NCBI RefSeq assembly: GCF_056746865.1
Contig: NZ_CM163382.1
Length of the DNA: 64,000 bases
Direction: 5' to 3' (one strand)
Shown: positions 1 through 64,000 of the stretch, piece by piece
Layout of the letters: each line of letters opens with the position of its first letter
Numbering within the stretch: position 1 is the stretch's first letter
Made by a program: the position numbers and the translations under genes
The notes under the pieces: model-generated
The model's database searches: none
The model's input: the letters and a program-made list of their open reading frames with translations, nothing else
Told to the model about the DNA's origin: nothing

Positions 1-2
1 GG

Positions 3-1967
3 GCACAGAGTGAAGAAGAGGACGATTCGCCTGATACGCAAGAGGAAATCCAGACCTTACTGCTGCGTGCCACCCGCATGGATAACAGCGATACCCTGTG
101 GGATCACTTATTCGAAGATGAAAGCCAGCAAACTATATTACCCTCTGCACTGGCGCACTATTTTGCACAACTGCGGGGCGATTCCCCCGGAGATGCTCTC
201 AATCGTCAGCGCGAAGCCTTTATGGCCCGCTGGATTGGATGGGCGATGCAGCAAAATAATGGGGACGTGTTAGTCGTCTGCGGCGGCTGGCATGCTCCGG
301 CACTGGCAAAGATGTGGCGCGAATACACGCAGGAAATTAACACGCCGGAATTGCCCTCGCTGGCAGATGCCGTTACAGGTTGTTATCTCACCCCCTACAG
401 TGAAAAGCGCCTTGATGTGCTGGCAGGATACCTTTCCGGTATGCCTGCCCCGGTCTGGCAAAACTGGTGCTGGCGGTGGGGCTTGCAGCAGGCAGGTGAA
501 CAACTGCTGAAAACGGTTCTTACCCGTTTGCGCCAGCACAAATTGCCCGCTTCTACCGCTGATATGGCTGCCGCTCATCTGCATGCGATGGCGCTGGCAC
601 AGTTGCGCGGTCATACACTACCGTTACGCACTGACTGGCTGGATGCCATAGCAGGCTCGCTGATTAAAGAAGCCTTGAACGCGCCGTTGCCGTGGAGCTA
701 TCGCGGAGTTATTCATCCCGATACCGATCCGATTCTGCTAACGTTGATAGACACATTAGCGGGTGACGGATTCGGTAAACTTGCCCCCTCTACGCCACAG
801 CCGCCTCTGCCAAAAGATGTCACCTGCGAACTGGAACGTACAGGAATCTCTTTTCCGGCGGAGCTTACCTTAAATCGCTTTACCCCCGATGGACTGGCGC
901 AAAGCCAGGTGCTGCATCGGTTGGCAATACTGGAGATTCCCGGCATTGTGCGCCAGCACGGAAGTACACTGACGCTTGCGGGTAACGGTGAAGAACAGTG
1001 GAAATTAACCCAGCCGCTTAGCCAGCATGCGGCATTAATTGAGGCCGCATGCTTTGGCGCCACACTCCAGGAAGCCGCACGTAATAAATTAGAAGCCGAT
1101 ATGCTGGACGCGGGTGGAATCGGCAGTATCACCACATGTCTTAGCCAGGCGGCGTTAGCGGGTCTGGCGTCCTTCAGTCAACAATTACTGGAGCAACTTA
1201 CATTATTAATCGCCCAGGAAAATCAGTTTGCCGAAATGGGCCAGGCGCTGGAAGTGCTATATGCCTTATGGCGGTTGGATGAAATTAGCGGTATGCAAGG
1301 CGCGCAGATATTACAAACGACATTATGCGCGGCCATCGATCGCACACTCTGGCTGTGTGAATCCAACGGCAGACCGGAGGAAAAGGAGTTTCACGCTCAC
1401 CTGCATAGCTGGCAGGCGCTTTGCCATATCCTGCGCGATCTACATAGCGGCGTTAATTTACCCGGCGTTTCGCTTTCTGCGGCGGTGGCCTTACTGGAGC
1501 GCTGCAGTCAGGCGGTTCATGCCCCGGCACTGGATCGCGGCGCGGCTCTTGGCGCACTGATGCGTCTGGAACATCCCAACGCCAGTGCCGAAGCGGCGCT
1601 GACGATGCTGGCGCAATTATCCCCGGCACAATCCGGCGAGGCGCTGCACGGTTTGCTGGCGCTGGCCCGCCATCAACTGGCCTGTCAGCCGGCATTTATC
1701 GCCGGTTTCAGTAGTCATTTAAATCAACTGAGTGATGCCGATTTTATTAACGCCCTGCCCGATTTACGCGCGGCGATGGCCTGGCTACCGCCACGAGAAC
1801 GCGGGACGCTGGCGCATCAGGTGCTTGAGCATTACCAGCTCGCACAGCTTCCCGTTTCAGCGCTGCAAATGCCGTTGCATTGTCCACCGCAAGCCATTGC
1901 ACATCATCAACAACTCGAACAGCAGGCACTGGGATCGCTGCAACACTGGGGAGTTTTCCATGTCTGA
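3..1967 (+). CDS. yehM: YehM-like protein, 5' partial (reading frame is open from the window edge; the N-terminal portion lies upstream)
   Basis: Long ORF with no stop from position 3 to 1967; its stop overlaps the yehP start (ATGTCTGA at 1960-1967); synteny with yehP/yehQ. Confidence 0.75.
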   Translation, partial: AQSEEEDDSPDTQEEIQTLLLRATRMDNSDTLWDHLFEDESQQTILPSALAHYFAQLRGDSPGDALNRQREAFMARWIGWAMQQNNGDVLVVCGGWHAPALAKMWREYTQEINTPELPSLADAVTGCYLTPYSEKRLDVLAGYLSGMPAPVWQNWCWRWGLQQAGEQLLKTVLTRLRQHKLPASTADMAAAHLHAMALAQLRGHTLPLRTDWLDAIAGSLIKEALNAPLPWSYRGVIHPDTDPILLTLIDTLAGDGFGKLAPSTPQPPLPKDVTCELERTGISFPAELTLNRFTPDGLAQSQVLHRLAILEIPGIVRQHGSTLTLAGNGEEQWKLTQPLSQHAALIEAACFGATLQEAARNKLEADMLDAGGIGSITTCLSQAALAGLASFSQQLLEQLTLLIAQENQFAEMGQALEVLYALWRLDEISGMQGAQILQTTLCAAIDRTLWLCESNGRPEEKEFHAHLHSWQALCHILRDLHSGVNLPGVSLSAAVALLERCSQAVHAPALDRGAALGALMRLEHPNASAEAALTMLAQLSPAQSGEALHGLLALARHQLACQPAFIAGFSSHLNQLSDADFINALPDLRAAMAWLPPRERGTLAHQVLEHYQLAQLPVSALQMPLHCPPQAIAHHQQLEQQALGSLQHWGVFHV

Positions 1968-3096
1968 ACTGAACGATCTTCTGACCACCCGTGAGCTACA
2001 ACGCTGGCGATTAATTCTTGGCGAAGCGGCAGAAACGACGCTTTGTGGGCTGGATGGCAATGCCCGGCAAATAGATCACGCGCTGGAGTGGCTGTATGGG
2101 CGCGATCCTGAACGGCTCCAGCGTGGTGAACGCTCCGGTGGATTAGGTGGCTCAAATCTCACTACCCCTGAGTGGATCAACAGTATTCACACGCTGTTTC
2201 CGCAACAGGTGATTGAGCGGCTGGAAAGCGATGCCGTACTGCGCTACGGCATTGAAGATGTGGTGACGAATCTCGACGTGCTGGAACGTATGCAGCCTTC
2301 TGAAAGCCTGCTACGCGCCGTTTTGCACACCAAACATCTGATGAATCCCGAAGTGCTGGCTGCCGCCCGCCGGATAGTGCGCCAGGTTGTTGAAGAAATT
2401 ATGGCGCGACTGGCAAAGGAAGTTCGCCAGGCTTTTTCTGGTGTCCGCGATCGCCGCCGTCGCTCATTTATTCCACTGGCGCGTAATTTCGATTTCAAAA
2501 GTACGCTGCGTGCCAACCTGCAACACTGGCATCCGCAACACGGCAAGTTGTATATCGAATCCCCCCGCTTTAACAGCCGTATTAAGCGCCATAGCGATCA
2601 ATGGCAACTGGTCTTACTGGTTGATCAAAGCGGATCGATGGTTGACTCGGTGATCCACTCAGCGGTGATGGCGGCCTGTTTATGGCAGTTACCCGGCATT
2701 CGTACCCATCTGGTGGCGTTTGACACAAGCGTCGTTGATCTCACGGCAGACGTTGCTGATCCGGTAGAGTTATTAATGAAAGTACAACTGGGCGGCGGGA
2801 CCAATATCGCCAGTGCCGTGGAGTATGGTCGGCAACTTATTGAACAACCAGCGAAAAGTGTCATTATCCTCGTGAGCGATTTTTATGAAGGGGGTTCATC
2901 ATCCATGCTGACGCATCAGGTGAAAAAGTGTGTCCAGAGCGGCATCAAAGTGCTGGGACTGGCGGCGCTCGATAGCACCGCAACGCCTTGCTATGACCGC
3001 GATATGGCCCTGACGCTGGTTAATGTCGGCGCACAAATAGCCGCGATGACGCCGGGCGAACTCGCTACCTGGCTTGCGGAGAATTTGCAGTCATGA
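1960..3096 (+). CDS. yehP: von Willebrand factor A (VWA) domain protein with MIDAS motif
   Basis: 378-aa ORF starting at the internal ATG 1960 (MSELNDLLTT...); DxSxS MIDAS motif (LLVDQSGSM) visible in translation; coupled to flanking genes. Confidence 0.8.
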   Translation: MSELNDLLTTRELQRWRLILGEAAETTLCGLDGNARQIDHALEWLYGRDPERLQRGERSGGLGGSNLTTPEWINSIHTLFPQQVIERLESDAVLRYGIEDVVTNLDVLERMQPSESLLRAVLHTKHLMNPEVLAAARRIVRQVVEEIMARLAKEVRQAFSGVRDRRRRSFIPLARNFDFKSTLRANLQHWHPQHGKLYIESPRFNSRIKRHSDQWQLVLLVDQSGSMVDSVIHSAVMAACLWQLPGIRTHLVAFDTSVVDLTADVADPVELLMKVQLGGGTNIASAVEYGRQLIEQPAKSVIILVSDFYEGGSSSMLTHQVKKCVQSGIKVLGLAALDSTATPCYDRDMALTLVNVGAQIAAMTPGELATWLAENLQS

Positions 3097-5093
3097 ATTC
3101 ACTACGTCCGGAATTATTAGAACTCACGCCGCAGGCCCTGACGGCGTTAAGCAATGCCGGTTTTGTTAAGCGCAGTCTTAAGGAACTGGAAAATGGCAAC
3201 GTCCCGGAGATCAGCCATGAGAACGGCGCTTTAATCGCCACCTTCAGTGACGGTGTCCGCACCCAGCTGGCGAACGGTCAGGCACTGAAAGAGGCTCAGT
3301 GCAGCTGCGGGGCCAGCGGCATGTGCCGCCATCGCGTGATGCTGGTTTTAAGTTATCAGCGACTTTGCGCCACCACCCAGCCTACGGAAAAAGAAGAAGA
3401 GTGGGATCCGGCAATCTGGCTGGAAGAACTGGCTACCCTTCCCGATGCCACCCGCAAACGCGCACAGGCGCTGGTCGCTAAAGGCATCACCATTGAGTTG
3501 TTCTGTACGCCGGGCGAAATTCCCTCTGCCCGCTTACCGATGAGCGATGTGCGTTTTTATTCCCGCAGCAGTATTCGTTTCGCCCGTTGTGATTGTATTG
3601 ACGGCACACTTTGCGAACATGTCGTACTGGCTGTGCAGGCCTTCGTCGAGGCCAAAACTCAGCAAGCGGAATTTACTCATTTAATCTGGCAGATGCGCAG
3701 CGAACACGTCACACCATCTGACGATCCGTTTGCCAGCGAAGAGGGCAACGCGTGTCGTCAATATGTTCAGCAATTAAGTCAGGCATTATGGCTGGGCGGC
3801 ATCAGCCAGCCGCCAATCCATTACGAGGCCGCTTTCAGCCGCGCACAGCAGACGGCGGAACGCTGCAACTGGCGATGGGTGAGTGAATCGCTACGGCAAC
3901 TGCGCGCCAGCGTTGATGCCTTCCACGCCCGCGCCAGCCACTATCATGCCGGAGAATGCTTACGTCAGCTTGCGGCATTAAACAGTCGATTAAATTGCGC
4001 ACAAGAGATGGCCCGGCGCGACAGTATCGGTGAAGTTCCTCCTGTACCGTGGCGCACGGTCGTTGGCGCTGGCATTGCCGGAGAAGCAAAGCTTGATCAT
4101 CTGCGGCTGGTGTCTTTAGGTATGCGTTGCTGGCAGGATATTGAGCAGTATGGTTTACGCATCTGGTTCACCGATCCCGACACCGGCAGTATTTTGCATC
4201 TTTCGCGTAGTTGGCCGAGAAGCGAACAAGAAAACGCTCCCGCTGCAAAACGTCGGCTGTTTAGTTTTCAGGCTGGCGCACTGGCAGGTGGGCAAATTGT
4301 TTCACAAGCAGCAAAACGCAGTGCCGATGGCGAACTGCTATTAGCTACCCGCAACCGCTTGAGTAGTGTTGTTCCACTGTCGCCAGACGCCTGGCAAATG
4401 TTGAGTGCGCCGCTGCGCCAGCCAGGCATTGTGGCTTTGCGGGAATATTTACGCCAGCGTCCCCCCGCCTGCATACGACCACTCAACCAGGTCGATAACT
4501 TATTTATTCTGCCGGTCGCTGAGTGTATTTCGCTCGGTTGGGATAGCAGCCGCCAGACACTGGATGCGCAGGTCATTAGCGGCGAAGGGGAAGATAATGT
4601 GCTGACGTTATCCCTTCCGGCATCTGCCTGTTCTCCTTTTGCCGTTGAACGCATGGCGGCGCTTTTGCAACAAACAGACGACCCCGTGAGTCTGGTTTCT
4701 GGCTTTGTCAGCTTTGTAGAGGGGCAATTGACACTGGAACCACGGGTGATGATGACAAAAACCCGCGCCTGGGCGCTGGACGCAGAAACTGCGCCTGTGG
4801 CACCGCTACCTTCTGCCAGCGTTTTGCCTGTGCCGTCTACCGCTCATCAGTTGCTGATGCGCTGCCAGGCGTTACTTATTCAACTGCTCCATAACGGCTG
4901 GCGCTATCAGGAACAGAGTGCTATTGGTCAGGCAGAGTTGCTGGCGAATGACCTCACCGCGGTCGGTTTTTATCGGCTGGCACATGTGTTGGCACAATTT
5001 CGTAATACAGAAAGCGAGGCACGGGTAGAAGCAATGAATAACGGTGTTTTGATTTGCGAACAATTATTCCCCATGCTTCAGCAACAAGGATGA
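3093..5093 (+). CDS. yehQ: SWIM zinc-finger protein
   Basis: 666-aa ORF; two CxCx5CxH SWIM signatures (CSCGASGMCRH and CDCIDGTLCEH); ATGA overlap with yehP stop. Exact start not verified. Confidence 0.75.
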   Translation: MNSLRPELLELTPQALTALSNAGFVKRSLKELENGNVPEISHENGALIATFSDGVRTQLANGQALKEAQCSCGASGMCRHRVMLVLSYQRLCATTQPTEKEEEWDPAIWLEELATLPDATRKRAQALVAKGITIELFCTPGEIPSARLPMSDVRFYSRSSIRFARCDCIDGTLCEHVVLAVQAFVEAKTQQAEFTHLIWQMRSEHVTPSDDPFASEEGNACRQYVQQLSQALWLGGISQPPIHYEAAFSRAQQTAERCNWRWVSESLRQLRASVDAFHARASHYHAGECLRQLAALNSRLNCAQEMARRDSIGEVPPVPWRTVVGAGIAGEAKLDHLRLVSLGMRCWQDIEQYGLRIWFTDPDTGSILHLSRSWPRSEQENAPAAKRRLFSFQAGALAGGQIVSQAAKRSADGELLLATRNRLSSVVPLSPDAWQMLSAPLRQPGIVALREYLRQRPPACIRPLNQVDNLFILPVAECISLGWDSSRQTLDAQVISGEGEDNVLTLSLPASACSPFAVERMAALLQQTDDPVSLVSGFVSFVEGQLTLEPRVMMTKTRAWALDAETAPVAPLPSASVLPVPSTAHQLLMRCQALLIQLLHNGWRYQEQSAIGQAELLANDLTAVGFYRLAHVLAQFRNTESEARVEAMNNGVLICEQLFPMLQQQG

Positions 5094-5217
5094 AATAGTG
5101 CTTTTTACTAAGAGTTCCACTCCAGTTCCGGACTGCTCACGCCACGGTATTAGGCATATCCTATATAGCCCCTGGTGAGAGTCACCAGTTTCTTGATTAA
5201 ATAAAATGGAGTTTTAC

Positions 5218-5679
5218 ATGAAGGCTTTCAATAAGCTGTTTTCCCTCGTTGTTGCATCTGTTCTGGTTTTCTCTCTTGCTGGCTGCGGTGACAAAGAAGA
5301 ATCGAAAAAATTCAGCGCCAATCTGAACGGTACTGAAATTGCCATTACCTATGTCTACAAAGGTGACAAGGTGCTTAAGCAATCTTCTGAAACCAAAATT
5401 CAATTTGCCTCCATTGGTGCAACCACCAAAGAAGATGCTGCCAAGACACTTGAGCCGTTAAGCGCCAAATACAAAAACATCGCGGGTGTTGAAGAAAAAT
5501 TAACCTATACCGATACTTACGCGCAGGAAAACGTGACTATCGATATGGAAAAAGTGGATTTTAAAGCCCTGCAGGGTATTTCAGGAATCAACGTTTCTGC
5601 TGAAGATGCCAAAAAAGGTATCACTATGGCGCAAATGGAACTGGTGATGAAAGCCGCTGGTTTTAAAGAAGTGAAATAA
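5218..5679 (+). CDS. yehR: lipoprotein (DUF1307), lipobox LAGC
   Basis: ORF with signal peptide and LAGCGD lipobox; start chosen at MKAFNKLF. Confidence 0.75.
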   Translation: MKAFNKLFSLVVASVLVFSLAGCGDKEESKKFSANLNGTEIAITYVYKGDKVLKQSSETKIQFASIGATTKEDAAKTLEPLSAKYKNIAGVEEKLTYTDTYAQENVTIDMEKVDFKALQGISGINVSAEDAKKGITMAQMELVMKAAGFKEVK

Positions 5680-5720
5680 TCTGTCGGCGGCCATGTTTTT
5701 GCATGGCCGCCATACCCGTC

Positions 5721-6191
5721 TTAGCTTTTCTTCACATGCTGGCGCGCTGCCAGTCCACGCAGAAAATAACGTAAAAATTGATCGCCGCATTCGCGGAAGT
5801 TTTTATGATCCGGTGCACGCATCATCGCCGTAATTTCCGGCATCGAAACGCGGAACTGCTGTTCGGTAAGGATCGCCAGAATGTCATCGGTTTTCAGCGA
5901 AAACGCGATGCGTAATTTTTTCAGCACGATGTTGTTATTAATGCGACGTTCCGGCTCCAGTGCCGGAGCAGACTCATCCTTGCCGCGTTTTTCATAAATC
6001 AGGCCATTGAGGAATGACGACAAAACAATGTCCGGACAACGCTGAAAACCCTCTTCGTCTTCTTTACGTAGCCAGACGGCGATCTGTTCCGCGGTGGCTT
6101 CGACATTACCCAGCGCCAGAATACGCACCAGGTCATTATTATTGGCTTTCAAAATGTAGCGCACGCTGCGCAGAATATCGTTACTTAGCAT
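5721..6191 (-). CDS. yehS: DUF1456 family protein
   Basis: 156-aa ORF from internal Met MLSNDILRSV...; conserved position next to btsR. Confidence 0.7.
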   Translation of the reverse strand: MLSNDILRSVRYILKANNNDLVRILALGNVEATAEQIAVWLRKEDEEGFQRCPDIVLSSFLNGLIYEKRGKDESAPALEPERRINNNIVLKKLRIAFSLKTDDILAILTEQQFRVSMPEITAMMRAPDHKNFRECGDQFLRYFLRGLAARQHVKKS

Positions 6192-6237
6192 GAGGCCTTC
6201 AGGTGTTGATGAGGCAAAAAGCCATTTTAGCAGTCTT

Positions 6238-6957
6238 TTAAAGGCCAATCGCCTCTTTTAAGCTTTTCAGATAACGGCGGCTGACCGGCACGGTTAAGCC
6301 ATTACGCAAAATCAACTCGGCCTGGCCGTTATCTTCCAGACGAATCTCCTGTAAATGCGCGAGGTTAACCAGATACTGACGATGGCAGCGCAGTAGTGGT
6401 GTACGACTTTCCAGGGTACGTAATGTCAATTCGGTAAAGCCCTCTTTCCCTTCGTGGCTGGTAACGTAGACACCGCTCATCCGACTGCTGACAAATGCCA
6501 CATCTTTCATTTGCAGCAAATAAATCCGACTATGCCCCGTACAAGGGATAAACTTCAGCGCCTGTTGATTTTCCGGTAACAGCGAAACATCCTGCTTGCT
6601 GCGCTCCTGACGCAATCGCGCCAGCGTTTTTTCCAGTCGCGCTTCATCAATTGGCTTCAGCAGATAATCAAAGGCATGTTCTTCAAAGGCTTTAATAGCG
6701 TATTCGTCAAACGCGGTGAGAAAAACGATATACGGTCGATGTTCGGGGTCGAGCATCCCCACCATTTCCAGACCACTGATGCGCGGCATCTGGATATCGA
6801 GAAACAGCACATCCGGGCGCAGTTTATGCACCGCGCCGATCCCTTCTACGGCGTTTGAACACTCTCCAACGATTTCAATATCGCTCTGCTCCTGCAAAAA
6901 TACGCGCAGGTTCTCCCGTGCAAGCGGTTCATCATCGACAATTAAGACTTTAATCAT
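6238..6957 (-). CDS. btsR: LytTR-family response regulator (pyruvate-responsive two-component system)
   Basis: 239-aa [19 protein letters not shown]... with receiver domain and C-terminal LytTR domain; 4-nt overlap with the upstream kinase gene. Confidence 0.85.
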
Positions 6958-8639
6958 GCCTCGTCCCTCCATGGTAGTCGTAACGTTATTCGGGTGTAAC
7001 AATCAGGCTCACAGGCGACGCTTATCCCATAGTCATCGCCAAACCGTTCACGTAAACGCTTATCCACCAGATTCATCCCCAGCCCACTGGCATTGGTTAC
7101 CGGTTGATACAAACCGGCATTGTCTTCGATCTCCAGCATCAAATGTTGCCCCTCACGTCGGGCGCTGATCGCCACTCGCCCTGTATCCAGCAGTTGTGAT
7201 GTCCCATGTTTAATGGCGTTTTCCACTATCGGTTGCAGGGTAAACGCGGGCAATTGCTGCTGGGATAATTCTTGCGGAATAGCAATATTGACCTGCAACC
7301 GCGACTGGAAGCGCGCCTTTTCAATTTGCAGATAAGCGTTCACATGTTCAATTTCGTCGGCGAGAGTAACAAACTCCGAAGGCCGCTTTAAGTTTTTGCG
7401 GAAAAAAGTGGAAAGATACTGCACCAGCTGGCTGGCCTGTTCGCTGTCGCGGCGGATCACCGCTTTAATGGTGTTAAGCGCATTAAACAAAAAATGGGGG
7501 TTCACCTGGGCGTGAAGCAGTTTGATCTCTGACTGGGTGAGCATCGCTTTTTGCCGCTCATATTGCCCGGCGAGGATCTGCGCCGAAAGCAGTTGCGCAA
7601 TCCCCTCACCCAGCGTGCGATTGATTGAACTGAATAAACGGTTTTTGGCTTCATACAATTTGATGGTACCCATCACCCGCTGATTTTCACCACGCAACGG
7701 AATTACCAGCGTCGACCCCAGTTTGCATTGCGGATGCAAAGAGCAACGATAAGGTACTTCGTTGCCATCAGCGTAGACCACTTCACCGGTTTCAATCGCT
7801 TTTAAGGTGTAAGTCGAAGAAATCGGTTTGCCGGGTAAATGGTGATCGTCACCAATTCCGGTAAAGGCCAGCAATTTCTCTCGATCGGTAATCGCGACTG
7901 CACCAATATCCAGCTCCTGATACAGCACCTGTGCCACTTTCATGCTGTTCACTTCGTTAAACCCCTGGCGCAAAATGCCTTCCGTCGAGGCAGCCACTTT
8001 TAGCGCAGTGGCAGAAAAAGCCGAAGTGTATTTTTCAAACATCGCGCGTTTATCGAGCAATATACGCATAAACAGCGCCGCGCCGACGGTATTGGTGACC
8101 ATCATTGGCGCAGCAATATTACTCACCAGACGCACCGCATCTTCATAAGGTCGGGCGATTGCCAGGATGATCAACATTTGCACCATTTCAGCGACGAACG
8201 TGACGGCACCGGCGGTAATGGGGTTAAAGACTTTATCAGTGCGCCCGCGACGGATCAGGATGCTGTGTACCAGGCCGCCGAGCAACCCTTCAACGATGGT
8301 CGAGATCATGCAACTTAGCGCGGTCATGCCCCCCATCGAATATCGATGTAACCCGCCGGTCAGACCAACCAGCCCACCGACGACCGGACCGCCGAGTAAG
8401 CCGCCCATTACCGCGCCTATCGCACGGGTATTGGCAATAGAATCGTCAATGTGCAACCCAAACCAGGTGCCCATGATGCAGAAGATGGAAAAGACGATGT
8501 AGCAGAGAAATTTATGCGGCAGACGAACCGTGACCTGCATTAACGGTATGAATAATGGCGTTTTACTCATTAACCACGCAATGACTAAAAAAACGCACAT
8601 CTGCTGAAGCAGCAGCAACACCAGATTAAAATCGTACAT
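6954..8639 (-). CDS. btsS: LytS-type sensor histidine kinase
   Basis: 561-aa ORF with multi-TM N-terminus and H-box region ([10 protein letters not shown]); coupled to btsR. Confidence 0.85.
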
Positions 8640-8860
8640 ACCCGCAAACCACACTTCCCTTTAAAACGCGTAACATACATTGCCTGCGTTTAACTTTCTT
8701 TGAACTCTTGCAGAAAAATGAGAATTCGTGAGTACGATCACTCAAAATCGCCTGGCAAAAATAAAATCACCCTATAGATGCACAAAAAACGGGCAAAACT
8801 ACCTGGTTCGCAAAACTGCGTCTAAAGTTAAACCGGGACCTCGCGAGCAAGGGTGAGACG

Positions 8861-9592
8861 ATGGCGCTTTACACAATTGGTGAAGTGGCGTTGCTTTGTG
8901 ATATTAACCCTGTCACGTTACGCGCGTGGCAGAGGCGTTACGGATTGCTGAAACCGCAACGGACAGACGGCGGCCATCGGCTGTTCAACGATGCCGATAT
9001 TGACCGGATCCGCGAGATCAAACGCTGGATCGACAACGGCGTGCAGGTCAGCAAAGTTAAAATGCTGCTCAGTAATGAAAATGTTGATGTGCAGAACGGC
9101 TGGCGCGATCAGCAAGAAACATTACTGACTTACCTGCAAAGCGGCAATCTGCATAGCCTGCGAACGTGGATCAAAGAGCGCGGTCAGGATTACCCCGCCC
9201 AGACGCTCACCACACATCTGTTTATTCCTCTGCGCCGACGACTTCAGTGCCAACAACCGACTCTCCAGGCGCTGCTGGCGATCCTCGACGGCGTACTGAT
9301 CAACTACATCGCCATTTGCCTGGCTTCGGCACGTAAAAAACAGGGTAAAGATGCGCTGGTGGTTGGCTGGAATATTCACGATACCACCCGTCTGTGGCTG
9401 GAGGGCTGGATTGCCAGTCAACAAGGATGGCGCATTGATGTCCTCGCCCACTCGCTCAATCAACTACGCCCTGAACTGTTCGAAGGCCGTACATTGCTGG
9501 TGTGGTGCGGTGAAAATCGAACCTCCGCCCAACAGCAGCAACTCACCAGTTGGCAGGAACAAGGCCATGATATTTTCCCACTCGGCATTTAA
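8861..9592 (+). CDS. mlrA: MerR-family transcriptional regulator (curli/csgD activator)
   Basis: 243-aa ORF with N-terminal MerR HTH (YTIGEVALLCDINPVTLRAWQRRYGLL). Confidence 0.85.
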   Translation: MALYTIGEVALLCDINPVTLRAWQRRYGLLKPQRTDGGHRLFNDADIDRIREIKRWIDNGVQVSKVKMLLSNENVDVQNGWRDQQETLLTYLQSGNLHSLRTWIKERGQDYPAQTLTTHLFIPLRRRLQCQQPTLQALLAILDGVLINYIAICLASARKKQGKDALVVGWNIHDTTRLWLEGWIASQQGWRIDVLAHSLNQLRPELFEGRTLLVWCGENRTSAQQQQLTSWQEQGHDIFPLGI

Positions 9593-9651
9593 TCATTCGT
9601 TAACAAATGCGCTTTACTGTACAATCCTTTCGTTAACATAAGGAGTGCATC

Positions 9652-9759
9652 ATGCGCATAGCTAAAATTGGGGTCATCGCCCTGTTCCTGTTTATGGCGT
9701 TAGGCGGAATTGGTGGCGTCATGCTCGCAGGTTATACCTTTATTTTGCGTGCTGGCTAA
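9652..9759 (+). CDS. yohO: small hydrophobic membrane protein (35 aa)
   Basis: Short [38 protein letters not shown] preceded by AGGAG RBS; below the 60-aa cutoff of the ORF track. Confidence 0.6.
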
Positions 9760-10471
9760 GCGCCTGCACCAGCCTTTCAAACAGGCGGTCTGCAATGATC
9801 GCCGCCAGTGCCACCAGTAACGCCCCCTGGATCACATACGCGGTATTAAATCCGCTAAGCCCGATGATGATGGGCGTACCCAGCGTGCTGGCCCCTACCG
9901 TTGAGGCGATCGTCGCCGTACCAATGTTGATAATCACCGAAGTTCGCACGCCCGCCAGAATCACCGGAGCCGCCAGCGGTAGCTCGACCTTACGCAGTCG
10001 CTGACCACGGCTCATTCCCATACCTTTCGCAACTTCTGTCACGCTGACATCAATCGCTCCCAGCCCGGCAAGTGTCGCCTGCAGGACGGGCAGCACGCCG
10101 TAAAGGATCAAGGCGATAATCGCGGGTTGCAGACCAAAGCCGATCACCGGAACGGCAATCGCCAGCACCGCAACGGGCGGAAAAGTCTGCCCAACGGCGG
10201 CAATAGTTTCCACCAGTGGGCGAAATTCCGCGCCCCACGGGCGAGTAACAATAATTCCGGCACCAGTACCAATGATCACCGCAAACAAACTCGAAATTCC
10301 CACCAGCCAGAAATGAGCCAGTGCCAGAGCTGCAAAGCTTTCCTGCTGATAAACGGGTCGTGGCAGTTGTGGGAACAAGGCAGCAAACAGCGGCTGGCTG
10401 TAAGGCAGCCAGAAAAGCAGTGCCACAAACAAAGCAATGAGCCAGAACAGCGGATCGCGCAACATCTTCAT
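9740..10471 (-). CDS. yehW: ABC transporter permease (osmoprotectant uptake)
   Basis: 243-aa multi-TM ORF; last gene of the osmF-yehYXW operon arrangement. Confidence 0.85.
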
Positions 10472-10475
10472 ACGC

Positions 10476-11402
10476 TTACGCCTCCACCAGCAGATCCTGA
10501 AAATGCAGCGTGCCGCAAGGCTGGCCCTGCGTGTTCACCACCGGCAGCACCTCGCATCCCCGCGCGACAAACAGGGAGAGCGCATCGCGTAGCGTCATCT
10601 CTTCTGCCAGTGCCTCACCTTCTGCCCGTTCTTCGCGACGCACGTAATCCGCCACACTACGTAACGAAAGCAGGCGGACACCCAGTTCACTATGCCCAAA
10701 AAACTGGCGGACAAAATCATTCGCCGGACGAGTCAGCATCGTCAGCGGATTGCCCTGCTGCACCACTTCACCGTGATCCATCAACACCAGATGTTCTGCC
10801 AGTCGTAGCGCCTCATCAATATCATGAGTGACCAGCACAATGGTACGCCCCAGCAAACGGTGTATGCGCGTCATCTCTTGTTGCAACGCGCCGCGCGTTA
10901 CCGGGTCCAGCGCGCCAAAAGGTTCATCCATCAGTAAGACTTGCGGATCGGCAGCCAGTGCGCGCGCCACTCCCACACGTTGCTGCTGACCACCGGAAAG
11001 CTGATGCGGATAACGCTCACGCAAATTTGGCTCCAACCCCAGTAGCGCCATTAATTCGTCGATACGATCGTCGATCCGCGCCCGTGACCATTTTTGTAAT
11101 TGCGGCACGGTGGCAATATTTTGCGCCACGCTCCAGTGGGGAAACAGGCCAATAGATTGAATGGCATAGCCCATCCGGCGGCGCAACTCCAGCACTGGCA
11201 GCGAGCGAATTTCTTCTCCGGCAAAGCGGATCACGCCATTGTCATGCTCCACCAGGCGGTTAATCATTTTCAGAGTGGTGGATTTACCGGAGCCTGATGT
11301 ACCAATCAGCACCGAAAAACTCCCCTCCTGAAAATTGAGATTGAGATCGTTAACGGCTTTTTGTATGCCGAACAGTTTGCTGACATGGCTAAATTCAATC
11401 AT
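10476..11402 (-). CDS. yehX: ABC transporter ATP-binding protein
   Basis: 308-aa ORF with Walker A (GTSGSGKST), ABC signature (LSGGQQQRV) and C-terminal CBS-like region. Confidence 0.9.
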
Positions 11403-12552
11403 TACGTTTCACCTTCAGCAGTGCGATAAGCAAATCGAACAGCGCATCGATCAGCACCGCCAGAACAATTACCGGGATCACCCCCAGCAACACTAAATCA
11501 ATGGCACTGCTTAGCAGCCCCTGGAAAACCAGCGCACCAAAACCGCCTGCACCGATTAACGCCGCAATCACCGCCATACCTACAGTTTGCACCATCACCA
11601 CCCGCAGGCTGCGCAGAAATACCGGTAACGCCAGCGGTAACTGAACATGCAGGAAACGCTGCGCCCCGCTCATCCCCATCGCTCTGGCGCTCTCCAGCAC
11701 ATCGCGCGGGATCTGGTTCAAGCCGACTACCACGCCGCGCACCAGCGGCAGCAAGGCATAGAGCACCAGCGCAATCAGTGCGGGTGTCATTCCGGTTCCT
11801 GCTATGCCGAGCTTACCCAGCCACGGAAAGGCCGTAACCAGCGCGGCAAGCGGCGCAATCAACAGGCCAAAGAGCGCCACCGAAGGCACGGTCTGAATGA
11901 CATTGAGTAGCGAAAAAATCGCCCCCTGCCGCGCAGTGGAAAAGTAGCACCAGACGCCCAACGGCACACCAATCACTAACGCAGGCAGCACCGCACCAAA
12001 CAGCAACGTCAGATGTTGTGCCAGCGCGTCGTCAAACACATCCTGACGGTTGGCGTATTCTTTCATTAGCGAGAGATCGTTAAGCGCGCCGGAATACAGC
12101 AACCACAGCGGAATGATGGCAATCTGCATATGCAACAACCAGCGCCACAGCGGATGCGTGGAGATTCGGCGGATGGCATCGCTACAGGCCAGCAATGCCA
12201 GCGCCGCAGCCAGCCAGAAACCACTGCCGAGGCTGGTACGCGCCAGCGCACTGCCATTTTGTGCCAGTTGTGTCGCCGCCTTTCCTGCTCCCCACACCAG
12301 CAATACGAAGACGAATTGCGCCAGAATGAGTGCAAAAATGCTGCCTTTTTTAGCGGGAATAAAACAGGCTGTCATCCAGGCGCAACCAACGCCCACCAGC
12401 ATCCAGATCGTTTGCGGCCACAGCTGCCAGAGATGACGCCCCTCACCCGAAACTAAACGATTAGGCGCGTAACTGATAAACGGCAGCGCCGCTGCGATTG
12501 CCGTCAGCAACAGCAGCAGCGCCAGAACAGGATTAATACGGAAATAAGTCAC
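11395..12552 (-). CDS. yehY: ABC transporter permease
   Basis: 385-aa multi-TM ORF; overlaps yehX start by 8 nt. Confidence 0.85.
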
Positions 12553-12558
12553 GGGAAA

Positions 12559-13476
12559 TTACTTCGTCCACCCTTTTTGTTTCAGGTAGTCGGCAGCCAC
12601 TTTTTTGGCATCCAGTCCTTCCACAGCAATGCTGGCATTCAGTTGCTGCAATGTTTTTTCATCGAGGCTGGCGAAGACTGGCTGTAGCCACTGTGCCATT
12701 TGTGGATACTCTTTCAACACCGACTCACGCACCACTGGTGCAGGCGCGTAGATAGGTTGCACGCCTTGCGGATCGCTTAAGGTTTGCAGCCCCAGCGCCG
12801 CGACCGGGCCGTCAGTGCCGTAAGCCATCGCCGCATTAACGCCAGAGGTTTGCTGGGCAGCGGCTTTGATCGTCACCGCCGTGTCGCCACCAGCCAGTGA
12901 CAGCAACTGATCCTGACCGAGCTTAAAGCCATAGGCTTTTTCAAACGCGGGTAACGCATCGGCGCGTTCAATAAATTCTGCCGAGGCCGCCAGTTTGAAG
13001 GTGCCGCCCTCTTTCAGATAACGACTCAGGTCGGCAAGCGAAGTGAGTTTGTTTTTCTCTGCCACATCCTGACGCACGGCGATAGTCCAGGTGTTATTTG
13101 CAGGCGCGGGCGTCAGCCAGATTAACTTGTTTTGCTCTGCATCGAGTTTTTTGACTTTCTCGTAGCCTTGCCCGGCATTTTTCCATGCCGCATCGTTTTC
13201 ATCTTTAAAGAAAAACGCGCCATTGCCGGTATATTCCGGATAGATATCCAGTTCACCGGAAGTAATCGCCCCGCGCACCACGGGAGTCGTTCCCAGTTGC
13301 ACTTTATTTACCGTAGGAACACCGTGACTTTCCAGCACCTGCAAAATGATATTGCCGAGCAGCGCGCCTTCGGTATCGATTTTTGAACCGACCTTAACGG
13401 GGGAAGCCGCCTGTAGCGGCAGGCTCACGGCTGCCAACAAAACCAATGAACCTGCCCAGAGCTTTGAGAGTGGCAT
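12559..13476 (-). CDS. osmF: periplasmic glycine-betaine/osmoprotectant binding protein
   Basis: 305-aa ORF with signal peptide; first gene of the ABC operon. Confidence 0.85.
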   Translation of the reverse strand: MPLSKLWAGSLVLLAAVSLPLQAASPVKVGSKIDTEGALLGNIILQVLESHGVPTVNKVQLGTTPVVRGAITSGELDIYPEYTGNGAFFFKDENDAAWKNAGQGYEKVKKLDAEQNKLIWLTPAPANNTWTIAVRQDVAEKNKLTSLADLSRYLKEGGTFKLAASAEFIERADALPAFEKAYGFKLGQDQLLSLAGGDTAVTIKAAAQQTSGVNAAMAYGTDGPVAALGLQTLSDPQGVQPIYAPAPVVRESVLKEYPQMAQWLQPVFASLDEKTLQQLNASIAVEGLDAKKVAADYLKQKGWTK

Positions 13477-13594
13477 GATGCTTTCCTCATTCTTTTACTG
13501 TTGTTTTCAGCGAATTAAGAGAAAAGCATAGTTGATAATGACAGGGTTAGCCTGTCTGGGCAGATTCAGTTGCAGAATCAGATAAATACTTAAA

Positions 13595-13613
13595 GGGCGC
13601 AAACGTCGCGCCC
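13595..13613 (-). terminator. Putative intrinsic terminator downstream of bglX
   Basis: GGGCGC-AAACGTC-GCGCCC hairpin followed by a U-rich tract on the minus strand. Confidence 0.5.
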
Positions 13614-13624
13614 TTACTAAAGCA

Positions 13625-15922
13625 TTACAGCAACTCAAACTCGCCTTTCTTAACGCGTGCGGAATCAGTGCCGATGAAGACATTGAACTTGCCAGGCTCG
13701 GCGTCATATTTCATCTGTTGATTCCAGAACTTCAGCGCCTCGATATCAATCGGGAAGCTGACGGTCTGAGTTTCGCCCGGTTTCAGGGTGATTTTCTCAA
13801 AGCCTTTCAGCTGCTTCACCGGACGACTCATGGAAGCCGTCACATCCTGCAAGTACATCTGCACTACCGTCGCCCCTTCGCGCTTACCGGTGTTCGTCAC
13901 CTGCACACTGGCGGTCACTTTGCCGTCACGCTTCATGGTCGGCGCAGAAAGTTTCACATCAGAGACGGTGAAAGTGGTGTAGCTCAGACCATAACCGAAC
14001 GGATACAGCGCCCCGTTAGCTTCATCAAAATAACGCGAAGTGTATTTGTTCGGCTTGTCGGCATTATACGGACGCCCGGTATTCAGATGGCTGTAGTACA
14101 CAGGGATCTGCCCGACAGAACGCGGGAAGGACATCGGTAGCTTACCGGACGGGTTGTAATCGCCAAACAATACATCGGCAATCGCATTACCCCCTTCCGT
14201 ACCCGCAAACCAGGTTTCCAGAATCGCATCAGCCTGCTGATCTTCTTTCACCAGCGCCAGCGGACGCCCATTCATCAGCACCAGCACCAGCGGTTTACCA
14301 GTGGCTTTCAACGCCGCAATCAAGTCACGTTGGCTTTGCGGAATAGTAATATCGGTACGGCTGGAGGCCTCGTGCGCCATCCCCTGAGCTTCACCGACCA
14401 CAGCCACCACCACATCAGATTGTTTCGCGGTTTGCACCGCTTCATCAATCATCTCTTGCGGCGAACGCGGATCGACTTTGACCGCCTCTTCATACTGATT
14501 CAGGAAATCGATAATGCCTTTGTCACTGGTGACGTTCGCCCCTTTGGCGTACAGCACTTTACCGTTTTCACCGACGGCATTTTTAATCCCGGTCAGTACG
14601 GTCACGGATTGATCGGCAACACCGGCTGCGGACCAGCTGCCCATCACGTCACGTTTACTGTCCGCCAGTGGCCCAACCACCGCAATGGTGGCCGATTTTT
14701 TCAGCGGTAACGTTTCGAGACGGTTTTTCAGCAACACCAGGCTTTCACGCGCCACTTCACGCGCTTCTTTGCGGTGCAGGCGGCTTTCGGCATTGGTATC
14801 CACCGGGTCAGACTCTTTCGGCCCCAAATGGCTGTATGGGTCGTTAAACAACCCCATATCATATTTAACGTTCAGTACATGACGGGTAGCGTCATCCAGC
14901 TCTTCCATCGTCACTTTGCCGGATTTGATCAACCCAGGCAGATACTTCGAGTAGTACTCGTCGCTCATACTCATGTTGATGCCGGATTTCAGCGCCACGC
15001 GCACCGCATCTTCCGGGTCTGCCGCCGTGCCATGTTTAATCAGCTCTTTGATTGCGCCGTGATCGGAAACGGTGATGCCTTTAAAGCCCCACTGGTCGCG
15101 CAGAACATCTTTCAGCAGCCATGAATCGGAGGTGGCTGGCGTGCCGTTCAGCGAGTTCAGCGCCACCATCACCGCGCCGCTGCCTGCGTCCAGCCCCGCT
15201 TTGTACGGCGGCATATAATCATTAAACAGGCGCTGCGGACTCATATCGACGGTGTTGTACTCTTTACCGCCTTCTACCGCACCGTATGCGGCAAAGTGTT
15301 TGACGCTGGTCATCACCGAGTAGCGATCTGCCGGACTTTTACCCTGCATCGCTTCCACCATGGTTTTACCCATTGTTGAAGTGAGATACGTATCTTCGCC
15401 AAAACCTTCGGAAGCACGTCCCCAGCGCGGATCGCGCGAGACATCGACCATCGGTGCCCAGGTCATATTCAGGCCATCATCTGCCGCTTCATAAGCAGAG
15501 ACACGCCCGACTGTTTTCACCGCATCGAGGTTAAAAGACGAGGCCAGGCCGAGGCTAATCGGGAACACCGTGCGCTGACCGTGCAGCACGTCGTAAGCAA
15601 AGAAAAGAGGAATTTTCAGGCGGCTTAATTCCATCACCTGATCCTGCATGGCGCGGATATCCTGACGGGTTACGGTGTTGAAAATCGCCCCAACCTGACC
15701 GTCTTTGATCATCTCGCGGATCGCCTCTTTCGGATTATCCGGGCCGACGCTGATTAAGCGCAGCTGACCAATTTTCTCATCAACTGTCATTTTCTTAAGC
15801 AGTTCGGTGACGAACGCATCCCGCGCTTCGGGCGTTAATGGATGGTTGCCGAATAAATCATCTGCCAGTGCTGGCTGCAGGGCCAGACTCACCGCGATTC
15901 CTACTGAACATAGCCATTTCAT
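13625..15922 (-). CDS. bglX: periplasmic beta-glucosidase (GH3)
   Basis: 765-aa ORF from MKWLCSVGIAVSLAL (signal peptide); GH3 family features. Confidence 0.9.
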   Translation of the reverse strand: MKWLCSVGIAVSLALQPALADDLFGNHPLTPEARDAFVTELLKKMTVDEKIGQLRLISVGPDNPKEAIREMIKDGQVGAIFNTVTRQDIRAMQDQVMELSRLKIPLFFAYDVLHGQRTVFPISLGLASSFNLDAVKTVGRVSAYEAADDGLNMTWAPMVDVSRDPRWGRASEGFGEDTYLTSTMGKTMVEAMQGKSPADRYSVMTSVKHFAAYGAVEGGKEYNTVDMSPQRLFNDYMPPYKAGLDAGSGAVMVALNSLNGTPATSDSWLLKDVLRDQWGFKGITVSDHGAIKELIKHGTAADPEDAVRVALKSGINMSMSDEYYSKYLPGLIKSGKVTMEELDDATRHVLNVKYDMGLFNDPYSHLGPKESDPVDTNAESRLHRKEAREVARESLVLLKNRLETLPLKKSATIAVVGPLADSKRDVMGSWSAAGVADQSVTVLTGIKNAVGENGKVLYAKGANVTSDKGIIDFLNQYEEAVKVDPRSPQEMIDEAVQTAKQSDVVVAVVGEAQGMAHEASSRTDITIPQSQRDLIAALKATGKPLVLVLMNGRPLALVKEDQQADAILETWFAGTEGGNAIADVLFGDYNPSGKLPMSFPRSVGQIPVYYSHLNTGRPYNADKPNKYTSRYFDEANGALYPFGYGLSYTTFTVSDVKLSAPTMKRDGKVTASVQVTNTGKREGATVVQMYLQDVTASMSRPVKQLKGFEKITLKPGETQTVSFPIDIEALKFWNQQMKYDAEPGKFNVFIGTDSARVKKGEFELL

Positions 15923-16117
15923 ATGGATTTTTCTTCCTCTGTTGCCCGACGAGGCAGCGAAAATAGTGCAAAAACCGTAGTTTGCCATAAGCATGATAGA
16001 GAGAGAAAAAGAATGCTCAGTTTATTGTCTGAATTTTCAAAATATTCACTCGCTGAATTGTCATACAAGGCGCTATTCTAGTTTGTGATATTTTTTCGCC
16101 ACCACAAGGAGTGGAAA

Positions 16118-17833
16118 ATGTCTTCCATGACAACAACTGATAATAAAGCCTTTTTGAATGAACTTGCCCGACTGGTGGGTTCTTCACACCTGCTCACCGA
16201 TCCCGCAAAAACGGCCCGCTATCGCAAGGGCTTCCGTTCTGGTCAGGGCGATGCACTGGCTGTCGTTTTCCCTGGCTCACTACTGGAATTGTGGCGGGTG
16301 CTGAAAGCCTGCGTCACCGCCGACAAAATTATTCTGATGCAGGCAGCCAATACAGGTCTGACCGAAGGCTCGACGCCAAACGGTAACGACTATGATCGCG
16401 ATATCGTGATCATCAGCACCCTGCGTCTCGACAAGCTGCACGTTCTTGGCAAGGGCGAACAGGTGCTGGCCTATCCGGGCACCACGCTTTATTCGCTGGA
16501 AAAAGCCCTCAAACCGCTGGGACGCGAACCGCACTCGGTGATTGGCTCATCGTGTATAGGCGCATCGGTCATCGGCGGTATTTGTAACAACTCCGGCGGC
16601 TCGCTGGTGCAGCGTGGCCCGGCGTATACCGAAATGTCGTTATTCGCGCGTATAAATGAAGACGGCAAACTGACGCTGGTGAACCATCTGGGGATTGATC
16701 TGGGCGAAACGCCGGAGCAGATCCTTAGCAAGCTGGATGACGATCGCATCAAAGATGACGATGTGCGCCACGATGGTCGTCACGCCCACGATTATGACTA
16801 TGTCCACCGCGTTCGTGATATTGAAGCCGACACGCCCGCACGTTATAACGCCGATCCGGATCGGTTATTTGAATCTTCTGGTTGCGCCGGGAAGCTGGCC
16901 GTCTTTGCGGTACGTCTTGATACCTTCGAAGCGGAAAAAAATCAGCAGGTGTTTTATATCGGCACCAACCAGCCAGAAGTACTGACCGAAATCCGCCGTC
17001 ATATTCTGGCTAATTTCGAAAATCTGCCGGTTGCCGGGGAATATATGCACCGGGATATCTACGATATTGCGGAAAAATACGGCAAAGACACCTTCCTGAT
17101 GATTGATAAGTTAGGCAGCGACAAGATGCCGTTCTTCTTTAATCTCAAGGGGCGCACCGATGCGATGCTGGAGAAAGTGAAATTCTTCCGTCCGCATTTT
17201 ACCGACCGTGCGATGCAAAAATTCGGTCACCTGTTCCCCAGCCATTTACCGCCGCGCATGAAAAACTGGCGCGATAAATACGAGCATCATCTGCTGTTAA
17301 AAATGGCGGGCGATGGCGTCGGTGAAGCCAAATCGTGGCTGGTGGATTATTTCAAACAGGCCGAAGGCGATTTCTTTGTCTGTACGCCGGAGGAAGGTAG
17401 CAAAGCGTTTTTACACCGTTTCGCCGCTGCGGGCGCAGCAATTCGTTATCAGGCGGTGCATTCCGATGAAGTCGAAGACATTCTGGCACTGGATATCGCT
17501 CTGCGGCGTAACGACACCGAGTGGTATGAGCATTTACCGCCGGAAATCGACAGCCAGCTGGTGCACAAGCTCTATTACGGCCATTTTATGTGCTATGTCT
17601 TCCATCAGGATTACATCGTTAAAAAAGGCGTGGATGTGCATGCGTTGAAAGAACAGATGCTGGAACTGCTGCAGCAGCGTGGCGCGCAATATCCTGCCGA
17701 ACATAACGTCGGTCATTTGTATAAAGCACCGGAGACGTTGCAGAAGTTTTATCGCGAGAACGATCCGACCAACAGTATGAATCCGGGGATCGGTAAAACC
17801 AGTAAGCGGAAAAACTGGCAGGAAGTGGAGTAA
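16118..17833 (+). CDS. dld: FAD-dependent D-lactate dehydrogenase (quinone)
   Basis: 571-aa ORF from MSSMTTTDNKAF... Confidence 0.9.
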   Translation: MSSMTTTDNKAFLNELARLVGSSHLLTDPAKTARYRKGFRSGQGDALAVVFPGSLLELWRVLKACVTADKIILMQAANTGLTEGSTPNGNDYDRDIVIISTLRLDKLHVLGKGEQVLAYPGTTLYSLEKALKPLGREPHSVIGSSCIGASVIGGICNNSGGSLVQRGPAYTEMSLFARINEDGKLTLVNHLGIDLGETPEQILSKLDDDRIKDDDVRHDGRHAHDYDYVHRVRDIEADTPARYNADPDRLFESSGCAGKLAVFAVRLDTFEAEKNQQVFYIGTNQPEVLTEIRRHILANFENLPVAGEYMHRDIYDIAEKYGKDTFLMIDKLGSDKMPFFFNLKGRTDAMLEKVKFFRPHFTDRAMQKFGHLFPSHLPPRMKNWRDKYEHHLLLKMAGDGVGEAKSWLVDYFKQAEGDFFVCTPEEGSKAFLHRFAAAGAAIRYQAVHSDEVEDILALDIALRRNDTEWYEHLPPEIDSQLVHKLYYGHFMCYVFHQDYIVKKGVDVHALKEQMLELLQQRGAQYPAEHNVGHLYKAPETLQKFYRENDPTNSMNPGIGKTSKRKNWQEVE

Positions 17834-17840
17834 AAATTAC

Positions 17841-17862
17841 GGATGGCAGAGTATCGCCATCC
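17841..17862. terminator. Hairpin between convergent dld and pbpG (possible bidirectional terminator)
   Basis: GGATGGC-AGAGTATC-GCCATCC inverted repeat. Confidence 0.45.
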
Positions 17863-17870
17863 GAATTCAC

Positions 17871-18803
17871 TTAATCGTTCTGTGCCGTCTGCCCCGCCGC
17901 CGCCATTTGGGCGGCTTTTTGTTTTTTATAGCTCAACGCTGCTGCCGGAACAGGCATCACTTTACCGGTCTCAATCCAGGTACGCAGGCGGCTGGCATCG
18001 GCAAAATGGGTATATTTGCCAAACGCGTCCATCACTACCAGCGCCACCGGTTTATTATTGATAACCGTACGCATCACCAGACAATGGCCCGCCGCATTGG
18101 TAAAGCCGGTTTTGGTTAACTGAATATTCCAGTTATCGCGATACACCAGATGGTTAGTATTGCGGAACGGCAGCGTATACGTCGGGTTAGAGAAGGTTGC
18201 CATATCTTCCCGGGTGGTACTTAACTGCCCGATCAACGGATATTGTTTGCTGGCAATGAGCAGTTTGGTTAAGTCACGGGCGGTTGAAACGTTATGCACC
18301 GACAATCCGGTCGGTTCAACAAAGCGCGTGTTGTTCATTCCGAGCGATTTCGCTTTCGCATTCATCGCCTTAATAAAGGCTTTGTAACCACCGGGATAAT
18401 GGTGCGCAAGGCTTGCCGCCGCGCGGTTTTCTGAAGACATCAGCGCCAGCAACAGCATATCTTTACGGCTGATTTCGCTATTCAGTCGTACGCGCGAATA
18501 GACCCCTTTCATCTCCGGCGTCTGGCTGATATCCACTTTTAGTTTTTCATCCAGCGGCAGTCGCGCATCCAGCACGACCATCGCGGTCATTAATTTGCTG
18601 ATAGACGCAATCGGACGCACCAGATCCGGGTGGTTCGAATAGATCACTTTGTTGGTATTCAGATCAACAATCATCGCGCTACCGGAGGCAATTTCCGGCT
18701 GTGAAGCGGTGGTAGCGGCTGCCGTTTTCGCAACGGCCTGCGGTGCCAAAGGCACAGCCAGCATCAGGGCCAGGCTAAATAAAGAAACTCGAAATTTCGG
18801 CAT
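17871..18803 (-). CDS. pbpG: D-alanyl-D-alanine endopeptidase (PBP7)
   Basis: 310-aa ORF with signal peptide and SxxK active-site motif (SISKLMT). Confidence 0.9.
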
Positions 18804-18976
18804 GATGAGCATTCAGATAGTGGTTCACGCGCACGGGTTGCGCACCGCCGGAGTAAGGATTTACTGAGGCTAGCGACGCCATCATAACGAGCAAAAAGTG
18901 CGATCGTCAAAGGAGAATCGTGAGGAAATGCTGCATTGCTGACATTTACGCCAGCAATGCAACACAAAAGTACTTT

Positions 18977-19564
18977 CTAGAACAAACGATAACCGTAGCC
19001 CCATAGTATAACGGTAAGGGCGAGCAGCACTTCCAGCACCAGCACGCCAATCGCCAGCGTCGAACTGGAGAAGCTAAGGCCTTCCTCTTTGTTGATATTC
19101 AGGAAGCTCGGAATACCGAGATAAAGCAGGTAGCCGGTGTAAAACAGCGCCACCGTGCCGACCAGCGCACACAACCAGACCAGTGGATAAAGCGCCACCA
19201 GACCGCTTAAAAACAGCGGAGTTGCAACGTAGCCCGCGAAGACCATGCAGTGCGCAAGTGATGGACGTTGCGGATAATTGCGCGCCATCCACCAGATGAC
19301 CCGCCCCATCACCGCGACCCCAGCCAGCATAACGCCATAAAACAAGACAGCCAGCGCCAGTCCGGTAAACCAGGATAACTTCAGGATAGTGCCATCGCCA
19401 AAATTCCAGCCAATCTGTGTAGTGCCAATGAAGGCGCAAATCACCGGAATCGCCGCCATCAGCAAAACGTGGTGGGTGTAATGGTGAGAAATCGTTTCGT
19501 TTTCGCGATTAATCACCTGCATTTCACGATCGGGATGGGAAAACAGTCCCCAGACATGGCTCAT
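18977..19564 (-). CDS. yohC: Yip1-family inner membrane protein
   Basis: 195-aa multi-TM ORF. Confidence 0.7.
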   Translation of the reverse strand: MSHVWGLFSHPDREMQVINRENETISHHYTHHVLLMAAIPVICAFIGTTQIGWNFGDGTILKLSWFTGLALAVLFYGVMLAGVAVMGRVIWWMARNYPQRPSLAHCMVFAGYVATPLFLSGLVALYPLVWLCALVGTVALFYTGYLLYLGIPSFLNINKEEGLSFSSSTLAIGVLVLEVLLALTVILWGYGYRLF

Positions 19565-19733
19565 ACCGCCCCCTTGTTGTGAGTTCATGAACCTGACAGT
19601 TCAAGTATAAGTCAGCTTGTGATTATTTTTTGTTCGTTCATGTAATTTGCACCGTCTGATGTACGTCCTTTTTCAGCGTGAACTATTCACAGGGTGTATG
19701 CTTACAGGCAAGCAAAGGGAGACAGACTGGCCT

Positions 19734-20312
19734 ATGGATCTCAATACACTCATCTCACAATATGGTTATGCCGCGCTGGTGATCGGTAGCCTGGCGGAAG
19801 GTGAAACCGTGACTTTGCTGGGAGGCGTTGCGGCACATCAGGGGCTATTAAAGTTCCCGCTGGTGGTACTTTCTGTGGCGCTTGGCGGCATGATTGGCGA
19901 CCAGGTGCTTTATCTGTGCGGGCGGCGCTTTGGCGGCAAGCTATTACGCCGTTTCTCGAAACATCAGGATAAAATTGAGCGGGCGCAGAAACTTATCCAA
20001 CGCCATCCGTATCTGTTTGTCATTGGTACGCGTTTTATGTATGGCTTTAGGGTGATTGGCCCGACGCTGATTGGTGCCAGCCAGCTGCCGCCGAAAATCT
20101 TTCTGCCACTGAATATCCTTGGCGCATTTGCCTGGGCGTTGATTTTTACCACTATCGGTTACGCTGGTGGTCAGGTGATTGCGCCGTGGTTGCACAATCT
20201 CGACCAGCATTTGAAGCACTGGGTCTGGTTGATTCTGGTCGTGGTTCTGGTGGTAGGCGTGCGCTGGTGGCTGAAACGGCGCGGGAAGAAAAAGCCGGAT
20301 AATCAGGCATAA
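19734..20312 (+). CDS. yohD: DedA-family inner membrane protein
   Basis: 192-aa ORF from MDLNTLISQYGYAALVIGSLAEGE (typical DedA N-terminus). Confidence 0.75.
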   Translation: MDLNTLISQYGYAALVIGSLAEGETVTLLGGVAAHQGLLKFPLVVLSVALGGMIGDQVLYLCGRRFGGKLLRRFSKHQDKIERAQKLIQRHPYLFVIGTRFMYGFRVIGPTLIGASQLPPKIFLPLNILGAFAWALIFTTIGYAGGQVIAPWLHNLDQHLKHWVWLILVVVLVVGVRWWLKRRGKKKPDNQA

Positions 20313-20335
20313 AGCAGTTGCCACAGATAAGCATT

Positions 20336-20400
20336 CACGCCACATCCGGCACCGGATGTTCCATGCCTGATGCGACGCTGGCGTGTCTTATCTGGCCTAA
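20336..20400. repeat. REP (repetitive extragenic palindrome) cluster between convergent yohD and yohF
   Basis: GCCTGATGCGACGCTGGCGTGTCTTATCTGGCC plus a second CCGGATG-type palindrome. Confidence 0.7.
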
Positions 20401-20430
20401 CCCAATGAAATAACCACGCACCTCACTGCG

Positions 20431-21192
20431 CTATTCTGGGTTGAACTGCGGATTCGCCAACATAAAGCCGCCATCCACTATCAACGACTGCCCAGTGGTG
20501 TAATTTGCGCCCTCCGAACAAAGCCACACCACCAGGCTGGCAATCTCATGCGTTGCGCCAAAACGCCGCAAGGGAATCGAAGGCTCCGCGCCGGGCTTCA
20601 CGTCGCCATCATCCATGCCGTTCATTGGCGTGGCGATCGCCCAAGGTGCAACCGCATTCACCAAAATCTTATGCCTGACCAGCTCCAGCGCCATCGCTTT
20701 GGTTAACCCGCCGAGCGCATGTTTAGCGGCTGTGTAGGCGCTGGCATCCGGCAACGGCGTATGTTCATGCACCGACGTAATGTTGATGATGCGACCACCC
20801 TGCCCTTGTTTCACCATCTGGCGGGCAGCAATTTGCGAGCATAAAAATGCACCATCGACATCAACGGTAAAAATCTTGCGCCACTCATCGAAAGCCATAT
20901 CAAGAAACGGCGCTTTGGTCATTGCGCCCGCATTATTCACCAGCACATCAATACGCCCCAGCCGTTGAATGAGTTTCTCCAGCGCCAGTGCCCCTTCTGG
21001 TAGATTGCCGAGATCCAGCTGCACGATCTCCGCACGTACGCCGTGGCTAACCACCTCACGCGCGGTATCTTTTGCCCCTTCTTCATCAGAGTGCCAGGTA
21101 ATACCAATATCAAACCCCTGCTGCGCCAGTAATAACGCGCACTCTTTGCCGATCCCCGAATCGGAGGCGGTAATAATCGCAACCTGTGCCAT
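20431..21192 (-). CDS. yohF: short-chain dehydrogenase/reductase
   Basis: 253-aa ORF with SDR glycine motif (TASDSGIGKE) and NNAG. Confidence 0.8.
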   Translation of the reverse strand: MAQVAIITASDSGIGKECALLLAQQGFDIGITWHSDEEGAKDTAREVVSHGVRAEIVQLDLGNLPEGALALEKLIQRLGRIDVLVNNAGAMTKAPFLDMAFDEWRKIFTVDVDGAFLCSQIAARQMVKQGQGGRIINITSVHEHTPLPDASAYTAAKHALGGLTKAMALELVRHKILVNAVAPWAIATPMNGMDDGDVKPGAEPSIPLRRFGATHEIASLVVWLCSEGANYTTGQSLIVDGGFMLANPQFNPE

Positions 21193-21244
21193 CGAGTTCT
21201 CCACTTAACGCTGAATAAACGTTAAGTATAGAAGGCGCATATCA

Positions 21245-22681
21245 TCAGCGTTTGTAACCCCCGCCCAACGCACCAGTGAGTTGAATGGAGGCATCCAGCC
21301 ACTGCCCTTGCAATAACAGGCCATTGGCCCGCTCGCGAAGCGCCGGGATTCTGGCTTCGCTGACGCGGGAACCGGCAATGATGCCCGCGTTAAAGCGCGC
21401 CTGCGCAAGACCTACTACACGCAAGGCATCGCGCTCAATTTGCGCCTGATGCTGGTTTTTCTCCGCCAGTGTCTGAACCTGACTGGCTGCCCGCGCCACG
21501 TCATTCACCGCTTCAACCACCGCTTTGTTGTAGCTGGCGATAGACAAGTTGCTTTCGGCTTTTGCGATATCGAGGTTGGCGTTAAGACGACCACTATCGA
21601 AAATGGGTAGCGTCAGGCCTGCCGTAACGCCCATTTGCTGCGCGGAATGACGGAACAGATCGCTTAAGTGCAACGCATCCTGTTGCAGGAAGGCCATCAG
21701 GTTGATGTCAGGATAAAATGCCGCTTTTGCCGCATCAATGGTGCTTAGCGATGACTCAACGTACCAGTGCGCCGCCTGCAAATCTGCCCGCCGGGCCAGT
21801 AAGGAGTACCCCAGTTCATCAGGAAGCTGGCTTGCCACTTTCGGCAACGCGACCGGTTTAAGCTTCAGTGACTTTGTCTGGTGATTTGTGAGTGCATTTA
21901 ACCGTGCCTCAATAATTTTCATTTTCCCCGCGACATCGTTGAGCTGCTGCCGGGTTTTGCTGGCATTAATATCGGTTTCCACACCTTCAACTGAAGAAGT
22001 AATCCCGTTCTGATATAGCTGGCGATCGGTGGCGATAATGGTGTTCTGCTCTTTTTCGATTTGCTGTAAGACAGTGTTTAACGCCGCCTGGGTTTGCCAC
22101 TCCCAGTACAGACGGGCTACGCTGCCAGCCAGCAATTGGCGGGTTTGCTCGCGTTCCGCCGCCCGTGCTTTAACCGTACCCAGGCGAGCAGTAACCTCCG
22201 CCCGATTCTTTCCCCAGATATCGAGATGCCAGCCCGCCGTTAAGCCAAAAGTACCGTTGGTGTACCACGGACCGGTCGTACCTGCGGCAGGATCGTTCAG
22301 AGCAAACGGCCCCATTAACCCTTCTGCCGACATTTTTTGCCGCTCCATATCCGCAGAAAAGTCGATCTGCGGACCATCCTGAGTGGCAACTGCCTTCGCC
22401 TGGGCTTCAGCCAGCTGAATGCGCTGTTCAGCCACCTGCATATCCGGTGCGTTCTGTAGTGCATTGTTAATTAATGAAGTGAGTTGATTATCGTGATACT
22501 CCAGCCACCATTGGCTGTCTGGCCAACCATTTTTCAGCGCCGTGGGTAATGCGGTGTCAACTTGTGAAGCGGGCGTTTGCTGGCTTAACGCCTGGCGGGT
22601 TTCATGCATAGGCGCACACCCGGCCAGCATCAGTAACAGCGGAAAACAGGCGATGGCGGGATAAAAGGAATCACGATTCAT
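21245..22681 (-). CDS. mdtQ: outer-membrane efflux lipoprotein (OprM/NodT family); reading frame intact here
   Basis: 478-aa ORF from MNRDSFYPAIACFPLLLMLAGC (lipobox) with no internal stop or frameshift. Confidence 0.75.
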   Translation of the reverse strand: MNRDSFYPAIACFPLLLMLAGCAPMHETRQALSQQTPASQVDTALPTALKNGWPDSQWWLEYHDNQLTSLINNALQNAPDMQVAEQRIQLAEAQAKAVATQDGPQIDFSADMERQKMSAEGLMGPFALNDPAAGTTGPWYTNGTFGLTAGWHLDIWGKNRAEVTARLGTVKARAAEREQTRQLLAGSVARLYWEWQTQAALNTVLQQIEKEQNTIIATDRQLYQNGITSSVEGVETDINASKTRQQLNDVAGKMKIIEARLNALTNHQTKSLKLKPVALPKVASQLPDELGYSLLARRADLQAAHWYVESSLSTIDAAKAAFYPDINLMAFLQQDALHLSDLFRHSAQQMGVTAGLTLPIFDSGRLNANLDIAKAESNLSIASYNKAVVEAVNDVARAASQVQTLAEKNQHQAQIERDALRVVGLAQARFNAGIIAGSRVSEARIPALRERANGLLLQGQWLDASIQLTGALGGGYKR

Positions 22682-22904
22682 GGGGGAATAATCAGGTAAG
22701 AAAAGGTGCGCGGAGATTACCGTGTGTTGCGATATATTTTTTAGTTTCGCGTGGCAATACATCAGTAGCAATAAAACGACATATCCAGAAAAATATACAC
22801 TAAGTGAATGATATCTTCCGATTTATCTTAATCGTTTATGGATAACGGCAAAGGGCTTCGTTTTTTCCTATACTTATTCAGCACTCACAAATAAAGGAAC
22901 GCCA

Positions 22905-22988
22905 ATGAAAATTATACTCTGGGCTGTATTGATTATTTTCCTGATTGGGCTACTGGTGGTGACTGGCGTATTTAAGATGATATTTTAA
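22905..22988 (+). CDS. yohP: small membrane protein (27 aa)
   Basis: Short ORF MKIILWAVLIIFLIGLLVVTGVFKMIF with upstream AAGGAA RBS. Confidence 0.55.
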   Translation: MKIILWAVLIIFLIGLLVVTGVFKMIF

Positions 22989-23360
22989 AATTAATTAATG
23001 TCATCAGATCCGAAAATAACGAGAATATTTCAGTCTCTCATCCTGTTGCGCTCCTGTCATGTGCATTGCTTCATATAATCACTGGCGCAAGGAGCGCGCA
23101 GGGGGCGACCAATCGCCGCCGCCCCCTGCACCCCCGGGCTCTGGCGAACAAAATCGCCGCTGCGCGGTGCCCTCGGCTTATCCCTTACGGCTACCGGGTC
23201 GGGCGCGAGGTAACATCCCTGTAAAACGCGCCCTCAGCCCACATCCATGTGGGCTGCCCCGGCCTTCGGGGAACGCCTCGGCGATTTTGACGCCACCAAA
23301 CAACCGTGCGGCCTATTGATAAAGAGCTAACACATTGTCAAAAAACATCACTATGGTTTT

Positions 23361-24308
23361 TTAGAGTTTCTCGATATCAATTGCCTGAATAGCCCTTGCA
23401 ATATCAGGGGAATTATTCAACACCCGAACATGCTGAAATAATTCCGTTGCTTCATCGTATTCTTTACGCAAATAACTCAACCACTGTTTAATCCGCGCAA
23501 CGTGATATAACCCGGTATCGCCCTGCTTTTCCAGACGGGTATATTTTTGCAGCAAAGCAACTACCTCCGGCCACGGCATTCGCGGTTCGTTATATTTTAC
23601 CACCCGGCTCAGGTTGGGAATATTGAGCGCCCCGCGACCAATCATCACTGCGTCACAGCCGCTGATCGCCATGCATTGTTGCGCGCTCTGCCAGTCCCAG
23701 ATTTCACCGTTGGCAATCACCGGAATATTCAGCCGCTGGCGAATCTCGCCAATCGCCTGCCAGTCAATATGCTCCGCGCGGTAACCCTGCTCTTTCGTCC
23801 GCCCATGCACCACCAGCTCTGTAGCACCAGCCTGTTGAACCGCATCGGCGATTTCAAATTTCTTCTCACCGCTGTCCCAGCCCAGACGCACTTTTACGCT
23901 GACGGGCAAATGCGCCGGTACAACTTCACGCATCGCTTTTGCCCCCTGGTAGATGAGTTCAGGATCTTTGAGTAACGTCGCGCCGCCGCCGCTACCGTTA
24001 ACCGTTTTCGACGGGCAGCCGCAATTGAGATCCACACCCCAGGAACCTAACTCGACCGCACGGGCGGCATTCTCTGCCAGCCATTGTGGGAACTGACCTA
24101 ACAACTGCACGCGCACCAGCGTACCGGAAGGTGTCCGGCTGGCATTTTGTAGCTCAGGGCAAATGCGATGAAAGACTTTTATTGGCAGCAGTTGATCCAC
24201 CACGCGGACAAACTCGGTGATGCACAGATCGTAGTCGTTAACTTCGGTCAGCAATTCACGCACCAGAGAGTCGAGTACACCCTCCATCGGAGCCAGTAAC
24301 ACACGCAT
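23361..24308 (-). CDS. dusC: tRNA-dihydrouridine synthase C
   Basis: 315-aa ORF from [15 protein letters not shown]... (Dus TIM-barrel family). Confidence 0.9.
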
Positions 24309-24510
24309 ATCATCACCCGCAAAAAAATGAGGCGCTATGTTAGCGCCTATGGTCAACGGATTAAAGGTCTGCAAAGAGGGATTGCTGCAAACTGCATTCC
24401 CTCTCTATGCTTGATGTATGCCTGAGTTCGCTGCTCATTGCGTAATGCCCGGGAGCGAAAAAATAAGCGCTGATTTCTTAATGTGATCGGTAGCACGTTT
24501 TACGAATTAA

Positions 24511-25637
<1,127 letters not shown>

Positions 25638-25766
25638 AATTTGCGATGCGTCGCGCATTTTTGATGTAAGTTTCACGCGTTGCATAATTAATGAGATTCA
25701 GATCACATATAAAGCCATAACGGGTTCGTAAACTGTTATCCCATTACATGATTATGAGGCAACGCC

Positions 25767-27762
<1,996 letters not shown>

Positions 27763-27924
27763 TATTTTCTCTTTTCTGTTAATTATTGAGAATAATTATT
27801 ACTTCACTCAATAAGCTGCGGATATAACATTCTGAACCGCAGCTATTTGTGAATCCTTTCACAGTTTAAATTTCCCCACGCGCATAGCCTTAATATCAGC
27901 ACGCAATATTTATACTCTAAATAA

Positions 27925-28050
27925 TTCAAGTTGCAGGAAGGCGACAAGTGAGTGAGTCCCCAGGAGCTTACATAAGTAAGTGACTGGGGTGAGCGAACGC
28001 AGACGCAGCACATGCAACTTGAAGTATGACGAGTATATTTAGCGTTCGCC
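27925..28050. repeat. ERIC/IRU (enterobacterial repetitive intergenic consensus) element upstream of preT
   Basis: Contains GTGAGTCCCCAGGAGCTTACATAAGTAAGTGACTGGGGTGAGCG, which matches the ERIC core as I recall it. Confidence 0.8.
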
Positions 28051-28080
28051 TTAATTACTCATAGCATTAAGGAAGATCAC

Positions 28081-29319
28081 ATGCCGCAACAAAATTATCT
28101 GGATGAACTCACTCCGGCTTTTACACCGTTACTGGCGATTAAAGAAGCCTCTCGCTGCTTATTATGTCACGACGCTCCCTGTAGTCAGGCTTGCCCGGCA
28201 CAGACCGATCCGGGGAAATTTATTCGCTCAATCTACTTTCGTAATTTTAAAGGCGCTGCCGAGACAATTCGTGAAAATAATGCCCTCGGTGCCGTTTGTG
28301 CCAGAGTGTGCCCGACGGAGAAATTATGCCAAAGCGGTTGTACCCGTGCCGGTGTTGATACTCCCATTGATATCGGCCGCTTACAGCGTTTTGTTACTGA
28401 TTTTGAACAACAAACTGGGATGGAAATTTATCAGCCCGGTACTAAAACGCTCGGCAAAGTCGCCATTATTGGCGCAGGTCCTGCCGGATTGCAGGCCAGT
28501 GTGACGCTGACAAACCAGGGTTATGACGTCACGATCTATGAGAAAGAAGCACAACCCGGTGGCTGGTTGCGTAACGGCATTCCGCAATTCCGGTTACCGC
28601 AATCAGTACTGGATGCAGAAATCGCCCGTATTGAAAAAATGGGCGTGACCATTAAGTGCAATAACGAAATCGGTAAAACACTCACCCTGGAGCAGCTGAA
28701 AGCGGAAAACCGCGCGGTACTGGTCACCGTGGGGTTATCTAGCGGTTCCGGGCTACCACTGTTTGAGCATAGCGACGTTGAGATTGCCGTCGACTTCTTG
28801 CAACGTGCACGACAGGCGCAAGGCGATATCAGCATTCCACAAAGCGCATTAATTATCGGCGGCGGTGATGTCGCGATGGACGTAGCCAGCACGCTGAAAG
28901 TTCTCGGCTGTCAGGCGGTAACTTGCGTAGCGCGTGAAGAGTTAGATGAGTTTCCGGCAAGCGAAAAAGAGTTTGCCAGCGCTCGGGAGCTGGGCGTTTC
29001 GATCATCGATGGATTCACGCCAGTAGCCGTGGAAGGCAATAAAGTCACGTTTAAGCATGTACGGTTACCGGGCGAACTGACGATGGCGGCAGATAAAATT
29101 ATTCTCGCCGTCGGTCAGCATGCCAGACTGGATGCCTTTGCGGAGTTAGAGCCGCAGCGTAACACCATCAAAACACAAAATTATCAGACCCGCGATCCGC
29201 AAGTCTTTGCTGCTGGCGATATTGTTGAGGGTGACAAAACCGTGGTCTATGCAGTGAAAACCGGGAAAGAAGCCGCCGGGGCGATTCATCACTATTTAGA
29301 GGGAGCTTGCTCATGTTAA
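28081..29319 (+). CDS. preT: NAD-dependent dihydropyrimidine dehydrogenase subunit PreT
   Basis: 412-aa ORF with Fe-S Cys cluster and GAGPAG dinucleotide motif. Confidence 0.9.
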
Positions 29320-30548
29320 CGAAAGATCTTTCGATTACTTTTTGCGGCGTGAAGTTTCCCAACCCGTTCTGCCTCTCTTCTTCGCCGGTAGGCAACTGCT
29401 ATGAGATGTGTGCCAAAGCCTACGACACAGGCTGGGGTGGCGTGGTGTTTAAAACGATCGGTTTTTTTATCGCCAACGAAGTCTCGCCGCGTTTTGATCA
29501 TCTGGTGAAAGAAGATACCGGTTTTATCGGCTTCAAAAATATGGAGCAGATTGCTGAACATCCGTTGGAAGAGAATCTGGCCGCCCTGCGTCGGCTGAAG
29601 GAAGATTACCCGGACAAAGTATTGATCGCTTCGATCATGGGGGAAAATGAGCAGCAATGGGAGGAGCTGGCGCGCCTGGTGCAAGAAGCTGGCGCGGATA
29701 TGATCGAGTGTAACTTCTCCTGTCCGCAAATGACTTCTCATGCGATGGGTAGCGATGTCGGGCAAAGCCCGGAGCTGGTAGAAAAATATTGTCGGGCAGT
29801 AAAACGTGGTTCCACGCTGCCAATGCTGGCGAAGATGACGCCGAATATCGGTGATATGTGCGAAGTGGCGCTGGCGGCGAAGCGCGGCGGCGCAGATGGC
29901 ATTGCGGCGATTAACACCGTTAAATCAATCACCAATATCGATCTTAATCAGAAAATTGGTATGCCGATCGTTAACGGTAAATCGAGTATTTCCGGTTATT
30001 CCGGTAAAGCAGTGAAACCGATCGCCCTGCGCTTTATTCAGCAAATGCGCACCCATCCAGAACTGCGCGATTTCCCGATCAGCGGTATCGGCGGCATTGA
30101 AACCTGGGAGGATGCGGCGGAGTTTTTATTGCTCGGCGCAGCAACGTTACAGGTGACCACCGGCATTATGCAGTACGGGTATCGGATAGTGGAAGATATG
30201 GCGAGCGGGTTGTCGCATTATCTCGCCGATCAGGGATTTGATTCGTTGCAGGAGATGGTAGGTCTGGCGAATAACAATATTGTTCCGGCGGAAGATTTAG
30301 ACCGCAGTTATATTGTCTATCCCCGTATCAATCTCGATAAATGTGTTGGCTGTGGACGCTGTTATATTTCCTGTTACGACGGCGGTCACCAGGCGATGGA
30401 ATGGAGCGAGAAAACACGCACGCCGCATTGTAATACCGAGAAATGCGTGGGTTGTCTGCTTTGTGGTCACGTCTGCCCGGTGGGTTGTATTGAGCTTGGG
30501 GAAGTGAAGTTTAAGAAGGGAGAGAAAGAACACTCTGTAACGTTGTAA
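29313..30548 (+). CDS. preA: NAD-dependent dihydropyrimidine dehydrogenase subunit PreA
   Basis: 411-aa ORF overlapping preT by 7 nt; C-terminal 4Fe-4S ferredoxin motifs ([23 protein letters not shown]). Confidence 0.9.
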
Positions 30549-30552
30549 AACC

Positions 30553-30606
30553 AGCGACGCATCCGGCATTTGGCACCGATTGCCGGATGCGACGCATCCG
30601 GCAATA
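30553..30606. repeat. REP pair (BIME-like) between convergent preA and mglC
   Basis: GCGACGCATCCGGCA ... TGCCGGATGCGACGCATCCGGCA. Confidence 0.75.
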
Positions 30607-30618
30607 CCCACAATCACA

Positions 30619-31629
30619 TCACTTCTTACGCGCGTATTTCAGTGAATCCAGCGCCACGGCGAAGATAATAATCGCCCCTTTGATGATGTACTGCCAGTAC
30701 GGGTTTACACCGATGTACGTCAGGCCATAGTTGATGACGGTAAAAATAATTACCCCGGTCACCACGCCAATCACCGTCCCCACACCGCCGCTGAACGATA
30801 CGCCGCCTACCACGCACGCCGCGATAGCATCCAGCTCATACATAAAGCCGAGGTTGTTGGTGGCAGAGCCGATACGTCCGGCTTCTAACATCCCGCCGAA
30901 GGCATAGAACACACCAGACAACGCGTAGATCATCAGCAGGTTCAGGCCGACGTTGACACCAGAAACTTTCGCCGCTTCCGGGTTACCGCCGATAGCAAAA
31001 ATGTTCTTGCCGAAGCGGGTTTTGTTCCACAACACCCAGACGAACGCCACCGCAATCAGCGCGTAGAAGGTGATGTAAGAGAGACGGAAACTCCCCAGCG
31101 CGACAAAGCCCTGAGCAAAGGTAGAGAAGCCACTGTCAAAACCAGAAATTGGCGACGCCCCGACAAAGTCGTAATAGAGCGAGTTGATGCCATAGACGAT
31201 GATCATCGTGCCGAGCGTGGTAATGAACGGCGTCACGTTGAGATAAGCGATAATCAGGCCGTTGATCAAACCGATCACCGCACCAATGGCACAGACAATC
31301 AGAATAACCAGCGCAATCGGCATCGTCGCCATTTCCGGGAACACTTTGTTGGCGTTATCCATGGACTGCAATAACGTCGCCGCTACTACTGCCGCCAGCC
31401 CCACCTGGCGACCTGCAGAAAGGTCGGTCCCCTGGGTGACAATTAACCCTGCCACACCGAGCGCGATAATAATACGCACCGATGACTGGGTGAGAATATT
31501 ACTTAAGTTCAACAGACTTAAAAATGTTGGGTCCTGGAAAATAATAATTGCCAGCAAAACTAAAAGAACGACGTAAATACCGCCCTCTTTCAGGTAAGTA
31601 AGAAAACTTTTCTTATTTAACGCACTCAT
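30619..31629 (-). CDS. mglC: galactose/methyl-galactoside ABC permease
   Basis: 336-aa multi-TM ORF in the mglBAC arrangement. Confidence 0.9.
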   Translation of the reverse strand: MSALNKKSFLTYLKEGGIYVVLLVLLAIIIFQDPTFLSLLNLSNILTQSSVRIIIALGVAGLIVTQGTDLSAGRQVGLAAVVAATLLQSMDNANKVFPEMATMPIALVILIVCAIGAVIGLINGLIIAYLNVTPFITTLGTMIIVYGINSLYYDFVGASPISGFDSGFSTFAQGFVALGSFRLSYITFYALIAVAFVWVLWNKTRFGKNIFAIGGNPEAAKVSGVNVGLNLLMIYALSGVFYAFGGMLEAGRIGSATNNLGFMYELDAIAACVVGGVSFSGGVGTVIGVVTGVIIFTVINYGLTYIGVNPYWQYIIKGAIIIFAVALDSLKYARKK

Positions 31630-31644
31630 GGGAAGCCCCTAATC

Positions 31645-33165
31645 TTAAAGGTGCAAAGACGCAAGACGCAGAATTTCGTTTTGCGTTGTTGTTTTTGTAT
31701 CGACAATTCCAGAAACGAGACCATTGCTCATGACCAGAATACGGTCTGTTATCCCTAACAACTCTGGCATTTCGGAGGAGATAATAATAATCCCCTTGCC
31801 TTTCTTCGCCAGCTCGGCAATTAACTGATAAATCTCAAACTTCGCCCCGACATCAATACCGCGCGTCGGTTCATCGAGCATTAATATTTCTGGTTGCGTT
31901 AACAGCCAGCGACCAATAATCACCTTTTGCTGATTACCACCTGAGAGCGAACCAATTTGCGTCCGATGCCCCGGTGTTTTTACCCGCATCGAATCAATCA
32001 CCCACTGGGTATCGCTTTTCATCCGCGAGTTATCCAGTAAACCAACTTTATTTTTGTAGTTGCGAATATTGGAAATTAACGAGTTAAAACCGATATCCAG
32101 ATAGGCATAAATTCCCGTTGAGCGGCGCTCTTCAGTTACCAGTGCAAATCCGTGGTTTATGGCTTCGTTGGCATTATGGTTATTGATCTTTTTGCCGTGC
32201 AACGTAATGGTGCCAGCCGATTTCTCGCGAATACCAAATAACGTCTCAACAATATCGGTACGTTTCGCCCCCACCAGACCGGCAATACCGAGGATCTCCC
32301 CTTTATGCAGATCAAACGAGACATCGCGAATCGACGGCTGGCGCAGTGACGTCAGGTTACGCACTTCCAGAATCACTTCGCCCGGCTTGTTTTCTTTGTC
32401 AGGGAAACGTTGGTTAAGAGAACGCCCAACCATCATGGCGATGATCTTGTCCATCGTCAGCCCTGCCAGCGGTTCGGTAGCGATCCACTGACCGTCGCGC
32501 AATACGGTAACTTCATCACATAACTGGAAGATTTCTTCCATTTTATGCGAGATATAAACAATACCGCAGCCGCGCTCTTTTAATTTACGAATAATAGTGA
32601 ACAGATGATTGACCTCTTTTTCGGTCAACGAAGAAGTCGGTTCATCCATAATCACAATTTTCGCGTTATAGGAAAACGCTTTGGCGATTTCGATCATCTG
32701 CATTTGCGAAACGGATAATGTGCCGACGCGCGCACGCGGATCGATATCAATATCCAGTTCATCAAAAATCGCTTTGGTTTCACGGTACATTTTGTCCTGA
32801 TCGACAAACATACCTTTGGTGGGATATCGCCCCAGCCACATGTTGTCCATCACCGAACGTTGTAATACCAGGTTTAACTCCTGGTGTACCATCGAAATAC
32901 CATTTTCCAGTGCTTCTTTGGCAGAATGGAAATCGATCTCTTTACCCTGGAATAAAATGGTGCCGGAGTCTTTTTGATAAATACCAAACAGGCATTTTAA
33001 TAATGTCGATTTTCCTGCACCGTTTTCCCCCATTAATGCATGGATAGAATGTGGCCGGACTTTTAAATTAACGTTATCAAGTGCCTTAACACCAGGAAAG
33101 GACTTGTTGATACCGCTCATTTCCAACAAGTATTCCCCGGAGGACGGAGTCGTTGAGCTGACCAT
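31645..33165 (-). CDS. mglA: galactose/methyl-galactoside ABC ATPase (duplicated ABC domains)
   Basis: 506-aa ORF with Walker [10 protein letters not shown] and a second ABC domain. Confidence 0.95.
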
Positions 33166-33225
33166 ATAATTTTACCTTGTTGGTCATACAATAAGGGCGC
33201 AGTAATAGACTGCGCCCAATCAGTC

Positions 33226-34224
33226 TTATTTCTTGCTGAATTCAGCCAGGTTGTCTTTATCTACGCCAACATAAGGTACGCGGACCACTTTGTTGTCGAT
33301 TTTCCAGTTGGTGCCATCAGCCGCACCTTTGCCATCGGCCAGGTTTTTCGCCAAATCAAAGGTCGCTTTCGCCTGGTTGTTAGCATCGTTCAGTACGGTG
33401 CCCGCCAGTGCACCGGATTTCACCAGCGCCAGCGCTTCTGGCAGCGCATCGACGCCAAACACCGGAATGCTGGACTTGTTGTGTGCTTTAAGTGCTTCTA
33501 CCGCGCCCATTGCCATCGCATCGTTGTTGGCGATAACCACTTCGATTTTGTTGGCGTTCGGGCCAGACAGCCAGGCGTCCATCTTATCTTTCGCCTGAGC
33601 GGTATCCCACATAGCGGTATCTAACTGTAACTGTTCAGTTTTGATGCCTTTGTCGTTCAATTCTTTAATCACGTAAGTGGTACGTGCTTCTGCATCCGGA
33701 TGGCCCGGCTCACCTTTCAGCAGTACGAACTGAATCTGACCGTCTTTGTTCAGATCCCACCCCTGATTCGCCGCCCAGTGTTTAGCAATCAAATCGCCCT
33801 GAATAATGCCGGACTCTTTGGAGTCAGTGCCAACGTAGTAGGCTTTGTCGTAGCTATCCAGCGCCTTACGAGACGGTTCTTTGTTGAAGAAAACCACCGG
33901 CACGTTTTGCCCACGCGCTTTCTCAATCACCGTACCCGCAGCTGCCGGGTCAACCAGGTTGATTGCCAGTGCCTTCACCCCTTTCGCCAGCAATACGTCG
34001 ATCTGATCGTTCTGCTTGGACTGGTCATTCTGAGAATCATTCATCAGCAGCTGAACATCTGGCGCGGCTTTCGCATCTTGCTCAATAGCCTTGCGCACCA
34101 CAGACATAAAGTTATCGTCGTACTTGTAGATTGTTACACCAATGCGAGTATCAGCAGCGTGTGCAGCGGCACCGAATAACATGCTGGCCATCACAGCAGA
34201 CAGGGTTAACACCTTCTTATTCAT
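33226..34224 (-). CDS. mglB: periplasmic D-galactose/D-glucose binding protein
   Basis: 332-aa ORF with signal peptide. Confidence 0.95.
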
Positions 34225-34503
34225 GGTATCTCCGGTTTTTCTTATGCAGGGTAGTGCTTGAGATAAATGCTCGGCGGGGCAGTAGAGTTAATGAAGTGTT
34301 ACTGAACGCCGAAGCTCACTTTTTAAAATTCGTTCTTCCATGCCCGGTAACGCTCCAGAAAACGGCTTTAATTGTTGTTATGACGCTATTACCTCGGTGA
34401 AAGTGATTATTCACTGTTACATACGGGTTACAACGTTAAAACGGTGCAATCATAGCTATCGCATTGTTAAGATACTGTGAAATCACTCACAGATTGAAAG
34501 CGG

Positions 34504-35544
34504 TTACATCGCCAGATTTGTTGAGTTAGTGATCGCCGCCGCATTCTGGCGTGTTGCGACAGAATGGCGACGCACTAACGTCGGCATAAAACAGTGGCTG
34601 GCACGAGGATCAATATTGCCTGCTGCCCCCTGCAAGGCCAGTTCGGTGGCTAATTTCGCCATTGAAGCAATGGGATAACGTACGGTCGTTAATTGCGGGT
34701 CGGTGTAACGGGCGATGGGAATATCATCGAAACCGATGATTGAGAGATGTAACGGAATCGCAATGCCATTATCTTTTAATGCTGTCAGTGCGCCAGCAGC
34801 CATATTGTCGTTATAAGCAAATACAGCGGTAAGTTGTAGATTGCGCCCCAGCAGTTCAACCATCGCCGCCTCACCGCCCGGCATGTCCGGCGTACCAGTG
34901 CCAATCCAGCTTTCCGGCGGAATAATATCCTGCTCTTTCAACGCACTCATCCAGCCTGCTTTACGCATGGCGTCATCTTCAATGCCGTGGCTGGAAGAAA
35001 GATAACCAATACGTTGATGACCGTTATTCAGCAACATGCGCGTCGCCATTCGGGCACCGCTGAGATTATCCAGGCAAACGCAACGATGGGCGTACCCCGG
35101 CACAACGCGGTTGATTAACACCATACCGGGAATGTTATCCATAAATTGCGCCAGTTCATCGTCACTCAATGCTTTTGAGTGAACAATCAATGCATTACAA
35201 CGCTGGCGAATTAACACCTCAATGGCGTGACGCTCTTTTTCCGCTTCATGATAGCTATTGCCGATTAGCACGTATTTCTGATGCTGCTGGGCGACCAGAT
35301 CCACCGCTTTTACCAGCGCGCCGAAAAACGCATCAGAAACGTCCATCACCACCACGCCAATGGTGTCGCTAACCTGAGTTGCCAGCGCCTGGGCATTGGC
35401 GTTTGGTCGATAATCCAGCTCACTCACGGCTTTCATTACTGCTTCACGCGTGTCGGCACTGACCAGCGTGCTGTTATTGAGCACTCGGGAAACCGTTGCC
35501 ACAGAGACGCCAGCCTGACGCGCTACATCACGAATGGTGATCAT
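34504..35544 (-). CDS. galS: LacI/GalR-family repressor GalS
   Basis: 346-aa ORF from [23 protein letters not shown] (LacI HTH). Confidence 0.9.
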
Positions 35545-35685
35545 ATTCACTACCTGTTATGAGATTGCAGTAAATGACTGCTTGCTGGCGGCTATTTTGT
35601 CAGCACTGAATACAGGACTTCGTGAATCGAGTCACAGCAATGGAAACGGTTACAGCCATTTTGTTAACGAATGTGATCCAGATCG

Positions 35686-36843
35686 TTATCTTGATGTTTT
35701 AGATATTGCCGGTCCGGCAGCACGCAAAGTTAACTGACGCCAGAGCCATTCCACCGGCCCCTGGCGGAAGTAACGCAGCCAGATAACAGAGAAGAGGATA
35801 TTCGCCAGCCATACCGGAATAACAAACGCCAGCAGCTCCAGACGGTCAAAATGCATAAACAAACCGAGGTGGTAAAAAAGCGTGGTACAAATCAGCGTTT
35901 GCAATAGATAGTTGGTCAGCGCCATCCGTCCGACGCAGGCGATCGCAAGCACCAGCTTAAAGCGGCTTAATTGCGGCCAGAAGCCATAAAACAGCGACGC
36001 ATAGCCAATCGCCTGAAACGGCGCACTCAGTTCCCGCGGCATTTGAAGTAAGAAGGCGCACCAGCGATACGCCCAGTCCAGCCGCCATTGCAGGGCGATA
36101 GCAGGAAGGTTAATGATCACCCCAATCGCCACCAGCACAAAACCAGTACGACGATAGTGACGTAAGCTGAACTGCCCTTTCAGCCAGCCGCTGCGCATCA
36201 GCGCCGCACCAATGAGCATCATCCCTGCCAGTTGCCAGCCATACTGTGCGCCCAGTGCCAGTAAACTGTTGCCAACACCATCGGCACGATTACCGATCGC
36301 TTCAACGCCGCCGTGAAGCTTCCAGTATTTTTCATACAAAATAGCCGATGCATCAGGTGTCCAGGCGCGGCTGGTCTGGCTATCGGAAATCAACCCCAAT
36401 AACAGCAAAACGCCAAGCCCCACCAGATAAAGCATGACGCCTGTATTAAACAGGCTTTTTACCGATGGCGCATCGCGCACCAGCCGCCAGCAGATTAAGC
36501 CCACCAGCCCGTAAGCCAGCAGAATATCGCCGTCCCAGAACAATAAACCGTGAATAAAGCCCAACAAGACTAACAGCGTTAACCGCGACTGGATCCAGCG
36601 TCTGCCACGGGGCAGCAACATTTGCAGGCCAGCACCAAACAGCAGCGCAAAAAGCGTGAGGAATTTCACCTGGCCGATGAGATCGAGAAATGCCCAGGTC
36701 CATGCATCCTGCGGCGTAATAGCACCGTACCAGGCGGGATTGAGATAAGCCGCCTTTGGTAGCCCAAAGGCGCTGATGTTTAATAGCAGGATCCCCAGAA
36801 TGGCGACGCCGCGAACAAAATCGAGCGTGACGTTGCGCTCCAT
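35686..36843 (-). CDS. yeiB: DUF418 family inner membrane protein
   Basis: 385-aa multi-TM ORF. Confidence 0.75.
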   Translation of the reverse strand: MERNVTLDFVRGVAILGILLLNISAFGLPKAAYLNPAWYGAITPQDAWTWAFLDLIGQVKFLTLFALLFGAGLQMLLPRGRRWIQSRLTLLVLLGFIHGLLFWDGDILLAYGLVGLICWRLVRDAPSVKSLFNTGVMLYLVGLGVLLLLGLISDSQTSRAWTPDASAILYEKYWKLHGGVEAIGNRADGVGNSLLALGAQYGWQLAGMMLIGAALMRSGWLKGQFSLRHYRRTGFVLVAIGVIINLPAIALQWRLDWAYRWCAFLLQMPRELSAPFQAIGYASLFYGFWPQLSRFKLVLAIACVGRMALTNYLLQTLICTTLFYHLGLFMHFDRLELLAFVIPVWLANILFSVIWLRYFRQGPVEWLWRQLTLRAAGPAISKTSR

Positions 36844-36859
36844 GGTTCCTGCCTTTTAA

Positions 36860-37528
36860 TCAGTTGTGATGACGCACAGCGCGCAGAAACTCGTGGCGCG
36901 TATTCTGACTGGATTTGAACAATCCACCAAGAGAGGTCGTTGTCGTGGCACTGGTTGCATCGCGGATGCCACGCGCCTTCACGCAGTAATGCACCGCGTC
37001 GATAGAAACAGCCACGTTATTGGTGCCCAACAGCGTTTGTAGCGCAATGAGAATTTGCTGCGTCAGACGTTCCTGCACCTGCGGACGCTGGGCAAAGAAC
37101 TGCACGATACGGTTAATTTTTGACAGACCGATCACCGAATCTTTCGGGATATAAGCCACCGTCGCTTTGCCATCGATGGTAACAAAATGGTGTTCACAGG
37201 TACTGGTCAGAGTGATATCGCGCACGGTGACCATTTCATCGACCTTCATTTTGTTTTCAATGAGGGTGATTTTCGGGAAATTGGCGTAATCCAGACCGGA
37301 GAAAATTTCATCGACATACATTTTAGCGATGCGATGCGGCGTTTCCATCAAACTGTCATCAGCCAGGTCGAGATTCAGCAGCTGCATGATTTCGGTCATA
37401 TGACCAGCAATAAGGCTTTTGCGCGTTTCGTTATCCATTTCATGCACGGGCGGGCGCAGCGGTGTTTCCAGTCCTCGCGCAACTAACGCTTCATGAACCA
37501 GGGCCGCTTCTTTACTGAGTGATGGCAT
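36860..37528 (-). CDS. folE: GTP cyclohydrolase I
   Basis: 222-aa ORF; conserved TSTCEHHF region. Confidence 0.95.
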
Positions 37529-37752
37529 TTATGATTTCTCCTGCAGGTGTGACGCCTCCGCCCTGCGTGGGGGCAAAGTTATTAAGCTGATTTACAGCCT
37601 GATTATTGTGCGTGAGGCGGCGCACATAATCCAGTATTCACAGCGATAATTATTGTAATTGCCGCTGCCTTTCATCAGCAGATGTTAAAACATCGTTATG
37701 CAAATACGGAAGTGAAAGTTACTCACAGCACATTGAATAAACGGTATGATGA

Positions 37753-38622
<870 letters not shown>

Positions 38623-38628
38623 AAGTCC

Positions 38629-38644
38629 GCCCGGTTCGCCGGGC
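38629..38644. terminator. Hairpin between convergent yeiG and cirA
   Basis: GCCCGG-TTCG-CCGGGC stem-loop. Confidence 0.45.
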
Positions 38645-38653
38645 ATCTTCTCA

Positions 38654-40633
38654 TCAGAAGCGATAATCCACTGCCATAAAGTAACGACGTCCGTCTTCGT
38701 TATAGCTGTAGTCGTCACGACTGAGATCCTTGTCGCCAAGGTTCAGCACGCCTGCGCGCAGTTTGACGTCTTTAGTCACCTGCCAGGCCGCGCCGGTATT
38801 CCAGATGGTATAACCGCCAGGTGTTTTAGCCGTCGCGCTGTCGGCTCGTTTCTGCCCGGTATAGTGACCAGAAACATAGAATGACCAGTCTTCCAGCGCC
38901 AGCGGTTTCCAGTCCAGCGTACCGTTAGCGGTATGGAACGGCAGATCGGATAGCGGTTTGTTTTCGCCGTTGCTGACATCACGACCATCGTTGTAGGTGT
39001 AGTTGAGTGACAGTTTCCATTCATCGTTGAACGGAATTTTCAGTTCGGTTTCCACGCCCTGAATACGAGCTTTGTTAACGTTGTAGTAGCTAAATACCGG
39101 CACACCGTTCGCTGTAAAACCAACAAAGTTTTGGTAGCCCGGTGCAGCATTGACGTCAGACGTACGGCTGATGCTGATACGATCTTTCACATCGTTACGG
39201 AAAACGGTAACGCTGGATTCAACCCCTTCCAGCCAGCCTTCTTCACCCATGTAGTAAAGCCCCAGCTCCCAACTTTCGCTGGTTTCTGGTTTCAGATCCG
39301 GGCTACCCACAATCTTACATGCGCCACGGCAGGAATTGCTCGTCCAGTCAGGGCTAAGTTGCAACAGAGAAGGTGCTTTAAATGCCGTCGCCCAGCCCCC
39401 TTTCACCGTTACGGTGTCGGTGGCGTTATAAACCAGGTAGGCACGCGGACTCCAGTGTTCACCGTAGGTTTCGTGATCGTCCATACGCACGCCGGTCGTC
39501 AGCGCCAGCGGCTCGAAGATCCGCCATTCATCTTCCACAAACAGCGCGTACTGGCTGGCAGACGTTTTGGAGCTGGTTCCCCCGGTCAGGTTCACCGCAT
39601 CGCTAAGTTTGTCGTGACGCCATTCACCGCCAACCGTGAGAAACTGATTAATCGCCGTCAGCGGCAACGTGTATTTGCCGTCGACCGTATTGCTTTCGGA
39701 AGTTATCGGGCTGCTGTTGCCAGGGTTTTTGTTCTCGACTTTCTCACCGTAGTATTTCAGTTCGCTGGTGCCGTAATCCCAACGCCCATTATGGCTGACG
39801 GAGTAGTTCTAGCGTTCCAGGCGGTTTTTGTCCAGCGAGTCGGAATCACGATCCTGACGGTCGAAACCGTATCCGGCAGTAAAATCGTGATTTTGATTCG
39901 GTGTCCAGGCAAATTCGACATTGCCGTCGCGGCTGGAGAATCCTTCAATACGCGGCGTATCTCCGGTATCGGTGGTCGTTGAGTTTTGCGGGTCATCCTT
40001 TTCACGTTTTGCCAGGCTGCCGTAAGCTTTCATTCCCAGCACACCATCAATTAATGGTCCACTGGTAAAGAACTGACCGTTATAGGTATCACCGCGATCG
40101 CGATGTTCCTGAATGGTGGTATCGACGGTAACGGTACCCGACCATTTCTGACCGATTTTTTTGGTGATGATATTCACTACACCGCCGAGCGCATCGGAAC
40201 CGTACAGCGACGACATCGGGCCACGGACCACTTCAATACGTTCGATGGAATCGACCGGGATCCAGTTCAGATCGAAATCATTGTGGCGGAAGACGGCATT
40301 GCGGGAGTTAACGCGTTTACCGTCGACAAGAATCAGGGTGTAGCTGCTGTCCAGACCACGAATACTAACGCCCTTACGGTTATCCCCTTCGTTCGTCAGT
40401 TGTACGCCAGGCACTTCTTTGAGGACATCCTTCAGATTCTGTACCGGTTTTCGCTGCAGGTCTTCCTGGGTAATGACGCTGATACTGGCGGGTGCATCTT
40501 TAAGGTTTTGTTCAACGGAAGATGCAGTGACAACCATCGTTTCGCCATCATCATCGACCGCTAACACAGGCCATGCACAAGAAATAGCGGACAAACACAG
40601 CCCGACCCGTACGAAAGGGTTCAACCTAAACAT
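38654..40633 (-). pseudogene. cirA: TonB-dependent catecholate siderophore / colicin I receptor, interrupted by an in-frame TAG (minus-strand codon at 39809-39811)
   Basis: Two ORFs (39809..40633 and 38654..39667) lie in one frame across 1980 nt; translation reads ...[17 protein letters not shown]...; N-terminus [25 protein letters not shown] and C-terminal ...YFMAVDYRF are typical of a TonB-dependent receptor. Confidence 0.8.
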
Positions 40634-40799
40634 TCCATATCTCCATGAGGTAACTACGAAAATAAAATGGGTTATCGCTCACATCTTCTTCACGTCCCCT
40701 TGCGTACGGCAGCATCGCGGTGGACTTATTTGTATGCAGGTGATCATCCCAGAAAGCCGGAACAGCCTCTGATTTGTCAGCCTTTTTTGATTGCGGCGT

Positions 40800-40845
40800 A
40801 ACGATAATGCAAACGATAACAATTATCAATCCAAATGATAAATTT
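40800..40845 (-). promoter_or_regulatory. Putative Fur box(es) in the cirA promoter region
   Basis: GATAATGCAAACGATAACAATTATCAATCC resembles the GATAATGATAATCATTATC Fur consensus; about 170-200 bp upstream of the cirA start. Confidence 0.55.
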
Positions 40846-40880
40846 TATATCCGCATGATTTGTCAGGGAAATGGAATTGA

Positions 40881-40904
40881 AAAAGCCCTCTCGGTTGAGA
40901 GGGC
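40881..40904 (-). terminator. Putative intrinsic terminator of lysP
   Basis: GCCCTCTC-GGTT-GAGAGGGC hairpin followed by UUUUU on the minus strand, about 20 bp after the lysP stop. Confidence 0.65.
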
Positions 40905-40925
40905 TTAGCAAGGAAGGGAGGAAAC

Positions 40926-42395
40926 TTATTTCTTATCGTTCTGCGGGAACTTCATTTCGCTGTAACGTACGAAGTGTGTTCCTTTAATCAGCTTGTAGCC
41001 GAACCAAATAATCAGGAACAGCGGGATACCAATATACGTTGCCGCTACGCCGCCCCAGTCAATGGTATCTTTCAGGAACGCTTCGTAGTTCTGGCCTAAA
41101 GTGATAATCAGACACAGAATGAATGCGAAGATCGGCCCCAGTGGGAAGAAACCTGAACGGTACGGCAGATCGTTAATGTCGTGTCCCTGCAATACGTAAC
41201 CGCGACGGAAGCGATAGTGGCTAATGGCAATCCCCAGCCAGGCGATAAAACCGGTCATCCCGGAGGTGTTCAGCAGCCACAGGTATACCGTCTGGTTGCC
41301 AAACATGGAGGTCAGGAAGCACAGACCGGCAATCACCGTCGTCGCATACAGCGCATTACGCGGCACGCCACCACGCGACAGTTTAGCGAAAATGCGCGGC
41401 GCTTTACCGTCACACGCCAGGGTGTACAGCATACGAGTAGACGCATACATACCGGAGTTACCCGCTGACAGCACCGCCGTCAGAATAACTGCATTCATCA
41501 CCGCCGCCGCAGAGAGCAGACCCGCGTGCTGGAACACCAGGGTGAACGGACTAACGCTGATGTCTTTAACATCGTTACGCAGCAGGCTCGGATCGGTGTA
41601 CGGAATAATCAGGCTGATAATCAGGATCGCGAACACATAGAACAACAGGATTCGCCAGAACACCTGACGTACCGCGCGTGGAATGTTTTTCGCCGGATCT
41701 TCGGACTCGCCTGCAGCAATACCGATCAGCTCGGTTCCCTGGAAAGAGAAGCCGACAATCATAGCTACGCCGATCATCGCCGCAAAACCACCAGCAAACG
41801 GCGCTTCGCCGATTGTCCAGTTGCTCCAGCCCGCAGGCTGCGCGCCTTTGAAGATACCGATAATCATCAGCACGCCAACGATGATAAAGACAATAACTGT
41901 CGTGACTTTGATCAGTGAGAACCAGTATTCCGCTTCACCAAAGCCGCGAACTGAGATGTAGTTCAGCAGGAAGATAACGCCGAGGAACAGCGCACTCCAG
42001 ATCCAGCCCGGTGTATCCGGGAACCACCAGCTCATGACCAGCTGAGCTGCAACCAGGTCAACGGCGATAGTCACCGCCCAGTTGTACCAGTAGTTCCAGC
42101 CCAGCGCGAAGCCAAAGCCTTCTTCAACATAGTTCTGACCGTAAGTGGCAAACGAACCGGAAACCGGCATATATGCAGCCAGTTCACCGAGACTGGTCAT
42201 CAGGAAGTAAACCATCAGGCCAATCAACATATACGAGAGCAATGCCCCGCCCGGACCTGCCTGAGAAATCGTTGCGCCAGAGGCAACAAAAAGACCTGTA
42301 CCGATGGAACCGCCAATGGCAATCATCGTCAGGTGACGCGCCTTTAATTCACGGCGTAAGCCCGGCGCTTCTGTAGTTTTAGTTTCGGAACCCAT
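40926..42395 (-). CDS. lysP: lysine-specific permease (APC family)
   Basis: 489-aa 12-TM ORF. Confidence 0.9.
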   Translation of the reverse strand: MGSETKTTEAPGLRRELKARHLTMIAIGGSIGTGLFVASGATISQAGPGGALLSYMLIGLMVYFLMTSLGELAAYMPVSGSFATYGQNYVEEGFGFALGWNYWYNWAVTIAVDLVAAQLVMSWWFPDTPGWIWSALFLGVIFLLNYISVRGFGEAEYWFSLIKVTTVIVFIIVGVLMIIGIFKGAQPAGWSNWTIGEAPFAGGFAAMIGVAMIVGFSFQGTELIGIAAGESEDPAKNIPRAVRQVFWRILLFYVFAILIISLIIPYTDPSLLRNDVKDISVSPFTLVFQHAGLLSAAAVMNAVILTAVLSAGNSGMYASTRMLYTLACDGKAPRIFAKLSRGGVPRNALYATTVIAGLCFLTSMFGNQTVYLWLLNTSGMTGFIAWLGIAISHYRFRRGYVLQGHDINDLPYRSGFFPLGPIFAFILCLIITLGQNYEAFLKDTIDWGGVAATYIGIPLFLIIWFGYKLIKGTHFVRYSEMKFPQNDKK

Positions 42396-42599
42396 ACAAA
42401 AATGCTATCCATCTTAAAAATGAGGCGCGATTGTAGCAGACGATTGGCAATCCTTCCGGCAGAAATACACGGTTATAAGACACCTTCATGATCGCCCAGG
42501 GATTATAAGTAAAGCAGCCAATCTCTTTTCTGGCGAATGCATGCTGAGGGCGCTGCGTCACGAAATCGACACAGCACCAGCATGTTCTTGTACAGCAAC

Positions 42600-43481
42600 T
42601 TAACGCGGTACATTCGCGGGATCGCAATAGTCCAGAAAGCGCCGTAGCGCGTTGGAAAGGTGTTTTTGCCGATGATGTATACGCCACAACGTACGCATCA
42701 GGCGCGGCAGAGGGACCGCAACTTCACTTAATGTGCCTGCCTGCAATTGATCTTCAATCACCCGCCGCGACAGGCAACTAATTCCCAACCCATGACGCAC
42801 CGCATGTTTGATTGCCTCGGAGTTACCTAATTCCATCGCCATCTCAAACTTCGGTAAATGTGACAGCAACAGATAATCGACAATCTCCCGCGTGCCGGAG
42901 CCGCGTTCACGCAGGATCCACGGCGCAGCGGCCAGCTGTTCTAAGGTGACAGGTCCACGAGCCAATGGCGAAGTCGGCGCGGCGAAAACCACCAGCTCGT
43001 CTTCCAGCCACGGTTCAGAAATGATTTCAGTGCTGTGGCACGGTCCTTCAATAAAGCCAATATCAACGCGGAAATCCAGCACCGCTTGCATCACGTCCTG
43101 GCTGTTCCCAACGCTAAGTTCAATCGGCAACTGCGGATAATCATGGCGATAACGGGCGATAACTGCAGGCAGAATGTAGTTACCGATGGTACTACTGGCA
43201 TAGATACGAATCGCACCGTTGTCTTCGCGAAACAGTTGTTCGATTTCGATCGCCTGTTCAAGCAGTGCCAACGCACGCGGATAGAGCAGTCGCCCGTGTT
43301 CATTAACTACCAGTCTTTTCCCCACGCGATCAAACAGTTGCACGCCAAGCTGCCCTTCCAGGTCGGTCAAGGCTGCGCTCACTGCTGATTGCGACAACGC
43401 CAGCATCACCGACGCCTGGGTGGTTGATCCACTTTTCAATACTTCTGCAAAAACTTCCAACTGCCGGAGGGTGATGTGCAT
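42600..43481 (-). CDS. yeiE: LysR-family transcriptional regulator
   Basis: 293-aa ORF with N-terminal HTH, divergent from yeiH. Confidence 0.85.
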
Positions 43482-43579
43482 AGTCGCTTACCACTTATAA
43501 AGATTAATTATAAATATATAATCAATTTTATTTTTAAACCAGTTAGTCGTAACCTTATGCCCGGTTAAAGGAGAGGGTT

Positions 43580-44629
43580 ATGACGAATATCACCTTACAG
43601 AAACAACATCGTACACTGTGGCATTTTATTCCGGGGTTAGCCCTGAGTGCAGTTATCACCGGGGTCGCCCTGTGGGGTGGTTCCATTCCCGCGGTTGCGG
43701 GTGCCGGGTTTAGTGCCCTCACCCTCGCAATCTTGTTGGGGATGGTTTTAGGCAACACCATCTATCCGCACATCTGGAAAAGCTGTGACGGTGGTGTGCT
43801 GTTTGCCAAGCAATATTTATTACGTCTGGGTATCATTCTTTATGGCTTCCGTCTGACGTTCTCGCAAATTGCCGATGTCGGTATCAGTGGGATCATCATT
43901 GACGTGTTGACGCTGTCCAGTACCTTCCTGCTGGCTTGCTTCCTGGGGCAGAAAGTGTTTGGTCTGGATAAGCACACCAGCTGGTTGATCGGTGCCGGTA
44001 GCAGTATCTGTGGTGCTGCCGCGGTACTGGCGACTGAGCCGGTAGTGAAAGCGGAAGCCAGTAAAGTAACCGTGGCTGTTGCAACCGTTGTTATCTTCGG
44101 GACCGTCGCGATTTTCCTCTACCCGGCGATATATCCGCTGATGTCTCAATGGTTTAGTCCGGAAACTTTCGGTATCTACATTGGTTCTACTGTGCACGAA
44201 GTGGCGCAGGTGGTGGCGGCAGGTCATGCCATCAGCCCGGATGCAGAAAACGCAGCAGTTATTTCCAAAATGCTGCGCGTGATGATGCTGGCTCCGTTCC
44301 TCATCCTGCTGGCGGCGCGTGTTAAACAGCTGTCTGGGGCGAACAGCGGCGAGAAAAGCAAAATCACTATTCCGTGGTTTGCCATCTTGTTCATCGTAGT
44401 TGCCATCTTTAACTCGTTCCACCTGTTACCGCAGAGCGTGGTGAACATGCTGGTAACGCTGGATACCTTCCTGCTGGCAATGGCGATGGCGGCGCTGGGT
44501 CTGACCACTCACGTCAGCGCACTGAAAAAAGCCGGGGCGAAACCTCTGCTGATGGCACTGGTACTGTTTGCCTGGCTGATTGTTGGTGGTGGTGCGATTA
44601 ACTATGTGATTCAAAGCGTCATCGCATAA
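43580..44629 (+). CDS. yeiH: PSE/YeiH-family inner membrane protein
   Basis: 349-aa multi-TM ORF. Confidence 0.8.
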
Positions 44630-44702
44630 ACCACTACATCTTGCTCCTGTTAACCCGCTATCATTACCGTTTTCCTCCAGCGGGTTTAACAGGAGTCCTC
44701 GC

Positions 44703-45560
44703 ATGAAATACATTGGAGCGCACGTTAGTGCTGCTGGCGGTCTGGCAAATGCCGCAATTCGCGCCGCCGAAATCGACGCAACCGCGTTTGCCTTGTTCAC
44801 CAAAAACCAACGTCAGTGGCGTGCCGCACCGCTCACGACGCAAACCATCGATGAATTCAAAGCCGCCTGTGAAAAATATCACTACACATCGGCGCAAATT
44901 CTTCCCCACGACAGTTATCTGATTAACCTCGGACATCCGGTCGCTGAAGCTCTGGAAAAATCGCGCGATGCGTTTATAGATGAAATGCAGCGTTGCGAAC
45001 AGCTGGGGCTTTCTTTGCTCAACTTCCACCCTGGCAGCCATCTGATGCAGATTTCAGAAGAGGATTGCCTTGCGCGTATTGCCGAATCCATCAACATTGC
45101 GCTGGATAAAACTCAAGGTGTGACAGCGGTGATTGAAAACACCGCCGGTCAGGGCAGTAACTTAGGGTTTAAATTCGAACATCTCGCGGCGATTATCGAC
45201 GGCGTGGAAGATAAATCCCGCGTCGGCGTCTGCATTGATACCTGCCATGCTTTTGCTGCCGGGTATGATTTGCGTACTCCAGCCGAATGCGAGAAAACGT
45301 TCGCGGATTTTGCCCGTATTGTCGGCTTTAAGTATCTGCGCGGGATGCACCTTAACGATGCGAAAAGCACCTTTGGCAGCCGCGTTGACCGCCATCATAG
45401 CCTCGGTGAAGGCAATATCGGTCATGATGCGTTCCGCTGGATCATGCAGGACGACCGTTTCGACGGCATTCCGCTGATCCTTGAAACCATCAACCCGGAT
45501 ATCTGGGCAGAAGAGATCGCCTGGCTGAAAGCGCAACAAACTGAAAAAGCGGTAGCCTGA
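44703..45560 (+). CDS. nfo: endonuclease IV
   Basis: 285-aa [20 protein letters not shown]... Confidence 0.95.
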
Positions 45561-45562
45561 AG

Positions 45563-46651
45563 ATGAACAACCGGGAGAAGGAGATCCTTGCAATTTTACG
45601 GCGTAACCCGCTGATTCAGCAGAACGAAATTGCTGATATGCTGCAAATCAGCCGTTCGCGCGTTGCGGCGCATATTATGGATTTAATGCGCAAAGGTCGA
45701 ATTAAAGGCAAAGGTTACATTCTCACCGAGCAGGAATACTGCGTAGTGGTGGGGACAATCAATATGGATATTCGCGGGATGGCGGATATCCGTTACCCGC
45801 AAGCGGCTTCTCATCCCGGTACCATTAATTGCTCGGCAGGCGGCGTTGGACGCAATATCGCCCACAATCTGGCGCTGTTAGGCCGCGACGTCCATTTGCT
45901 TTCAGTGATTGGCGATGACTTTTATGGCGAAATGCTCCTGGAAGAAACGCGCCGCGCCGGCGTGAATGTCTCCGGCTGCGTTCGTTTACATGGTCAAAGC
46001 ACATCGACGTATCTGGCAATTGCCAATCGAGACGATCAAACCGTGCTGGCGATTAACGATACCCATCTGCTGGATCAGTTGACACCGCAACTACTGAACG
46101 GGTCGCGCGATTTACTTCGTCATGCGGGCGTGGTACTGGCTGATTGCAACCTGACAGCCGAGGCGCTGGAGTGGGTCTTTACCCTCGCTGATGAGATCCC
46201 GGTGTTTGTCGATACCGTTTCAGAATTCAAAGCGGGCAAAATCAAACACTGGCTGGCGCATATTCACACCCTGAAACCCACTTTACCGGAGCTGGAAATT
46301 TTATGGGGACAGGCGATCACCAGCGATGCTGACCGTAATGCCGCAGTGAATGCGTTGCATCAGCAAGGCGTTCAGCAACTGTTTGTTTATTTGCCCGATG
46401 AGTCAGTTTATTGCAGCGAAAAGGATGGAGAGCAATTTTTGCTGACCGCGCCAGCGCATACGACAGTAGACAGTTTTGGTGCTGACGATGGTTTTATGGC
46501 GGGCCTGGTATATAGCTTTCTGGAGGGAAACAATTTCCGTGACAGCGCCCGTTTTGCGATGGCCTGCGCGGCAATTTCACGCGCCAGCGGCAGCTTAAAC
46601 AACCCTACCCTGTCTGCCGATAACGCGCTGTCATTAGTGCCAATGGTGTAA
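45563..46651 (+). CDS. yeiI: PfkB-family carbohydrate/nucleoside kinase with N-terminal HTH domain
   Basis: 362-aa ORF 2 bp after nfo; N-terminal HTH (ILRRNPLIQQNEIADMLQISRSRVAAHI) followed by a PfkB kinase fold; paralogous to psuK. Confidence 0.8.
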   Translation: MNNREKEILAILRRNPLIQQNEIADMLQISRSRVAAHIMDLMRKGRIKGKGYILTEQEYCVVVGTINMDIRGMADIRYPQAASHPGTINCSAGGVGRNIAHNLALLGRDVHLLSVIGDDFYGEMLLEETRRAGVNVSGCVRLHGQSTSTYLAIANRDDQTVLAINDTHLLDQLTPQLLNGSRDLLRHAGVVLADCNLTAEALEWVFTLADEIPVFVDTVSEFKAGKIKHWLAHIHTLKPTLPELEILWGQAITSDADRNAAVNALHQQGVQQLFVYLPDESVYCSEKDGEQFLLTAPAHTTVDSFGADDGFMAGLVYSFLEGNNFRDSARFAMACAAISRASGSLNNPTLSADNALSLVPMV

Positions 46652-46654
46652 CAA

Positions 46655-46752
46655 TGTTGCCGGATGCGACGCTTAACGCGTCTTATCCGGCCTACAAATC
46701 AGGCAATTTCAGCAAGTAAATGTAGGCCTGATAAGCTTGCGCATCAGGCAAT
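46655..46752. repeat. REP pair (BIME-like) between convergent yeiI and nupX
   Basis: TTGCCGGATGCGACGCTTAACGCGTCTTATCCGGCCTAC and GTAGGCCTGATAAGCTTGCGCATCAGGCA. Confidence 0.8.
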
Positions 46753-46757
46753 GACAC

Positions 46758-48008
46758 TCAAGCTAAACCAATAAAGAACCCGGCAATGGTCGCACTCATC
46801 AAGTTGGAAAGCGTCGCCGCCGCCAGCGCGCGTAAACCAAGCTGGGCGATTTCCGGCGCACGGTGTGGCGCAACCGCAGAAAATGCGCCAACCACCACCC
46901 CGATAGAACCAAAGTTAGCGAAACCGCACAACGCGAAAGAAATAATCGCCACGGTTTTAGCATCCAGAGTGCCAGCTGTTTGCAGATAAGGTGAGAAATT
47001 GAGGTAAGCGACAAATTCATTTATTGCCAGCTTCTGTCCAATCAAACTCCCGGCAAGATTCGCATCACTCCAGTCAACCCCCATCACCCATGCCAGTGGA
47101 GCCAACAGGTAACCTAAAATGGACTCCAGCGAGGCATGTTCAAAACCAAACCAGCCGCCAACGCCGCCGATAATACCGTTAATCAACGCAATTATTGCAA
47201 CAAATGCCATCACCACTGTCGCCACACCTGCGGCGATTTTCAGCCCGGTCATTGCCCCTGTAGCGGCGGCTTCAATAATGCTTTTTGGCGGTGTTTCGGT
47301 GAAAGAGAGGTTATTAAAGGAAACCTGCGAAGATTCCGTAGCCGGGCTTAACAGGCGGGCAAACAAGATCCCGCCGGGGATCGCCATTAACGATGCCGCT
47401 AGCAGATATTCCACAGGCACGCCCAGTGCGGCGTAACCAATCATTGTCGAACCAGCAATCGAGGCCATGCCACTACAAATAGCCGTAAATAATTCATTGC
47501 GATTCAGACGATCGATAAAGGGTTTGACGATTGCCGGAATTTCGTTTTGCCCGAGGAAAATGGTAGTGACCGCGACGAATGACTCAATCTTGCTGATATT
47601 CAATGCTTTCTGGAATATACCGCCGAGAATGCGAATTAAGATCCCCATCACACCGATGTAGTAGAGAATACTCACCAGTGCTGTAACGAAGATAATTGCC
47701 GGTAATACCCTGAAACCAAAGATAAATCCAGCGCCATCAAATAAGGTGTCCATTTTCGGTCCGACCAGAGAACCAAAGATAAATGCGCTACCCGCGTCGC
47801 TGTACGCCATCACTTTATGCACGCCAAAAGCGACTTTTTCAGCGACCCAACGCCCTGGCGGTAACCAAAGCATAATGCCGCCAATCACGACCTGTAACAC
47901 TAACGCCGCGCCAACGGTACGCAGGCTGATCTTCTTCTTGTTTACTGACAGCAAAAACGCAATTGCCAGCAATACCACCATTCCCAGAACACTTCTCATG
48001 ACATCCAT
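46758..48008 (-). CDS. nupX: NupC-family nucleoside permease
   Basis: 416-aa multi-TM ORF; paralog of the ORF at 51258..52508. Confidence 0.85.
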   Translation of the reverse strand: MDVMRSVLGMVVLLAIAFLLSVNKKKISLRTVGAALVLQVVIGGIMLWLPPGRWVAEKVAFGVHKVMAYSDAGSAFIFGSLVGPKMDTLFDGAGFIFGFRVLPAIIFVTALVSILYYIGVMGILIRILGGIFQKALNISKIESFVAVTTIFLGQNEIPAIVKPFIDRLNRNELFTAICSGMASIAGSTMIGYAALGVPVEYLLAASLMAIPGGILFARLLSPATESSQVSFNNLSFTETPPKSIIEAAATGAMTGLKIAAGVATVVMAFVAIIALINGIIGGVGGWFGFEHASLESILGYLLAPLAWVMGVDWSDANLAGSLIGQKLAINEFVAYLNFSPYLQTAGTLDAKTVAIISFALCGFANFGSIGVVVGAFSAVAPHRAPEIAQLGLRALAAATLSNLMSATIAGFFIGLA

Positions 48009-48107
48009 AGTTATTATCTCTTCATGTCATTTTGGGCGACGGCTTTCTGCCCATCAGAAATAGCCGGGCCTGCATCTTGCGATACTGACCCGGCTTGTTA
48101 TCAACAC

Positions 48108-48252
48108 TTAATGGGTTTTGATGTAGCCGCGCACGCACTCTTCGACTAATCCCCAGAACCAGTCGGTATCAATAGTGATGCCGACTTTGGTATTAGCGGG
48201 CTTGCCAAGAACGCCCAGCTCGTCGCAGACAGTACGCCCATAGCAAGGGCCA
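48108..48252 (-). pseudogene. rihB: 3' fragment of pyrimidine-specific ribonucleoside hydrolase gene, separated from its 5' part by an IS insertion
   Basis: Minus-strand translation ...[47 protein letters not shown] continues exactly from the ...MYVEVDVNS end of the 5' fragment across the IS. Confidence 0.85.
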
Positions 48253-48307
48253 CTGAACCGCCCCGGAAATCCTGGAGACTAAACTCCCTGAGAAAGAGGT
48301 AAACAGG

Positions 48308-48634
48308 ATGACTAAAAATACTCGTTTTTCCCCCGAAGTCCGTCAGCGGGCGATTCGTATGGTTCTGGAAAGTCAGGATGAATATGACTCACAGTGGGCG
48401 GCAATTTGTTCCATTGCCCCAAAGATTGGCTGTACGCCGGAGACTCTGCGTGTCTGGGTTCGCCAGCATGAGCGGGATACCGGGGGCGGTGATGGTGGGC
48501 TCACCAGCGCTGAACGTCAGCGTCTGAAAGAGCTGGAACGTGAAAATCGTGAACTGCGCCGCAGTAACGATATCCTTCGCCAGGCTTCCGCTTATTTTGC
48601 GAAGGCGGAGTTCGACCGCCTCTGGAAAAAATGA
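48308..48634 (+). CDS. IS3-family transposase OrfA (HTH DNA-binding)
   Basis: 108-aa [26 protein letters not shown]... with leucine-zipper-like C-terminus; A6 run at its 3' end. Confidence 0.9.
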
Positions 48635-49521
48635 TGCCACTGCTGGATAAGCTGCGTGAGCAGTACGGGGTCGGACCGGTATGCAGCGAACTGCATATTG
48701 CCCCGTCAACGTATTACCATTGTCAGCAACAGCGACATCATCCGGATAAACGCAGTGCCCGTGCGCAGCACGACGACTGGCTGAAGAGAGAGATACAGCG
48801 CGTATACGATGAAAATCATCAGGTGTACGGTGTGCGTAAAGTCTGGCGTCAGTTGTTACGGGAAGGAATCAGGGTGGCCAGATGTACAGTGGCACGTCTC
48901 ATGGCGGTTATGGGACTTGCCGGTGTTCTCCGGGGTAAAAAGGTCCGTACGACCATCAGCCGGAAAGCCGTTGCCGCAGGCGACCGCGTAAACCGTCAGT
49001 TCGTGGCAGAACGACCTGACCAGCTGTGGGTGGCTGATTTTACTTACGTCAGCACATGGCAGGGCTTCGTCTATGTGGCGTTTATCATTGATGTGTTTGC
49101 CGGATACATCGTGGGGTGGCGGGTCTCATCGTCTATGGAAACGACATTCGTGCTGGATGCGCTGGAGCAGGCGTTGTGGGCCCGTCGTCCGTCTGGCACC
49201 ATCCATCACAGCGATAAAGGCTCTCAGTATGTGTCACTGGCCTATACGGAGCGACTAAAAGAAGCCGGATTACTGGCATCAACAGGGAGTACAGGCGACT
49301 CGTATGACAACGCGATGGCTGAGAGCATCAATGGTCTTTACAAAGCGGAGGTAATACACCGTAAGAGCTGGAAAAACCGTGCAGAAGTGGAACTGGCCAC
49401 ACTAACGTGGGTGGACTGGTATAACAATCGACGATTGCTGGGAAGGCTGGGCCATACTCCTCCGGCAGAAGCAGAAAAAGCTTATTATGCTTCCATCGGA
49501 AACGATGATCTGGCAGCCTGA
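48631..49521 (+). CDS. IS3-family transposase OrfB (DDE integrase catalytic domain)
   Basis: 296-aa ORF in the -1 frame relative to orfA, overlapping at AAAAAATGATG; DDE-type core; probably expressed as an OrfAB fusion by -1 frameshifting. Confidence 0.9.
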
Positions 49522-49563
49522 GTTCACAGATAAAACACTCTCCAGGAAACCCGGGGCGGTTCA

Positions 49564-50362
49564 CACTGTTGACGTCCACTTCGACGTACATCTCCTGGGT
49601 TTTAATGCCATCAGGGTTAATCAGATAACCGATGCAGGTGGCGTCATGCACCGGGCCGCCAGCCAGGCCGTAGTTTTCGAACTGCGTTTTTAGAGTGAAA
49701 TTCATGATGTCGCTGAACAGCTCTCCGGCGGGGCCGCCTACCCTTTCCATCCGGGCAATCACGTCCGGGGTGCAAACAGTCTGGTTGGTGAGATCGAGGC
49801 CCATCATCACCAACGGAACGCCGGAGGTGAACACCACGCGTGCGGCTTCCGGGTCGGCAAAGATGTTGAACTCGGCAGATGGGGTGAAGTTGCCTGTACC
49901 GTAAGCGCCGCCCATTAGCACAATTTCACGGATTTTCGGCAGGATCGCGGGTTGCATACGCATTGCCACCGCGATATTTGAAAGCGGACCAACCGGCACC
50001 AGAGTGATATCACCATCGCTTGCCATCAGGGTATCAATGATATATTTCACCGCATGAGTGCTTTCTGCCTGGCGGGTCAGCGGCCCGAATACCGGGCCAT
50101 CAAGTCCGGTTTCACCGTGAATATTATCGGCAACGATTTGTTGACGCATAATGGGCTGTGGCATCCCCGCATAAACCGGAACATTAATCTCCAGTTTCTG
50201 GCAAACATTCAGGCCATTAATTAATGTTTTATCAAGCGTCTGATTACCCGCCACAATGGTGATGCCTAATAAATCAATCACCGGATGTTTCGCGGCCATC
50301 ATTATGGCAATAGCATCATCATGACCCGGATCACAATCCAGAATAATTTTTCTCTTTTCCAT
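49564..50362 (-). pseudogene. rihB: 5' part of pyrimidine-specific ribonucleoside hydrolase gene (N-terminal DCDPGHDD motif), truncated by the IS; the ORF runs on into IS sequence
   Basis: ORF 49328..50362 begins [22 protein letters not shown]... (nucleoside hydrolase signature) and switches to unrelated IS-derived residues after ...VDVNS. Confidence 0.85.
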
Positions 50363-50530
50363 TGTTTATTTCCTCTGTTTCCAGTTGCGTTATTTTTTCT
50401 ACAGCAAAGAAAATTCGACCGGGCCGATGATTGAATCTTAACAACAGCGTAAGTATGCTAAATATGAGAAATCTCATAGCGGATAAACATCGTGAAAGAA
50501 ATCCACAATAATGATCTTAAGCAGCAATTG

Positions 50531-51190
50531 ATGAGTGAATCCGCGTTTAAGGATTGCTTTTCAACGGATGTTTCAGCCGATACGCGGCTGTTTCATTTTT
50601 TAGCGCGTGACTACATAGTGCAGGAAGGGCAACAGCCGTCCTGGCTGTTTTATCTGACGCGAGGCCGCGCCAGGCTTTACGCCACGCTTGCTAATGGTCG
50701 CGTGTCGCTGATCGATTTCTTTGCCGCTCCCTGTTTTATTGGCGAGATTGAGTTAATCGACAAAGACCATGAACCGCGTGCGGTGCAGGCTATTGAAGAG
50801 TGTTGGTGCCTTGCGCTCCCTATGAAACATTACCGTCCACTGTTATTAAACGACACCCTATTTTTACGAAAACTTTGCGTCACCTTAAGTCATAAAAATT
50901 ATCGTAATATTGTTTCTTTAACTCAGAATCAATCATTTCCGTTAGTGAATCGCCTGGCAGCTTTTATATTACTCTCACAAGAAGGTGATCTTTATCACGA
51001 AAAGCATACGCAAGCGGCAGAGTATTTAGGCGTTTCTTATCGACATCTTTTATATGTTCTCGCGCAATTCATTCACGACGGTTTATTAATTAAAAGCAAG
51101 AAAGGATATCTAATTAAAAACAGAAAGCAGTTGTCAGGACTGGCGCTGGAGATGGACCCGGAGAATAAATTCTCCGGGATGATGCAGTAA
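50531..51190 (+). CDS. yeiL: Crp/Fnr-family transcriptional regulator
   Basis: ORF with cNMP-binding-like domain and C-terminal HTH; start assigned at [10 protein letters not shown] (an upstream in-frame ATG at 50492 is also possible). Confidence 0.75.
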
Positions 51191-51204
51191 AAAATAATCT
51201 GCAA

Positions 51205-51252
51205 TAGCGCGATTGCCGGATGCAACGCTTAATAAGGCGTACATCCGGCAAT
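51205..51252. repeat. REP element between convergent yeiL and psuT
   Basis: GATTGCCGGATGCAACGCTTAATAAGGCGTACATCCGGCAATG. Confidence 0.75.
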
Positions 51253-51257
51253 GAAAC

Positions 51258-52508
51258 TCAAGCTAAACCAATAAAGAACCCGGCAATGGTCGCGCTCATC
51301 AGGTTGGAAAGCGTTGCTGCTGCCAGCGCCCGTAAACCAAGCTGGGCGATTTCCGGCGCGCGTTTTGGCGAAATAGCCGAAAATGCGCCAACGACAACAC
51401 CGATAGAACCAAAGTTCGCAAAACCACAAAGCGCAAAGGAGATAATCGCCACGGTTTTCACTTCCAGCGTGCCGCCCGTTTGCAGGTATGGGGAGAAACT
51501 CAGGTAAGCGACAAATTCGTTAATCGCCAGTTTCTGCCCAATCAGGCTACCCGCAAGGTTGGCATCACTCCAGTCCACACCCATGATCCACGCCAGCGGT
51601 GCCAGCACATAGCCAAAAATACTTTCCAGAGAGGCATTGGCGAAACCAAACCAGCCGCCAATTCCGCCGATAATGCCGTTGATCAGCGCAATAATTGCGA
51701 CAAACGCCATTACCACCGTCGCTACACCAGCGGCGATTTTCAGCCCGGTCATCGCACCGCTCGCCGCTGCTTCGATAAAGCTTTTTGGCGGCGTTTCGCT
51801 GAACGACAGATTTTCAAATGTGACCTGCGAAGGCTCGGTTGCCGGGCTAAGAATACGTGCAAACAAAATACCGCCAGGGATCGCCATCAGCGATGCCGCT
51901 AACAGGTAGTCAATTGGTACGCCCATTCCGGCATAACCAATCATCATCGAACCAGCAATGGACGCCATCCCGCTACAAATAGCCGTAAACAACTCGTTGC
52001 GATTCATGCGATCGATAAACGGTTTAACGATCGCCGGGATCTCATTTTGCCCGAGGAAAATAGTAGTAACCGCAACAAAAGATTCGATTTTGCTGATGTT
52101 GAGGGCTTTCTGGAAAATGCTGCCAAGGATGCGAATCAGCAGCCCCATCACGCCAATGTAGTACAGCAGACTGATGAGCGCAGTAACGAAGATAATCGCC
52201 GGAAGTACGCGAAAGGCGAAGATAAAGCCCGCGCCATCAAACAGGACATCCATTTTCGGCCCGACCAATGAACCAAAAATAAAGGCGCTACCGGCATCAC
52301 TGTAAGACATCACTTTATGAACGCCTAATGCCGCCTGTTCTACTGCCCATTTTCCCGGTGGGAAGTAGAGCATGATGCCACCAATAGCGATTTGCAGCAG
52401 CAGTGCGGCTCCAACCGTGCGCAAACTGATGCCCTTTTTATTCACTGACAACAGAAATGCTATTGCCAGTAACACCACCATCCCCACAACACTTCTCATT
52501 ATATCCAT
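51258..52508 (-). CDS. psuT: NupC-family nucleoside (pseudouridine) transporter
   Basis: 416-aa ORF, paralog of nupX; upstream of psuG/psuK on the same strand. Confidence 0.85.
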   Translation of the reverse strand: MDIMRSVVGMVVLLAIAFLLSVNKKGISLRTVGAALLLQIAIGGIMLYFPPGKWAVEQAALGVHKVMSYSDAGSAFIFGSLVGPKMDVLFDGAGFIFAFRVLPAIIFVTALISLLYYIGVMGLLIRILGSIFQKALNISKIESFVAVTTIFLGQNEIPAIVKPFIDRMNRNELFTAICSGMASIAGSMMIGYAGMGVPIDYLLAASLMAIPGGILFARILSPATEPSQVTFENLSFSETPPKSFIEAAASGAMTGLKIAAGVATVVMAFVAIIALINGIIGGIGGWFGFANASLESIFGYVLAPLAWIMGVDWSDANLAGSLIGQKLAINEFVAYLSFSPYLQTGGTLEVKTVAIISFALCGFANFGSIGVVVGAFSAISPKRAPEIAQLGLRALAAATLSNLMSATIAGFFIGLA

Positions 52509-52601
52509 AATGATTTTCCCTTCATGCCAGTAAACCCGGCGTCAGCGCCAGGTTTTGGTATGCTTGATGAGTACGGGCGACGGCTTTCTGCCCGTCAGAA
52601 A

Positions 52602-53540
52602 TTAACCCGCGAGACGCTGGTATTCTTTGGCAATTTCGCTCGCCAGAATGGCGTTGTTGAACACCAGTTGGATGTTGGATTTCAGGCTGTCACCGCCAGT
52701 CAGTTCAGCAACACGAGCCAGCAGGAACGGTGTGCTTTCTTTACCAATAACGCCCTGCTCTTCGGCTTCGGCGACGGCTTGATCTATGGCTGCATTGATA
52801 GATTCCTCCGGCATCGCAAACTGTTCCGGGATCGGATTCGCCACCACCAGGCCACCGTTCAGACCGCTTTGCCATTTCACCGCCATTGCACGAGCGATTT
52901 CCGTGGCACTATCAAGGCGAATACTGACTTCAAACGGGCTGGTGCGGCAGAAAAACGCAGGCAGCGCTTTGGTCTGATAGCCAATTAACGGCACACCGAA
53001 GGTTTCTAAATACTCAGTGGTTAATCCTAAATCGAGAATAGATTTCGCCCCGGCACAAACAACGGTGACATTAGTATTTGCCAGTTCTTGCAAATCGGCA
53101 GAAATATCGAAGGTATGTTCCGCCCCGCGATGCACACCACCAATTCCCCCTGTGGCAAATACTTTAATTCCGGCAAGCGCCGCAATAATCATCGTTGAAG
53201 CAACGGTAGTTGCGCCATTTTTTCCGGCGGCAACAACAAAAGGTAAATCGCGACGACTAACTTTGGTCACGTTATGCCCTTCACTACCCAGCAATTCAAT
53301 TTCTTCTTTGCTTAAACCCACTTTCATCACGCCGCCAATAATGGCGATAGTGGCAGGTACAGCGCCCTGTTTACGAATAGTTTCTTCAACTTCAATTGCG
53401 GTCTGGGCATTTTGTGGGAACGGCATCCCGTGAGAAATAATGGTCGATTCCAGCGCCACAACCGGTTTTTTGTTTTTTAAAGCGTCCTGCACTTCCGGGG
53501 AAATTTGTAATAATTCAGGGGAAATTTTTAATTCAGACAT
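52602..53540 (-). CDS. psuG: pseudouridine-5'-phosphate glycosidase
   Basis: 312-aa ORF; overlaps psuK by 13 nt. Confidence 0.85.
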   Translation of the reverse strand: MSELKISPELLQISPEVQDALKNKKPVVALESTIISHGMPFPQNAQTAIEVEETIRKQGAVPATIAIIGGVMKVGLSKEEIELLGSEGHNVTKVSRRDLPFVVAAGKNGATTVASTMIIAALAGIKVFATGGIGGVHRGAEHTFDISADLQELANTNVTVVCAGAKSILDLGLTTEYLETFGVPLIGYQTKALPAFFCRTSPFEVSIRLDSATEIARAMAVKWQSGLNGGLVVANPIPEQFAMPEESINAAIDQAVAEAEEQGVIGKESTPFLLARVAELTGGDSLKSNIQLVFNNAILASEIAKEYQRLAG

Positions 53541-54469
53541 TCTGCGTTCTCCACTAACGATATAACGTTGGCAATCGATAAATCGGGGTTATTGGTGTAT
53601 TCACAGGAGAGCGCCATTGACGAACATCCCTGTGCGAAACGAACAGATTCGGCAAACGGCATTCCGTCTACCCAACACGAAGCAAGTCCCGCCATCATGG
53701 CATCGCCCGCTCCGGTAACATTAATGACATTGGTTTTGATCGGCGCAGACCAACCACTTTCACCGCTGATATCACTGTAATAAACGCCGTCGCCGCCCAT
53801 GCTCATTACCAGTCGGTTCAGGCCATGTTGATGGAACCAGGCAGCAACTTTTGCCACATCTTCACGCCCTGACAAAGCAATCCCACTCAAGGTTTCCGCT
53901 TCAAGGCGGTTTGGCTTCAGGGTGTGGATCTGATTTAGACGGTCACGCACTTTGACACATTTCCATGCCGAAACCGGATCGACAAATACAGGTACATTGG
54001 CGGCATTATCCAGAATCCATGCCAGTGCCTCTTCACTGATATTACAGTCCGCGACAATGACCTTTGCCCTTTGAATAAATTCACGGTGCTGTGCGAGATA
54101 TTCAGCTGTAATAGCGTTGCTAATATTCATGTCATTTATAGCAACCAGCATTTCACCGGTATTATCGAGTAATGATAAATAGCTCGACGTGTTTTCTCCC
54201 GGCACAATCAGGCATTTATCGACATAAACACCAGATTGATTGGTTTGCGTTAGCAACGATTGACCATAAAAATCACTGCCTACTGCGCTCAGTAGCCAGG
54301 ATTTATTCCCCAGCAACGCCAGGTTTTGTGCAATATTGCGCCCGACTCCACCAGGCGTAAATTTTATTTTACCTGGATTTGAATCCGCATAATTTAATGA
54401 TTCATGTGAATATCCGGCGACATCAATATTCGCCGAACCTATAATTACGACATAATCCTTTTCGCGCAT
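53528..54469 (-). CDS. psuK: pseudouridine kinase (PfkB family)
   Basis: 313-aa ORF with PfkB motifs (GGVGRN, ...GAGDAMMAG). Confidence 0.85.
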   Translation of the reverse strand: MREKDYVVIIGSANIDVAGYSHESLNYADSNPGKIKFTPGGVGRNIAQNLALLGNKSWLLSAVGSDFYGQSLLTQTNQSGVYVDKCLIVPGENTSSYLSLLDNTGEMLVAINDMNISNAITAEYLAQHREFIQRAKVIVADCNISEEALAWILDNAANVPVFVDPVSAWKCVKVRDRLNQIHTLKPNRLEAETLSGIALSGREDVAKVAAWFHQHGLNRLVMSMGGDGVYYSDISGESGWSAPIKTNVINVTGAGDAMMAGLASCWVDGMPFAESVRFAQGCSSMALSCEYTNNPDLSIANVISLVENAECLN

Positions 54470-54715
54470 AGCACGTCCTCTGGTAAAAAATTACCAACCC
54501 TGTCAATCCACAAGAATATTGATACTGCAAAGACGGTTTAAACATGTGTTCATATTTAAACATGTGCTCATAGTATGCATGTTTTACGTAAAGTAAATTA
54601 CCGCCAGAGAGGCAAAATGGGCAGATTTGAGCAGGCTCACAAAACGCGATTAAATGCCTGAATTATAAAAACGGGGAATTTGTGACGGGATGCACAGAAC
54701 AGGAACAATAAAAAA

Positions 54716-54735
54716 GGGCAGAAATTAATCTGCCC
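54716..54735 (-). terminator. Putative intrinsic terminator downstream of the fruBKA operon
   Basis: GGGCAG-AAATTAAT-CTGCCC hairpin followed by a U6 tract on the minus strand. Confidence 0.55.
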
Positions 54736-54892
54736 TTGAGGAAATAACCTTAGTGTTTGATGAAGGTTTCAGGTTTCTACTAAAAGATAAAACCATTTAA
54801 ATTCATAAAATTACATTCACAAACCGGTCATTCTCTTTGCGCGCATCAAATGTTACAGGGCAGGAAATTTCTGCCCTGTAACACACCTTTTA

Positions 54893-56584
54893 TTACGCTG
54901 CTTTCGCTACTGCGTCCACTTCCGGACGTTTCAGGAAGGCATAGGCCAGACCCGCCACCAGCGTACCGGCAATAATGGCTACCAGGTAACCCAGTACCGG
55001 CGTAATAGCGCCAGGGATCAGCAGAACAAACAGACCACCGTGCGGTGCCATCAGTTTCGCACCAATCGCCATTGAGATTGCGCCAGTCAGCGCCCCACCC
55101 ACGATACAGCACGGCAGCACACGCATCGGATCACGAGCAGCAAACGGAATTGCACCTTCCGAAATGAAGCACAGTCCCAATACCAGAGCGGCTTTGCCAC
55201 CTTCCTGCTGCGCTTTGTCGAATTTGCGACGCGCCACCATTGTTGCCAGGCCCATTGCCAGCGGTGGCACCATACCTGCCGCCATAATCGCCGCCATCGG
55301 GCCATAGGTTTGAGTACTCAGCAGACCCACACCGAATGCGTACGCTGCTTTGTTTACCGGACCGCCCATGTCAGTACACATCATGCCACCGAGGATCGCC
55401 CCCAGCAGAACCGCATTCGCAGTCCCCATGGTCTGCAGCCAGTGAGTCAACCCTTCGAGAATGCCAGCAACCGGTTTACCGATCAGGTAGATCATCGCCA
55501 GACCGACCACCAGACTGGAAATTAGCGGAATGATCAGAATCGGTTTCAGCGCCTCCATACTCTGTGGCAGTTTCAATTGCGTACTGATTAACTTCGCAAT
55601 GTAACCAGCCAGGAAGCCCGCAATAATACCGCCAATGAAGCCAGAACCAGTGCTGACCGCCAGCATACCGCCAATCAGACCCGGCGTGAGACCCGGACGA
55701 TCGGCAATGGAAAAGGCAATATAACCTGCCAGTACCGGCACCATCAACGCAAAGGCTGAACCACCACCAATCTGCATCAGCGCCGCAGCCAACGTACCCG
55801 GCTCTTTAAACGCTTCGATACCAAAAGCAAAAGAAAGCGCGATACACAGACCACCTGCAACGACCATCGGCAGCATGTAAGAGACGCCAGTCAGCAAGTG
55901 ACGGTAAGCGCCTGCACTCTCTTTCTTACCTTCAGTGGTCGCTGTTTGAGTTTTGCCCGCCGGTTCATACGGCGTTGCTTCAGCAACCGCATTATCCAGT
56001 TCCTGCGCGGTTTTCTTCAGCGCCAGACCGGTAGAGGTACGATACATCGGTTTACCAGCAAATTTCGCCAGATCCACTTCGATATCTGCCGCCACAATCA
56101 CCAGATCCGCTGCTGCGACTTCTTCGGGAGTGATTGCATTACCCGCGCCAACAGAACCACGGGTTTCAACTTTCACCCACCAGCCACGTTTTTTCGCTTC
56201 GGTTTCAATGGCTTCAGCCGCCATAAAGGTGTGTGCTACGCCAGTCGGGCAAGCAGTCACCGCAACTACGCGTTTCGGACCGCTGGCGGCAACCGGTGCT
56301 GTCGCAGCGACCGGCGCAGTGTAAGGTTTCGCATGGCCTTTGGCTTCACTCAGGAACAGCTCAGGGTGCGCAACTGCCCGGGAAATATCGCCCAGCCAGA
56401 CATTTTTACCGTTCAGCGCGCTGTCGTTCGGGATGGAATCACCGAGAACAATCGCCATTTCAGCGTCGTTCGGATTGTCGATGATTTCCAGTTTTGCTTT
56501 TCGCGCCGCCGCGCCCAGCAGGGTCTTCGCCATATAGGCGCGTGCCTGACCGAGATTAGCGTCAATAATCAGCAGCGTTTTCAT
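54893..56584 (-). CDS. fruA: fructose PTS EIIB'BC component
   Basis: 563-aa ORF, large membrane EIIC domain; fruBKA order. Confidence 0.95.
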   Translation of the reverse strand: MKTLLIIDANLGQARAYMAKTLLGAAARKAKLEIIDNPNDAEMAIVLGDSIPNDSALNGKNVWLGDISRAVAHPELFLSEAKGHAKPYTAPVAATAPVAASGPKRVVAVTACPTGVAHTFMAAEAIETEAKKRGWWVKVETRGSVGAGNAITPEEVAAADLVIVAADIEVDLAKFAGKPMYRTSTGLALKKTAQELDNAVAEATPYEPAGKTQTATTEGKKESAGAYRHLLTGVSYMLPMVVAGGLCIALSFAFGIEAFKEPGTLAAALMQIGGGSAFALMVPVLAGYIAFSIADRPGLTPGLIGGMLAVSTGSGFIGGIIAGFLAGYIAKLISTQLKLPQSMEALKPILIIPLISSLVVGLAMIYLIGKPVAGILEGLTHWLQTMGTANAVLLGAILGGMMCTDMGGPVNKAAYAFGVGLLSTQTYGPMAAIMAAGMVPPLAMGLATMVARRKFDKAQQEGGKAALVLGLCFISEGAIPFAARDPMRVLPCCIVGGALTGAISMAIGAKLMAPHGGLFVLLIPGAITPVLGYLVAIIAGTLVAGLAYAFLKRPEVDAVAKAA

Positions 56585-56600
56585 TATGCCTCTCCTGCTG

Positions 56601-57539
56601 TCAGTTAAAAGGTTGTAAGTCGACGCGCGCCATCATTGCGGCCAACTGCGGACGATCGGTAATACCCACATTGCTTTGACTTACCGCCAGGGCTGCAACA
56701 GCTGTCGCCAGACGCAGTGTGTGTTCACTGGATTCACGCATCAGCAAGCCATAAATCAGGCCGCCAACCATAGAATCCCCTGCGCCAACGGTGCTTACGA
56801 CATCGACTGACGGTGGTTTGGCGATCCATTCGCCGGAGGCATTAACCCAAAGCGCGCCTTCGGCACCCAGTGAAATAACGACATGCGCGATACCTTGTTC
56901 ACGTAGCGCATGTGCAGCTTCAATCACATCTTTCATTTCAGGCAGTTTACGGCCTGCCCAGATTTCCAGCTCGCGGCGGTTAGGTTTCACCAGCCACGGT
57001 GCCGCTTTCAAACCTGCTACTAACGCTTCGCGGCTACTATCAAAGATAATGCAAGGACACTGACTACGCAGGCGAGTCATCCAGTCGGTGAACGCTTCCG
57101 GGCTGACGCCTGACGGTAAGCTTCCGCTGACACAGACCATATCGAACTGACCGAGCCAGCTCAGAGAATCAGTCACAAAGCGTTCCCAGTCGGCGGGGGT
57201 GACTTCAAAACCCGAGAAGTTGAAGTCGGTCACTTCGCCGTCTTTTTCCGTCAGCTTAACGTTAATTCGGGTGCGCCCCTGTACAACCTGGAAACGGTTG
57301 GCAATGCCCAGCTCGCTGAACAGTTGCTGAAAACCATCCTGATTGTCTTTACCGAGGAAGCCGCCAACGGTGACATCAATTCCCAGGTCTTTTAATACTT
57401 TGGCCACGTTGATGCCTTTACCCGCCGCATGCAGACCGGTGGTTTTCACCAGGTTCACTTCGCCGCGTTCAATTTCCGGGCAGAAACCAACAAGGTCATA
57501 AGCCGGATTAAGGGTGATAGTAGCAACACGTCTGCTCAT
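56601..57539 (-). CDS. fruK: 1-phosphofructokinase
   Basis: 312-aa PfkB-family ORF; 1-nt overlap with fruB stop. Confidence 0.95.
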   Translation of the reverse strand: MSRRVATITLNPAYDLVGFCPEIERGEVNLVKTTGLHAAGKGINVAKVLKDLGIDVTVGGFLGKDNQDGFQQLFSELGIANRFQVVQGRTRINVKLTEKDGEVTDFNFSGFEVTPADWERFVTDSLSWLGQFDMVCVSGSLPSGVSPEAFTDWMTRLRSQCPCIIFDSSREALVAGLKAAPWLVKPNRRELEIWAGRKLPEMKDVIEAAHALREQGIAHVVISLGAEGALWVNASGEWIAKPPSVDVVSTVGAGDSMVGGLIYGLLMRESSEHTLRLATAVAALAVSQSNVGITDRPQLAAMMARVDLQPFN

Positions 57540-58669
57540 TATGCGCCCTCCCCAAGACCAGCAGCGATAGCGTCGCCAATGGCTTTCAGCGCCTGTTCAG
57601 CATCTGCACCCTGGGCGGTAAAGCGTAGGCGATGACCTTTCTTAACGCCAAGTGCCACAACTTTCATCAGACTACGTCCGTTTGCCGGTTTGCCGGTGCC
57701 ATCAAGGTTTGTCACGGTAATATCACTGTTAAATTGTTTAATGGTATTGACCAGCATGGTACCTGGACGAGCATGCAGGCCGTGTTCATTGCGCACCACA
57801 AACTCCGCGCTTAACACGTCGTCGGTCGGCGCATCATCGCTGGTCAGCAACGCCAGCAACGTTGCCGCATCCGCTTTCAGCAAGCGGTCAGCTTTATTGT
57901 CGAGTAACAAATCAGCGAGACGCTTAAGAACCGCAATGGGCTGATCGTCATTCATCGCCACACTCACCAGCATGGCTGCCGTTTCGCCGTCCACATCAAA
58001 AGCATTTGCCGCACGGCTTACCGCAATCGCGCTACGCAGATTGCCTTCGGCGCTATCGCTCAGCCAGATACCCTGTCCGAGGTTCAGCGGTTGTTCATTG
58101 ATGGCTTTGGTGACGAAAGTGGCGTCAACTGCCCCCGCCTCTTTCAGACGAGCAGCGTTCAGCGCCTGAAGAGTCAGCAGATCGCTGGCGACGATATCCA
58201 GCGTCAGCATTTCGTTGTCGAGCTTCAGCTGCTCACTCTGCTTTTCGCCCATCAGCAATGCGCGAAGTTCTTCTGCTGTTGTTGCTGACTTCAGTTGTTC
58301 AGCAACGGAATCATCGCTCAGTACGTGGGTCAGCTGGCGTAGCAGGCCCAAATGTTCATCCGAGCTGGCAGCAATACCGATCGCCACGTACGCTACCTGG
58401 CCGTCACCCCAGGTGACGCCTTCCGGGAACTGAAATACCTGAACGCCGGTTTTCAGCACCTGATCGCGGGTGTCGGTAGTGCCGTGTGGAATAGCAATAC
58501 CATTGCCGAGGAACGTAGAGGTTTGCTGTTCGCGCGCCAGCATGCCATTGACGTAGCCTTCAGCTACATTACCGGCCTGCACCAGCGCCGCAGCGACCTG
58601 GCGAATCGCCTCTTCTTTGTCTCCGGCCTTTTCGCCCGGATGGATGTCCTGTACGGATAACTGGAACAT
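57539..58669 (-). CDS. fruB: fructose PTS EIIA-FPr (diphosphoryl transfer protein)
   Basis: 376-aa ORF with EIIA and C-terminal HPr-like domain (EHGLHARP). Confidence 0.95.
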
Positions 58670-58755
58670 AGTTCTCCTCTCTTGCTGAATTGAAACGATT
58701 CAGCTTCTATGAGAAAAAAAGCGCCAACCTGGCTTAGGGTTAAAGACAAGATCGC

Positions 58756-58769
58756 GCTGAAACGTTTCA
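58756..58769. promoter_or_regulatory. Putative Cra (FruR) operator upstream of fruB
   Basis: GCTGAAACGTTTCA palindrome about 87 bp upstream of the fruB start; matches the Cra consensus. Confidence 0.6.
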
Positions 58770-59036
58770 AGAAAGCATAATACTTCTGTTTCAGCACGCA
58801 AGGAAAGCCGTAAAGTTATGAGCAAAAGTTTGATGTGCTGCACAATTTTTTGTCATTTTTCCTAATTGCTGATGGGAAAATCCGTTATCAGCAATTTCAT
58901 TTCAGCAGCGTCAGCAGCCAATCAGCAACAGTGAAATGGCATTTTGATTATTCGTGGCGCTTTTGATTTCGCTGTCTGTTTATTTTCTGACAAGCAGCGT
59001 AAACTCCGCGTCTTCCTCTTCCAGTGATCGACCAGC

Positions 59037-60218
59037 ATGCATAACTCCCCCGCAGTCTCCAGCGCGAAATCGTTTGACCTGACCTCGACGGCGTTTTTAA
59101 TCGTTGCTTTTCTCACCGGTATTGCGGGCGCTCTGCAAACCCCGACACTCAGTATTTTTCTTACTGATGAAGTACATGCCCGCCCGGCGATGGTGGGATT
59201 CTTCTTTACCGGCAGCGCTGTCATTGGGATTCTGGTAAGTCAGTTTCTCGCCGGGCGCTCTGATAAGCGCGGCGATCGCAAATCGCTGATTGTCTTTTGC
59301 TGCCTGTTAGGCGTGCTGGCCTGCACTCTTTTTGCCTGGAATCGCAACTACTTTGTTTTGCTATTCGTTGGCGTCTTTCTTAGCAGCTTTGGCTCGACTG
59401 CTAACCCGCAAATGTTTGCCCTCGCCCGTGAACATGCTGACAAAACCGGACGTGAAGCGGTGATGTTCAGCTCTTTTTTACGCGCTCAGGTTTCACTGGC
59501 ATGGGTCATTGGCCCGCCGCTGGCTTATGCCTTAGCGATGGGTTTCAGCTTTACGGTAATGTATCTGAGCGCAGCGGTAGCGTTTATTGTTTGCGGCGTG
59601 ATGGTGTGGCTGTTTTTACCGTCGATGCAAAAAGAACTTCCACTGGCGACCGGCACGGTTGAAGCGCCGCGCCGTAACCGTCGCGATACGCTGCTGCTGT
59701 TTGTCATTTGTACATTGATGTGGGGCTCGAACAGCCTGTACATCATCAACATGCCGCTATTTATTATCAACGAACTGCATCTTCCCGAGAAACTGGCCGG
59801 TGTGATGATGGGGACCGCCGCCGGGCTGGAAATCCCGACCATGTTGATTGCCGGATATTTCGCCAAACGTCTGGGTAAGCGTTTCTTAATGCGCGTTGCT
59901 GCCGTGGGTGGCGTCTGTTTTTACGCAGGAATGCTGATGGCGCATTCACCTGTCATTCTGTTGGGCTTGCAGCTGCTAAATGCTATTTTTATTGGCATTC
60001 TGGGTGGCATCGGGATGCTCTATTTTCAGGATTTGATGCCCGGTCAGGCAGGTTCAGCCACCACGCTCTATACCAACACTTCGCGCGTGGGCTGGATCAT
60101 CGCAGGATCAGTGGCGGGCATCGTCGCCGAGATCTGGAATTATCACGCTGTGTTCTGGTTTGCGATGGTGATGATTATCGCCACTCTGTTTTGCTTACTA
60201 CGGATTAAAGATGTTTAA
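59037..60218 (+). CDS. setB: MFS sugar efflux transporter
   Basis: 393-aa 12-TM ORF. Confidence 0.85.
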
Positions 60219-60469
60219 GGCGCGGTCAGGATTTCCAGATCGATAAGCCAGGTCATCGCCTGCTGACGCGAGTTACCGCACATTTCAGCGCTGGCTTGTA
60301 AGCCTGCACAGACTTTCGGTCGCAGTGGCGAGGTGAAAATTTTACAGCGTTGCTGTTCATCAAGCTGAATGCAGGGCGTATTGGCGGGCTTGCCATCTGG
60401 CATACCGGGAATAGGGCTGGAAATTGAAGGGGCAGTGCAACACGCCCCGCAACCCGGACGGCATTCCAT
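60215..60469 (-). CDS. yeiW: small cysteine-rich protein (84 aa)
   Basis: ORF from [18 protein letters not shown]...; 10 Cys residues; 3' end overlaps setB stop by 4 nt (convergent). Confidence 0.65.
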
Positions 60470-60623
60470 ACGTTGTTCTCTTAAGGTTAACCACCGGATT
60501 GATGAGCGCGCACAGTACCACCTTTTTTGCACCAGCAAAAGTGCGAATACCACTTGCCCGAAAGGCCCGTCGCGAGTACTTTGTCGCGATATTTTTGACA
60601 TTTTCGACTACAGGAATTTTTCG

Positions 60624-61196
60624 ATGCCAAGAGCGAACGAAATTAAAAAAGGTATGGTACTGAATTACAACGGCAAACTGCTGCTGGTTAAGGATATTGA
60701 TATTCAGTCGCCCACTGCCCGCGGTGCCGCTACGCTGTACAAAATGCGTTTTTCTGATGTCCGTACCGGGCTGAAAGTAGAAGAGCGTTTCAAAGGAGAT
60801 GATATCGTTGACACCGTGACGCTGACCCGCCGTTACGTTGACTTCTCCTATGTCGATGGCAACGAATATGTCTTTATGGATAAAGAAGACTATACCCCGT
60901 ATACCTTCACCAAAGATCAGATTGAAGAAGAGTTGCTGTTTATGCCAGAGGGCGGCATGCCGGACATGCAGGTGCTGACCTGGGACGGTCAACTGCTGGC
61001 GCTTGAGCTGCCGCAGACCGTTGATCTGGAAATCGTTGAAACCGCACCTGGCATCAAAGGGGCATCTGCCAGCGCCCGTAACAAACCGGCGACATTGAGC
61101 ACTGGTCTGGTGATTCAGGTACCAGAATACTTAAGCCCGGGCGAAAAAATTCGTATCCATATCGAAGAACGCCGTTATATGGGTCGTGCTGACTAA
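60624..61196 (+). CDS. yeiP: elongation factor P-like protein
   Basis: 190-aa ORF from [30 protein letters not shown] (EF-P fold N-terminus). Confidence 0.85.
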
Positions 61197-61418
61197 CTTC
61201 AGCCGCATGCAGAAAAGGGATAGCTCAGGCTGTCCCTTTTTTAATTTATTATACCAATCTTCTATTTTGCGCTTCCTGAACACCTTACGTCCTCAATTTT
61301 CACTCGTTGATTGATCGCCCTCACACTTCATCGCATTAACAATCCAGACCAATTTCAATTGCTGTCATATAACTTTACACTGTCATTGTTAATTAATCGT
61401 TACTAAGACGTGACTCCT

Positions 61419-62885
61419 ATGAATACAATCGCCTCCGTTACGCTCCCGCATCATGTACACGCTCCACGCTACGATCGCCAGCAGTTGCAATCACGTATCG
61501 TTCATTTTGGCTTTGGAGCCTTTCACCGCGCACATCAGGCGTTACTGACCGATCGTGTGCTGAATGCCCAGGGCGGTGACTGGGGGATCTGTGAAATCAG
61601 CTTGTTCAGCGGTGATCAACTGATGAGCCAGCTCCGCGCACAGAACCATTTATATACCGTGCTGGAGAAAGGGGCGGACGGCAATCAGGCGATAATTGTC
61701 GGTGCCGTTCACGAATGCCTTAATGCAAAACTGGATTCCTTAGCGGCAATTATTGAGAAATTTTGCGAGCCACAGGTGGCAATTGTTTCCCTGACGATTA
61801 CCGAAAAAGGCTATTGTATTGACCCGGCCACCGGTGCACTCGACACCAGCAATCCGCGGATTATTCACGATCTACAAAACCCTGAAGAACCTCACTCCGC
61901 GCCGGGTATTCTCGTCGAAGCACTGAAACGACGCCGTGAACGCGGCCTTGCACCGTTTACCGTACTCTCCTGCGACAATATTCCCGACAATGGCCATGTG
62001 GTGAAAAACGCGGTGCTGGGGATGGCGGAAAAACGTTCACCAGAACTCGCCGGGTGGATAAAAGAACACGTCAGTTTTCCGGGAACCATGGTCGACCGTA
62101 TTGTTCCGGCAGCAACCGACGAATCACTGGCGGAAATCAGCCAGCATCTGGGGGTGAATGATCCCTGCGCGATTAGCTGCGAACCGTTTATCCAGTGGGT
62201 GGTGGAAGATAACTTCGTCGCTGGGCGTCCTGCCTGGGAAGTCGCAGGTGTACAAATGGTGAATGATGTCCTGCCATGGGAAGAGATGAAACTGCGTATG
62301 CTTAATGGCAGCCACTCTTTTCTCGCTTATCTGGGTTACCTCTCAGGATTCGCCCATATCAGTGATTGCATGCAGGATCGCGCATTTCGCCATGCCTCCA
62401 GAACATTAATGCTGGATGAGCAAGCGCCAACATTGCGAATTAAAGATGTCGATTTAACACAATATGCGGATAAGTTAATTGCACGTTTTGCTAATCCGGC
62501 GCTGAAACATAAGACCTGGCAAATCGCGATGGATGGCAGCCAGAAATTACCGCAACGTATGCTGGCAGGTATTCGCATACATCTGGGGCGCGAAACGGAC
62601 TGGTCGTTGCTGGCATTAGGCGTTGCAGGCTGGATGCGTTACGTCAGCGGCGTTGATGATGCCGGAAATGCCATTGATGTTCGCGATCCGCTTAGCGATA
62701 AAATTCGCGAACTTGTTGCGGGCAGTAGCAGTGAACAACGCGTAACCGCCCTGCTTTCCCTGCGTGAAGTTTTCGGTGATGATCTGCCAGATAACCCGCA
62801 TTTTGTGCAGGCTATCGAACAAGCCTGGCAACAAATCGCACAATTCGGCGCGCATCAGGCGCTATTAAACACCCTCAAAATTTAA
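61419..62885 (+). CDS. yeiQ: mannitol/fructuronate dehydrogenase-family oxidoreductase
   Basis: 488-aa ORF with N-terminal Rossmann motif (HFGFGAFHRAHQ). Confidence 0.8.
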   Translation: MNTIASVTLPHHVHAPRYDRQQLQSRIVHFGFGAFHRAHQALLTDRVLNAQGGDWGICEISLFSGDQLMSQLRAQNHLYTVLEKGADGNQAIIVGAVHECLNAKLDSLAAIIEKFCEPQVAIVSLTITEKGYCIDPATGALDTSNPRIIHDLQNPEEPHSAPGILVEALKRRRERGLAPFTVLSCDNIPDNGHVVKNAVLGMAEKRSPELAGWIKEHVSFPGTMVDRIVPAATDESLAEISQHLGVNDPCAISCEPFIQWVVEDNFVAGRPAWEVAGVQMVNDVLPWEEMKLRMLNGSHSFLAYLGYLSGFAHISDCMQDRAFRHASRTLMLDEQAPTLRIKDVDLTQYADKLIARFANPALKHKTWQIAMDGSQKLPQRMLAGIRIHLGRETDWSLLALGVAGWMRYVSGVDDAGNAIDVRDPLSDKIRELVAGSSSEQRVTALLSLREVFGDDLPDNPHFVQAIEQAWQQIAQFGAHQALLNTLKI

Positions 62886-63002
62886 CGATTTCTGCGGTTA
62901 AAGCGGATGAAGCTCGCCTTCGTCCGCTCCCCCCTTCTCTTTTCTGCCTTTTTTAGCCAGGATTAACGCTCAGTTAACTTACCAGAGTATTGCGGAGCCG
63001 TT

Positions 63003-63989
63003 GTGACCAGGACCAACCTCATCACCGGTTTTCTCGGCAGCGGGAAAACCACGTCGATTCTTCATCTGTTAGCCCATAAAGATCCCAACGAAAAATGGGC
63101 GGTACTGGTTAATGAATTTGGGGAAGTCGGAATTGATGGTGCTTTGCTCGCCGATAGCGGCGCATTGTTGAAAGAGATCCCCGGCGGCTGCATGTGCTGC
63201 GTTAATGGTTTACCCATGCAGGTAGGATTGAATACCTTACTGCGTCAGGGAAAACCAGACCGCTTGTTGATAGAGCCGACCGGACTGGGTCATCCGAAAC
63301 AGATCCTAGATCTCTTAACCGCGCCCGTGTATGAACCGTGGATAGATCTGCGCGCCACGTTGTGCATTCTCGATCCACGCCTGCTGCTGGACGAAAAAAG
63401 CGCCAGCAATGAAAACTTCCGTGACCAGCTGGCTGCCGCAGACATTATTGTCGCCAATAAATCCGACCGTGCGACGCCCGAAAGTGAGCAAGCGCTACAG
63501 CGCTGGTGGCAGCAAAATGGTGGCGATCGGCAATTAATTCACAGCGAGCATGGGAAAGTTGACGGTCATCTTCTGGATTTGCCGCGTCGCAATTTAGCCG
63601 AGTTGCCCGCCAGCGCCGCACATTCTCATCATCATAGCGTGAAAAAAGGGTTAGCAGCGTTAAGCCTGCCAGAGCATCAACGCTGGCGTCGCAGTCTGAA
63701 CAGCGGACAAGGGCATCAGGCCTGTGGCTGGATATTCGACGCTGATACGGTATTCGACACCATTGGCATTCTGGAATGGGCGCGACTTGCACCGGTGGAA
63801 CGCGTCAAAGGCGTGATGCGTATTCCCGAAGGGCTGGTGCGAATCAACCGTCAGGGCGATGACCTGCACATTGAAACGCAAAACGTTGCGCCACCGGACA
63901 GTCGTATTGAGCTGATTTCCAGCAGCGAAGCTGACTGGAATGCCTTGCAGAGCGCGCTGTTGAAGCTTCGTTTAGCGACTACCGCGTAA
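63003..63989 (+). CDS. yeiR: CobW/COG0523-family zinc-associated GTPase (GTG start)
   Basis: 328-aa ORF with P-loop GFLGSGKTT, CxCC motif (GGCMCC) and His-rich stretch (HSHHHS). Confidence 0.85.
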   Translation: MTRTNLITGFLGSGKTTSILHLLAHKDPNEKWAVLVNEFGEVGIDGALLADSGALLKEIPGGCMCCVNGLPMQVGLNTLLRQGKPDRLLIEPTGLGHPKQILDLLTAPVYEPWIDLRATLCILDPRLLLDEKSASNENFRDQLAAADIIVANKSDRATPESEQALQRWWQQNGGDRQLIHSEHGKVDGHLLDLPRRNLAELPASAAHSHHHSVKKGLAALSLPEHQRWRRSLNSGQGHQACGWIFDADTVFDTIGILEWARLAPVERVKGVMRIPEGLVRINRQGDDLHIETQNVAPPDSRIELISSSEADWNALQSALLKLRLATTA

Positions 63990-64000
63990 GGTTGCCTGCG

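Follow-up and report, generated by a model that had tools for sequence, protein, structure and literature searches.

A complete IS1203 element interrupts the nucleoside hydrolase gene rihB in a non-K-12 Escherichia coli strain

The gene rihB of the E. coli strain studied here is split by a complete copy of IS1203, an isoform of the insertion sequence IS629, and is a pseudogene in the 64-kb stretch of DNA that was analysed (the window). We hold with high confidence that the element transposed into rihB in a non-K-12, ST69-like E. coli background. The insertion is very recent and private to this strain. The window carries a single copy of IS1203 (48254..49563), of which the outer features are the following.

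48254..49563, + strand: complete IS1203 (IS629 isoform), IS3 family, 1310 bp, with 100% identity over 1-1310 to many annotated copies
48254..48278, + strand: left terminal inverted repeat (IRL), a 25-nt arm beginning with TG
49539..49563, + strand: right terminal inverted repeat (IRR), ending with CA, located with a repeat finder
48251..48253, no strand: target-site duplication, left copy CAC; a relative's empty site has a single CAC
49564..49566, no strand: target-site duplication, right copy CAC; a relative's empty site has a single CAC

The boundaries of the element were established by sequence inspection: its left end, TGAACCGCCCCGG, begins at 48254 and its right end, read as the complement CCGGGGCGGTTCA, finishes at 49563, which gives 1310 bp on the + strand. 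An earlier note on this DNA had placed the element at 48253..49563 and given it 1311 bp; the right end stands, while the start, and with it the length, was off by one base. The imperfect terminal inverted repeats described there were found again at both ends upon re-inspection. Their 25-nt arms match at 22 of 25 positions (88% complementary; TGAACC...GGTTCA), and the element has the imperfect repeats with 5'-TG...CA-3' termini of the IS3 family. The proposed 3-bp target duplication is also present, as CAC lies directly outside both ends of the element and occurs once only in two relatives with an empty site. After CAC, the letters TG also match on both sides. This further match is coincidental, TG being both the first two letters of the IS and the beginning of the target's continuation, TGTTGAC. 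In identical IS copies at other places the first letters are TGAACC, and the duplication is therefore 3 bp long. Target duplications of 3-4 bp have been described for IS629 (PMC3271280).

The element was identified by megablast against a collection of 5,426 complete genomes of E. coli, which also served as the comparison set for the junctions. Full-length nucleotide matches of 100% were obtained in many records, including O157:H7 chromosomes and plasmids, and the identical copies are annotated in RefSeq as 'IS3-like element IS1203 family transposase', together with an 'AL1L pseudoknot'. Some IS629/IS1203-like match is present in 4,252 of the 5,426 genomes, at a median of 4 places per genome, with most matches falling in the 95-99% identity band. 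Because thousands of IS copies match at 95-100% identity, the identification is far beyond chance. IS1203 is treated as an isoform of IS629, the sub-types of which diverge from one another by about 4-5% (PMC3271280). The identity of the window copy to RefSeq copies annotated as IS1203 is at the isoform level (above about 95% nucleotide identity; 1310 bp), and from this identity the copy would belong to the IS1203 isoform of IS629 (sub-type I in PMC3271280). It shares with IS1203 (Paton & Paton 1994, from E. coli O111:H-; sub-type I, Rump et al. 2011, PMC3271280) the length of 1310 bp, 100% nucleotide identity to annotated copies, one OrfAB fusion identical to the named transposase, and the 3-bp duplication. 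It differs in location only: no other sequence that was searched has IS1203 in rihB. With IS629 sensu stricto of Shigella sonnei (Matsutani & Ohtsubo 1990), it has the family, the length, the architecture of the inverted repeats, the orfA/orfB -1 organisation, and a 3-4 bp duplication in common (PMC3271280), whereas it sits with the IS1203 sub-type when judged by the RefSeq copies.

The coding capacity and the recoding signals of the element are as follows.

48308..48634, + strand: orfA, 108 aa, an ORF with an HTH_Tnp_1 DNA-binding domain and a leucine-zipper-like C-terminus
48631..49521, + strand: orfB, 296 aa from the first ATG (48631), in a frame that is open from 48568; catalytic DDE domain
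48589..48705, + strand: ALIL (apical loop-internal loop) pseudoknot, a -1 frameshift stimulator (Rfam RF01497, full length), spanning the orfA/orfB overlap
48595..48599, + strand: UUUUG slippery motif (U_UUU_G), a candidate -1 frameshift site in the ALIL element
48625..48633, + strand: A6 run and orfA stop (AAAAAAUGA), a second candidate -1 frameshift site in the ALIL element

The two ORFs lie in 0 and -1 frames, in agreement with the arrangement given in the earlier note, and orfA is followed by orfB as in the IS3 family. Pfam HTH_Tnp_1 covers residues 1-87 of orfA, and HTH_21, rve, and rve_3 are found in the orfB region. The ALIL pseudoknot scores 121.5 bits with Rfam, against a gathering score of 50; together with UUUUG and A6 it makes up the predicted frameshift signals. 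An exact protein look-up showed that the fusion obtained by a shift at UUUUG is identical to 'MULTISPECIES: IS3-like element IS1203 family transposase', while the fusion obtained by a shift at the A-run is identical to the database protein 'IS3 family transposase'. The predicted frameshift site is thus ambiguous and may be UUUUG or the A-run. Chen & Hu, in 2006, are said to have found that IS629 uses both sites. The 404-aa OrfAB fusion matches the NCBIfam IS3 transposase model NF033516 over positions 1-369 of 369 with 366.3 bits (cutoff 160). The predicted OrfAB combines an N-terminal HTH with an rve core of the DDE transposases of the IS3 family, and carries an acidic triad D244, D303, E339, spaced 59 and 36 residues apart (OrfAB numbering). 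The assignment to the IS3 family as an IS629/IS1203-like element, made before any database was consulted, is thus borne out by the 100% nucleotide matches, the NCBIfam score, and the exact OrfAB match. The IS1203 copy is complete and apparently functional.

The insertion lies at codon 266/267 of rihB, with the IS 799 bp inside the gene, and leaves the following pieces.

49564..50362, - strand: rihB 5' fragment, codons 1-266 and one base, with a CAC copy counted in
48108..48253, - strand: rihB 3' fragment, codons 267-313 and the stop, with a CAC copy counted in; cut off from the promoter and the start codon
49328..50362, - strand: chimeric ORF of 344 aa, RihB residues 1-266 followed by 78 residues antisense through the right end of the IS

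Deletion in silico of 1313 bp (the IS and one CAC) gives back a RihB ORF of 313 aa, so that the two parts of the gene do rejoin in frame as had been claimed. Of the 313 residues of the restored protein, all but 4 agree with the crystallised RihB/YeiK of K-12 (PDB 1Q8F), and the IU_nuc_hydro domain (Pfam PF01156) takes up residues 6-299. The protein is recognised as RihB by this fold, by orthology to K-12 b2162, and by synteny, the gene order nupX-rihB-yeiL-psuT matching that of MG1655 and of E. coli 2017C-4173W12 (NZ_CP030768.1). In the window itself, the full-length frame is interrupted after codon 266. As the break falls after residue 266, the nucleoside hydrolase domain loses its final 33 residues. 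With the end of its domain missing and a nonsense tail of 78 residues in its place, the RihB enzyme is almost certainly inactive, as predicted from the sequence. The genes nupX (46758-48008) and psuT (51258-52508), both on the minus strand, are about 80% identical paralogues that lie in direct orientation on either side of rihB and yeiL.

By analogy with the IS3 family, the event may be pictured as follows. Programmed -1 ribosomal frameshifting where orfA and orfB overlap, with ALIL as the stimulator, would give the OrfAB transposase. The element would next be copied into a circular form that is inserted at the target, according to the copy-out-paste-in route via a circular intermediate that has been described for this family (bioRxiv 10.1101/2023.06.07.543989; PMC3299598). 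A staggered 3-bp cut at the target, upon repair, would yield the CAC duplication, and truncation of RihB after residue 266 of 313 would result in loss of the enzyme.

The empty site is found in close relatives of the source strain. When the IS and one CAC are removed, the window equals the sequence of E. coli 2017C-4173W12 over 62,687 bp with 2 SNPs. In that genome, rihB is intact, with a single CAC at the site (gene at 18109-19050 of the compared locus, L001). The closest relative found, which was reached through the truncated CirA and provides a natural empty-site control, is the sister assembly ENA ERZ21879008: its contig NODE_2 (286,607 bp) is 100% identical to positions 29809-51946 of the window (20.8 kb) save for the IS. 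The sister contig has the same nonsense SNP in cirA as the window, yet its rihB site is empty and intact. The insertion is therefore younger than the cirA SNP and private to the source strain. That the insertion is precise and recent, as originally proposed, is confirmed by the 3-bp duplication, the restored ORF, and the empty sites, and the inactivation of rihB proposed with it is predicted. An old insertion that became fixed in the lineage is extremely improbable, considering the empty site in the sister with the private cirA SNP, the full identity of the IS to widespread copies, and the lack of the junction from all 5,426 complete genomes, including those that are 100% identical in both flanks.

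The same comparisons bear on the host. The region is 97.8% identical to that of K-12 MG1655, and an origin from a K-12 derivative is ruled out by an identity this low. Strains named 'O15:H18 strain ST69' and 'UPEC69' match the right flank at 100% identity, and these names suggest an ST69-like background. The suspicion voiced in the earlier note that the source is another lineage therefore holds, given the non-K-12 backbone and the ST69-/UPEC69-named matches. Its statement that K-12 lacks this IS agrees with the literature, in which K-12 is described as being without IS629/IS1203 (PMC3271280; bioRxiv 10.1101/2023.06.07.543989). The second SNP relative to NZ_CP030768.1 is located at window position 18752 in pbpG, where the window has the common allele. 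In 1,889 records, the 81 bp around this position are conserved at 99% identity or more, the matches listed including ones of 100%, and the SNP is probably specific to the reference strain, not to the window. Directly upstream of pbpG, at 18808-18888 on the minus strand, lies the Rfam Peptidase-S11 RNA motif RF03039 (72.8 bits, gathering score 34.8).

Several collections were searched for the same junctions. The left rihB-IS junction was found by megablast in 0 of the 5,426 complete E. coli genomes. The right junction at the rihB site was likewise found in none of them by megablast, four apparent matches being due to a different, intergenic insertion. In the representative genomes of GTDB and the metagenomes of JGI, exact scans with 35-nt junction sequences gave 0 matches. 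When the chimeric ORF of 344 aa was looked up as an exact protein, no identical entry was on record, a search that genes annotated as pseudogenes escape; draft isolate assemblies were covered solely by this look-up. No other public sequence searched shows the junction, and this, combined with the presence of the IS family in multiple copies in many E. coli (a median of 4 places in each genome), would be compatible with an assembly artefact in which an IS was misplaced into rihB during repeat resolution. A misjoin, however, can account neither for a perfect 3-bp duplication at the canonical TG...CA ends nor for flanks that both agree with the empty site at every base, and we regard an artefact as highly improbable. 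The absence of the junction from every public collection searched could also be taken to point to an engineered or in-silico insertion that mimics transposition. Nothing sets the insertion apart from a natural event, as its ends, the length of its duplication, and its intact IS are all as expected, and the absence itself must be read with the draft isolate assemblies in mind, where an annotated pseudogene would be missed. An engineered origin is for these reasons considered very unlikely.

The four apparent matches to the right junction come from the O157:H7 cattle strains 144, 150, YB14-1, and F1 E4, in which an independent IS1203 lies between nupX and rihB (1891-3200 of the compared locus L002 of NZ_CP028603.1, equivalent to window positions of about 48063-48065). 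That insertion resembles the one in the window in that it consists of IS1203 (1 mismatch in 1310) in the same orientation with a 3-bp duplication (GCC), 188 bp away. It differs in being intergenic, in leaving rihB intact, and in its strain background. Two independent insertions of IS1203 within 190 bp, in the same orientation and in unrelated lineages, are the basis for two further suggestions, namely that nupX-rihB is a preferred landing zone of IS1203 or that the insertion was selected, for instance along with the cirA nonsense mutation, through effects on nucleoside salvage or on yeiL/nupX expression by read-through or polarity. This pair of suggestions is quite unlikely to be correct.

Selection, in the more specific form of a real insertion favoured for the loss of RihB, for polarity on nupX, or for read-through from orfB antisense through rihB towards yeiL, is unlikely as well. 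It would fit the independent IS1203 at 188 bp in four O157:H7 strains, the location of orfB and yeiL on the same strand, and a second loss-of-function mutation nearby in the same strain, cirA Q275*. These points have to be set against the fact that the insertion is known from one sequence only, without recurrence at the site, and that rihB is reportedly silent in K-12 (PMC2898832). The local sequence argues in the same direction: a terminator-like hairpin at 49669-49686 (+ strand) stands in the read-through path from orfB towards yeiL, the rihB-yeiL promoter region is intact, and neither a consensus scan nor inspection by eye revealed an outward or hybrid promoter at the right end of the IS. 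The suggestion in the earlier note that the IS could affect yeiL is unsupported in view of this local sequence and of the position of the IS, 799 bp inside rihB, and expression of yeiL from a promoter at the IS end was rejected as unsupported. On the same strand, nupX follows rihB downstream at a distance of 99 bp, and polarity on nupX is possible; a literature search on co-transcription of rihB and nupX yielded nothing useful.

In K-12, rihB has been reported to be physiologically silent, and a second pyrimidine hydrolase of E. coli, RihA, has similar kinetics (PMC2898832). For these reasons the phenotypic cost is expected to be small, and the insertion is probably neutral or nearly so. The gene is contiguous in 5,399 of the 5,426 complete E. 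coli genomes, which hints at some purifying selection and counts against full neutrality. It is frameshifted in strain SCU-106, and nupX is missing from strain A1.S1.18; decay of the locus is thus seen in other lineages as well.

The nonsense mutation in cirA was observed in the comparison with NZ_CP030768.1. It changes CAG to TAG at codon 275 (Q275*; window 39809-39811, minus strand, SNP at 39811) and breaks the receptor for catecholate siderophores and colicin I into a Plug fragment of 274 aa and a barrel ORF of 337 aa. Resistance to colicin Ia/Ib and to cefiderocol has been associated with loss of CirA. Four complete genomes have the same stop, annotated as 'internal stop', and it also occurs in ENA and Logan contigs. 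The flanks in the four complete genomes agree with the window at no more than 93-98% identity, by which shared ancestry of the stop is ruled out; the stop is therefore recurrent.

In enterohaemorrhagic E. coli (EHEC), IS1203v/IS629 has been found in stx2, lacZ, and O-antigen genes, and the insertion in rihB is similar in that the same IS inactivates a chromosomal gene. The EHEC inactivations are reversible by IEE-promoted excision (bioRxiv 10.1101/2023.06.07.543989; PMC9397093), and precise excision would restore the gene there as it would restore rihB here. The cases differ in that rihB has no known virulence or diagnostic role; the window contains no iee.

In conclusion, a known IS (IS1203/IS629) with a known mechanism has caused an ordinary insertional inactivation at a site that is previously unrecorded and otherwise unremarkable. 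As the IS, its mechanism, and this type of gene inactivation are all well described, no new biological question is raised. The practical value is small: rihB can be flagged as a pseudogene in this strain, and the strain-specific junction is usable as a marker for typing or tracking. For the biology of the element, the insertion means that IS1203 is active now, or has been recently, in a background resembling ST69, and not only in the EHEC lineages in which it is usually studied.

Follow-up and report, generated by a model that had tools for sequence, protein, structure and literature searches.

The two GGGCAG/CTGCCC hairpins that lie between psuK and fruA in this E. coli sequence are probably paralogues of one Rho-independent fruA terminator, which would have been split by an insertion that also duplicated its hairpin, so that the distal copy terminates transcription and the proximal copy is a relic. 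The feature is an ordinary intrinsic terminator together with a disarmed duplicate: since the U-tract is found on the far copy only, the near copy reads as a leftover from the insertion. Throughout, we refer to the whole stretch of DNA that was analysed, 64 kb in length, as the window; it is 97.5% identical to K-12 and 100% identical to strain 118UI.

Two copies of one hairpin downstream of fruA

Both psuK (53528-54469) and fruA (54893-56584) are encoded on the minus strand, and the gap between them is 423 bp long, as an earlier, sequence-only reading had reported. Following the minus strand from the double stop codon of fruA (TAA TAA, 54890-54895; the sequence TAATAAAA is invariant here in 11 of 11 window-type Escherichia sequences), one encounters the proximal hairpin (54851-54883, UGUUACAGGGCAG-AAAUUUC-CUGCCCUGUAACA), then a 113-nt AT-rich spacer (54738-54850), then the distal hairpin (54714-54737, AAGGGCAGA-UUAAUU-UCUGCCCUU), which is the putative stem-loop of the fruBKA terminator, and finally the U-tract of that terminator (UUUUAUUG, 54706-54713), which follows the 9-bp stem. 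The two hairpins are found where the earlier reading had placed them, at 54716-54735 and 54853-54881, and they do have the GGGCAG/CTGCCC core in common; a perfect match of 12 nt (AGGGCAGAAATT / AATTTCTGCCCT) is common to both.

This likeness is not expected by chance. When the entire 64-kb window is searched for the pattern GGGCAG-N{4,12}-CTGCCC, exactly two matches are found, against an expectation of 0.04, and these matches are the two hairpins. None of 100 shuffles of the window contained at least two matches. A search of positions 53000-56000 against Rfam returned no relevant match at any threshold, and none of the small open reading frames in the psuK-fruA gap is conserved.

A third GGGCAGATT, at 54619-54627, was considered and excluded from the feature: it is not a hairpin, and it sits in the conserved psuK upstream region, beside a CRP-like site (TGTGA-N6-TCAAA, at about 54627-54642 on the minus strand). 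The same region holds a tandem 18-mer, TTTAAACATGTG(T/C)TCATA, whose two repeats occupy 54537-54572 on the minus strand, just downstream of a promoter-like TTTACT-16-TACTAT pair (54570-54642 region). The 18-mer is invariant across Escherichia, and related sequences are found upstream of psuK in Citrobacter, Klebsiella and Kosakonia. Together, the 18-mer and the CRP-like site look like a putative operator and CRP site of the pseudouridine operon.

The distal hairpin has the form of an intrinsic terminator, for which we looked for a GC-rich stem of at least 5 bp and a loop of 3-8 nt. Its core at 54716-54735 is extended to a full stem AAGGGCAGA/TCTGCCCTT at 54714-54737, with 9 bp (five to six of them G-C pairs) and a 6-nt loop, and its folding energy is -15.5 kcal/mol (z = -5.2 compared to shuffles). 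Directly 3' of the GGGCAG/CUGCCC core on the minus strand comes the U-rich tract UUUUUUAUUG, and this tail has TTTTTTATTG in common with the single terminators of Salmonella diarizonae and Klebsiella spallanzanii.

The conservation of the distal copy was assessed in an alignment of 11 window-type sequences: eight from E. coli (including the window), one from a divergent genome labelled as E. coli, and one each from E. whittamii and from Escherichia sp. E1V33. In all 11 sequences the distal stem is fully paired, with eight of the nine pairs invariant, and the loop varies; the T6 run after the stem is invariant. In E1V33 one G-C pair has changed to G-U, which keeps the pairing only in RNA of the fruA sense. 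The retention of pairing, the variation of the loop and the conservation of the U6 run are, taken together, the classic signature of a working terminator. A terminator consensus scan likewise calls only this hairpin on the minus strand. Its d-score, computed in the manner of d'Aubenton-Carafa (1990), is +18.9 in the fruA sense and -60 in the antisense direction.

We infer from these sequence features that it is at the distal copy that fruBKA transcription terminates in vivo; the 3' end of the fruBKA transcript would then most likely fall at around 54705-54712, some 185 nt from the stop codon. The supplements of the Term-seq and SMRT-Cappable-seq studies that we consulted (Adams 2021, TERMITe 2025, SMRT-Cappable-seq) hold no rows for fruA or psuK 3' ends, and a literature search found no mention of a fruA terminator or a fruA 3' UTR, and no named sRNA.

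The proximal hairpin begins about 10 nt past the fruA stop codon, and its core lies 19 nt from the first base of that codon, which is the ancestral offset (see below). The hairpin at 54853-54881 can be extended to 54851-54883, giving a GC-rich stem of 13-14 bp with a 7-nt loop and a folding energy of about -22 to -24 kcal/mol (z = -5.9 compared to shuffles). What comes after this stem on the minus strand of the window is (CA)UUUGAUG, which is not a U-rich tract; the earlier claim that the distal hairpin alone is followed by one is thus borne out. In most of the E. coli strains sampled the proximal tail is CAUUGGAUG, which is poorer still. Among the 11 aligned sequences the outer three pairs of the stem break without compensation, and the 8-bp core is conserved across Escherichia with an identity of 0.91. 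In K-12 the proximal stem contains a G-U wobble, with the U in the 3' arm, which on the other strand would be an A.C mismatch; in strain 28RC1 the core contains one mismatch. The identity of the proximal core exceeds that of the spacer, which suggests that the proximal copy is not entirely neutral. It is best read as a U-less relic of the ancestral terminator hairpin.

The sequence-only reading had suggested that the pair might be tandem terminators. This description fits the distal copy, with its paired stem, invariant U-tract and positive d-score, but it does not fit the proximal copy, which lacks a U-tract and, in the fruA sense, reaches a d-score of -3.6 with its full stem and of -39 with the core alone. 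One could still suppose that the proximal copy is a partial, non-canonical terminator with a short UUU tail, for which the distal copy serves as a fail-safe. The long and stable proximal stem is indeed followed by UUUGAUG in both the window allele and K-12, the full-stem d-score of the window allele falls just under the threshold, and the core is conserved across Escherichia species. But the consensus scan does not call the proximal hairpin on the minus strand, most of the sampled E. coli strains combine the CAUUGGAUG tail with mismatches in the outer stem, and at several other loci, discussed below, the corresponding left-hand hairpin also lacks a T-run. We therefore regard a partially terminating proximal copy as rather unlikely.

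A single terminator in other genera

The origin of the two hairpins can be traced by examining the same locus in related bacteria. We took fruA loci from 80 species-representative genomes and inspected the sequence after the stop codon; 75 of these loci come from outside Escherichia. Exactly one hairpin of the GGGCAG type, followed by a T-run, occurs after fruA in 37 of the 75, at an offset of 18-47 nt from the stop codon (18-31 nt in all but one case). This single-copy set includes Citrobacter, Klebsiella, Salmonella, some Enterobacter, Atlantibacter, Pseudescherichia and one Buttiauxella. Most often the sequence reads GGGCAGAGATTTCTCTGCCC and then a T-run, which is to say, a canonical intrinsic terminator. 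The single hairpin and its T-run are present regardless of which gene lies downstream; in genomes with psuK next to fruA, for instance those of C. amalonaticus, C. sedlakii, K. oxytoca and K. michiganensis, it is the conserved psuK upstream region that the T-run adjoins. One record, titled Chryseobacterium sp. 18061 (L076), contains an enterobacterial fruA (91% amino-acid identity) next to an enterobacterial downstream gene; that assembly is therefore probably mislabelled or contaminated.

Within Escherichia, two hairpin copies are found in six of the seven fruA loci from other genomes. The double hairpin is found in the window, K-12, E. whittamii, Escherichia sp. E1V33, E. albertii and B2-type E. 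coli. In each pair, the copy at offset 18-19 has no T-run, and the copy at +159 or +191 has one. All six of the copies that we compared are 2-4 edits from the commonest single-copy hairpin. Given one copy in these 37 loci of other genera and two in most Escherichia loci, we conclude that both are paralogues of one ancestral fruBKA terminator. Of the two explanations in the earlier reading, then, the small duplicated repeat is the one that stands for both hairpins, each being a copy of the terminator hairpin found after fruA in other Enterobacteriaceae.

The exception among the seven loci is Escherichia sp. MOD1-EC7003 (L004, 3101-3400), in which a deletion extends from the middle of the spacer into psuG, removing the distal terminator and psuK. 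As a result, fruA is left with the U-less proximal hairpin alone.

The flanks of the distal copy show which of the two hairpins has kept the ancestral downstream junction. The Escherichia distal copy retains the ancestral flank on its psuK side, and it is the positional orthologue of the single terminator that lies beside the psuK upstream region in Citrobacter and Klebsiella. On its other side, its 5' flank ATTTCCTCAA recurs without a change as the 5' flank of the single Citrobacter sedlakii terminator. That identity is not predicted by a simple target duplication of the hairpin alone. A test for a duplication reaching into the 5' flanks was not significant (summed p = 0.12).

Variation among the genera also bears on whether the hairpins are maintained as RNA or as DNA. 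One might propose that a dimeric regulator uses the palindromes as operators, and that they are conserved as DNA rather than as RNA structure; the outer GGGCAG/CTGCCC is indeed unusually constant across genera. The inner stem pairs, however, covary between genera (AG/CT, GT/AC, CC/GG), and both the length and the sequence of the loop vary. Moreover, the observed changes include G-U wobbles (in the K-12 proximal copy, the E1V33 distal copy and a Citrobacter locus, L010), which are compatible only with pairing in fruA-sense RNA, and the position just after a stop codon, with a T-run following, is the classic layout of a terminator. An operator role is therefore hardly credible.

Orientation, too, can be examined at this point. 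In Salmonella and several other genera the single terminator is preceded by an A-run and followed by a T-run, which raises the idea that a bidirectional terminator has been divided in two, such that the proximal copy, read on the plus strand and followed by CACCUUUUAUUA, stops antisense transcription from the psuK side while the distal copy stops fruA-sense transcription. The U-run would be supplied by the complement of the invariant TAATAAAA, and the consensus scan does call the proximal hairpin, albeit as a weak terminator-like candidate, on the plus strand and there only. But this U-run begins 4 nt past the stem, and the antisense d-score of the proximal copy is -40; there is no promoter-like site on the plus strand in the gap; the K-12 allele would have an A.C mismatch in plus-strand RNA; and the second haplotype described below has no A-run upstream of its proximal copy. 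Such a division of labour is thus highly improbable.

The spacer, its two haplotypes and BIME-1 elements

Of the whole 3' region, the spacer is the part that has diverged most: its mean pairwise identity across the 11 sequences is 0.69, compared with 0.91-0.96 for the hairpins, and its sole short conserved block is UCAUCAAA. Covariation within the Escherichia hairpins is weak, and the support there comes from conservation and not from compensatory change. The spacer is single-copy, with one match per genome by blastn in 5426 E. coli genomes, and a profile built from it matches only this locus in Escherichia when run over approximately 1 Mb of enterobacterial and metagenomic DNA.

The spacer might also have a function of its own. 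In particular, spacer and distal terminator together could constitute a 3'UTR-derived, Hfq-binding sRNA that is cut from the fruBKA mRNA, with the proximal hairpin protecting the mRNA upstream. A 3' end made up of a hairpin and U6 is well suited to Hfq, the RNA body is rich in A and U, the 8-nt block UCAUCAAA is conserved across Escherichia, and the entry fruA.psuK.IGR occurs in 42 chimeric fragments in stationary-phase Hfq RIL-seq (PMC8175672 Table S1). The scores of that entry, however, are not those of an Hfq sRNA: the sRNA score is 0.001, there is a single partner, and the SIC score is -1 (PMC8175672), meaning that the fragment is always first in the chimera, which is target-like behaviour. 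The signal may equally stem from the psuK 5' UTR, where a U6 run is likewise present. The low conservation of the spacer, its replacement by another sequence in 22% of E. coli genomes, the lack of any Rfam match and the lack of a promoter-like site in our scan likewise weigh against an sRNA, which we judge to be very unlikely.

In the annotation of some RefSeq genomes, a hypothetical protein of 48 aa (WP_001300063.1) runs antisense to the spacer and the distal hairpin (plus strand, approximately 54654-54800 in the window; L213 301-447). This open reading frame is not intact in the window, which makes the annotation a probably spurious one.

At this locus, 5425 of 5426 E. coli genomes belong to one or the other of two mutually exclusive classes. 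The window-type gap is present in about 4231 (~78%). In the other 1194 (~22%), which include the type strain ATCC 11775 and ST131 strains, and in E. albertii as well, the 148 nt between the hairpin copies are a complete BIME-1 element, in the order A-like flank, Y REP, L motif with IHF site, Z1 REP and B-like flank. A nhmmer profile made from 29 independent BIME-1 copies spans these allelic spacers from end to end (E = 1e-48 for the B2 type and 1e-45 for E. albertii), and pieces of the element occur up to 12 times per genome. E. coli therefore has two forms of the fruA 3' UTR, which could affect the stability of fru mRNA or read-through into the pseudouridine operon.

The hairpin copies differ by 2-3 edits within a haplotype and by 3-5 edits across haplotypes; these numbers are small, and they fit either two separate duplication events or gene conversion. 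The haplotypes also differ beyond the gap. Positions 49564-54598 of the window (psuK-psuG-psuT-yeiL-rihB) are approximately 90% identical to the B2-type sequence (L001 614-5650), compared with 98.3% for fruA-fruB, which means that the fruA terminator is also the edge of a divergent psuKGT-yeiL-rihB block. The right boundary of that block falls in the last 27 nt of fruA, where the C-terminus of FruA reads PEVDAVAKAA in one form and ..TQIVEKNA in the other.

What the window-type spacer derives from was examined by local alignment. The spacer was compared with the BIME-type spacer, with the region downstream of the distal hairpin, with the last 200 nt of fruA in the window, and with the end of fruA plus flank in B2 and E. 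albertii, and every alignment was within the expectation from shuffles (z between -0.1 and 1.7). A tandem duplication of the region downstream of the distal hairpin was rejected as the spacer's origin, its alignment being at the level of shuffles. No homology with the psuK upstream region was detectable. The BIME-1 profile has no match in 54738-54850 at E <= 10, even with filters off, and a search of the spacer for the Y REP, allowing up to 3 mismatches, found none. That is, the window-type spacer does not have the BIME-1/RIB arrangement of Y and Z1 REPs inverted around an L/IHF motif, nor is it recognisable as any mobile or repeated element; only the allelic BIME-1 haplotype is.

We examined whether BIME-1 elements at other loci are bracketed in the same manner. 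Two copies, picked at random, are both flanked by hairpin repeats: the element between ridA and mgtA is bracketed by AATCCGGGCTATCATGCCCGGATT and ATCGGGGCTATCGTGCCCAGTTTATTCTTT (L083 1160-1370), and the element between fbaA and mscS by a 36-nt direct repeat consisting of a hairpin, a T-run and 12 more bases (L084 1150-1380). Scanning metagenomes for the Y-L junction then yielded 120 stretches (L085-L204), which reduce to 12 distinct loci. At five of the 12, a GC hairpin specific to the locus is repeated directly on the two sides of BIME-1, significantly so (z = 5-15 compared to shuffles), and one or two further loci have an apparent hairpin repeat by eye. Between the left copy of the hairpin and the Y REP lie 22-26 nt, and between Z1 and the right copy 28-31 nt; at several of these sites the left copy again has no T-run.

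At fbaA-mscS an unoccupied site is available for comparison. About 3700 E. coli genomes carry the filled site and about 1700 carry an allele that is 167 bp shorter; the one short allele that we inspected contains exactly one copy of the 36-nt segment (L211 130-260). Given the duplicated hairpins at other BIME-1 loci and this empty allele, the double hairpin is best read as the footprint of an insertion. The fruA locus itself has the features expected when an insertion duplicates its target: a direct repeat on either side of the insert, and a single copy of the hairpin in 37 other enterobacterial loci.

A more general reading is that duplication of a terminator hairpin is the regular footprint of the entry of BIME-1 (REP-IHF-REP) into the genome. 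We put this forward tentatively, and regard it, taken as a whole, as possible but doubtful. The element would insert at the 3' foot of a terminator hairpin, with a long and variable target duplication of 20-36 nt that covers the hairpin, and it would then be part of the transcription unit, preceded by a disarmed hairpin and followed by an intact terminator. The fruA terminator would have been hit twice, once in each haplotype lineage, and the AT-rich spacer of the window would be a remnant of such an insert, or a replacement for it. The bracketing of BIME-1 by hairpins suggests a testable rule for where and how these elements insert. The mechanism by which REPs and BIMEs spread has been stated to be unknown (PMC3333891). 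The literature that we consulted, to which the early papers on BIME and RIB (Gilson 1991; Boccard & Prentki 1993; Bachellier 1997) do not belong, contains no description of hairpin duplication around BIME-1, and the phenomenon may already be known.

Other elements of this kind were seen in passing. Elsewhere in the window, the BIME-1 profile finds REP/BIME-like elements at 46637-46772, 26637-26712 and 20306-20419; at 46657-46752 there are Y and Z REPs with a different, shorter linker. In E. coli EC93 the left part of the BIME-1 region between ridA and mgtA is replaced by IS621, of the IS110 family (L212 1-295), which fits the known preference of IS621 for REP sequences.

Proposed history and comparison with known systems

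The history that we consider probable for the window is as follows. An insertion that duplicated a hairpin of roughly 20 nt would have split the ancestral terminator. The proximal copy would have remained beside the stop codon and lost its U-tract, and the distal copy would have kept its U-tract and would still adjoin the psuK upstream region. RNA polymerase leaving fruA would terminate little or not at all at the proximal hairpin, would cross the 113-nt spacer, and would terminate at the distal hairpin and its U6 run, thereby shielding the psuK promoter region from read-through. If the proximal hairpin has a function, it would most probably be that of an exonuclease barrier once the AU-rich spacer has been trimmed. 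The series of fruA loci, from a single terminator to a U-less hairpin followed by an insert and a terminator, illustrates how a terminator may be split and partly disarmed by insertion.

Compared with intrinsic terminators in general, the distal copy is typical in its 9-bp GC-rich stem, its 6-nt loop, the adjoining U6 run, its position on the sense strand after the last gene of an operon, and the conservation of the stem while the loop is free to vary. It is atypical in its distance from the stop codon, 156 nt as against approximately 20 nt in other genera, and in having a U-less duplicate of its own hairpin upstream.

Stem-loops at mRNA 3' ends can act as stabilisers by forming a barrier to 3'-exonucleases, the REP of malE-malF being an example. 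The proximal hairpin possibly plays such a part, blocking 3'-to-5' exonucleases: like the REP-type stabilisers, it is a stable, U-less stem-loop that lies in transcribed 3' sequence, immediately past the end of a coding region. Unlike them, it is specific to its locus and derived from a terminator, with these two copies only in 64 kb and no dispersed family.

The resemblance to BIME-1 (also RIB or RIP), an element of transcription-unit 3' ends, lies in the allelic haplotype at fruA, which carries a full BIME-1 exactly between the hairpin copies, and in the layout of hairpin, element, and hairpin with T-run that fruA has in common with ridA-mgtA, fbaA-mscS and other loci. The window-type spacer differs in that it contains no REP, is single-copy and is AT-rich. 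As in target-site duplications, direct repeats bracket an insert, and relatives display the single-copy empty site. Duplications made by transposases, however, are typically of fixed length, between 2 and 14 bp, whereas the repeats at fruA and around BIME-1 are variable, from approximately 20 to 36 nt, and comprise a whole hairpin. Y1 transposases of the IS200/IS605 type, to which the REP-associated RAYTs are related, do not generate large duplications (PMC2817692).
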